Shown in pieces: positions 1 through 37,825 of a stretch of DNA of 37,825 nucleotides (position 1 is the first letter of the stretch; every line of letters starts with the position of its first letter). The position numbers were made by a program, and so were the translations under genes. The stretch is from IMG/VR virus record IMGVR_UViG_3300020044_007934, positions 1 to 37,825 of that record; one strand, given 5' to 3'. Origin of the DNA: a virus (taxonomy: Duplodnaviria; Caudoviricetes). A model generated the notes under the pieces. The model ran no database searches. It had not been told where the DNA came from and worked only from the letters and a program-made list of their open reading frames with translations.

Positions 1-72
1 CTCAATCTTCTCAACGGCGCAGATGTTTTTGTGCTTGCTGGCATTGATTGTGTTTATCGGGGAGGCGGCGTT

Positions 73-288
73 ATGAAACCATCTAGCGAACATTACATGT
101 TAGCCATGCTTTTTACTGCGCTGGCGATACTCGTTATTAGCTTGGCATATAAAGCTAAGCGAGATGCAGAGCCAGCTCGAAAAGCGTGGGAAGCCTATAT
201 AGAGCAACAAGAGCGTGAACGCATTAGCAAAGAAACAATCAAGCTAAAGCTAGGAACACCATCAGAGATACTGGAGGCTATACAATGA
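73..288 (+). CDS. Small early membrane protein (N-terminal TM helix), hypothetical
   Basis: ORF track 31..288. The ATG at 73 follows GGAGG and is followed by the hydrophobic stretch MLAMLFTALAILVISLAY. Confidence 0.6.
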   Translation: MKPSSEHYMLAMLFTALAILVISLAYKAKRDAEPARKAWEAYIEQQERERISKETIKLKLGTPSEILEAIQ

Positions 289-671
289 ATAACCCAGACG
301 ATAATTTTGTACCAAGTGATGACTTTGAGCTTGCGGAGTTTATTCGGGATGAGGCGGCGAAGGTCGCTAAAAAACTGGAGTGTATGACTAAGGAACGCTC
401 AAGTGAGATGGCATGGGAGCGATTCCGCTCTATTCGGTTATTGTGCTTTTCATTGCATAAAGAGCTAGAAGAAAAACACCTTTTAGAGGTTAAAGACGAA
501 GAGCTTGCCGATATAATTAAAGAGCTTGACCAAGCTTGCCTTGAATATAACGGCGAGGATTGCCAGCAGTATTTTGGATACTACATCCGTGATTATGCGC
601 GAGTGCTAACTGATGCTATTGCTAAGGGGTTTACTGAAGAAGAGAAATATCAATGGGAGGCAAGGTCATGA
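285..671 (+). CDS. Hypothetical acidic early protein
   Basis: 128-aa ORF with GGAGG RBS and ATGA overlap with the upstream gene. Confidence 0.65.
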   Translation: MNNPDDNFVPSDDFELAEFIRDEAAKVAKKLECMTKERSSEMAWERFRSIRLLCFSLHKELEEKHLLEVKDEELADIIKELDQACLEYNGEDCQQYFGYYIRDYARVLTDAIAKGFTEEEKYQWEARS

Positions 672-865
672 AATTCAATAGAGAGCATTTTAGTAATGGA
701 TTACTTGGCGGAGCTGTAGGCATGTTTGGTTTGTTGCTGCTAATTTCCTGCGCTGAAAAAACCATAGAAGTATTTAAAACATCTGCGCGTTTAGATGTTT
801 GCAAAGAAGCGAGTGAACAGGGTGTTCGGGATAAATTAAAAACGTGTGAATGGAAGCCGTTATGA
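668..865 (+). CDS. Putative small lipoprotein/membrane protein
   Basis: Start at 668 (ATGA overlap, GGAGG upstream). The hydrophobic segment ends in LLLISC, a lipobox-like motif. Confidence 0.5.
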   Translation: MKFNREHFSNGLLGGAVGMFGLLLLISCAEKTIEVFKTSARLDVCKEASEQGVRDKLKTCEWKPL

Positions 866-1302
866 AAACCCAACAAGAACTATTGCGGCAAATTGAGGAG
901 GCTTTGCGTAGATATGCAAATCCTGAAATTCAAAACCAACATAATTACAAGTCAATGATGAATGTGGATGATACTGTTGTAGCTCGTGAAGCCCTGCCAG
1001 TTATAGATGAGTTAGTACCGCTAGGCAATCTAAGTGATGGTGCGTGTGTCACAAGTGAGCATTTTAAGCCATGCCCATTCTGCGGCGAAAAAATCATCTA
1101 TCTAACAACAGGCAAGGATGGCTGCATTAACTGCCCAAATTGTTTGGTTCGTATGCCAAATGAATGTAACGACCATCTAGAGCTGGTTGACGCTTGGAAC
1201 ACCCGCAACCACACCCGCGCCATTGAGAAGATTGAGGCGTTAGATGCTTTGCACGGGTGCGTAAGGCGAGGTGATGTCCTAGCAATACTGAAAGGGGAGT
1301 GA
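862..1302 (+). CDS. Lar-like restriction-alleviation zinc-ribbon domain protein
   Basis: KPCPFCG...CPNC...AWNTR is the characteristic Lar-family pattern. Start MKTQQ at 862 overlaps the upstream stop. Confidence 0.7.
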   Translation: MKTQQELLRQIEEALRRYANPEIQNQHNYKSMMNVDDTVVAREALPVIDELVPLGNLSDGACVTSEHFKPCPFCGEKIIYLTTGKDGCINCPNCLVRMPNECNDHLELVDAWNTRNHTRAIEKIEALDALHGCVRRGDVLAILKGE

Positions 1303-1304
1303 GT

Positions 1305-1451
1305 ATGAGTGACACCAAAACACATATACGTTGGGTATATGGCGAAAATATCGTAACACTAATATGCGCTTGCGTTTGCGCTTATTTTATATCGCCGTGG
1401 TGTTTTTTATTGCTGGTAAATTTAAACACATTTTCTAAACGCAAGGAGTAA
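1305..1451 (+). CDS. Small hypothetical membrane protein (48 aa, not in ORF track)
   Basis: MSDTKTHIRWVYGENIVTLICACVCAYFISPWCFLLLVNLNTFSKRKE*, with GGGGAG RBS. Confidence 0.5.
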   Translation: MSDTKTHIRWVYGENIVTLICACVCAYFISPWCFLLLVNLNTFSKRKE

Positions 1452-1528
1452 GAAACCATGACAACACCAAATAGCCAAAAGTACACTTTATACAAAAACC
1501 TTTGTCCGAAGCAAAAAGGATTTTACTT

Positions 1529-1870
1529 ATGACAACACCAAATAAAGACCGTGAGGCAACCAACGACCTTAACACCATCCCAGCTAGTGTGCTAAAAGAT
1601 TTACGCGATTTATCTGAATGGGATAGAAGCGGTGATTCGTGCTTTCGCGGGTGTGCAGCACCAGAACATGTAGAAGACCTTGTCCCCCTAATCGAGAAAC
1701 TCTGCCAACCCAACATTGTTGTCGTGGATTTGGATGATTTGCGGGGGCGATTTTACAAGGCAATGATGGACGAGGGTTATCATCCATACAGTGAAGAAAT
1801 GACACGCGGGAACGATGCGCTAGACGCAGCACTCGCCGCATTGAAGGAAAACAGCCATGCTAACCCCTGA
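1529..1870 (+). CDS. Hypothetical early protein
   Basis: ORF track 1502..1870. ATG at 1529 follows AAGGA. Confidence 0.6.
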   Translation: MTTPNKDREATNDLNTIPASVLKDLRDLSEWDRSGDSCFRGCAAPEHVEDLVPLIEKLCQPNIVVVDLDDLRGRFYKAMMDEGYHPYSEEMTRGNDALDAALAALKENSHANP

Positions 1871-2012
1871 TGAAATAAAAATTCATGAGAAAATTGCGTG
1901 GATATTATGGAGGCATGGTCGCACGATTGGTGCTGATATGGCTGACCAATTAGCAGCTTTAATTATGGCTGAAATACTTGGGAAAATCCCAGCATTGAAG
2001 GAGAAACCGTGA
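1857..2012 (+). CDS. Small hypothetical protein (51 aa, not in ORF track)
   Basis: MLTPDEIKIHEKIAWILWRHG...PALKEKP*, with AAGGA RBS. It fills the gap between its neighbours. Confidence 0.55.
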   Translation: MLTPDEIKIHEKIAWILWRHGRTIGADMADQLAALIMAEILGKIPALKEKP

Positions 2013-2266
2013 TGGAAAACGCAGAAACAAACACAAACCTCACGATAAAAGAGGCTATTGAATGGTTTGATTTAGTGGATAGCGATGTTGCCCGTGCAGC
2101 ATCGAGCTATCTTCGTTTGGTTGAAAAACAGATGCAGGCATTAGAATATCAAGTTAAGTCGGTGAAAAAAAACTACAGGTCACAGAAAAAGAAAACCGCT
2201 CTGTATAAAAGCCAGCTTGCAAAAACACTGAGCAACTCGCGCAAAGCCGCATTGAAGGAGAAATGA
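2009..2266 (+). CDS. Hypothetical coiled-coil protein
   Basis: 85-aa ORF with AAGGAG RBS. Confidence 0.6.
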   Translation: MMENAETNTNLTIKEAIEWFDLVDSDVARAASSYLRLVEKQMQALEYQVKSVKKNYRSQKKKTALYKSQLAKTLSNSRKAALKEK

Positions 2267-2269
2267 TTT

Positions 2270-2443
2270 ATGGACGCACTATGGTTTTTGTTGCCATTTG
2301 GTATTGCAGTCGCGAATGGATGGCGTGTTAACAAAGATATAAAAAAGAACGAGGCTGAGTTAAAAGCAATGGGATTGAAACCTAACTATGTTGGCGGTGG
2401 AGCGTTTAAATCCTATTATGTGACTATTATACAGGAGAAATGA
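2270..2443 (+). CDS. Small hypothetical membrane protein (57 aa, not in ORF track)
   Basis: MDALWFLLPFGIAVANGWRVNKDIKK...IIQEK*, with AGGAG RBS and 19-bp direct repeats on both sides. Confidence 0.55.
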   Translation: MDALWFLLPFGIAVANGWRVNKDIKKNEAELKAMGLKPNYVGGGAFKSYYVTIIQEK

Positions 2444-2446
2444 TTT

Positions 2447-2941
2447 ATGGATGACTTAACCGATATGACTAGTGATGTGGACGTATTGAGCCGACAATAT
2501 CAGATACGCTCTAACGCTATTGTACCCCGCGCAAGCCAAGACGCACCGACTATGCTTGAACTTTCCCGCATACGCGAATTGCATTTGGGTATATGGCAGA
2601 TTGTCAAAGAGCGTGACGAACTCCGCGCACGAATCGCAGAGCTTGAAAATAAAGGCATAGACCAGCTTGAGTTTATGCTGCAGCAAAGGATTGCAGAGCT
2701 TGAAGCCATGATAGACTCTGATTCAGAGGACTACGGCATAGTGGCTAATGCAGCGGGGTGGGCGTTGATTAAAAAGCTGAAAGCACCGCCGAGTGAAAGG
2801 GAGATAGAGGCTGTGGCAGAGCAGATTAGAGGCGCGAGTAGTTTTGAGCGTAAGAAATACACAGATTACAAAGTCAATTATGGTGACAGCCTTTGTTATG
2901 CAAAAGCCGCGATTGAAACATATCAGGAGGGACGGAGATGA
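2447..2941 (+). CDS. Hypothetical early protein with RIAELE coiled-coil repeats
   Basis: 164-aa ORF with AGGAG RBS. RIAELE occurs twice. Confidence 0.65.
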   Translation: MDDLTDMTSDVDVLSRQYQIRSNAIVPRASQDAPTMLELSRIRELHLGIWQIVKERDELRARIAELENKGIDQLEFMLQQRIAELEAMIDSDSEDYGIVANAAGWALIKKLKAPPSEREIEAVAEQIRGASSFERKKYTDYKVNYGDSLCYAKAAIETYQEGRR

Positions 2942-3156
2942 TTACAGAACAACACGCACTAGACCAATTGAAGCGTATTGCTTTAATTAAAGAGGGCAAA
3001 CTATACAGCAGCCATGCCACAATCTCCGACACAGTTAGCAGTGCTGGTGATTGGAATAGATATGCCTTTCAAGCAATAAAACGAGGTGACTATAATACAG
3101 CAAAAGCATGTTGTGTTGTGGTTGCTGAGTTGCTTGGCTCGGACGCATTAAAATGA
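2938..3156 (+). CDS. Hypothetical protein
   Basis: 72-aa ORF, ATGA-coupled, with GGAGG/GGAG upstream. Confidence 0.55.
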   Translation: MITEQHALDQLKRIALIKEGKLYSSHATISDTVSSAGDWNRYAFQAIKRGDYNTAKACCVVVAELLGSDALK

Positions 3157-3241
3157 AACTTATCTTCGCCACATGCTGCGCCACGTCTATAGGGGCTATG
3201 TATATGGTGGCGCGTGAGAGTAAACAACAAAGGAGAATGAG

Positions 3242-3361
3242 ATGAGTGTATTAAAAGAAATAACAATATGGTTTATTGCGCTGTTTGGTGTATTTGTTGC
3301 CGCTTTATTTATAAGGATTGTGTGGGAAATTATGAAGGCGGGTTGGAATGTAATCGGATAA
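3242..3361 (+). CDS. Small single-TM protein (39 aa, not in ORF track)
   Basis: MSVLKEITIWFIALFGVFVAALFIRIVWEIMKAGWNVIG*, with AAGGAG RBS. Confidence 0.55.
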   Translation: MSVLKEITIWFIALFGVFVAALFIRIVWEIMKAGWNVIG

Positions 3362-3485
3362 ACCATAGGGATGCCCACGCTTGTAAAGGCTGGGCAAGAT
3401 TAAAGTAGCAGTAAGTGGCTACCACCCCTAATATGACCGCCCCGACTCTTTGCACTCTAAACTAGGGGCGGTCGCCAAACTTAAC

Positions 3486-3515
3486 TTGACAATCACCCCC
3501 TCATAACTTTACAAT
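3486..3515 (+). promoter_or_regulatory. Near-consensus sigma70 promoter
   Basis: TTGACA (3486-3491), 18-nt spacer, TACAAT (3510-3515). Confidence 0.75.
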
Positions 3516-3521
3516 GATTCC

Positions 3522-3638
3522 GTGCTGTGTGCGTCTGTGCGTATCACGAGAGGGTGAGATTGAGGGTCGTAATTAGGCTCACCAAAATAACGGCTATAGA
3601 CCTATGCCGAGTGGGTTACATGAACCCATCCGCAGCAC
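3522..3638 (+). ncRNA. Putative structured RNA (closing stem plus four internal hairpins; cloverleaf-like but not a canonical tRNA)
   Basis: GTGCTGTG/CGCAGCAC terminal stem, with GGTGAG/CTCACC, CGGC(T)ATA/TATGCCG and TGGGTT/AACCCA hairpins. It starts 7 nt after the -10 box. Confidence 0.6.
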
Positions 3639-3650
3639 ACAAGGATTTAT

Positions 3651-3833
3651 ATGCGCCCACCAGAATGGTTAATTGAATATAAAAAGCACCGCAACTGCAA
3701 GCATGCTTGGGTATGGCGAGGTCGTGGTATTGGTAAAATATGGAAAGACAAAAAGCGCTACGAGTGCTTAAAGTGCGGGTCAGTTACGGTTACTCCCACA
3801 ACACCACAACAGGCTCAGGACGTTTTATCATAG
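3651..3833 (+). CDS. Small basic zinc-ribbon-like protein
   Basis: CKH...YECLKCG, with AAGGA RBS directly after the structured RNA. Confidence 0.55.
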   Translation: MRPPEWLIEYKKHRNCKHAWVWRGRGIGKIWKDKKRYECLKCGSVTVTPTTPQQAQDVLS

Positions 3834-3981
3834 CCAGATAAGCAACCGCTACTCGTTTTGCATCGAGGGCGAAGTAGAATGTATCGTTAGCTGGTTGATA
3901 AAATGCCAAGTTATCGTGATTGGTTTGCAATATACGTTCAGCAAGAGCTTTTATTTCGTCACGGGGCGGGGTGTATGTCAT
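3790..3981 (-). CDS. Hypothetical protein
   Basis: 63-aa ORF, ATGA-coupled to the exonuclease gene. Confidence 0.5.
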   Translation of the reverse strand: MTYTPPRDEIKALAERILQTNHDNLAFYQPANDTFYFALDAKRVAVAYLAMIKRPEPVVVLWE

Positions 3982-4964
3982 TTGCTGCCTTTCTTAGCTG
4001 GGGTAGTTGTCCATGCGCCGCACGGCTTGCACTGGTATCTGTGGTGGAAGTTAGCTGCTTTCAACTCATAGCCCTTTAATTCTAAATCATCACTATCGCA
4101 AGTTTTGCAGCGCAGTGTAGCGTCATCGTAAATTATATTGGCATTGCGCTTGCTTTTTACGTTGGTTTTAAGCTTGTTGTAAACTTGCTCTAGCACCTCA
4201 ATATCTTGCGCGTTGTATTCTGCCATCTCTTTTATGGCATCAATCTTGCCTTGAGCGCAGCCAACCCATAGCGAGGCGCTGGTTTTGTTCTTTCCCTGCA
4301 ATCCGCATATTTTAGCAAGGTGGTCTAGCTTGTTACTGTTCAGGGTTTTTTTAAACTTATTCCGCGCCATCTTATAGGTATCAATTGTGGCAACTGGCGG
4401 CAATGCAGGAAGTCCATTAGCGAATAACCTACCCTCAATAAATGGCATGTCAAAGCCGTCACCAAAGTGCGCTATGACATAATCCGCTTGTAGGATTATC
4501 TGGCTAAACTCTATAAGCAGCGCCTTATCATTATATGGCTCATGCGCGATTAAAACCGTAGGCGTTATTTCCCCCGCAAATTTATAAGCCAGCGTGCAAA
4601 TAGATTTAGGTTGCTCAATAAAATCTAGCGGTATCCCCCTGTCCGAGAATACATCAAAAAAATAGCCCTTATTGGGCAGGGTTTCAATGTCTATGAATAA
4701 TTCCTTGACGCGCTTGGGTGTATTTGCTACACTGATAATCGTCTTTCCGCGTACGGGAAGTTGGGGGCTGGGCATGTAGTCTGCCCCCATTTCTTTCTCT
4801 CTCATCTTTTTATACCGCGTCAACGTAGCGCCACCAATACCAAACAACACTGCAAGCTCGGTGTAGCTTTTTCCGCTATCCAGCATCCGATATATATCAT
4901 CTTTGGTATGTTTCATACTTTGCAACTCACTATCGCTGGGGTTAAAAACAATTTCCGTTGCCAT
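3978..4964 (-). CDS. DEDD/RNase H-like 3'-5' exonuclease with N-terminal HTH and C-terminal zinc ribbon
   Basis: FIDIET (ExoI), HFGDGFDMPFI (ExoII) and YNAQDI (ExoIII); HTH-like SYTELAVLFGIGGATLTRY; CKTC...CKPC. Confidence 0.85.
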   Translation of the reverse strand: MATEIVFNPSDSELQSMKHTKDDIYRMLDSGKSYTELAVLFGIGGATLTRYKKMREKEMGADYMPSPQLPVRGKTIISVANTPKRVKELFIDIETLPNKGYFFDVFSDRGIPLDFIEQPKSICTLAYKFAGEITPTVLIAHEPYNDKALLIEFSQIILQADYVIAHFGDGFDMPFIEGRLFANGLPALPPVATIDTYKMARNKFKKTLNSNKLDHLAKICGLQGKNKTSASLWVGCAQGKIDAIKEMAEYNAQDIEVLEQVYNKLKTNVKSKRNANIIYDDATLRCKTCDSDDLELKGYELKAANFHHRYQCKPCGAWTTTPAKKGSK

Positions 4965-5272
4965 GTGCGAAGCTCTTTAAGTGACTTCTTTTGCTTTTTA
5001 TTTACCGTGTACCACTGAGGCTTCACCATTTCGTTAGCTGCTTTTATTTTCTTACCGTCATTGATGTGCTTTAGGATAAGTGACCGAGCAAATGAGCCTT
5101 TGCGGGTGGTGAGGATAAAAGATATAAGCGCAAGCTGCTCGTTATAATGCAGCTCTAAATATGGCGAGATAAGCGAATCAAGCTGATTCTTTGCAGCCTG
5201 TTTATCATCCTCAGTCATGCGTGGTTTGACTAACCGAGTACGCTTTCCAACTTCTCTGATGGGGTCGCTCAT
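4913..5272 (-). CDS. Hypothetical basic protein
   Basis: ORF track 4913..5311. Likely start MSDPIRE at 5272 (GGGGA RBS, ATGA coupling). Confidence 0.55.
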   Translation of the reverse strand: MSDPIREVGKRTRLVKPRMTEDDKQAAKNQLDSLISPYLELHYNEQLALISFILTTRKGSFARSLILKHINDGKKIKAANEMVKPQWYTVNKKQKKSLKELRTWQRKLFLTPAIVSCKV

Positions 5273-5379
5273 ACAGTCCCCGCGCCGTAATAGATAGGAA
5301 AGGGAGAGCAAGCGGTGAGTGACAAAATAATACCGAAAAGGATACCTAAGCCGATTATTGCCAACAAATCTCTAGCCAT
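5269..5379 (-). CDS. Tiny putative lipoprotein (36 aa, not in ORF track)
   Basis: MARDLLAIIGLGILFGIILSLTACSPFPIYYGAGTV*, with lipobox LTAC and AAGGGGGA RBS. Confidence 0.6.
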   Translation of the reverse strand: MARDLLAIIGLGILFGIILSLTACSPFPIYYGAGTV

Positions 5380-5440
5380 AATATCCCCCTTCGTGTTACT
5401 TTAAGTCATGATTACCGTTCAAGTTATATGCAAAAACTGT

Positions 5441-5474
5441 AAAAAACCCCGTGAGTATGTACTCAAAGACGGGG
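5441..5474 (-). terminator. Rho-independent terminator closing the late/lysis operon
   Basis: Minus strand CCCCGT(CTTT)GAGTA-CA-TACTCACGGGG followed by TTTTTT, ~40 nt after the holin stop. Confidence 0.75.
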
Positions 5475-5513
5475 AGAATAAGTGCAAGTGTTGGTGCGGT
5501 GCAAAAGAACATT

Positions 5514-6020
5514 TTATTGTTTCCCCGCCAAAAGAACGTCCTTCTTAGCACTGCCCTGAGAGCTACCGAAATAATAGCTCATCACCTGAATCCACGCCGT
5601 GCCAAGCGAACCAAGCATAATGTTTAAAACGTCCTTGCTTGTGGCGGGTACTTCCTGCACCATCATAAACATAAGCACCCCGAAGAATCCACCTGTCACC
5701 GACATTGCCAAAATAGGAAGCGTCACGTCTTTTACTTGAATCTGGCGTTGCCGCGCTGAATCTCTATCGGCTGCTGATATGCGAACCAAGTCAACTTCTA
5801 ATTCTGCCATGCGCTTTTGAAATTCTATCTCGGCTTGTTTTAGTTTTAGTAAGTCATCGGGCGATGCACCCGCTATGGCTTGTGCGACCTGCTCTTGTGT
5901 TGCCGCATCAATGCCAAATATCTTTCCGATAGCACCAACTGCAAGCCCCGCAAGTGGGCCACCTAAAGCTGTTGCGATAGTAGGGGCAACCGTGCCGACA
6001 ATATCTTTCCAATCACTCAT
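5514..6020 (-). CDS. Holin, 3TM (gene-transfer-agent release type)
   Basis: APTIATALGGPLAG N-terminus, DRDSARQR, two C-terminal TMs ending in YYFGSS. Directly after the endolysin. Confidence 0.75.
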   Translation of the reverse strand: MSDWKDIVGTVAPTIATALGGPLAGLAVGAIGKIFGIDAATQEQVAQAIAGASPDDLLKLKQAEIEFQKRMAELEVDLVRISAADRDSARQRQIQVKDVTLPILAMSVTGGFFGVLMFMMVQEVPATSKDVLNIMLGSLGTAWIQVMSYYFGSSQGSAKKDVLLAGKQ

Positions 6021-6433
6021 CCAACCACCCCCACGATTTCTAAATCAAATGAATCTGGCAACAACGCACGAAGTTTCTGCATGGTCTGTACTGAGCCTGT
6101 AACCATCTTTGCAGTCACTCCAGTTTTAGAATCCACGCCACCTTCCGCAATAGCTTTACCCACGCCGATACAACCCTTTAATTGATGCGACCAGTTAGCG
6201 TTATGGATAAGGATTAGGTCGCGATTGGGTACGTCTTGTAGATGCCAGTGATGCCCGTATTTTTGACTGATGCGCTTGGTGACGTGATACGTCCCTAATG
6301 GTATGCAGCTAACTTGCTGTTGGTTGTTATGCCAGCGTTTTTCAACTGTGTAACATAGCAGTTTTTCGCCGTCTTTTAACTCGCCAAACACGCCGTCTTT
6401 ATGGTTTTCTAAGCGTGTTAGGGTTAATTTCAT
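6017..6433 (-). CDS. Putative endolysin, DUF5675 / L,D-transpeptidase-like fold
   Basis: SCIPLGTY...LQDVPNRDLILIHNANWSHQLKGCIGVG carries the His...GC dyad. Start MKLTLTR at 6433 follows GAGGA. Confidence 0.8.
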   Translation of the reverse strand: MKLTLTRLENHKDGVFGELKDGEKLLCYTVEKRWHNNQQQVSCIPLGTYHVTKRISQKYGHHWHLQDVPNRDLILIHNANWSHQLKGCIGVGKAIAEGGVDSKTGVTAKMVTGSVQTMQKLRALLPDSFDLEIVGVVG

Positions 6434-6497
6434 TTCTTCCTCATTGCTTTTAGAATTTGCCGCGCAGCCCACCAGAATTTTATGCGGTTAAATAGGT

Positions 6498-6656
6498 TTA
6501 TAACGCCCTCGTTCTAATGACGGGTATTTCTTGAAGCATTGAGATGGTCTCAATGGCTGATTCTTTTGCTATTGCTTGTCCAATATAATTGTCAAAACCA
6601 TGATACGCAATCATACCAAACGCAAAGAATATACAAAGTTGAGCGCGGATTATCAT
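6498..6656 (-). CDS. Small membrane protein in lysis cluster (52 aa, not in ORF track)
   Basis: MIIRAQLCIFFAFGMIAYHGFDNYIGQAIAKE...RAL*, ATGA-coupled to the upstream gene. Confidence 0.45.
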   Translation of the reverse strand: MIIRAQLCIFFAFGMIAYHGFDNYIGQAIAKESAIETISMLQEIPVIRTRAL

Positions 6657-6859
6657 GGTAAGCCTTTTACAAATTTTAAAGCCTGTTCAAGCGATGATGC
6701 AACATATATACCCACCGCGATAATACCCATAACAAACCAGCCGTAACGCTCTGTTTTAGACTTGTATGCCTCTAGTGCTGCAATCCTATCTTCGTTCGCT
6801 TTGTGCGCTTCTTTAAGGTATGCAATCTCTAATTCCAAAATGTTATCGGCTACCTTCAT
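6653..6859 (-). CDS. XhlA/holin-like small protein (coiled coil plus C-terminal TM)
   Basis: EDRIAALE coiled coil followed by YGWFVMGIIAVGIYV, upstream of the endolysin. Confidence 0.55.
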   Translation of the reverse strand: MKVADNILELEIAYLKEAHKANEDRIAALEAYKSKTERYGWFVMGIIAVGIYVASSLEQALKFVKGLP

Positions 6860-7365
6860 AAAACCGCCCCCAAAGCTACTAATGCACCAATAATAAACTC
6901 ACCATACTGCGAGAACCCATACCGAGAGCTTACCACATTTTGTGCAGCAATTCCAACTAAATATGCTATAGGTAGCATTGCACCAAATATCACTGGTAGG
7001 AAGGCTGTTTCAACAAAGAACGATGCAAACACGGCATAAGGTAAGGCAATGAATCCACCACGCGCAGCAAGGCGTAGATAGTTATTAGGCTTGCGGTTCT
7101 CTTTGGCTTCAAGGTTAAACTGCCCCCCGAAATAACCTGCTGTGGTGCCGACAAACCATAAGGGAATGGTGAGCAGTAGCCAGATATTGCCATGCGCTGC
7201 TGTAACTAAAAGTCCCATCACTACGCCATACGTCCAGCGAATCCATCCATTTGGCACTTCCCATCCATAGGGCTTTGCGAGCAGCTCACGGATAACCTCA
7301 TTACCCATGCCGCCGCGCAGCCGATACGTTAAACCGCCTATGATTGCGCTAATCAGCAACATCAT
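6856..7365 (-). CDS. Multi-pass membrane protein
   Basis: ORF track 6856..7455. Likely start MMLLISAII at 7365 (GAGG RBS). Five to six hydrophobic segments. Confidence 0.65.
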   Translation of the reverse strand: MMLLISAIIGGLTYRLRGGMGNEVIRELLAKPYGWEVPNGWIRWTYGVVMGLLVTAAHGNIWLLLTIPLWFVGTTAGYFGGQFNLEAKENRKPNNYLRLAARGGFIALPYAVFASFFVETAFLPVIFGAMLPIAYLVGIAAQNVVSSRYGFSQYGEFIIGALVALGAVL

Positions 7366-7567
7366 CCGAAACCTCTTTAAGTTTTTCAGCGGCTCTTTCG
7401 GCTTGCAAGTTAGCAAGTGCTTCTTTTTGTTTTTCCAAATCTTGGCGTAAATCAATTGTTTTGCTTAGAACCTGCACCGCTTGCTGGCATTGAGCGTGAG
7501 CTTGTGCTGGCATTGGTGCTAATTGTGCAGCTTGAATCAAAATGTTTAATGCTTGTTCGGGTGTCAT
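7349..7567 (-). CDS. Hypothetical helical protein (possible fibre chaperone)
   Basis: 72-aa ORF with AGGAG RBS. Confidence 0.55.
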   Translation of the reverse strand: MTPEQALNILIQAAQLAPMPAQAHAQCQQAVQVLSKTIDLRQDLEKQKEALANLQAERAAEKLKEVSDDVAD

Positions 7568-7797
7568 AATCTTCTCCTATACCAAAAAAACCAACCTAGA
7601 ATACGGCAATAAAAATATGTAATTAAACCAAACCAGAAGTAACCCTTACTTATCACATACGCTGCCATTTTGCAATCAGCGTGTTTACGGTCTATAGCCT
7701 GAGCAACATAATCATCATCGTGAGTTTCGCATCCCTCAGCAAAACGAGCCTCAAACCAATCTTTAAAGCCTAGCAATGATGGGACGGTGCAGACCAT
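7564..7797 (-). CDS. Small DUF1353 / phospholipase A2-like fold protein
   Basis: CT...GCETHDDDY...RKHADCKM matches the C-x2-HD-x2-Y...AD pattern, with an aromatic C-terminus. Confidence 0.5.
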   Translation of the reverse strand: MVCTVPSLLGFKDWFEARFAEGCETHDDDYVAQAIDRKHADCKMAAYVISKGYFWFGLITYFYCRILGWFFWYRRRL

Positions 7798-8066
7798 TAT
7801 TCCTCACTTAATACAACATTTGTACTGCCACGGATAATCTCAATCCACTGCTCCGCATCATAGTTTAATTTGCCATAGAGCGATTCATTCATACGACAAG
7901 CGCCTGTAGCAAGCTCTTCAACCATACGGTCTTTTACCCACTGCTCAATAACTTGCATCCATGAATCATCTGTTTCAGGGGCGCCACTCCAGCCAAGAAA
8001 TTTAGCCGCATCTACATGATTTTCTTTTTGCATTAGGCTATTAGTAATTGTGATTTTGTATGCCAT
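7797..8066 (-). CDS. Hypothetical protein downstream of tail fibre
   Basis: 89-aa ORF with AAAGGA RBS. Confidence 0.6.
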   Translation of the reverse strand: MAYKITITNSLMQKENHVDAAKFLGWSGAPETDDSWMQVIEQWVKDRMVEELATGACRMNESLYGKLNYDAEQWIEIIRGSTNVVLSEE

Positions 8067-8078
8067 AATAAATCCTTT

Positions 8079-10667
8079 CTATTTTCTCATCCAAATATGT
8101 GGAGCAAATCCGCCGCCACCGTAAGTGCCAGTGCCGAAGCTAGATGGCAATGCACCAGCGGCAGCTATAAAATAGGTTCCATCTTGAGCCGTCGCGCTTG
8201 TCATACCCATAGTTTCCCATGAGTTCACACTTGCCCATGTAATATTACCATCGCTAGCACCGCCCTGCATTGCTACCACAAGCCAGTAAATACCAGCGTC
8301 TAGGCTTTGACTAATGGTGACTTCTTTCTCACCTATGGTAGCAGAAGAAACCGTCCCTGCGTCAAGAATCAGTGTTGATGGTACGCCGTTTACGTCTTTG
8401 TAAATACCAAAACGAAGAACACTAGAAGCAACAGCCGTGCCCACTGTTGCACCCATTTTTGTCCATGTGGTTTTAGTCGGGCATACAAACGGCACCGCCC
8501 ACATAACGTTTCGGGTGATAACAGTGTTTGCAAATAACGCTGTGATGCCAGCCTGAGGATAATAACGCCCCGTTACAACCGCCGCCCTATCGCGCGGAAT
8601 GACTTGCTGGTCGCCGTTGGAGGTTTCAATGATGCCAGCCGTGCGGGTTATGTAGTTTGCATTCGGGTTAAAAGCAAAGAATTTGCTGGTGATGTGTCCA
8701 TCATCTGCTTGAGTAGGAAGGTAAAAACCAATACCAACTGCTATCGTTCCTGCATTTTCTGTGTTAGTGTCGAATGTTGCTGTAACCGCTGCGGCTGTCG
8801 TAACTGCACCTGTTGTAGCGCCAACACGACCCTCCACGCCTATCAATAATTCATCCGTGCCTGTGGCGTTAGATTTAGTGGCATAACCCAACACGCCACC
8901 CAAATGCCCTACACCCGTAATCGAGTTAGCGGTGCTGTGGCGGGCATAAGCAACTTGTGCAAAGCGAACGCCTGTAGTACTTGCGGCTGGTTGCCAGTCT
9001 AACTCAGAATAGCTCGAACCTGCAATAGTCTGATAATTAGTAACGGCTGTGGTTGTATCAGCCGTGATGTCAGAAACCTTGTCGCTAAAAGCAAAAGCCG
9101 CACCTGTGCCAACAGCATTAAACGTAACGCCACCGCTGATTCCGACTGTTGTAGAATAATAGTTGCTTGCATCATAGCCGATACGAAGCTGCTCAGTGGT
9201 TGATATAGCGTGTAACCTTGCCGAGGCTGTTGTGCCACCAATAACGGTATTCCCAGACGCGTCCCATCTTTGTCGTTCAGTGCTGGCAGTAGAAACTCCG
9301 AGAATGTTTGTACCAATGCGATACATCCCCATATTTAAGCCAGTGCCAAAACTGTAAGATGGGCTTGCTGCGCTCCCATCAATGTTGAGGTACCTTACAG
9401 AAGAGCTAACGCTTGATGTTTGAATGCCTAATACGTTTGTTCCATTAACCGCAAAGTTCATAGTATCGGCAGCACTGCGATATATGCCTGTATTGGTGTC
9501 CGCACTAAAACTATAAGCTGGAGCTGCCGCAGTTCCGTCTTGACCCCTAAATGGTAAAGTCCCCGTAAATTGTGCAGTGGTAATGGTAAAACGCAGGGTA
9601 TTGTTTGTATAAAACTGAACGTCTGAGTTTTCATACTGACGAATCTCTGCAACGCCAGTAGAGCTTATGCCAACACGAAAACCATCAGCAGCGCCAGAGG
9701 AAGTGGTACTATTTGTAATCTGAAGATAGTTAGCTGAGGCGCTTGCTATATGCTGGTGAACCGTAGATTGAGGAACGCCTAAACCAATACCAAGTCGGTT
9801 GTTGTTAAAATCCGTATTTAAAAACAATCCAGAAATTGTGCTGACGTTTAAACCTTCGTCAAAGTTACCGATGCCTGCGTATATATGGGCTGTTCCACCA
9901 CCAGCGTCTAGCAAAAAATATGCGCCGTTATTAAGCTGAATGGTGCCATATCCAAAGGCGTTTTGGTCATACGGTCTAATTTCCGCAACGTTTATCGTAG
10001 CAGGGAAGTTAGCATAGTCATTAAATGTATATTGGTTGGCATCTAAAGTTATATTACCATGCGATGCGTTTGTATTGTCATATAATCTTGCCGTGTTAAT
10101 CTTTATGTCAGCCGGAGCAGAGGAATAATTGATAAAAGAAAAAATGTTGCTATCAACAGAAATGTAGGCATTGCCTGCAAAGGTAGGGTCGTATAATCCT
10201 AATTGTGCAACGCTGTATAGCGATTGATTGCCCAAATCTACCGAAGTCACCGCCCCTGTATAAGGAACCAGATTGTCCACGGCAGATGATGGGGCTTTTG
10301 AATTTAATTGGTCTTGAACCGAGCTAGTAACGCCTTTTAAATAAGAAAGTTCTGTCAGATTGGGGTAAACTGTAGTTGATAGCGTCACCAAAGTCTTAGA
10401 CGCACCAAACCCTGCAATAGTGTTAGCTGTTGCAGAATCAAAATTCCAACCACCATATGCCGTAGCATTAACTCCACCACCAGCACCAACTAAAAGAACA
10501 TCACCACCAGTGGAATTTTCTAAAAGAAGCCCACCAGAACCATCTGCTTTAACTGTTGTTGTTATTAAAGCACGAGAACCCAAATCAACATCAGCAGTTG
10601 CGCCTGTGTAGGGGACGAAAATCGTCCGCAAATGCTCTATGCTTTGACCACCCCTAATTAAAGACAT
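8079..10667 (-). CDS. Tail fibre / receptor-binding protein
   Basis: 862 aa, rich in G/T/S/A, with internal repeats (VPYTGAxxxVDLG x2; G[TS]AA[AS]P[AS]YSF...G[IM]YR x2). Lies after the ejection genes. Confidence 0.85.
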   Translation of the reverse strand: MSLIRGGQSIEHLRTIFVPYTGATADVDLGSRALITTTVKADGSGGLLLENSTGGDVLLVGAGGGVNATAYGGWNFDSATANTIAGFGASKTLVTLSTTVYPNLTELSYLKGVTSSVQDQLNSKAPSSAVDNLVPYTGAVTSVDLGNQSLYSVAQLGLYDPTFAGNAYISVDSNIFSFINYSSAPADIKINTARLYDNTNASHGNITLDANQYTFNDYANFPATINVAEIRPYDQNAFGYGTIQLNNGAYFLLDAGGGTAHIYAGIGNFDEGLNVSTISGLFLNTDFNNNRLGIGLGVPQSTVHQHIASASANYLQITNSTTSSGAADGFRVGISSTGVAEIRQYENSDVQFYTNNTLRFTITTAQFTGTLPFRGQDGTAAAPAYSFSADTNTGIYRSAADTMNFAVNGTNVLGIQTSSVSSSVRYLNIDGSAASPSYSFGTGLNMGMYRIGTNILGVSTASTERQRWDASGNTVIGGTTASARLHAISTTEQLRIGYDASNYYSTTVGISGGVTFNAVGTGAAFAFSDKVSDITADTTTAVTNYQTIAGSSYSELDWQPAASTTGVRFAQVAYARHSTANSITGVGHLGGVLGYATKSNATGTDELLIGVEGRVGATTGAVTTAAAVTATFDTNTENAGTIAVGIGFYLPTQADDGHITSKFFAFNPNANYITRTAGIIETSNGDQQVIPRDRAAVVTGRYYPQAGITALFANTVITRNVMWAVPFVCPTKTTWTKMGATVGTAVASSVLRFGIYKDVNGVPSTLILDAGTVSSATIGEKEVTISQSLDAGIYWLVVAMQGGASDGNITWASVNSWETMGMTSATAQDGTYFIAAAGALPSSFGTGTYGGGGFAPHIWMRK

Positions 10668-11161
10668 TAAATCCCCGCTAAAGCTTTTTTCAATTTAGCT
10701 TCTTTGTCTGCTTTTTCTTGTGCAAAATCTGCTCTGTCTTTTCGCAGCTGTTCGTAGCTTTTTGCAAATTCTGCTTTATCTTTTTCAAATAATTGCAGTT
10801 TTTTAACGTAATCTTTTTTCTCAGCATCAAGCAATGCTTTTGCCGCGTCAAATTCTGCCTTGTCTTTTTCAATTTTTGCAGATAAGTTTTTAGCTTCCGC
10901 AACAACTGCATCCGCTTCAGCTTTTTTAGCTTCAGCCTTTTCAGCCGCTTTAGTTGCTGATAATTCCGCCTTTGCAAGCTCTTCTTTTGCTTTAACAGCT
11001 GCATTGCACTCATCAACCATTTCTTGTTTTTTTTGTGCAATTTCTTTTGCTGCTTGTGCAAATTCTTTAACTTTGCCCTTGTCAGAAAGTGTAGCCGTTA
11101 CTGCTTCACAAAAAGCAACAATAGCATTGTTAAAAGTGTCTTCGCTCATTAATCTGCTCAT
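10667..11161 (-). CDS. Ala/Lys/Glu-rich coiled-coil protein
   Basis: 164-aa heptad-rich ORF with AAGGGGA RBS. Confidence 0.7.
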   Translation of the reverse strand: MSRLMSEDTFNNAIVAFCEAVTATLSDKGKVKEFAQAAKEIAQKKQEMVDECNAAVKAKEELAKAELSATKAAEKAEAKKAEADAVVAEAKNLSAKIEKDKAEFDAAKALLDAEKKDYVKKLQLFEKDKAEFAKSYEQLRKDRADFAQEKADKEAKLKKALAGI

Positions 11162-11172
11162 GGTAATTCCCC

Positions 11173-11493
11173 TTATTTGCTATCGTAAACTTTGATTGTG
11201 ATTGATGGTGCAGTCGCGCCTGTAAGTGTAAACCCAAGATAAACTGGATTTAGTTCGTCCGAGTTAATAAAAAACTTTTCAGCAAAGCCAGCCGTGCTTG
11301 AAACGTCCGAGCCGTTATTAATTAAATCAACAAATGTCACGTTATCCGCGCTTACTTTAGCCGTGATAGTACCGCTGCCAAAAGTGCCATAGACAATAGC
11401 CATATAAGAAGGCTCGATGCCGTTTCGATTGTTTTTGCATTTGACGCTGACCGTGCCATTTGCTGCTAGTGTAAGTGTTGCGATTAAAGACAT
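11173..11493 (-). CDS. Small beta-rich putative virion protein
   Basis: 106-aa ORF with AAGGAG RBS and beta-sandwich-like composition. Confidence 0.65.
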   Translation of the reverse strand: MSLIATLTLAANGTVSVKCKNNRNGIEPSYMAIVYGTFGSGTITAKVSADNVTFVDLINNGSDVSSTAGFAEKFFINSDELNPVYLGFTLTGATAPSITIKVYDSK

Positions 11494-11494
11494 G

Positions 11495-13552
11495 TTATTC
11501 TCCTTGTTGGTTGCGTTCTATTTCGCGTTGAAGTTCTTGAAGTAGTCCTAAGTTTCCTAATTGTGATTTCTGCCCTGAGTATGCTTTTTCTATTAGGTTG
11601 CCACCGCGACCAAGTACACCCGAAGTAAGCCTTCCACCCGATACTATAAAGCCCTGCCTATTGGCTTGCCCTGTCGCAATCAGGTTGTTTATTTCTTGCA
11701 TTTTACGCAGCATAGATGTTTCCGACATAGAGCGCGTAGCCGCCGAACCCGCCACCGCAAGCGGAGCCATTGCAGGATTGGTCACCCCTGCGCCTATACC
11801 AAGCAAGCGACTTGAACCACCGCGAATCATTTCGGTAACAACTCCTGTTTCAGCGGCATTTTCAATAGCTTTAATTTCGTCTGCGCTAAATCCTCTAAGG
11901 TTGTCTTTATCTGCTAAGAATCGCTTTAACCCACCTTTTAATGAACTTGTAGGTTGCTGTGTAGCGAATGCTTTGGCAGTAATTTGCTCTAAGTCACGCA
12001 TCCGCGCAGACTTTGCCCAAATTTCACGACCGCGTTTATAAGCTTCAAAACCAGCCGCGCCACCGATTAAATCTTTTTCTGTGATATTTTCCACCGTGTC
12101 GCGTAACGTGCGCTGCATCGTTAAAACCTTGCGCGAAACGTCATCAGGTGTACTTGCTTTGTATGCTAAATCACCAAGCGTTTTGTCGATAGTTTGAAAG
12201 CCCTCTAAGCTTAAAGGTTGTCCTTTTAGGGTGCTAAATACCTCAGTTGCTTGACGCACAACGCCTTCAGGGTCAGCAACCTTACGCAACGCTTCTTTTG
12301 TCGCTTCAGGAAGCGTAGCCCCTTCTTCGCTGATTTTTTTGACAATATCATCATAGATTTTTACAGTGCTACTAGGGCTAACCGCTCCACCAGCCTGTTC
12401 TGCCACTTTGTAAAATGATGATGCGTTAGCTTTTATCTGGTCAGCGGTTATTTTATTTACAGGCGGTAAAATGTCATCCAAAACAGATTTTGCGTATTTA
12501 GCAGATTTACCCGCCGCAGTCCCCGTCTTACCAACCACATTCACGCCTTTAGCTGGAAGCAGAGCTGTGCCGATATTGCCAACCGCTTCAAGGTTTCTAG
12601 CCAAGCGTGGATTTTCGCCTCTAAACTCACCGTATTTGCTCATTACATTTTGCAAAGCACCTAGCGCAGTGTCTTTTAAGGTCTGCCCTTCGCCTGTAGG
12701 AATAGCTCCTAAAGCCGCGGCGCCTTCGCCTAATCCAGCGTCACTTTCAGGCAAATAACGATAGCCAGAAATTAGCGCGTTACCAAGTAAATCACCAAAC
12801 GCACCAAAGCCCTGTCCTACTACTTGCGCGGCGGTTTCTGGGAGTGTTTGCTCATCATAAGCACGAGCGATTTCGCCTAGATTCTTAAACCTATCACTTA
12901 CCGCGCCCTCCATTCTTTGCACAAAACCAGCACTGCGTTCTTCTTGCGGTGCTTCTTGTGGCGCAGTTTCAGCCTTTGCTTGCTCGCCGCCTAATTTTGC
13001 TACATCATAACCGCCCGCCGCGAGTTTTGCTTTAATTTGCTCTTTTGTCGTCCCTAGTGGTATTCCCTCTAAAACTGTACCGTCTGGCAATTCAACATCA
13101 AATGTTTCTACTTGTACTTTCGGTGCTTCTTGTGGCGCATCACCAAACTTTCCCTGCCAATTCATGGCAAATTCTTGTGCGGTTACGTCAGGATTGCCAG
13201 CGTTTAACACCACAGCATCACGCCCCACTAAATCAGCGGCTTTTGCTTGTGGGTTTTGCAATAGCTTTAAAGCCCCGCCAGCACCTTGCTGATGCGCTAG
13301 GTATAATTCACCCATACTGGGTTCACGACCTAGGGCTTCAGTCAATTTAGCTTTATTATCAGCGGTAAATCTTTGCACTGCGTCAATTTCTTGTTTAGCA
13401 TACTCAGGCGTACCAAAAGGCGCGGTGATTCCGTATTGTTTCGCGGTATCATCTACAAACTGAAACATACCTTTTGCACTTGACACAGGATTCCTAGCGA
13501 GTGGATTGCCACCGCTTTCAACTTGTGCTAATCGTGCGTAGTATTCTTGCAT
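11495..13552 (-). CDS. DNA ejection/internal virion protein with N-terminal lytic transglycosylase-like domain
   Basis: AQVESGGNP...SSAKGMFQF...LYLAHQQGAGGA are SLT/lysozyme-like motifs; the remainder is Ala/Gly-rich and helical. Third of three ejection-position genes. Confidence 0.8.
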   Translation of the reverse strand: MQEYYARLAQVESGGNPLARNPVSSAKGMFQFVDDTAKQYGITAPFGTPEYAKQEIDAVQRFTADNKAKLTEALGREPSMGELYLAHQQGAGGALKLLQNPQAKAADLVGRDAVVLNAGNPDVTAQEFAMNWQGKFGDAPQEAPKVQVETFDVELPDGTVLEGIPLGTTKEQIKAKLAAGGYDVAKLGGEQAKAETAPQEAPQEERSAGFVQRMEGAVSDRFKNLGEIARAYDEQTLPETAAQVVGQGFGAFGDLLGNALISGYRYLPESDAGLGEGAAALGAIPTGEGQTLKDTALGALQNVMSKYGEFRGENPRLARNLEAVGNIGTALLPAKGVNVVGKTGTAAGKSAKYAKSVLDDILPPVNKITADQIKANASSFYKVAEQAGGAVSPSSTVKIYDDIVKKISEEGATLPEATKEALRKVADPEGVVRQATEVFSTLKGQPLSLEGFQTIDKTLGDLAYKASTPDDVSRKVLTMQRTLRDTVENITEKDLIGGAAGFEAYKRGREIWAKSARMRDLEQITAKAFATQQPTSSLKGGLKRFLADKDNLRGFSADEIKAIENAAETGVVTEMIRGGSSRLLGIGAGVTNPAMAPLAVAGSAATRSMSETSMLRKMQEINNLIATGQANRQGFIVSGGRLTSGVLGRGGNLIEKAYSGQKSQLGNLGLLQELQREIERNQQGE

Positions 13553-14571
13553 TAGAAATCACCCCATTTAACACGCGAACCAGCTTTAATAGGTTTTGTT
13601 GCATTACTAACCGCGCCACCAAGTAAAGCGTCAAGCGTAGGACGCTCACCCCGCTCGCCAAGCTCTTTGTAGTATTGTTCAAACTTTTTAGGGGAGTAGC
13701 TCTCACCCGCTTGTGCAATATATTCGCGCTTTCTCTCAGCATAATCTTGCTGCAAAGCACCAAAAGCCGCGTTGTTTTTAAGCGTTTGCTCTAAACCTAG
13801 CCGTGTACCCGTTGGCTTACCAGCTACCGTTTGAGCGGCTTGTTGTTCTTGCTCAGTAATCGCGCCTTTAAGCACCTTAGTCACATCAAAGCGATTGCGA
13901 ATAAGTTGGCTATCTAATGTTTGGTAATCAGATACGTTTTTCAATTCGTCCTCAGTCAAAAATCCTGACAAGGCGGATTTAACTGTATTTTTTACAGGGG
14001 CTAGCGGGCTGATTTCAATATCAGGATTAGCTTGCAGCATAGCAAACGCTTGCTCTGCGCTTCTTACTTGGCTTGCGTAGTCAGCAGCTTCTTTATCTAG
14101 CTCTGCAATTTGTTCTGCGGATTTCTTGCCCATCTCTTCTTTGAATTTCTCATTAAACGCGCTGTCAGGCTTATTATTCACATTAACATTGACGCCACCT
14201 TTGCCGAATAAACCAGCGTATAGCTCGCGCATCTCAGGCGGCATCTGCGACACTTGTTGCATAGTTCGCATGTTTGTTTCAAATGGCGTTGGCTCGTTTA
14301 ATTTTGCAAAAGTTCCTAGCGTTTCCAACTCACCGCCGCTACGCAAAAACTCCTCAGCATTAGGCACAATCTGATTCAGCCTACCCAACATAGCTGGATT
14401 ATTTAACAAAGCATCACGCTGCATTTGACGTTCGCGTAAAACACGGTCGCGCTCGTCTGCCTCAAAAAACTTCTCAGGGTTATCAATGCGCTTTGCGTTT
14501 AGCGATGCCGCTGCAAGCCTGTCTGACATATCACCCGCAAAACTCCCAAGACCGCCTAAAAAGTCCATCAT
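13552..14571 (-). CDS. Putative DNA ejection protein (middle)
   Basis: 339-aa helical protein with Gly-rich N-terminus. Synteny matches the P22 gp7/gp20/gp16 block. Confidence 0.65.
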   Translation of the reverse strand: MMDFLGGLGSFAGDMSDRLAAASLNAKRIDNPEKFFEADERDRVLRERQMQRDALLNNPAMLGRLNQIVPNAEEFLRSGGELETLGTFAKLNEPTPFETNMRTMQQVSQMPPEMRELYAGLFGKGGVNVNVNNKPDSAFNEKFKEEMGKKSAEQIAELDKEAADYASQVRSAEQAFAMLQANPDIEISPLAPVKNTVKSALSGFLTEDELKNVSDYQTLDSQLIRNRFDVTKVLKGAITEQEQQAAQTVAGKPTGTRLGLEQTLKNNAAFGALQQDYAERKREYIAQAGESYSPKKFEQYYKELGERGERPTLDALLGGAVSNATKPIKAGSRVKWGDF

Positions 14572-15455
14572 GCGACCCTCTTCATCTCGACACCAATCAT
14601 GCCGTAATTAACTGCCTTTATGCCGTTAATCTCCACTACCGCCTCAGGGGTAATTTTCTCTACATCCTGCGCCATAACACCACTGTAACGCACATCATCG
14701 CCTATGTAGTTAAACTCATAAAGCGGATAGCCGTTTTGCTCGCCAATTTGCACAATGTTTTCTTTAATTCTTATGTCTGACCGAAACAAACCAAGTATTT
14801 TAGCCGCATCATTTACAATGCCGCCTGTGGTTTTGGTGCTTCCTTCTTGTTTTGTACCCTGCGACCTATCCGCCGTATTAAACAAGTTAGCAAGTACACC
14901 GCTACCAAAATTAAGTGCGGTTGGAAGAGCTTGACGTTGTTGAAGGTCAATATCGCGCTCCATGCCACCAAACCCAAGAAGACTAGCAATGTTGCCTTGT
15001 AATTGATTATAGGCATTGTTAAATTGATTGCCAGAAGCACCCGCCAGCGCATCAAGTCGCGCCCGCTCTAAATCAGTCTGACCGCTGCGATATTTAGAAC
15101 CACCAAAAGCCCCCGCCTCACTAGCTCTTTGTGTCAGCATAGATTGCGGGGCTTCAAATTGACGATTAATGTCTTCTTCGACCCGCGATTGGAATGGATT
15201 TAAGTATTTTTGAATACTCGATTGAATGTTGTCGGGATTTAAAAGATTCCGCGCTTGTAGCTCTTCCGTGCTAAATCCCATCGGGGAAAAATACTGCTCA
15301 GGGCTTGCCGTAATTCCAGTGATAGGCGCAATCAAATCACGGTAGTATTTTTGAATATCCTCAGGAAGTGAATTAAATCCACCTTGAGCTGATTCCTGCG
15401 ATGAGCCTGGAGTGGTTTTGCTACCACCAAATAAACTGCCTACAATTTTACCCAT
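14568..15455 (-). CDS. Putative ejection/pilot protein with C-terminal Peptidase_S74 intramolecular chaperone domain
   Basis: MGKIVGSLFGG N-terminus and AGAFGGS motif; the C-terminus reads SDIRIKENI...YEFNY...GVMAQDV...AVNYG. Confidence 0.8.
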   Translation of the reverse strand: MGKIVGSLFGGSKTTPGSSQESAQGGFNSLPEDIQKYYRDLIAPITGITASPEQYFSPMGFSTEELQARNLLNPDNIQSSIQKYLNPFQSRVEEDINRQFEAPQSMLTQRASEAGAFGGSKYRSGQTDLERARLDALAGASGNQFNNAYNQLQGNIASLLGFGGMERDIDLQQRQALPTALNFGSGVLANLFNTADRSQGTKQEGSTKTTGGIVNDAAKILGLFRSDIRIKENIVQIGEQNGYPLYEFNYIGDDVRYSGVMAQDVEKITPEAVVEINGIKAVNYGMIGVEMKRVA

Positions 15456-15847
15456 TACAAAACCTCCAGCGCGTAATGACCGCGCTCAATAGTGCAAAAT
15501 TTGTGGCTTTCTAGCACACGAATAATACCACTTTTATTTGAGAAACAAAAGATAAATTTTTTGTTGTTTTGCTTTGCCACTTGCTTGCACCATTCTATAT
15601 AAAGATTAAACGCATTATGCTTTTTTCTACCGCTTACTTTGTCAAACTCATACCATGTTATGATTGCAAAATCGCAATCCGTCATAGCTAAAAACCCCAT
15701 CAAATCACCATCGTTAATAACCGCGCCGTTTTTAGGTAAACTCGACACAGGGGGGCAAATGTTATCCGTCCACCGATTAGAGAATTCCTCATAATCAGCC
15801 CTTATATCAAATGCCCTTAGAATGTTGATAACGCCACCCTTCTCCAC
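15455..15847 (-). CDS. GNAT-like acetyltransferase fold protein
   Basis: 130 aa containing LMGFLAM...WCKQVAKQNNKKFIFCFSN...VLESHKF. Sits in the usual podophage position before the ejection genes. Confidence 0.55.
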   Translation of the reverse strand: MEKGGVINILRAFDIRADYEEFSNRWTDNICPPVSSLPKNGAVINDGDLMGFLAMTDCDFAIITWYEFDKVSGRKKHNAFNLYIEWCKQVAKQNNKKFIFCFSNKSGIIRVLESHKFCTIERGHYALEVL

Positions 15848-16089
15848 TCTAAACTCCCTGTGTCCACCACCACATATAAAAACCCTGTAGCAACCGCAAT
15901 ATCACCCGCTTTTTCAGTGCCAATTAAATCCGTCATGCTTGATGGCACTGGATATATTTTAGCATTCACCGCTTCTTGTGTTTGATAGTCCGAAACGTCA
16001 TTAGCTCGCTCTCTAGTGACCTCGGAAATCCACCTTAAAATAGAATTATCATCCGCATTCGTAGGTAATATGGGATAAAGCGACCTCAT
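15817..16089 (-). CDS. Small tail protein (needle/trimer-like)
   Basis: ORF track 15817..16122. Likely start MRSLYP at 16089 (ATGA coupling). Ends GDIAVATGFLYVVV...WRRVALSTF. Confidence 0.55.
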   Translation of the reverse strand: MRSLYPILPTNADDNSILRWISEVTRERANDVSDYQTQEAVNAKIYPVPSSMTDLIGTEKAGDIAVATGFLYVVVDTGSLEWRRVALSTF

Positions 16090-18131
16090 TTTGGCGACCC
16101 CTTTTTGACTTCCATATACCATTGCCCAAAACTTACACGCTGGTCTAAATCGTTACCAGTTATGTCCATTTGCACAAAGCGACCGTTCTTTTCTACCGCA
16201 ATTCGCCCTTTTTCGCTAGGGTCTGGCACTGTGTAATTCGTGTTAGAGCGCGTTGCCCCTAAAGGATAATCCTGCGTCAAAACATTGACGTTAAAATCAC
16301 CAGTTAGCCCCTGCATGTCAGGAATAAACGCGCCTATTTGCACCGTATCAGTACCGCCGAATATCTTATTTGTCGTAAGCTGCCATGCCATCCCTGCGCC
16401 GTTATCATTTACACCATTTTCATGTAAATAGGCGTTATTATCTAGCCCTATCATTAAAGGGTTTTGGGTTAAAACGCTTGGATATTCCGCAGCCGTGCGT
16501 GAAATAGTATCCATAACCCACACTTGCGTATCAATGTTATATCGGGCAATTCTATCGGGCTCGTTACTCGAAGCACTTGGGTAATGCCACCAAATCTCAC
16601 GATATTTAGCATTATACCATGCAAATATCTTATCAGCTTGCGCGTAGTTCAAGTCGTCAAAAACATATCGTAAAATTGTACTTTCATTGCCAGAATTTGA
16701 AGGCACAACTTCCACATTTGCCCCGCGCCACATATAGAAGTTATCAACGCCCATCCAGTAACCTACGCCTAATGCAGAGACCCTTGCGTTTTGCCCGATA
16801 ATACCTATCCCCGCATCAAGTAACAGCGTTTCCCAAATAAACTGCCCACCAATATAACGGAAAGTGTAAGTTTGATTATCAGTGAAAAGCAAATTAGTGC
16901 CGCGCACGTTGAGTTGTGACGTAAACCGTCCTGCACCCTCGATAGTATCGCTACCCGCTTGTCCAGTCGTCCAGTTAGTAAGCGAGCCTTGATTGCTCCA
17001 TGATATACCGTTGGCATTATCCGCCGCTAGTGCTGAATCATATCCTAATGCTACGACAATTTCGTTAGACACAAACACATAATTACATGGCGGGGAGTTT
17101 GTGACCTTAACAGGAGCAACCGATATATCTGCGTCCCATTGATAAATGTCTGATTGTGCGTTGAAAGCTGAAAGCAGCAAGTCACCAAAACGAGCATGTG
17201 ACCATAATCTTGCGGGGGTTTGGTTTGATGCGGTTTTTGCTACGCCGTATAACCCAACACCATAAAGCCCTAATCCGTAGCCTGTACCTGTTATCGTATC
17301 AGCTTGCCCCGCTGCTATTTGCGGATATAGATTAATTCCTGCGCCGCCACCGCCTGTTACCGATGATGAAGCCTTGCCAGCCGTAACTACGTCAAAAGTA
17401 TTCGTGGTAATATTTCTGATAATAAACTCTAAGTTAATAGAAGCCGCCAAAATACCGCCTGTATCAGCAGCGCCTGCAATCTTTACACGATAGCCACTTA
17501 GTAACCCATGCGATGCTTTTGTGACGGTGATGATGCCGCTTGTGCGTACTACTGATGCGCCACCGCCTGAACCTGTGCTGGTGGCAGCGGTTGAGACAAT
17601 AACCGTATAAGAGTTGGTAGAAACCGAGCGCACAAACAAATCAGCGTTTATCTCACCCGATGGAATGCCATTAACCGCTGACGACCCCGATAGTGTGACA
17701 ATATCCCCAGCTTGGAATTTGTGCGCCGTGTCTGTAATGGTGATTGTGGTGCTTCCGTTCACCGTAGCAATAGGATTGCTTCCTAGTGTAGCGCGATATG
17801 TTGCTAATGAATTAGGCGCAGTGACCGCGACCGTAGTAAGTGGCGTGATATTGGTTAGGTTTGTACCAAGCAAATCAAATAGCGCAGTATTAGAGCCTAT
17901 CAGATACCGATTATACGAATTAAGATTATAGGAATAAATCGAGCGCGATACACCAGAAAATGACTCACCCGCGTCTAATGTGATGGAAGACCAGCCACCT
18001 ATTTTCTCAGGATACCCGCCAACAAAACGAATTTTATCCGCAAATGTATAGTGCTGCGTTGTCGATTCGGGCATGTCAAGGCTCGATTCAACACCAGCTA
18101 ATATCTGTATTGGTATTAATTCGCCTGACAT
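16086..18131 (-). CDS. Tail nozzle / packaged-DNA stabilisation protein (P22 gp10 / T7 gp12-like beta-propeller)
   Basis: 681-aa beta-rich protein in nozzle position, with ISWSNQ...NW and EIWWHYPS motifs and two inserted ~70-aa repeats. Confidence 0.75.
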   Translation of the reverse strand: MSGELIPIQILAGVESSLDMPESTTQHYTFADKIRFVGGYPEKIGGWSSITLDAGESFSGVSRSIYSYNLNSYNRYLIGSNTALFDLLGTNLTNITPLTTVAVTAPNSLATYRATLGSNPIATVNGSTTITITDTAHKFQAGDIVTLSGSSAVNGIPSGEINADLFVRSVSTNSYTVIVSTAATSTGSGGGASVVRTSGIITVTKASHGLLSGYRVKIAGAADTGGILAASINLEFIIRNITTNTFDVVTAGKASSSVTGGGGAGINLYPQIAAGQADTITGTGYGLGLYGVGLYGVAKTASNQTPARLWSHARFGDLLLSAFNAQSDIYQWDADISVAPVKVTNSPPCNYVFVSNEIVVALGYDSALAADNANGISWSNQGSLTNWTTGQAGSDTIEGAGRFTSQLNVRGTNLLFTDNQTYTFRYIGGQFIWETLLLDAGIGIIGQNARVSALGVGYWMGVDNFYMWRGANVEVVPSNSGNESTILRYVFDDLNYAQADKIFAWYNAKYREIWWHYPSASSNEPDRIARYNIDTQVWVMDTISRTAAEYPSVLTQNPLMIGLDNNAYLHENGVNDNGAGMAWQLTTNKIFGGTDTVQIGAFIPDMQGLTGDFNVNVLTQDYPLGATRSNTNYTVPDPSEKGRIAVEKNGRFVQMDITGNDLDQRVSFGQWYMEVKKGSPK

Positions 18132-18141
18132 TTAGAATCCT

Positions 18142-18996
18142 TTATTGGTCGCCGTAAAACGTCATATATACTTGCGTAGGGTCTTCTGTTCCAACTATGT
18201 TAGACCCTGCAAAGTTGCGGCATAGAACACGGCAAGTTGTCGTGGTTGGTAAATTTGCAGAATCAAGATAAATCATTTTTAGCACTATCGAGCCTGTGGC
18301 GGATGATGAAGGACAAAATCCGATTGCAATTCCATATTCCGCAGATGAAAATGCGGTTGTATAAGTAATAGTATAGTCGCCTGTACCATTTTTTGTAACT
18401 GATGCTATGTTATATGAAGCAAGTATAGTCCCCGCCGCATTAAATTTAACCCATGCCTTAGCTGCCGATGGGTGGAATTGCTGTCTGGCTGGTGAAGTAT
18501 ATGCTGTGGTGATTGAGCCAGCCTCCTGTTCTGCTTGTGATGCAGCCGCCACAGCCGCAACAGTCTTAACATCCGCCGCCACCGCCCAGCTAGTACCATT
18601 ACATACCAACATAACCGAATCATTCTGCGTGCTGATTACATAAGTAGTTGCACCGTCAATAGTTTCGCTCGAATTGCCATCAATCGTAACTGTGTTAGAG
18701 CTAGAATCGGTCTTTTTCACGATAACCATGAACCCATCGCCAGCCGTTGCCGCTGCGAGTAGGTTTACAGTAATAGCCGCAGACGTAGCATTAGCCAGAA
18801 TGACTTTGTTTCTATCGCTTGTGCTGGTAGATACAGGTGACGTAGTAACTGTACGAGTGACATTATCCGATGCCACTTTAAGCAATGAATCAAGCGAATC
18901 AAAGTTAGTGTTAAGCTGCGCTCCCCATAAATCCGCATCAATGGCGTTATTAACTAGGGGCTTATTAAAGCTATAATTCGTTGTAGTGGTTGGCAT
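18142..18996 (-). CDS. Short fibre / fibre-adaptor virion protein
   Basis: WGAQLNTNFDSLD N-terminus, VIVKKTDSSSNTVTIDG module and C-terminal AKAWVKFN...SYNIASVTKNGTGDYTI fibre-tip module. Confidence 0.7.
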   Translation of the reverse strand: MPTTTTNYSFNKPLVNNAIDADLWGAQLNTNFDSLDSLLKVASDNVTRTVTTSPVSTSTSDRNKVILANATSAAITVNLLAAATAGDGFMVIVKKTDSSSNTVTIDGNSSETIDGATTYVISTQNDSVMLVCNGTSWAVAADVKTVAAVAAASQAEQEAGSITTAYTSPARQQFHPSAAKAWVKFNAAGTILASYNIASVTKNGTGDYTITYTTAFSSAEYGIAIGFCPSSSATGSIVLKMIYLDSANLPTTTTCRVLCRNFAGSNIVGTEDPTQVYMTFYGDQ

Positions 18997-19225
18997 TTTT
19001 ATGCTCCCATAGTTTATAAACTACGTCATTTGATTTTAGATTCTTCGCCTCGAACGATGAGATGTGAACCCCAGCCGCTTCGCATTTAGACTGCCACAAA
19101 AGAACAGGGTCGGGGATATACTCGGCATACATGCTGCCTATCGTATTCCCACCCAAATCGATACAAAGATAGATTTTACCATCAAAGTACCAATCTCCGC
19201 CCTTGTCTTTTGCAACTAACTCCAT
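18971..19225 (-). CDS. Hypothetical protein
   Basis: 84-aa ORF, TAATG-coupled in the virion operon. Confidence 0.5.
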   Translation of the reverse strand: MELVAKDKGGDWYFDGKIYLCIDLGGNTIGSMYAEYIPDPVLLWQSKCEAAGVHISSFEAKNLKSNDVVYKLWEHKNANHYNEL

Positions 19226-19470
19226 TATGGGAACACAATCACGTCATAAACAGATGTGTTAGAGGCTTGCGATTTAAAGCCGATTGTTTTAGTTGAAACG
19301 TCCTTGCTGTTTACATAAACATCGTTTGGCGTACCAGCTGCCGTGTTTAAGCTAACCAGAACCACGCTATCAGCTTCCAATACAGGCACTTTAAGAGTTA
19401 CCTCAGTAGTGCCGTTTGCTGTGATTTGCCCTGCGATATAACGCTTAATATCACCACTTGTAATTGCCAT
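19225..19470 (-). CDS. Small putative virion protein
   Basis: 81-aa beta-rich ORF with AAGGAG RBS. Confidence 0.6.
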   Translation of the reverse strand: MAITSGDIKRYIAGQITANGTTEVTLKVPVLEADSVVLVSLNTAAGTPNDVYVNSKDVSTKTIGFKSQASNTSVYDVIVFP

Positions 19471-19480
19471 TGTAATCTCC

Positions 19481-20125
19481 TTAATACCAGTTGTTTAAAA
19501 TTGTGCTTATGGTTAGCTCGCCAGTTGAAAGCCGACTATCATTTCGCGTTTGCAATGCTTTAAATTCATTGTCTTCTAGCGTCTGATAATACATGCCTCT
19601 TTCTGTATCCTCTTTATCCTCAGCGTAAATGTTTTTCAGTGTATGCATCATGATTAAATCTTCTGCATTATCTGTAAAATCATTTGTATCGCTGTCATTT
19701 ACTAAATCATCATATTTCTTTAGCCATCTAAACTCCAGCGGGTACGCTTCTTGTGGCGTTGGCAAAAGCAAATACTGATTATCTCTAAACGTATAACTAT
19801 CGGGTCTGCCTGTTTGGTCAAAATTGCGCTCAACATAAATGTTTGTGGCAATCTTTTTTAAATCAATGCGAACCTGATTATCAATTAAAGTAAGACCGTT
19901 GACTTGCAGCTCGTTGATTAAATTGCTTGGCAAGCTGGGGACTACATTATCCCCAGCCGTCAAAGTAATAGTAACCAAGTCTTCGTTGAACCAGAACTGC
20001 TTATTTTGATAAAAGCGAATAGCGCGATTAATCTCACTATCAACTACAGAAGCAGACAAGGAAGTGAAGTCGCTATCTTGCGATTTACGAGCAACCCTAT
20101 CTCTTATCTGCTTCAATGTAGCCAT
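19481..20125 (-). CDS. Head-tail adaptor (gatekeeper) protein
   Basis: 214 aa with MATLKQIRDRV, TGRPDSY, LLPTP and DTNDF, a typical podophage adaptor pattern and position. Confidence 0.75.
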   Translation of the reverse strand: MATLKQIRDRVARKSQDSDFTSLSASVVDSEINRAIRFYQNKQFWFNEDLVTITLTAGDNVVPSLPSNLINELQVNGLTLIDNQVRIDLKKIATNIYVERNFDQTGRPDSYTFRDNQYLLLPTPQEAYPLEFRWLKKYDDLVNDSDTNDFTDNAEDLIMMHTLKNIYAEDKEDTERGMYYQTLEDNEFKALQTRNDSRLSTGELTISTILNNWY

Positions 20126-20162
20126 AACGCCCTTACCTAGAAAGCCCTTCCGTGTTCAGACG

Positions 20163-20624
20163 TTATGCGTCGTATGATACAGCAACACTAAATGCAATAT
20201 CAGCCGTAGCGTCAGCGTTGGCAGTGTTGATTGTAACAGCCAACCAGCCATTTGCAGTAGTGGTCAGTGTCAGACCAGTAGTCTCATCAATCGTAACGAA
20301 GCCGCCAGATTGAGGAGCTGTAGCCGCTGAAGCAAAAGCATCTACGTCGTTAGTGTTGTTAGCATTGTCATCATAAATGATACCCAAATCTACAGTTGTA
20401 CTAGCAGCACCAAAGTTGCCACAATACACAGATTTATCATTGATGATGAATTTTGCGCCTTTTTGAAAAGGAACAAGACCCACAATGCTAGTTGCAACCG
20501 TACCAGATGGTACGGATACAGTGCCAGTCACTTGGCGAAGGGCACCAAAGTTATCATGTTTAACTTTGTTAAAATCAGTGCTATTGCCAGCGAAGCCAGT
20601 AGGAACGATGTTAGGTGTAGTCAT
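20163..20624 (-). CDS. Putative capsid decoration/cement protein
   Basis: 153-aa T/A/G/V-rich beta protein immediately after the major capsid gene. Confidence 0.6.
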   Translation of the reverse strand: MTTPNIVPTGFAGNSTDFNKVKHDNFGALRQVTGTVSVPSGTVATSIVGLVPFQKGAKFIINDKSVYCGNFGAASTTVDLGIIYDDNANNTNDVDAFASAATAPQSGGFVTIDETTGLTLTTTANGWLAVTINTANADATADIAFSVAVSYDA

Positions 20625-20633
20625 AATGTCCCC

Positions 20634-21767
20634 CTATGAGTGAGCTGTTGCGTATGTTGAAATAACAAATGCGCCAATATCTTCTGCGTTACTTGGAGAC
20701 ATTTTCTTCACGCCGTAGATAGAGCGGAAGTCCATACCTTTAATGTAATCGTAATCAGACAATTGAACAAACATTTTGAACGGCACTTTTGTATCGTTCG
20801 CACTGATACCGCCAACAGGTGAGGCAAACGAAAGCGCGTCTTTACCAACCAACACAGCGCGGCGAGCAGCGGTTACAACGGCACTTGTAGAACCGTTTAC
20901 ACCTTGAGCAACGCGAGGAGCTTGATAAATTTTGACGTTCAAATACTCACCAACCATTACTGGTTTAGTGCCGCCCTTGTAAGTCAGGTTGCTTTCTTTG
21001 CCACCATTTACTTTTGCAAGTTCGTTGTTGTACCATTGAATTTTGCCGCCGCTGTCTTGGCGCAAATCAACCACTTGATACGGATGCAAAAACAGCTTGA
21101 AATAGCCATCAGCGCAAGGTTCAATTGGTTGGTCAGCAGACAGGATTTTCTCAACAGCATAATCAACCAAGTCCATGCTCATCGTATCGTTAGATGTCAA
21201 AGATTGGTCAGCCGCTACAGCACCAGCGCGAAGAATGCGGTTGGTGGTTGGAGCAGTTGGAACGTTGTGACCTTGCGCTTGCAGTTTTTGAGCCGCAGTT
21301 GCATAAGTTGTGCCGTTCATTGAGAATGATGTCGGATTAACACCAGCAAGTTGTTGGAAAATTGCAGTATCCATTAATTCAAGTGCGCGGTTCGCTTGAA
21401 GGCGAGCAGTCACTTCATCAAATTGGATGTTTGTGCGTTGCTGTTCAATAGAGCTATTGTTAGGGCTTGACACCGCAATGCGAGTAAGACCAATAGCCAT
21501 ATTGTGCGTGCCAGTGTCTAATGCTTCCTCGTTACCGAAAGCTACAGAGCCTTCGCCGAGTGGATTAGCAACCAGTTTGCCAACATAATCAAATGTTAAA
21601 TTGTCGCCGCGACCGTTGTCACCGCGAAATGCCGCAGAAGCATCGTAAATTGAGCCTGATTGCACCAATTCACCGAATGCTGTTTGCTGGAATGCTTCTA
21701 CCCATGTTTTCTTTTCCCATTTTGCAATGGTTGAGTTATTGGCAGAAGTCATAACTGTTGTAGCCAT
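20634..21767 (-). CDS. Major capsid protein (N4-gp56/DUF4043-like, HK97 fold)
   Basis: 377 aa with GDNLTF...GNEEAL, LFLHPYQVVDLRQD and RRAVLVG...DYDY...IYGVKK. Follows the scaffold gene. Confidence 0.9.
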   Translation of the reverse strand: MATTVMTSANNSTIAKWEKKTWVEAFQQTAFGELVQSGSIYDASAAFRGDNGRGDNLTFDYVGKLVANPLGEGSVAFGNEEALDTGTHNMAIGLTRIAVSSPNNSSIEQQRTNIQFDEVTARLQANRALELMDTAIFQQLAGVNPTSFSMNGTTYATAAQKLQAQGHNVPTAPTTNRILRAGAVAADQSLTSNDTMSMDLVDYAVEKILSADQPIEPCADGYFKLFLHPYQVVDLRQDSGGKIQWYNNELAKVNGGKESNLTYKGGTKPVMVGEYLNVKIYQAPRVAQGVNGSTSAVVTAARRAVLVGKDALSFASPVGGISANDTKVPFKMFVQLSDYDYIKGMDFRSIYGVKKMSPSNAEDIGAFVISTYATAHS

Positions 21768-21936
21768 GATATACCTCTTCAGTTAATGTTTTAATTAACC
21801 GCCAACTCATGTAAGTCTGAGATACCTCGATTTTTGCAGGAAATCGGTAAAACCATGCTTTTAAAGGGGGCTACCCATGCTGTCAAAGAAGCTACTCTTA
21901 TAAGGCGTGTGTCATATACCTATACAACACACGCCC

Positions 21937-21964
21937 ATAATATCAGTTATTTAAATTAAATCAA
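21937..21964 (-). promoter_or_regulatory. Candidate promoter for the capsid gene
   Basis: Minus strand TTGATT, 16-nt spacer, TATTAT, with a TG extended -10 element. Confidence 0.4.
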
Positions 21965-21966
21965 GC

Positions 21967-22830
21967 CTAAAATTTACCAGCCATCATTTGTCCGATAGTA
22001 AGATTAGAAACGTCCTCTAAATCGTCAAAATCACGCGCAACCGCTGTTGCACTTTTGCCACCACTGATTGCGTTTGGCTTCGCGGCTTCTCTTAGCGCTG
22101 CTTTTGCAGTCAAAGACTTTTCTTTTGTTGGTTGCTTGCCAGTTTTTTCGTATCCTAGCTTTTTAGCGTAAGATTCAAACCAATCCACAATGGCTTTGCC
22201 TTCTTTATAAACCGCCTCGACAGGGTCTTGCCCTTTTGCTGCTGCTGCATCAGCGATTTTCAACTTCTCAAAGCGCAAAATTTCCTCAGCTTGACGGCGT
22301 GACATACCACCTTGAACCATTCTATCAATGGTAATGTCTAAAGCAGTGGAAACAACGTCATCATAATCCGTAAAAGCTAACTTAAATTCCTCTTCAAGGC
22401 TATTCAGCTCAGTTTCAGCATTTTGCCGCCAGCTATTGACCTTATCTTTCATAATAATTTCATCAACCATAGCAAGCTTTTGACGTAATACATCGCTTTC
22501 GCTAACTTCTTCTGCGCTGTATTTAGCAGTTAAGGCTTTGCGCTCTTCTTCTGCCTTTTGCGCTGCCAGTGCTTCAGCTACACGCTTTTCGTTTTCTTCT
22601 TTTTTTAAGCGTTGACGCTCTCTATAAGCCTCTTGAGCTTTTTTATCTTTTTCTTCGTCCGATTCTTCGGCTGGTTTTTCTGACGCTTCAGTCTTTACTT
22701 CGGTAGGCTCTTCGGTTTCAGCCGTTTCAACCTCTACCACCTCAGTTACTTCTTCGGGTTTTTCTTCAACAAAAGGCTTGCCTTCCGTTTGTTTCTCTAA
22801 TTCTTCAATCTCTTTTAATAGTGCATCCAT
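21967..22830 (-). CDS. Scaffolding protein
   Basis: Highly acidic N-terminus and coiled coil, located between portal and capsid genes. Confidence 0.8.
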   Translation of the reverse strand: MDALLKEIEELEKQTEGKPFVEEKPEEVTEVVEVETAETEEPTEVKTEASEKPAEESDEEKDKKAQEAYRERQRLKKEENEKRVAEALAAQKAEEERKALTAKYSAEEVSESDVLRQKLAMVDEIIMKDKVNSWRQNAETELNSLEEEFKLAFTDYDDVVSTALDITIDRMVQGGMSRRQAEEILRFEKLKIADAAAAKGQDPVEAVYKEGKAIVDWFESYAKKLGYEKTGKQPTKEKSLTAKAALREAAKPNAISGGKSATAVARDFDDLEDVSNLTIGQMMAGKF

Positions 22831-22841
22831 TGGGCTTTCCT

Positions 22842-24944
22842 TTATATGGTTACATTTACTTCGCTCGGTAGTTTGTATTGCATGATGTCATTCTCAATAG
22901 CTTTACCTTCAGTTTCTTCAAGGGTTTTGCGGGTTTCTGCGACAGTTTGACGGGTTTCTGCCATTGCTTTTTGCGTCTTAGCTGTAACTTCCGCCGCGAC
23001 CGCTTGAAGTCTTTGTGTTTCAGCCTGCTGTAATGCAAGTGAAGCCTGAGAGTTTTGAGATTGCAATTCTTGAATCTGCGCTTGAAGCTGTTGAACGATT
23101 TGTGGGTCGATAGGTGCTTCACCCAAAAGAATGCGTTTAATGTTAGTTTTTTCACGGGTAGTAAATGGCATATATTCCACAGCCGCCGCGTACATTTCAC
23201 GATAACGCTGGTCGCCCACCTGCATCATGCCAGCCGCAACGTTACCAATTTGTTGCGTTTTATACTCTTTAAGTAACGGCGTTTCTGGTAACTCACCGAT
23301 GTCAATCTCATACTCATCCACCAAGAAATCTTGACTCATGCGCTCAAAAATAACTTGCCCATCATCATTCATAGCTTTAAACATTCTGCCATCACTTGCT
23401 GCAACCAAGAGACGCATAAACGATAGCATCATGCGAGCTTGCTCAACACCGTATAATTCAATACTATCAAAGTAAGGGGCAAGAATGGTAGTCGCTTGTG
23501 TCATGCGTTGACGCTGTAACATGGCGGTTTCGTTTCCGCTTGCTGATACACCGAAGAACGTTTCATCAATACCTGTAACTTGGCTCATCGAAGCGTCAGA
23601 TATTTGCAGGATATTTTCATACCCCGAAGGCATTGCAGGGGTGGCTTTTGGAATTACTTTACCACCCGATAACGCGCCATCCGCCACTTCAACCGCTGCT
23701 TGATTGCGAGTGTAGTTTTTCTCAAACGCTTGCACATTCTCAATTGCGCTTTTTTCATACATCACACCACCGCGAGAATTAGACGCGATAATCAGCATCA
23801 TCTCAGTAAGTGATTTATTGTAATAACGTGACGGGTCGCGCATCGAAGCAACAATGCCCGTCCATATCTTATTCACTTCATCACGGTCGCCCGTCTTAAA
23901 CTTAATGCTAAAGCCTTGCTGTGAGGGCGACTTAAACACGCGAAATACCTTATCACCGCTGTAAATTCCAGTGTAGTAAGCTTTGCGCTTTTCCTCAATA
24001 GGCTTGAACGGAATCTCAAACGCCTTAAAAATATCCGCCACTTGTTTTTTAATGCCCTGAGTAATCACAAGCACAAGTGCGGCAGGGTCGAAACTAAAAG
24101 CCTCTTCGTCATTGTTTACTTGTAAAAACGCCGCCGCTAATGCTTCTTGAAGCGCGGGGTTGTTCATTTGTAGCAAAGGATTATCAACGCGATAAAAGCT
24201 TTCAATCAGATAAAATTGGTGGAAGTAAACACGCACCATTGAGCGATTAGCGTCTGAATACTCAAAGCCTATTTTGTCATTAATGCCACCAATAGGATTA
24301 AATTGGTAGTTTGTATTGTCATCTAGCTGCACGGTCTCGAAATCTTCTTCTTCCGCATCAAACAAATGCTCAGCCTCTTCCGCATCATATTCCTTGACTC
24401 GGTAAACCCACCGCGAATCTAATAAATTAGGCTGTGTTGCTGCGGGGTCATAACCCACCTCTAAAGGATTGACCCGCTCAACAATAATCTCACCATTAGG
24501 GTCGCGTGTAGCCTCGCCACCGTTAAGCGTTAGGCATGTATCTGTTGCGCCTATGCCACCAATAACCATATCCATATCTTGGCGCGTTTCCATTTGATTT
24601 GCGTAGGTATTTTTGCGAATATAATCAGATAATGAATTAAGATAATCCGAGTACATTTGCTGTTCTGGCTTATCCGTTAGCTTGGCTTGGTAATCTGGCT
24701 TTTTACGCTGCCCAATCATAAATCCAACAATGGCGTTTACATAAGGCTTTACCTTATTAAACTCCACTTGCTTAATGCTTTGTGTCATACCCGCACCAAA
24801 TGCCACCGAATCACGATAAGCCATGTAGTCACCAGCATAGAACGCTTGGCATTCTTGAATGTGATTGCGCTGTGGTCGCAGCCCGACCTTGCTAATGTTG
24901 TATTGCTTTTGAGCTAATTTAAGAAATTCTTTTTTTGAAATCAT
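22842..24944 (-). CDS. Portal protein (P22-like)
   Basis: 700 aa after terL, with FYAGD...FNKVKPYVNAIVG and a Gln-rich C-terminal barrel helix. Confidence 0.9.
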   Translation of the reverse strand: MISKKEFLKLAQKQYNISKVGLRPQRNHIQECQAFYAGDYMAYRDSVAFGAGMTQSIKQVEFNKVKPYVNAIVGFMIGQRKKPDYQAKLTDKPEQQMYSDYLNSLSDYIRKNTYANQMETRQDMDMVIGGIGATDTCLTLNGGEATRDPNGEIIVERVNPLEVGYDPAATQPNLLDSRWVYRVKEYDAEEAEHLFDAEEEDFETVQLDDNTNYQFNPIGGINDKIGFEYSDANRSMVRVYFHQFYLIESFYRVDNPLLQMNNPALQEALAAAFLQVNNDEEAFSFDPAALVLVITQGIKKQVADIFKAFEIPFKPIEEKRKAYYTGIYSGDKVFRVFKSPSQQGFSIKFKTGDRDEVNKIWTGIVASMRDPSRYYNKSLTEMMLIIASNSRGGVMYEKSAIENVQAFEKNYTRNQAAVEVADGALSGGKVIPKATPAMPSGYENILQISDASMSQVTGIDETFFGVSASGNETAMLQRQRMTQATTILAPYFDSIELYGVEQARMMLSFMRLLVAASDGRMFKAMNDDGQVIFERMSQDFLVDEYEIDIGELPETPLLKEYKTQQIGNVAAGMMQVGDQRYREMYAAAVEYMPFTTREKTNIKRILLGEAPIDPQIVQQLQAQIQELQSQNSQASLALQQAETQRLQAVAAEVTAKTQKAMAETRQTVAETRKTLEETEGKAIENDIMQYKLPSEVNVTI

Positions 24945-26431
24945 AAATCTAAAACACTAATAGGTTGGTCGTATTCATAGCCGCGTCTTACACTTACTTC
25001 ACCAAGCGCGGGGAATACTGGGTTCATATCAAAAATCATACTCATCGCATCCAGAAAATCATCATGCGCCGCGTATGGAAAAAGCAAAAATTCCTTTTCC
25101 ACTATATCACTAAAGAAGTTTCTAGGCAAGCCGTTATCGTCTTTATACATCACATCATTTGGAATCCATACCTGCCCTTGCTGCATGGGGGCAATAAGGC
25201 GGCGAATCCTATCCTCTTTTTGTTGCCGTGATTTAATTTCTATCACAGGGAATCTATAGTTCTCCTCGCGCTGTTTGTTTTGAATGTAGTGTACATCCGA
25301 CAACATACCGTAAGCCTCCCATCCAACCTTCGCTGGTTTTTTAGTTTTCATTAGCCATTTTCTATGCAACTCAAATAGTTTGTTAACGCGCTCAGTAGGA
25401 TTTAATCTCTCTCTCACGCCATCAATTAAATAATAATTTTGGTCTGGCATCAAACACCAAACCGCCATAGCCGTGTAATCGCTTGATTTCTTTTTAGCTG
25501 TGGCAGGGTCAACCGTAATATAGATATTCCCCCGCGTGGCATCAAACGTCTGCACAGTGTAATAGTTGACATGGTCGGACTTAAACTCACCGCCACCAAT
25601 AGGCACTGGTTCTTGTAAATATTGCCCGACAAACGCATAATCATTCATGCTGCCACGAAGGCTAGTTAGAACCTCATCGTCAAAGCGTGATTCATGCAGA
25701 TACTTGTCATAGCTCCACGACTTATTCCCCAGCTTTATCTCTATGGGTTTATCCGTCACCGCTGGAAGTTTCAACAAATGCCAGCCGCCCTTTTCCAGTA
25801 AATGCCCTGTTACGTCATCACTATGCAGCCTTTGCATAATAACCACGATGCGCCCTTCTTTTGGATTGTTCAACCGTGAAAATACCGCTTGGTCAACCCA
25901 TTCATTAGAGCCTATACGCTTCACGTCCGACAATGCCTCTTCGGGGTTTTGTGGGTCGTCAAGGATAATGTAATCACCACCCGCACCCGTTAAAGTACCA
26001 CCTACGGAAGTCGAAAATCTCCCACCACCCTTAGTTGTGGTGAAATTAGTTTTTTGTTGCTGCGATTGGTCTAATACCGTATCGGGGAATATGTCCCTAT
26101 ACCATTGCGTTTCCATAAGTAAGCGTGTTTGATATGCTATCTTCTCAGTCAACCTATGCGCGTATGATACGCCTATGACCCTGCATCCTGCATTGCGCCC
26201 TAATAGCCATGCGGTAAATATCGTGTTGACTAGCAGCGTTTTTCCAGTTCTCGGCGGCACGTTAATAATTAGCCGCTTAATCTCACCGCGCTCAACAGCT
26301 TCCAAATGCGCCGCTATGCAATCAATATGCCAGTTGTGCGCGTAATCGGAAGGCTCTATCTCCCTCCAAGCGCGTTGAAAGAATACAGATAGGTTTTGAC
26401 GGCAAAGCGCATCAAACACCCGCTGATTCAT
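24941..26431 (-). CDS. terL: Terminase large subunit
   Basis: Walker A INVPPRTGKT, Walker B YIILDDP, IMQRLH, QYLQEP, and nuclease motifs VDPA...SDYTA...HDDFLDA. Confidence 0.95.
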   Translation of the reverse strand: MNQRVFDALCRQNLSVFFQRAWREIEPSDYAHNWHIDCIAAHLEAVERGEIKRLIINVPPRTGKTLLVNTIFTAWLLGRNAGCRVIGVSYAHRLTEKIAYQTRLLMETQWYRDIFPDTVLDQSQQQKTNFTTTKGGGRFSTSVGGTLTGAGGDYIILDDPQNPEEALSDVKRIGSNEWVDQAVFSRLNNPKEGRIVVIMQRLHSDDVTGHLLEKGGWHLLKLPAVTDKPIEIKLGNKSWSYDKYLHESRFDDEVLTSLRGSMNDYAFVGQYLQEPVPIGGGEFKSDHVNYYTVQTFDATRGNIYITVDPATAKKKSSDYTAMAVWCLMPDQNYYLIDGVRERLNPTERVNKLFELHRKWLMKTKKPAKVGWEAYGMLSDVHYIQNKQREENYRFPVIEIKSRQQKEDRIRRLIAPMQQGQVWIPNDVMYKDDNGLPRNFFSDIVEKEFLLFPYAAHDDFLDAMSMIFDMNPVFPALGEVSVRRGYEYDQPISVLDL

Positions 26432-26865
26432 TACATATCCCTAAGGCTACTGGTTTCAGGTGGAACGCCGCCAACCTTCATAGCCTCACGCGCCGCCATA
26501 AGAATGTTGTTTAATGATTGGTCGATGTTGGCACATGTGGTGTAACGACCGTAGAAATTGATGCAACCATCGGTTTCGTCTAACTCATAACGAAGCCCTG
26601 CGATTTTATCTAATTCAGCTTTGAGCGTATCGTTAATGATAGGAAGCGCAGGAAGCCTAACCGCATCAGTAATGCGAGGAGCGACTTTCTTTTCAACTTT
26701 CTTTTTTGCTGCTTCACCAGTAAGCAATGCTTTAATCAATACAGCCTTTTTATCTGCTGGCTTCCATGCAATGCCTTTTTCGGTTAGCTTGTCACGCAAA
26801 ACGTAAATAGGCAGTTGTTCAATGCTCGCCGCTTTCGGCTCTTCACTTAATACTGATTCCTGCAT
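26431..26865 (-). CDS. Hypothetical protein with HeH/LEM-like motif between terS and terL
   Basis: ORF track 26431..26913. Likely start MQESV at 26865 (GGAG RBS). Contains LRDKLTEKGIAWKPADKKAVLIKAL. Confidence 0.6.
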   Translation of the reverse strand: MQESVLSEEPKAASIEQLPIYVLRDKLTEKGIAWKPADKKAVLIKALLTGEAAKKKVEKKVAPRITDAVRLPALPIINDTLKAELDKIAGLRYELDETDGCINFYGRYTTCANIDQSLNNILMAAREAMKVGGVPPETSSLRDM

Positions 26866-27208
26866 TTTCCAATATCTCCTTGTCTTTTTGGTGTAAGTCT
26901 TTTCCGTCTGCATTTACATAGCGATTTTCTTGCACAGCGGTTTCTTTATAGCCTGCGCGGGTTTTTAGGTAGAAAAATAAAGACGCATTGTCCCCATTCA
27001 TAACTTTTTGGTAAAGCGATTTAGCAGCACCAGTAACGGCAGCCGCCATTCCTTCCCGTAATACTTCGCCATAGTATTTAGTCAATGTCATCTCTGCCAC
27101 GCCAATCGAAGCTGCAATAACACTTTGTGGCACTCCGCACCGAGATAAATCATCTACAATCTTACGATGCTTTTCGTTAGGTTCGTATTGATTATTGATA
27201 TTACCCAT
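26843..27208 (-). CDS. terS: Terminase small subunit
   Basis: HTH (GVPQSVIAASIGVAEMTLTKYY), then SLYQK...FFYLKTRAGYKE, upstream of terL. Likely start at 27208. Confidence 0.8.
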   Translation of the reverse strand: MGNINNQYEPNEKHRKIVDDLSRCGVPQSVIAASIGVAEMTLTKYYGEVLREGMAAAVTGAAKSLYQKVMNGDNASLFFYLKTRAGYKETAVQENRYVNADGKDLHQKDKEILENAGISIK

Positions 27209-27471
27209 TTTTATATACCCTAAACCATTAACGCGAAGTAAATCTTGCGTACAAACCAATTGCTGCAATTGTGCAGAAAAACTCTATAGGGTGCGAAATA
27301 AACAATATAAGCACCCCTAACGTTATAGCCCACTGAACTGGGGCAAATATGGCGTTTAAAATCACTTCTTTTTACCGCCACCTGATTTTTTCTTGCATCC
27401 CATATATCCTCCGTTTTGTGAATAATAACAAATTAAAGCTGTTTAGTCAACTACCGTTTCCCATCAACCCA

Positions 27472-27831
27472 TCAATTGCACTTTGGCATCATAAACGCGA
27501 TACCGTTTCGTTGAATTATTTTATGAATGTCACCATTCCATAATTGCAAATCTTCCTTTGATTCAATTTGCAGTAACCAATCCATTCCGCAATAATTACA
27601 ATGTCCGCGTTTGTCTGGGTATCTAATGCACAAATCCCCCACCTGCGGCTCAAGCAAATGCAGGCTATTGGGATGAATAAACAACTTATCATCAGCAACC
27701 CCTTGCGCTTGATAATAACAATGATTTTGGTGACTATATTCATCACAAAGCTCAAATGATGATGTAAACTTCATCCCAAAATGCTTAGCCATCCACGCAG
27801 CTGCCATCGGGTCTGTGTAATAGTATTTCAT
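27472..27831 (-). CDS. Hypothetical protein
   Basis: 119-aa ORF, ATGA-coupled. Confidence 0.6.
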   Translation of the reverse strand: MKYYYTDPMAAAWMAKHFGMKFTSSFELCDEYSHQNHCYYQAQGVADDKLFIHPNSLHLLEPQVGDLCIRYPDKRGHCNYCGMDWLLQIESKEDLQLWNGDIHKIIQRNGIAFMMPKCN

Positions 27832-27986
27832 CGTCCACCCCTTTGCATTTGTTCAATCAATTCCACTGGCTGACTTGTCGCGCACGCTGTTTTAACCGAT
27901 ACCACCTTACCACTATGCAATGCGTATGCGTATATGTTACCAGCGAGGCTAAAGCCGATTGTAAGCCATATAATTGCAATTTTCAT
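27828..27986 (-). CDS. Small protein with N-terminal TM/signal
   Basis: ORF track 27828..28055. Likely start MKIAIIWL at 27986 after AAGGA. Confidence 0.5.
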   Translation of the reverse strand: MKIAIIWLTIGFSLAGNIYAYALHSGKVVSVKTACATSQPVELIEQMQRGGR

Positions 27987-27987
27987 G

Positions 27988-28357
27988 CTACAATTCCTTG
28001 CTATGGCTAACCAACCATCCTTGATTGAGATAATAATTTGCCGCCATTTCTGCAATTGTTACATCATCGGTAGTGGTTTTTGATTGCAAAATTTTAGCTT
28101 TGTCATTTGAAAATGCGTAAACTGTGTATATCATACCACCCCCGCTGCACGTGCTGCCAAAACAAACAGGGCAACAAACCCCGCAAGGATGGTTAGGTTA
28201 AATGCTGTGTATGTGTATTTTGATATTGTCATAACTCTGGTTGCCTTTCTCTGCACGTTACGCATGTGCATGGTGTTTCGTTCATATTTTCATCGTAGTA
28301 GCAGTCGCAATCTTCGTCTGTGTCCACTAGGTCGCCGCAGTAATGGCATTTTGCCAT
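27988..28357 (-). CDS. Three coupled micro-ORFs: 28229-28357 (42 aa, Cys-rich), 28131-28232 (33 aa, TM), 27988-28134 (48 aa)
   Basis: Translated by hand: MAKCHYCG...CDC...CTCVTC, MTISKY...LAARAAGVV and MIYTVYAF...SKEL. Joined by ATGA overlaps. Confidence 0.5.
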
Positions 28358-28359
28358 GC

Positions 28360-28611
28360 TCATAAAGCCTCCATTCTTTTTAGTTCGCTATCAGTCAAAA
28401 AGTCATTGAAACGCAAAAAACAGCCTTGCAACTTATGCCAAGCATAAAACCCGCCGCCATTTTCAACGTCTTTGTGCCAAGCTGCAATAATCACGCTATC
28501 GCCTTTTTGTGGGAAGTCACCGCCAACTAGCCATTTTCTTCCGTACTTTGTAGCCGTAGTTTCTACGCCGTTCAAAATAGCCAAAGTTTTATTTCTAGTT
28601 GTCATAACCAT
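28360..28611 (-). CDS. Hypothetical protein, first gene after a heptad-repeat promoter
   Basis: 83-aa ORF with AGGAG RBS. Confidence 0.6.
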   Translation of the reverse strand: MVMTTRNKTLAILNGVETTATKYGRKWLVGGDFPQKGDSVIIAAWHKDVENGGGFYAWHKLQGCFLRFNDFLTDSELKRMEAL

Positions 28612-28647
28612 CTCCTAAGTTGTTGTCAGCGTCTTGCTGATAACTAG

Positions 28648-28678
28648 ACAATAAACTATAAACAATAAACACGCAACA
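28648..28678 (-). promoter_or_regulatory. sigma70-like promoter with GTTTAT heptad repeats (copy 1)
   Basis: Minus strand TTGCGT, 17-nt spacer, TATTGT. 28 bp (28651-28678) are identical to 33027-33054. Confidence 0.75.
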
Positions 28679-28699
28679 AGAAAATGCAGGATTATGCAA

Positions 28700-28969
28700 T
28701 TATTTTTTATACATTGAATTATAACGCTTTTCATACAATTCCGCAACCTCTATCATGTCAAATTGCTCGCCGTGTTGATGCTGAATTTGTGAGTGACATG
28801 TAAAACAAAGCGGCACTAAATACTTGTCATCTGGCTTGCACCCTGTCCCGCTATTCCATGACCTACGAGCGTGAGCTGCATTAGAACGCCATTCACCGAT
28901 AGATTCTACCCATTCGCCCCCTTTGCACGCATGGCAAGGCTGTGATTGTATCCATTTGGTTTTATTCAT
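28700..28969 (-). CDS. DUF968/HNH-like zinc-binding nuclease domain protein
   Basis: WIQSQPCHAC...AAH...GTGCKPDDKYLVPLCFTCH...QH. Confidence 0.7.
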   Translation of the reverse strand: MNKTKWIQSQPCHACKGGEWVESIGEWRSNAAHARRSWNSGTGCKPDDKYLVPLCFTCHSQIQHQHGEQFDMIEVAELYEKRYNSMYKK

Positions 28970-29156
28970 GCCGTGCGCTTTCAATGCAACCCCTGATTCG
29001 CTCGATAAACGCTTCCGCTGCTTCTATATCCATTTTTAGCGTTACGCTTCCCATGCGGATAATAATGTTTTTATCGTTGTCGAGTAGGGGGATGGGGGTA
29101 AATGGTGTTTGGTTAATCATAATACGATTCAAGATATTGTTGTTTATGTTGCTCAA
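28962..29156 (-). CDS. Hypothetical protein
   Basis: 64-aa ORF filling the gap in the replication operon. The true start may be MINQ further downstream. Confidence 0.4.
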   Translation of the reverse strand: MSNINNNILNRIMINQTPFTPIPLLDNDKNIIIRMGSVTLKMDIEAAEAFIERIRGCIESARHE

Positions 29157-29616
29157 TTTGCGCTTGCGCTTCCTTCAATTCCATAGAACCGCCCCGCGCT
29201 TTTTTCATCTCTTGCGCTTCATATGCTTCCACAAACTCCTTTTTATCGCCATACAGGAATTTGCCGCCAACGGTGCACTCCTTCATAATTTTTACATACA
29301 TTGAGGTTGACAGCGGTTGCGGCGGCGGGTTGATAATGTTCTCAATATCCGCTGGCGTTGGTATGCTGGAGCTTTGCTTCATGTGCTGAACCAAGGCGGC
29401 TTTAATCTTTTCAAAACTATAATCACCAAGAATCATCAAAAATACCGCCGTATGGTTTTCCAATTGCTCAGGTGTCTTCCCATATGTGTTAAGGCTATCA
29501 TAGCACTGTGCTAGTAATTCGCATAACTTTGCTTGGTCGCTAGGATTGGCTGATAGATTGTTGGTATTTTTCAAGCCCTCGCTGGATGGCATCTTTTGCT
29601 CGCTGCGACTTGTCAT
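29113..29616 (-). CDS. Putative helicase loader/inhibitor (lambda P / G39P-like position)
   Basis: Follows and overlaps the initiator. ILGDYSFEKIKAALVQHMKQSSSIPTPADI resembles the loader motif. Start uncertain (29766, 29616 or 29592). Confidence 0.6.
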   Translation of the reverse strand: MTSRSEQKMPSSEGLKNTNNLSANPSDQAKLCELLAQCYDSLNTYGKTPEQLENHTAVFLMILGDYSFEKIKAALVQHMKQSSSIPTPADIENIINPPPQPLSTSMYVKIMKECTVGGKFLYGDKKEFVEAYEAQEMKKARGGSMELKEAQAQIEQHKQQYLESYYD

Positions 29617-30250
29617 CTGGTTTTGGTTGGTATTGTGGCTGGCTGTAGTCAGATTCCCACCTTCGCTGATTGAGCCATGTAGTGGCATGTGCAATGTATT
29701 TTTGTTCTTTTCCTCGAACGCTATCCGCATACGCTCTAACACCTGATTCAATTCGTCCATGTTCAACTCCTGATTTAATTGCTTTCAAATATGATTTTTT
29801 TGCTTCCGACTTACTTCCGTCTTTTCGTGGATAGATTTTCCACAAATCTTCAAAATCCGACAATATGCTTTCTGTCTCTGCCTCTGTCTCTTTACTATAT
29901 GTCTCTGTCTCTGAGTGACAGTTCCGTAACGTATCCGTAACAGATTCGTAACTTGCTGTTTTTTCTTCAATAATAAACCCTGATTTGATTATTTCTGCCA
30001 TTGCAGCCTTGACGGTCTTTTCAGGTATGCGTAACCTAAAAGATACGGCTTCGTAACCAAACCGTAACATGCCAGAGGTGGGGTCGCTATCTTCGCTTGC
30101 CATTAACCACAGCATAGGAAGCATTGCTCTTGCCTCTGCGCTCATCTTCTGAAAAGCAAAGTCATCTAGTAGATTTTTGTGAAGCCTAATCCAAGGCGGT
30201 TGACGGTCTTTGTATGATTGAAATGAAGACCAGTTTTTTATCTTGAACAT
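29540..30250 (-). CDS. Replication initiator protein
   Basis: IKNWSSFQSYKDR..PWIRLH N-terminus, ETET linker, and C-terminal FEDLWKIYPRK...AKKSY...HATTWLNQRRWE domain. Confidence 0.85.
   Translation of the reverse strand: MFKIKNWSSFQSYKDRQPPWIRLHKNLLDDFAFQKMSAEARAMLPMLWLMASEDSDPTSGMLRFGYEAVSFRLRIPEKTVKAAMAEIIKSGFIIEEKTASYESVTDTLRNCHSETETYSKETEAETESILSDFEDLWKIYPRKDGSKSEAKKSYLKAIKSGVEHGRIESGVRAYADSVRGKEQKYIAHATTWLNQRRWESDYSQPQYQPKPDDKSQRAKDAIQRGLEKYQQSISQS
29870..30068. repeat. Probable replication origin: iteron-like CGTAAC repeats and TCTGTCTC repeats inside the initiator gene
   Basis: CGTAAC at 29925, 29936, 29947 and 30030, 30052, 30063 (11/22-nt spacing), flanking an AT-rich tract. Confidence 0.6.
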
Positions 30251-30267
30251 TACGCCCTCCCCAGAGC

Positions 30268-30349
30268 TACCCTATAAATGAATTAGGGGAAGGATAGTGG
30301 GTAACTATCTTTTCGGTTGCGAACCTATCCCCTAAACTGCCTTTCGGCA
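30268..30349 (-). promoter_or_regulatory. Structured cis-regulatory RNA leader of the initiator gene
   Basis: TGCC-GAAA-GGCA hairpin, then TTAGGGGA/TCCCCTAA enclosing GGTT-CGC-AACC and GATAGT-TACCC-ACTATC. The loop is complementary to a downstream GGGTA. Confidence 0.65.
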
Positions 30350-30370
30350 TTAGTAATAATATATCAAAAT

Positions 30371-30598
30371 CTATCGGTATTGCAAGTTTAAATTATCACC
30401 TGAAAAATCCCATTTAGGCTCGCCACGCATCTTAAAACACGGCATAACGTCCTCTGGTGGTTTTTGGTATGTTGACAGCTTTCTGGTGCGGATAAACCAT
30501 TTAACGGCTTTTTTCGTAACGCCTAGCTTTTCCCCTATCTGGGTGGTGGTTAGCCCTTCCGCTCTTAAACTAACCACCGTATCTACGTCTAGTTTCAT
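30371..30598 (-). CDS. Small HTH DNA-binding protein
   Basis: LRAEGLTTTQIGEKLGVTKKAV is a helix-turn-helix. Confidence 0.7.
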   Translation of the reverse strand: MKLDVDTVVSLRAEGLTTTQIGEKLGVTKKAVKWFIRTRKLSTYQKPPEDVMPCFKMRGEPKWDFSGDNLNLQYR

Positions 30599-30599
30599 G

Positions 30600-31625
30600 C
30601 TACACCTCTAACATATCTTGTTTTGCAACATTGAAACGCTCTTTTGCCAGCGATAAATTGATTTTAGCTTGTTTGTAGTAGCTGTCTTTAAGTTCAATAC
30701 CTATCGCTTTACGTCCCATTGATACAGGGCTGTAAACCTCGCTACCTACCCCCATGAATGGCGTTAGGACAACTTCGTTAGGGTTGCTGTATAACTCAAC
30801 AAGGCGGTCTATTACGTCTAACTGCAATGGGTGAACGTGCTTTTCATCGTCTTCTTCCCTTGCACTTCTGAAAGGCAGTACGTTATCGTTGCGAATATCA
30901 TCCCAAACGCTCGAAGCGTAACGCTGCCATATATAATGCGCTCGTTTGTTTGTTTTGCCGTCTTGATGCCCTTCATAAGCGGTATTAAGATACTTCCACA
31001 AACTATCTTTAGTGTGAAATGTTTCGTTGACGTTGTTATAAGTTTTAAGCATATGGTCTAAAATAGGCGTTTCCCCCGCGTAATGCGTTAATCCGCATGG
31101 GTGAGTTACTGGCACTTGATTCTCGCCACCCTTCCTAAACACTAGAACATAATCAGGTACGGCAGTGTAACACTTAGTTGAATCTTCCGTAATTTGTTTA
31201 TGCTTTAAGCTGTTTACCATCGTGCGATTACGAACCTCTAGCGGCTCTTTCCACACTGTAATTCTGTTGTTATAAGTAAAACCATATTTTAAATGCAGTT
31301 TAATAATCTCATGAGGGAAGTCATAAAGGTTATGCATCGTTGTGTGGGTAATAATATCTTGGCAGTGAACCGCTGTGATGCGTCCTGATTTTGTTACCCT
31401 AGCGATTTGTTCAACCAAAAACTCATATTGTTCTAAAAAAGCTTCTTTGGAATCGCAGTTGCTAAAATCATTCTCGCTAGAGCTGTAATTATACAAACCT
31501 GCAAATGGTGGTGAATATACGCTAAAATCCACGCTTTTGTCAGGCAATGTTGGCATAACATACATGCAATCACTATTGTAGATGGCGTATTGTTCTGTAA
31601 TTTCTTGTTGTTTTACTTTTTCCAT
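30600..31625 (-). CDS. DNA amino-methyltransferase (N4-C/N6-A, beta class)
   Basis: Catalytic SVDFSVYSPPF precedes SAM-binding VLTPFMGVGS; also KHVHPLQ and GRKAIGIELK. Confidence 0.9.
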   Translation of the reverse strand: MEKVKQQEITEQYAIYNSDCMYVMPTLPDKSVDFSVYSPPFAGLYNYSSSENDFSNCDSKEAFLEQYEFLVEQIARVTKSGRITAVHCQDIITHTTMHNLYDFPHEIIKLHLKYGFTYNNRITVWKEPLEVRNRTMVNSLKHKQITEDSTKCYTAVPDYVLVFRKGGENQVPVTHPCGLTHYAGETPILDHMLKTYNNVNETFHTKDSLWKYLNTAYEGHQDGKTNKRAHYIWQRYASSVWDDIRNDNVLPFRSAREEDDEKHVHPLQLDVIDRLVELYSNPNEVVLTPFMGVGSEVYSPVSMGRKAIGIELKDSYYKQAKINLSLAKERFNVAKQDMLEV

Positions 31626-31626
31626 T

Positions 31627-32994
31627 TTAAGCTCCTATGAATGATGGAAGTTGCACTGGTTTATCAAATTGTTTTTGTTGGTCTGGTTTATATCCGTTGA
31701 CAGCCTTATTAAGTTTATCAAATAGGATAGAGGCTTTTTCGGTTTTTGCTTGGATTGCATCAACCACCCTTTGTTGACCATCCGAATAAACAAACTCAAC
31801 TGTAACGTCACGTTTTTGACCAAACCGCCAGAATCTGCGGATTGATTGGTAATATTGTTCGTAACTAAATGTCGGAAAATAAACCGTGTGATTGCAGTGC
31901 TGCCAGTTCAAACCGAATGCGGTGATTTTTGGCTTGGTGACAAGTCGCTGAATTTTACCCTCCGCAAAGTTTATAAGTATATCCTCTTTCTTGTCTAAAT
32001 CCATACCGCCTTTAATCTGGATGGCTGACTTATCTAATTGCGCCAAAAGGTCGCCCTCATCGTTAAAGTTACACCAATAAACGGAAGTTTTACCAGCTGC
32101 CAGTTTAACGGCATAGTGACAACGCTCTTCAATTGTGTTTTTTTGCTCAACCCTTACGTCACCAAGCGTTCTAGCAACGTGACCAAACATTGAGAATTGA
32201 TTATCAATGCACCAGTTTTTATCATTCAAAACTTTGCGATTATTGACAATAAGCTCTGGCAAAATATGGCGTGAATCATCAAACCCTAAATCGCTTGGCT
32301 TTCTCATTGAGATTGACCATCCCGCCACCCATTCAAAAAAAGCCTGTTCAGCGTGTGGCTTCAAATACCATTTGTTACCGATTTCTTGCGGTCTAATGTT
32401 ATTTTCATTGTTTGCAAAAAACTTAGACAGCATATCCATATAACCCATATAGCCGAGGGCTTCGCTTGACGTGCCAAGCTCCACAAAGTCATTAGGGCTG
32501 GGGGTTGCGGTGAATAAATACCGATATTTTACATTACGCAAAAACGCCGTCACTTGCGCTTTAATAGCCCCGTCAAAGTTTTTGAGAATAGAGCTTTCAT
32601 CCAAAATCACACAATCAAAATCTGAGGTTTCAAACTTGTCTAATCGCTCATAATTACATACGACAATTTTGGTTTTGTAGATTCCGTCTTTTGAGTACGA
32701 AATATCATCAATCCCAAATTTCTGCGCCTCTTTAATAAACTGAAACGCAACCGCTAACGGCGTAATAATTAAAACTGGCTTGTTTGTGTGCTCAATGTAG
32801 CTTTTTGCCACCATCAATTGAATGATGGTTTTGCCTAATCCAGTGTCAAGAAAAACAGCACAACGCCCCTTCTTAACTGCATACTCTAAAACATACTGTT
32901 GATAGTCAAACAATCCATCATTAAACGCTACTTTATCAATACCGTGATTAATGGTTGAATGACGCTTTGCGGCTATAAAGTTTTGATAGTCCAT
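31627..32994 (-). CDS. SNF2-like superfamily 2 helicase/ATPase
   Basis: DTGLGKT, ILDESS, TATPSPN, GLNWQ and QSIRRFWRFGQ motifs. Confidence 0.9.
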   Translation of the reverse strand: MDYQNFIAAKRHSTINHGIDKVAFNDGLFDYQQYVLEYAVKKGRCAVFLDTGLGKTIIQLMVAKSYIEHTNKPVLIITPLAVAFQFIKEAQKFGIDDISYSKDGIYKTKIVVCNYERLDKFETSDFDCVILDESSILKNFDGAIKAQVTAFLRNVKYRYLFTATPSPNDFVELGTSSEALGYMGYMDMLSKFFANNENNIRPQEIGNKWYLKPHAEQAFFEWVAGWSISMRKPSDLGFDDSRHILPELIVNNRKVLNDKNWCIDNQFSMFGHVARTLGDVRVEQKNTIEERCHYAVKLAAGKTSVYWCNFNDEGDLLAQLDKSAIQIKGGMDLDKKEDILINFAEGKIQRLVTKPKITAFGLNWQHCNHTVYFPTFSYEQYYQSIRRFWRFGQKRDVTVEFVYSDGQQRVVDAIQAKTEKASILFDKLNKAVNGYKPDQQKQFDKPVQLPSFIGA

Positions 32995-33023
32995 ATCGTT
33001 CCTTTCCTAAAAACAATATGGCA

Positions 33024-33054
33024 ACGATAAACTATAAACAATAAACACGCAACA
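33024..33054 (-). promoter_or_regulatory. sigma70-like promoter with GTTTAT heptad repeats (copy 2), driving helicase-MTase
   Basis: Minus strand TTGCGT, 17-nt spacer, TATCGT. Same 28-mer as 28651-28678. Confidence 0.75.
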
Positions 33055-33061
33055 TTTATTT

Positions 33062-33358
33062 TCAATTATTTTTTTGTATCGTTTCAACGTACAGTTTATC
33101 TATATCCGCGCATGATTCCACAATGCAAATTTGCCCCCGCCACGCATCATGAAACTTTTGCTCTGGCTCTGATAGTTTGCGTTGTGAAGGTGGTTTTTTA
33201 CCGTCTTTTATTTCAATCATATAGTTGATGCCATTTTTACCCATCACAATATCAGGGAAGCCTTGCCCTAACTTTGCTGTAATAGCGACACTAAATCCTA
33301 ACGCCCTAGCATAAGCGACTATTTCGGATTGGTTTGCATCGACTGCATATTTTTTCAT
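33062..33358 (-). CDS. VRR-NUC / PD-(D/E)XK nuclease (Holliday-junction resolvase-like)
   Basis: DANQSEIV...GFPDIV...IEIKDG...LSEPEQKFH. Confidence 0.8.
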   Translation of the reverse strand: MKKYAVDANQSEIVAYARALGFSVAITAKLGQGFPDIVMGKNGINYMIEIKDGKKPPSQRKLSEPEQKFHDAWRGQICIVESCADIDKLYVETIQKNN

Positions 33359-33365
33359 TTTGTAG

Positions 33366-33394
33366 TTGACGGTTTATTATTTATTGTTTATGGT
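33366..33394 (+). promoter_or_regulatory. sigma70-like promoter of the recombination operon, with the same heptad repeats (copy 3)
   Basis: TTGACG, then GTTTATTATTTATTGTT (17 nt), then TATGGT. Confidence 0.75.
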
Positions 33395-33423
33395 GGGGAT
33401 AGTTTAACACGAAAGAGGTATAT

Positions 33424-34017
33424 ATGAAAAGCGAAAAACTAGACTTATTGATTCCAGCATTGATTAAAGCGCAGGGTGAATTAGAGCACGCTAAGAAGGA
33501 TTCACAAAATCCGCACTTTAAATCTAAGTACGCTGATTTGGCAACCGTACTTGATACCTGTAAAGAGGTGCTAAAAACTAACGACCTAGCAATCACCCAC
33601 CAGCGCGAATCAACTGAATCTGGTGAGTATCTAATTACTACGCTGTGGCATAAATCAGCTCAGTATTTATCTAGTCGCTCAAAGCTGCTGCCAACCAAAC
33701 AAGACCCGCAAGGCTTTGGGTCTGCAACGACTTACGCGAGGCGTTATGATTTATCTGCGCTTATTGGATTGGCTTCGGATGATGACGATGGAAATGCCGC
33801 TAGTGCGCCAGCTAAAAAAGAATCTTTGGCAAGCCGTAACAAACGTTATGAAGCGTTGATTGAGGAGTTATCAAAGAGCAGCGACCCTGCCGCAACGTGG
33901 GGGCTTTACAAAGAAGATATAGCGGTATTCCGTGCAGATATGGGTGAGGAGTATTATATTCAATTAGTAGATGTGGCAAGTAAACGTAAAACAGAATTGG
34001 CGGTGAACAATGGATAA
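33424..34017 (+). CDS. erf: ERF-family single-strand annealing protein
   Basis: KDSQNPHFKSKYADL and DPQGFGSATTYARRYDLSALIGLASDDDDGN are the ERF signature. Confidence 0.92.
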   Translation: MKSEKLDLLIPALIKAQGELEHAKKDSQNPHFKSKYADLATVLDTCKEVLKTNDLAITHQRESTESGEYLITTLWHKSAQYLSSRSKLLPTKQDPQGFGSATTYARRYDLSALIGLASDDDDGNAASAPAKKESLASRNKRYEALIEELSKSSDPAATWGLYKEDIAVFRADMGEEYYIQLVDVASKRKTELAVNNG

Positions 34018-34312
34018 CGAAAAAACATACAACGTAAGCGCAAAGCGTGCTGATACTGGCAGGTGGTGGCAATTTGGGCGGTTAGAACACAACAGCCAAT
34101 ATGATTCATGGCGCATTGGTATGAAGGTAACGCCTGAGTTAATCGCACTGGTTAAAGCGAACGAAGGCAAATATGTAAACTTCAGTTTGTTTGAGAAAGA
34201 GGAAAAACGCGACACGCCGCCAGAGGCAAAGCAGGGGATTAAAACACTTAACGCAACGGCTGGGGCTTTGTTAGATGATAGCATCCCTTTTAGCCCTAGA
34301 TATTGGTTCTAA
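34010..34312 (+). CDS. Putative small ssDNA-binding protein
   Basis: Follows erf and has the acidic tail LLDDSIPF. Confidence 0.6.
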   Translation: MDNEKTYNVSAKRADTGRWWQFGRLEHNSQYDSWRIGMKVTPELIALVKANEGKYVNFSLFEKEEKRDTPPEAKQGIKTLNATAGALLDDSIPFSPRYWF

Positions 34313-34728
34313 TGAAACTCTCATTCATAGTCACACCGCAGGGGTTATTGCCAGAAGGCATTAGGGATACGCTTAAACGTGTCATCCCTACCTTTGCTGG
34401 TAAGCGTATGTGGTTAGAGTTGCGCGAGTTTAAAGAAAAGCGCAGCCTTGACCAAAATAGTTATTATCGCGGGGTGGTTTTGCCTCATGTGAGAATGGTA
34501 ATGTTTGAAGCGGGTGATGCTAATACGGTGGATTACTGGCATGAGGTGCTGTTATCAAGTTTTGCGCCGTTGGTGGACGTGGTTAATATACACGGCGAAG
34601 TCACTAAACAACCACAAAGAACGCATTTAATGGACGTAGAAACCATGAATAAGTTTATCACTGCAATCAGCGCTGAGATGGCTACACGGGGCTACCCAGT
34701 GCCAATTAAAGAGGGGATTTATGCTTAG
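34312..34728 (+). CDS. NinB/Orf-like recombination accessory protein
   Basis: KRSLDQNSYY...WHEVL...THLMDVETMNKFITAI. Start MKLSF at 34312 (TAATG). Confidence 0.7.
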   Translation: MKLSFIVTPQGLLPEGIRDTLKRVIPTFAGKRMWLELREFKEKRSLDQNSYYRGVVLPHVRMVMFEAGDANTVDYWHEVLLSSFAPLVDVVNIHGEVTKQPQRTHLMDVETMNKFITAISAEMATRGYPVPIKEGIYA

Positions 34729-34909
34729 AGATTACGACACCAACACCATAACAGGGCATTTAGCGTACTATAACCTAAAAGCGCATAAAAACCACTCAGC
34801 GGTAGAATATAGCCGCCGATACAAACATTCGCTACGCTGTGAGAATAAATTAATCGCTCATATTCTGGGCTGGATATGGGTTAAAACGGGGTTTTACATT
34901 TATGGATAA
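34721..34909 (+). CDS. Hypothetical protein
   Basis: 62-aa ORF with GAGGGG RBS. Confidence 0.5.
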   Translation: MLRDYDTNTITGHLAYYNLKAHKNHSAVEYSRRYKHSLRCENKLIAHILGWIWVKTGFYIYG

Positions 34910-35099
34910 TTACATTAATCAAGCTGCTGCTGCAAAGATTGTCGGAATCAGCTCACAAAGGCTAGGCGTTCTGGTTAAGCAAAAGCGGTTTATCAAAGGC
35001 AAGTTGAAGTTTAACAAGCACTCCAACCGTAAGATTTTGTATTACAAAGTCGAGGATGTTGTTGAGTACGCTAAGAATCGCGTTTCACCCTCGGTTTAG
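34902..35099 (+). CDS. Xis/MerR-like winged HTH protein
   Basis: YINQAAAAKIVGISSQRLGVLVKQKRF...YYKVEDVVEY. Confidence 0.7.
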   Translation: MDNYINQAAAAKIVGISSQRLGVLVKQKRFIKGKLKFNKHSNRKILYYKVEDVVEYAKNRVSPSV

Positions 35100-35286
35100 G
35101 TCGCACTCGGTTAATCGTCACCGCACCATCAGCCCATGCAGTAGGACACCGTGTAGGCTCGCACTTTAGCGCGGCTTCATACAGAGCATAACATAATTTT
35201 CTAACACGTTCCGAATCATCCATAAAGCCTAGCTCAGTTGCTATTGCAGCGGCAGCCATAGATGTATATTTGAAACGTGCGTCCAT
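35071..35286 (-). CDS. Hypothetical protein
   Basis: 71-aa ORF, last gene of the minus-strand early arm. Confidence 0.5.
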   Translation of the reverse strand: MDARFKYTSMAAAAIATELGFMDDSERVRKLCYALYEAALKCEPTRCPTAWADGAVTINRVRPKPRVKRDS

Positions 35287-35615
35287 TATTTGTCCCCATA
35301 AATAGATTTTAGCTCGTCTATCCTTGCGGTGTATTTATCGCAAGCTTCTTTAATTGTTTTCATCATTTCTTCGTGTGCATCAACCGCCGCCCCAAGAGCA
35401 GATTTCATTTCATTATCACCGCCAGCGCAAATTATTTTTTGATTTATGTGTCTTAATTCGTAGCCGCTACCTATTTTCCAATGCTGATTATGCTTTATAT
35501 TAATAACGTGTTCACCTACTTTTCCCACCTCCGCTATGTGCGGAACGGTGTCATATTTGGAAATATATGGCGCACCCTTAGAGAAAAGAACTTTTTGCCC
35601 GCGCTTAAACATCAC
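35286..35615 (-). CDS. Hypothetical protein (SH3-like N-terminus)
   Basis: 109-aa ORF starting MFKRGQKV, with GGAG RBS. Confidence 0.55.
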   Translation of the reverse strand: MMFKRGQKVLFSKGAPYISKYDTVPHIAEVGKVGEHVINIKHNQHWKIGSGYELRHINQKIICAGGDNEMKSALGAAVDAHEEMMKTIKEACDKYTARIDELKSIYGDK

Positions 35616-35773
35616 TCCCTCTCCGCCAGCTTTTTATAAAGCGTTCCTAATGGTATATTAAACTTTATCGCGGCTTTTGTCGCGCCCTGTTTGTTCTCAC
35701 GCATCCATTTGACTATTTCGGGTATGAGGTCGTCGTATTTGCGTTGTGGTGATGGGTTTTTCCAGCGGGTCAT
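35612..35773 (-). CDS. Small HTH protein (53 aa, not in ORF track)
   Basis: MTRWKNPSPQRKY...GATKAAIKFNIPLGTLYKKL is a psq/Fis-like HTH, coupled to neighbours on both sides. Confidence 0.6.
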   Translation of the reverse strand: MTRWKNPSPQRKYDDLIPEIVKWMRENKQGATKAAIKFNIPLGTLYKKLAERE

Positions 35774-36093
35774 GGCGTTATACCATGTAACGAAAGAATT
35801 TTGCGCAAACGGATGTTTTCCTTAAGCAAATCATTAACTGCCGCGTGTTTGCTTTCTTGTCTACGCAATAACATTTTTCGCGCCATCGATAAAAACTGCT
35901 CACGACTGCAATGAATAATGCCAATAGCTACCCTATCAGCGTCATTTAAAAAAATGATGGGCTTTCCGTTTTTGTCTTTGGCTTCGTTTATTGACGTGAA
36001 AACTAAATCATCAAGCCATAATTCTAATTCGTGTTTTTGGCTACCAGTGTATAAACTAAAAAAAGGCGCATCATGGATTCTTTCTACACTCAT
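35770..36093 (-). CDS. Hypothetical protein
   Basis: 107-aa ORF with GGAGG RBS. Confidence 0.55.
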   Translation of the reverse strand: MSVERIHDAPFFSLYTGSQKHELELWLDDLVFTSINEAKDKNGKPIIFLNDADRVAIGIIHCSREQFLSMARKMLLRRQESKHAAVNDLLKENIRLRKILSLHGITP

Positions 36094-36491
36094 ACCCCCT
36101 CCTTCAATCCCTCTAAAAGCGCATCGGCTTTGGTTGTGTAGTGCTTTGCCGCAGCTTGTGCATTTGATGCCCCATTTACATACCCAGCCCAGTCAGCAAC
36201 ATTTACTATGCCTTCCCGCATTTCCGCCACCAATTCAACAAGTTGGTTGATGGCTTGGATTGCATCAGGTGCGGCGGCTATAAATGCAATATCGTCTGGC
36301 TCTAAGTTTGGCGATTCGTCAACATCAATAAGCGTATAATCGCTTTCAACTTTATCCCATCCCTCTTTGCTGTCATTAATTACACAAGCATTTAATCGTT
36401 GATTGCTGTCATGTGCATACCAGTTGCCGGCCGCACGCTTCTCATCCAACTCACGCAACCGCTTAATGCTATCTGATAGCTCGTTGGTCAT
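36090..36491 (-). CDS. Ead/Ea22-like early protein
   Basis: RLRELDEKRAAGNW...DDIAFIAAAPDAI pattern. Confidence 0.6.
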   Translation of the reverse strand: MTNELSDSIKRLRELDEKRAAGNWYAHDSNQRLNACVINDSKEGWDKVESDYTLIDVDESPNLEPDDIAFIAAAPDAIQAINQLVELVAEMREGIVNVADWAGYVNGASNAQAAAKHYTTKADALLEGLKEGV

Positions 36492-36652
36492 AAATTAATC
36501 CTTACAAATTGCTTTCTTTGGTTTTTTGAGCAAAGAATTGTTTGCCAATACATTGTCGGTGATTTCTTCAATATTTTCAGAAAGCACCTCTTTTGCCGCA
36601 GCAGATGGTGATAGTCCTAATTTTATTTTTTCATTTAATTTTTCATATAGTG

Positions 36653-36922
36653 TCATACATTCCTCCAGCATGAAAGTTTTGTCATAGCCGCTTTAACAGC
36701 GTCTTCATCAAACCACATATCATAGCTATCGCTTTGGCACGTTTCCAAAGCCTCCACCACCTCATCCATAACAGGGGTAAGGTGGTTGATTGTGGCATTA
36801 GCTAGTGACACAATATCGCATTGCGTTTTTTGTTTACCGTCAATGTTATCTAATGCAAGCCGCTCAATTTCGTCACCAAGCACTGCCGCCAACTCATCGC
36901 GTAATTGTTGTTTTGTTTTCAT
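36653..36922 (-). CDS. Hypothetical protein
   Basis: 89-aa ORF, ATGA-coupled. Confidence 0.55.
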   Translation of the reverse strand: MKTKQQLRDELAAVLGDEIERLALDNIDGKQKTQCDIVSLANATINHLTPVMDEVVEALETCQSDSYDMWFDEDAVKAAMTKLSCWRNV

Positions 36923-37113
36923 GGCTCAACTTTCTCTACTTTTGTTATGTTCGCCGAAATCCATTCAGCCCAACAGTGCATGCAGTGATGGTCGTCTTTG
37001 CCGCCAATTGTAATGTGAATAGAGCCAACCAATTCACCGTGAATCGGGCACAAGTATTTGTCATTATAACCCATATCAACCCCCAAATGTGTTATTGTTA
37101 TTAAGCCGCTCAA
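36919..37113 (-). CDS. Small zinc-binding protein
   Basis: CPIHG...HCMHCW. Confidence 0.5.
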   Translation of the reverse strand: MSGLITITHLGVDMGYNDKYLCPIHGELVGSIHITIGGKDDHHCMHCWAEWISANITKVEKVEP

Positions 37114-37387
37114 ATCTTGAAACCTCGCGCTCGATGCGTGGCATGGCTTTACCCATATCCAGCACCGCTTGCTCTACTTTATCCAACCGACTGCGCAGCT
37201 CGGCTATCTCACGCTGCTGCTTATCGCTACGCATGCGAAGCCTGTCCATACCAGCGCGGGCGGCTAACTTATCATCAACTAACTGCTCGATGGTTTCGTT
37301 CTTTGCGCGGATTATGTTTAGAAGTGATTTCACTGTATCGTTACCGTAAGGTTCAAAGCCAATATGTCCTAAAATGTCATTTGTCAT
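37076..37387 (-). CDS. Hypothetical coiled-coil protein
   Basis: 103-aa ORF with AGGGG RBS. Confidence 0.6.
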   Translation of the reverse strand: MTNDILGHIGFEPYGNDTVKSLLNIIRAKNETIEQLVDDKLAARAGMDRLRMRSDKQQREIAELRSRLDKVEQAVLDMGKAMPRIEREVSRFERLNNNNTFGG

Positions 37388-37547
37388 TTTTTACCCCTAG
37401 ATTAATTGCATACAATACAAGCTCACGAAACGTTGAAGCCATAGTACGCTTTTCGGTCTTTGCTTTTGCTTTAATGTATTGATAGGTTTCTTCGGCAACC
37501 AGCACCGTAATATATCGTAGTTTTTTCTTAGCCATTCCTTGCTCCAT
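37377..37547 (-). CDS. Ribbon-helix-helix (Arc/CopG-like) regulator (56 aa, not in ORF track)
   Basis: MEQGMAKKKLRYITVLVAEETYQYIKAKAKTEKRTMASTFRELVLYAI: an alternating beta strand followed by two helices. First gene after a promoter. Confidence 0.7.
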   Translation of the reverse strand: MEQGMAKKKLRYITVLVAEETYQYIKAKAKTEKRTMASTFRELVLYAINLGVKNDK

Positions 37548-37562
37548 AAAAAGTTACACCTC

Positions 37563-37591
37563 ACAATAGCGAGATAATTTTATATAGTCAA
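37563..37591 (-). promoter_or_regulatory. Leftward early sigma70 promoter
   Basis: Minus strand TTGACT, 17-nt spacer, TATTGT. Confidence 0.75.
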
Positions 37592-37625
37592 GCAAAATAA
37601 TTTTATAATAATTTTAATTTTATGC

Positions 37626-37654
37626 TTGACACCACAATCACCCCGCGCTATGGT
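37626..37654 (+). promoter_or_regulatory. Rightward early sigma70 promoter
   Basis: TTGACA, 17-nt spacer, TATGGT, with an AT-rich UP region shared with the leftward promoter. Confidence 0.8.
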
Positions 37655-37682
37655 GATGGGACTAACAACACAGGAGGCTATC

Positions 37683-37781
37683 ATGATTAACTGGCTCAAA
37701 GGACAATGGGATAAGGACACGGCTTTGATTGGCTTGGCTGTTTATGGTTTGGGTTGCATGGTATTTCTGGGGGTGGTATGA
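37683..37781 (+). CDS. 32-aa single-TM peptide (not in ORF track)
   Basis: MINWLKGQWDKDTALIGLAVYGLGCMVFLGVV*, with AGGAGG RBS. Confidence 0.6.
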   Translation: MINWLKGQWDKDTALIGLAVYGLGCMVFLGVV

Positions 37782-37825
37782 AAAAGCCAAACAGCGAACA
37801 TTTTATTGTAGCCATATTCCTAGCT
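37778..37825 (+). CDS. 5' part of a small membrane protein, cut by the window end
   Basis: MKKPNSEHFIVAIFLA..., ATGA-coupled and similar to MKPSSEHYMLAMLF at 73. Confidence 0.55.
   Translation, partial: MKKPNSEHFIVAIFLA

Follow-up and report, generated by a model that had tools for sequence, protein, structure and literature searches.

RESULTS

Genomic setting of the locus

The window, i.e., the whole stretch of DNA that was analyzed, is an entire viral record of 37,825 bases that IMG/VR classes as linear and 96% complete. It encodes packaging and virion proteins (large terminase, portal, major capsid, ejection, and tail proteins) along with a replication initiator, a helicase, a methyltransferase, Erf-like and NinB-like proteins, and an RNase H-like exonuclease. 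The large terminase matches phrog_38 (E 1.6e-99) and the portal phrog_156, while the small terminase match is weak. A replication module on the minus strand (29116-33358; initiator, HTH, methyltransferase, helicase, and nuclease) lies upstream of the packaging genes and runs in the same direction. Neither an integrase match nor a clear repressor was seen among the 66 open reading frames (ORFs) scanned, and ARAGORN found no tRNA gene in the phage genome. The capsid protein is only 22 to 32% identical to those of cultured phages; its uncultured relatives, at 65 to 94% identity, are known as proteins.

A rightward run of small ORFs and a leftward run of structural, lysis, and exonuclease genes meet at a noncoding gap of about 290 nt (3363-3650), which holds a promoter match, the predicted 117-nt RNA, and a 63-nt element upstream of them. 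The features of the locus are as follows.

3367-3429, plus strand: three-armed RNA element of 63 nt (fold z -2.7; 1/200 shuffles as good)
3435-3473, either strand: perfect inverted repeat, G+C rich, with 9-bp arms and a 21-nt loop; its end lies 12 nt ahead of the -35 box
3486-3515, plus strand: sigma-70-type promoter match (11/12; hexamers at 3486-3491 and 3510-3515, 18-nt spacer)
3522-3638, plus strand: predicted stem-closed multi-hairpin 5′ domain of about 117 nt
3565-3568 with 3599-3602, plus strand: GGUC/GACC loop-loop complement, extending to 5 bp with one G-U
3642-3645, plus strand: Shine-Dalgarno (SD)-like AGGA, separated by 3 nt from the closing stem and by 5 nt from the ATG at 3651
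3651-3833, plus strand: basic orphan ORF of 60 aa that likely encodes a small zinc finger followed by a C-terminal tail (C16-x-H18, C39-x2-C42)
3790-3981, minus strand: orphan ORF of 63 aa whose start overlaps the exonuclease stop codon

A sole high-scoring promoter match precedes the 117-nt domain

The TTGACA-18-TACAAT promoter proposed in an earlier, sequence-only reading of this DNA was confirmed in both its hexamers and its spacer, and it is the sole 11/12 sigma-70 match among 14 sites scoring at least 10/12 in the 37.8 kb. Its rank is what counts, since sigma-70 scans yield many chance sites at 9/12 (12 found in positions 1-8000 versus 16.6 expected). Judging from this match, the site likely drives a transcript, which the usual promoter spacing would start near 3522. 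The promoter faces the single ORF at 3651-3833 and then convergent genes. The other near-consensus promoters, at 37626 (plus strand) and 27450 (minus strand), reach an SD-like site and an ATG within about 30 nt, so a leader of 129 nt is atypical in this phage. One 151-nt piece from run X1 covers 3432-3578 with one difference, which is too small a sample to inform habitat or conservation.

The predicted fold is stem closed, and its distinction is moderate

The 8-bp closing stem described earlier (3522-3529/3631-3638) was recovered with pair probabilities of 0.88 to 1.0 when 3522-3640 was folded, and together with four hairpins it makes up fold A. Two of the hairpins already described, at 3591-3609 and 3612-3628, also held up (3591-3594/3606-3609, probability 0.94 to 0.99; 3611-3617/3623-3629, probability 0.86 to 1.0, i.e., at 3611-3629 for the latter). 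The stem claimed at 3553-3583 reached a pair probability of 0.57 and is absent from the minimum-energy fold, and the supposed weak hairpin at 3534-3549 proved to be only a suboptimal alternative to one at 3530-3543.

The most telling feature of the domain is that its closing stem begins at the expected transcription start. The coordinates of this coincidence, which had been pointed out before, are correct, with the start near 3522 being itself deduced from the promoter. By post hoc criteria, a stem with 7 bp or more, starting from the first base and spanning 80 nt or more, arose in 11/1000 dinucleotide shuffles, and the same stem plus at least three hairpins in 5/1000. The folding energy of 3522-3640 is -40.9 kcal/mol (z -2.3; 4/200 shuffles as good); separate shuffles of 3522-3638 gave z -1.9 (9/200 as good), against -1.0 for the opposite strand. 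Its raw energy ranks 4 of 944 intervals across the genome, and a z of -2 or lower was found in 96/944 of these intervals (a noisy estimate, with 14 shuffles each). We regard the predicted fold as only moderately unusual: the anatomy given in the sequence-only reading is real, but with a z of about -2 the structure is weaker overall than had been stated.

The 5′ part of the domain is G/U-rich and offers several pairing registers. In fold B, only 2.1 kcal/mol above fold A, the closing stem slips toward the SD and reaches about 3640, 3533-3539 pairs with 3595-3601, and the GACC hairpin is destroyed. Fold B takes over when the RNA begins one base further on or continues to about 3690; with the start moved to 3523, the probability of the fold A closing stem drops to 0.04 to 0.08 (ends at 3642-3655). 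Since distant, nearly equal rival folds occur in 96/300 shuffles, fold B weakens the earlier structure without showing a switch, and bistability was rejected as a sign of one.

The GGUC/GACC complement, previously taken for kissing loops, is present but occurs at chance level and is lost in fold B. A 4-bp loop-loop complement arose in 13% (narrowest loops), 33%, or 54% (widest loops) of four-loop shuffles, corresponding to p 0.13 to 0.54 for four Watson-Crick pairs and 0.36 to 0.76 with G-U permitted. The loop-loop pair plays no part in the leader reading that we favor below.

Beyond the closing stem, the AGGA at 3642-3645 lies where a ribosome-binding site had been claimed and is predicted to be unpaired (probability 0.93 to 0.99). 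Opening 3642-3646 would cost 0.6 to 0.8 kcal/mol, versus 9 to 11 kcal/mol for 3631-3663, the 30S footprint, which overlaps the closing stem. No terminator-like site is listed between 3638 and 3651.

The downstream ORF encodes a small basic protein likely to bind zinc

The ORF is preceded by a good SD. Its 60-aa protein has a pI of 9.9, with 13 K+R versus 5 D+E, and its candidate metal ligands are three cysteines and one histidine (C16, H18, C39, and C42). From this motif and weak profile matches (phrog_7696, E 0.0035; NF033497, E 0.0036; DUF7129, E 0.007; TIGR04104, E 0.034), the protein likely binds zinc; the "zinc ribbon" of the earlier reading retains the motif and these matches, but with three Cys and one His, and with the zinc itself deduced. 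Its protein language-model recognition score in the atlas, 2475, is typical of real proteins, and its language-model look-alikes (62 to 66 aa, viral or unrecorded, at 0.91) have no common family. We found no homologue sharing sequence words with it, and two loci with 12- to 13-residue matches were discarded as spurious. Among 1.84 billion proteins, three matches were returned, all of them long multi-stretch proteins, and the exact 60-aa sequence is not a called gene in a collection of 15 billion proteins. A PDB sequence search gave nothing below E 0.3. A low-confidence single-sequence structure model (pLDDT 57) has three short strands and a tail helix, and Foldseek found no match to it at E≤0.001.

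The 63-aa ORF on the minus strand and the 60-aa ORF overlap at their 3′ ends, over the last 44 nt of the latter, which leaves one gene in the unit served by the promoter. Given its start over the exonuclease stop codon, the 63-aa ORF is likely translationally coupled to the exonuclease gene. It matches no Pfam or NCBIfam family and has one weak PADLOC match (E 0.023).

The zinc finger Com of phage Mu (62 aa) activates translation and binds to a hairpin in the mRNA (PMC6483171). Both it and the 60-aa protein are small, basic, and of zinc-finger type, with a C-terminal tail, and both are associated with a structured initiation region next to them (PMC6483171). However, Com has CCCC ligands and activates another gene, mom, whereas the 60-aa protein has C-H-C-C and the structure precedes its own gene. 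No Com-family Pfam match to the 60-aa protein was found at E≤1 (DUF7129 only), and membership of the Mu Com family was rejected on the three cysteines and the lack of a family-profile match.

No relative of the 117-nt RNA was found in the collections searched

Rfam yielded no match in the window at gathering scores. At E≤10, the 117-nt element drew nothing but noise from wcaG, a snoRNA, and RT-13, well short of gathering scores, and the curated Rfam 15 models of riboswitches and self-cleaving ribozymes matched neither it nor the 63-nt element. The likeness to wcaG (RF01761), a cis-element of marine phages and cyanophages (PMC2864571, PMC9964418), is limited to a weak match on the strand opposite to the promoter; at 16 to 17.5 bits versus a gathering score of 42, and with both repeated hairpins unmatched, units that the wcaG RNA of contig L282 (see below) does have, it was rejected.

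Against 50,697 phage records, blastn returned nothing or three 24- to 25-nt pieces at E≥1, and against plasmids one 40-nt piece (E 0.1). No exact 19-mer of the 117-nt RNA occurs in IMG/VR. A pattern for its 3′ end selected 18 IMG/VR loci, only one of which (L052, the 5′ region of an apparent single-stranded RNA phage) also carried the 5′ strand, in a different fold. Another of them, L058 (covariance model E 0.15), lacks most arms and was rejected. A promoter-plus-5′ pattern gave about 160 stretches, and none of the 120 compared with the covariance model matched it at E≤1. This model, R1, was built from a single sequence and has low power; it found nothing in 33 viral records (only 4 of them at least 90% complete), in three metagenome-assembled genomes (MAGs) holding capsid relatives, or in two phages holding the 63-nt element. 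Its one match among 151 bacterial genomes (E 0.013) lies inside a coding frame, has many broken pairs, and was set aside. The capsid relatives compared (48 to 81% identity) are mostly fragments that do not reach this locus, and the closest ones are known only as proteins: an exonuclease (P0002) at 93% identity from a 9.9-kb contig, and capsid proteins (P0043 to P0048) at 87 to 94% from contigs of up to 38 kb. The failure to find homologues is thus weak evidence of absence. Our literature search found no published description of the 117-nt or the 63-nt element; in the portion of the PMC10690425 supplements searched with one motif, no match was found, and either element could be among the ten thousand candidate viral RNAs listed there.

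As a separate observation, three near-identical IMG/VR loci (L096, L109, and L162; match at 601-642) combine a consensus promoter with a leader that folds strongly, at about -56 kcal/mol for 125 nt, and is unrelated to the 3522-3638 domain.

A better-folding stretch upstream contains a 63-nt element

The sequence-only reading overlooked the region before the promoter: 3363-3485 folds better than the 117-nt domain (z -3.9; 0/200 shuffles as good). In its first part, the 63-nt element, a 7-bp stem closes off a variable hairpin, an A-rich linker, and a second stem, 5 bp long, which stacks directly on the first. Such 7+5 stacked stems recall the top half of a tRNA. The inverted repeat at 3435-3473 has no U-tract on either strand and is not listed as terminator-like; it may act in pausing, processing, or stabilization. 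At E≤10, Rfam gave nothing over the 63-nt element, and at the hairpin before the promoter only weak Pab91 and mir-5681 matches, far below gathering scores; the look-alikes of the element fit no Rfam family either.

Two look-alikes were retained.

L008, 1190-1273, plus strand: blastn E 0.004; same closing stem, longer middle arm
L282, 1556-1497, minus strand: directly after tRNA-Asn, ending 5 nt before tRNA-Glu

The L008 element ends 34 nt upstream of an ORF that we take to be the large subunit of ribonucleotide reductase. A pattern scan for the 63-nt element selected 112 loci, about 75 of them distinct; among 74 distinct matches, three had a perfect 7-bp upstream partner and five the loop signature, and only L230 (the L008 site) and L282 had both. 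L282 is a 173-kb phage contig in which the tRNA-Glu is followed by a true wcaG RNA. Between the window and L282, two closing-stem pairs are changed on both sides (compensatory) and one mismatch is repaired; this signal from two sequences is not significant (131/500 shuffles), yet it beats all slid controls. Overall, the element was found in phage contigs of 38, 64, and 173 kb, in three different gene contexts, and at lengths of 63 to 84 nt. It was found in 0/151 bacterial genomes, and GenBank phages gave only chance pieces of 21 to 26 nt.

Model R2 was built from the window and L282, and L008 was counted as a look-alike on blastn and inspection; on the L008 record, R2 recovers only the 3′ hairpin (E 0.37), missing the full element because of the longer middle arm. 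Three other loci were dropped: L285 (antisense within an RNA-virus frame, without the closing stem), L278 (distant partner only), and L020 (coding). The last is a phage-like contig that shares the exonuclease and phrog_1544 genes, and its 273-aa ORF (2992-2171, minus strand) is, by eye, presumably a short tryptophanyl-tRNA synthetase.

With three examples, two of which came out of a pattern modeled on the first pair, the 63-nt element is on present sequence comparisons a lead and not a family. T4 RNA C and RNA D are small stable RNAs in phage tRNA arrays, and the L282 look-alike, filling a tRNA-tRNA spacer, is similarly placed; the 63-nt element, for its part, has no Rfam family, and the phage in the window has no tRNA genes. 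The element is a better-supported and more tractable lead than the 117-nt domain, short enough to synthesize and probe, and it offers a handle on unnamed small RNAs in phage tRNA arrays. The wcaG RNA of L282 (1419-1320, minus strand; gathering level, 47 bits) starts at the end of the tRNA-Glu within the tRNA array and is not directly ahead of a gene, which is odd given its "cis-regulatory" label.

DISCUSSION

We favor, at somewhat less than even confidence, the reading that the 117-nt domain is a structured 5′ leader with a protective role, to which its own protein perhaps binds. The best sigma-70-type promoter match of the genome would drive a one-gene early transcript, the first ~117 nt of which would fold into a stem-clamped multi-hairpin leader shielding the 5′ end of the message. 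Stems at the 5′ terminus protect the 5′ ends of RNAs, and such protection is suggested here because the first nucleotide is paired; modulation of ribosome loading is suggested because the closing stem lies in the 30S footprint. RNA and ORF should share a transcript, as no terminator-like site separates 3638 from 3651 and the SD follows the stem by 3 nt. The basic, likely zinc-binding 60-aa product might then bind the leader and tune its own translation, as an analogy with Mu Com would have it, and a trimmed remnant of ~120 nt may accumulate as a by-product. We infer promoter use, protection, binding, and regulation alike.

The leader reading draws on the sole 11/12 promoter, the start-anchored stem seen in 11/1000 shuffles, the energy rank of 4/944, and an SD that is free within a costly 3631-3663. 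It also draws on a basic 60-aa protein with weak matches to small zinc-finger models, for which Mu Com provides a precedent (PMC6483171). On the other side, no homologue means no covariation and no conserved RNA-ORF linkage, a z of about -2 is matched by 96/944 intervals, no positive sign of a switch was found, no sequestration of the SD is predicted, and the orphan ORF lacks a Com-family Pfam match and has CHCC in place of the CCCC of Com.

A stand-alone small stable RNA appears possible but rather unlikely. The transcript would be cut in the AU-rich stretch past the stem and trimmed to a clamped trans-acting RNA of ~120 nt. Perhaps together with the zinc protein, this RNA may decoy a host protein involved in RNA binding or defense, or provide a scaffold for it; on this view, the 290-nt gap would be a cassette of two RNAs in a phage that lacks tRNA genes. 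On one point this account fares better than the leader, because a simple 5′ stabilizer needs one hairpin, not five. It is also in keeping with the terminal stem at the expected start, with an upstream neighbor that resembles a portable small RNA and has one look-alike filling a tRNA spacer, and with a 129-nt leader where the promoters at 37626 (plus strand) and 27450 (minus strand) have about 30 nt. Transcripts that are both small RNA and mRNA exist in prophages, as described for IsrK of Gifsy-1 (PMC4825925). Like the 117-nt domain, IsrK follows the order of promoter, structured RNA, and ORF in one transcript, and alternative folds, predicted here, are named there also; IsrK, however, has its own terminator and a short isoform that activates the long one (PMC4825925), whereas the 117-nt domain has no terminator seen, an SD that is not sequestered, and no Rfam match. 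The lack of a terminator, of a homologue, of any Rfam or tRNA resemblance, and of a target in the phage's own genome speaks against a small RNA.

Less probable still is a neutral fold, in which the promoter and the ORF are real and the structure of the leader is incidental. A z of about -2 is common in this genome, no homologue was found, and the G/U-rich, multi-register 5′ part lets fold A collapse if the start is 3523. An incidental structure is harder to reconcile with a start-site stem in only 11/1000 shuffles, a top-four energy, and the unusual length of the leader that follows the strongest promoter match.

A more elaborate proposal, to which we attach little probability, takes the 290-nt gap as a two-RNA cassette, in which a portable 63-nt half-tRNA-like RNA, present in other phages within tRNA arrays, would lie beside the 117-nt clamped RNA, and the latter with its zinc protein would form an early ribonucleoprotein decoy against host RNA-sensing or tRNA-cutting defense.

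P4 CI RNA is a small multi-arm phage RNA with a closing stem, a description that also fits P1/P7 C4 and the 117-nt domain. An antisense or immunity RNA of this kind, with loops acting on phage or host messages, would suit the multi-arm shape, the open loops, and a promoter that faces the leftward operon, but we consider it very unlikely. The analogy, raised in the earlier reading, fails because no C4-family model matches even at E≤10 and no target in the phage's own genome rises above chance: exact complements in the rest of the genome reach no more than 12 nt (five are of at least 10 nt), and the best loop duplexes with 69 start regions were matched by 90 to 163 of 200 shuffles. No integrase, moreover, was found among the 66 ORFs scanned. 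C4 is cut by RNase P from a longer precursor to ~77 nt, and its loops pair with targets (PMC5320573); the 117-nt RNA is longer and seems to begin at its promoter.

Still further down, a degenerate tRNA or tRNA mimic is highly improbable: the terminal stem and the hairpin abutting its 3′ strand loosely recall an acceptor plus T arm, but ARAGORN found no tRNA, and no tRNA-clan model matched at E≤10. A tRNA sets a 7-bp acceptor on a 5-bp T stem, whereas the 117-nt domain has stems of 8 and 7 bp with a 1-nt gap, a 5-nt loop, and no CCA. A tRNA or tmRNA was rejected on these searches and this geometry, in agreement with the earlier remark that the domain is not a canonical tRNA and at odds with the tRNA mimic suggested alongside it. 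Hardly any credence is left for an RNA that oligomerizes through its GGUC/GACC loops like phi29 pRNA, the other analogy put forward, which shares with the domain a similar length (domain I of pRNA is 117 nt; PMC5066667) and two loops with complementary 4-mers but is a three-way and not a five-way junction, has no Rfam match here, and has its loop complement here only at chance level; according to PMC5066667, only phi29-like motors have a pRNA, and other phages use the large terminase in its place, and this phage carries a large terminase (phrog_38), a portal, and a weak small terminase match.

Of the undescribed phage noncoding RNA or riboregulator first proposed, what persists is a family-less, stem-closed RNA ahead of a plausible small gene, while the kissing loops and the pRNA, C4/CI, and tRNA comparisons are unsupported. 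We regard the 117-nt domain as an unlisted candidate of a known kind, either a structured phage leader or a small RNA. As nothing more than a structured leader, it would be a further instance of a small phage protein controlled at the RNA level, and of minor importance; as a released stable RNA, or as a partner of the zinc protein, it would represent an unlisted phage RNA-protein module.

Elsewhere in the genome, the gap at 21770-21960 separates the likely scaffold gene from the capsid gene. In a noisy scan, both of its strands fold well (z about -3.1 to -3.3), and a 10/12 promoter match lies inside it at 21886 on the minus strand.
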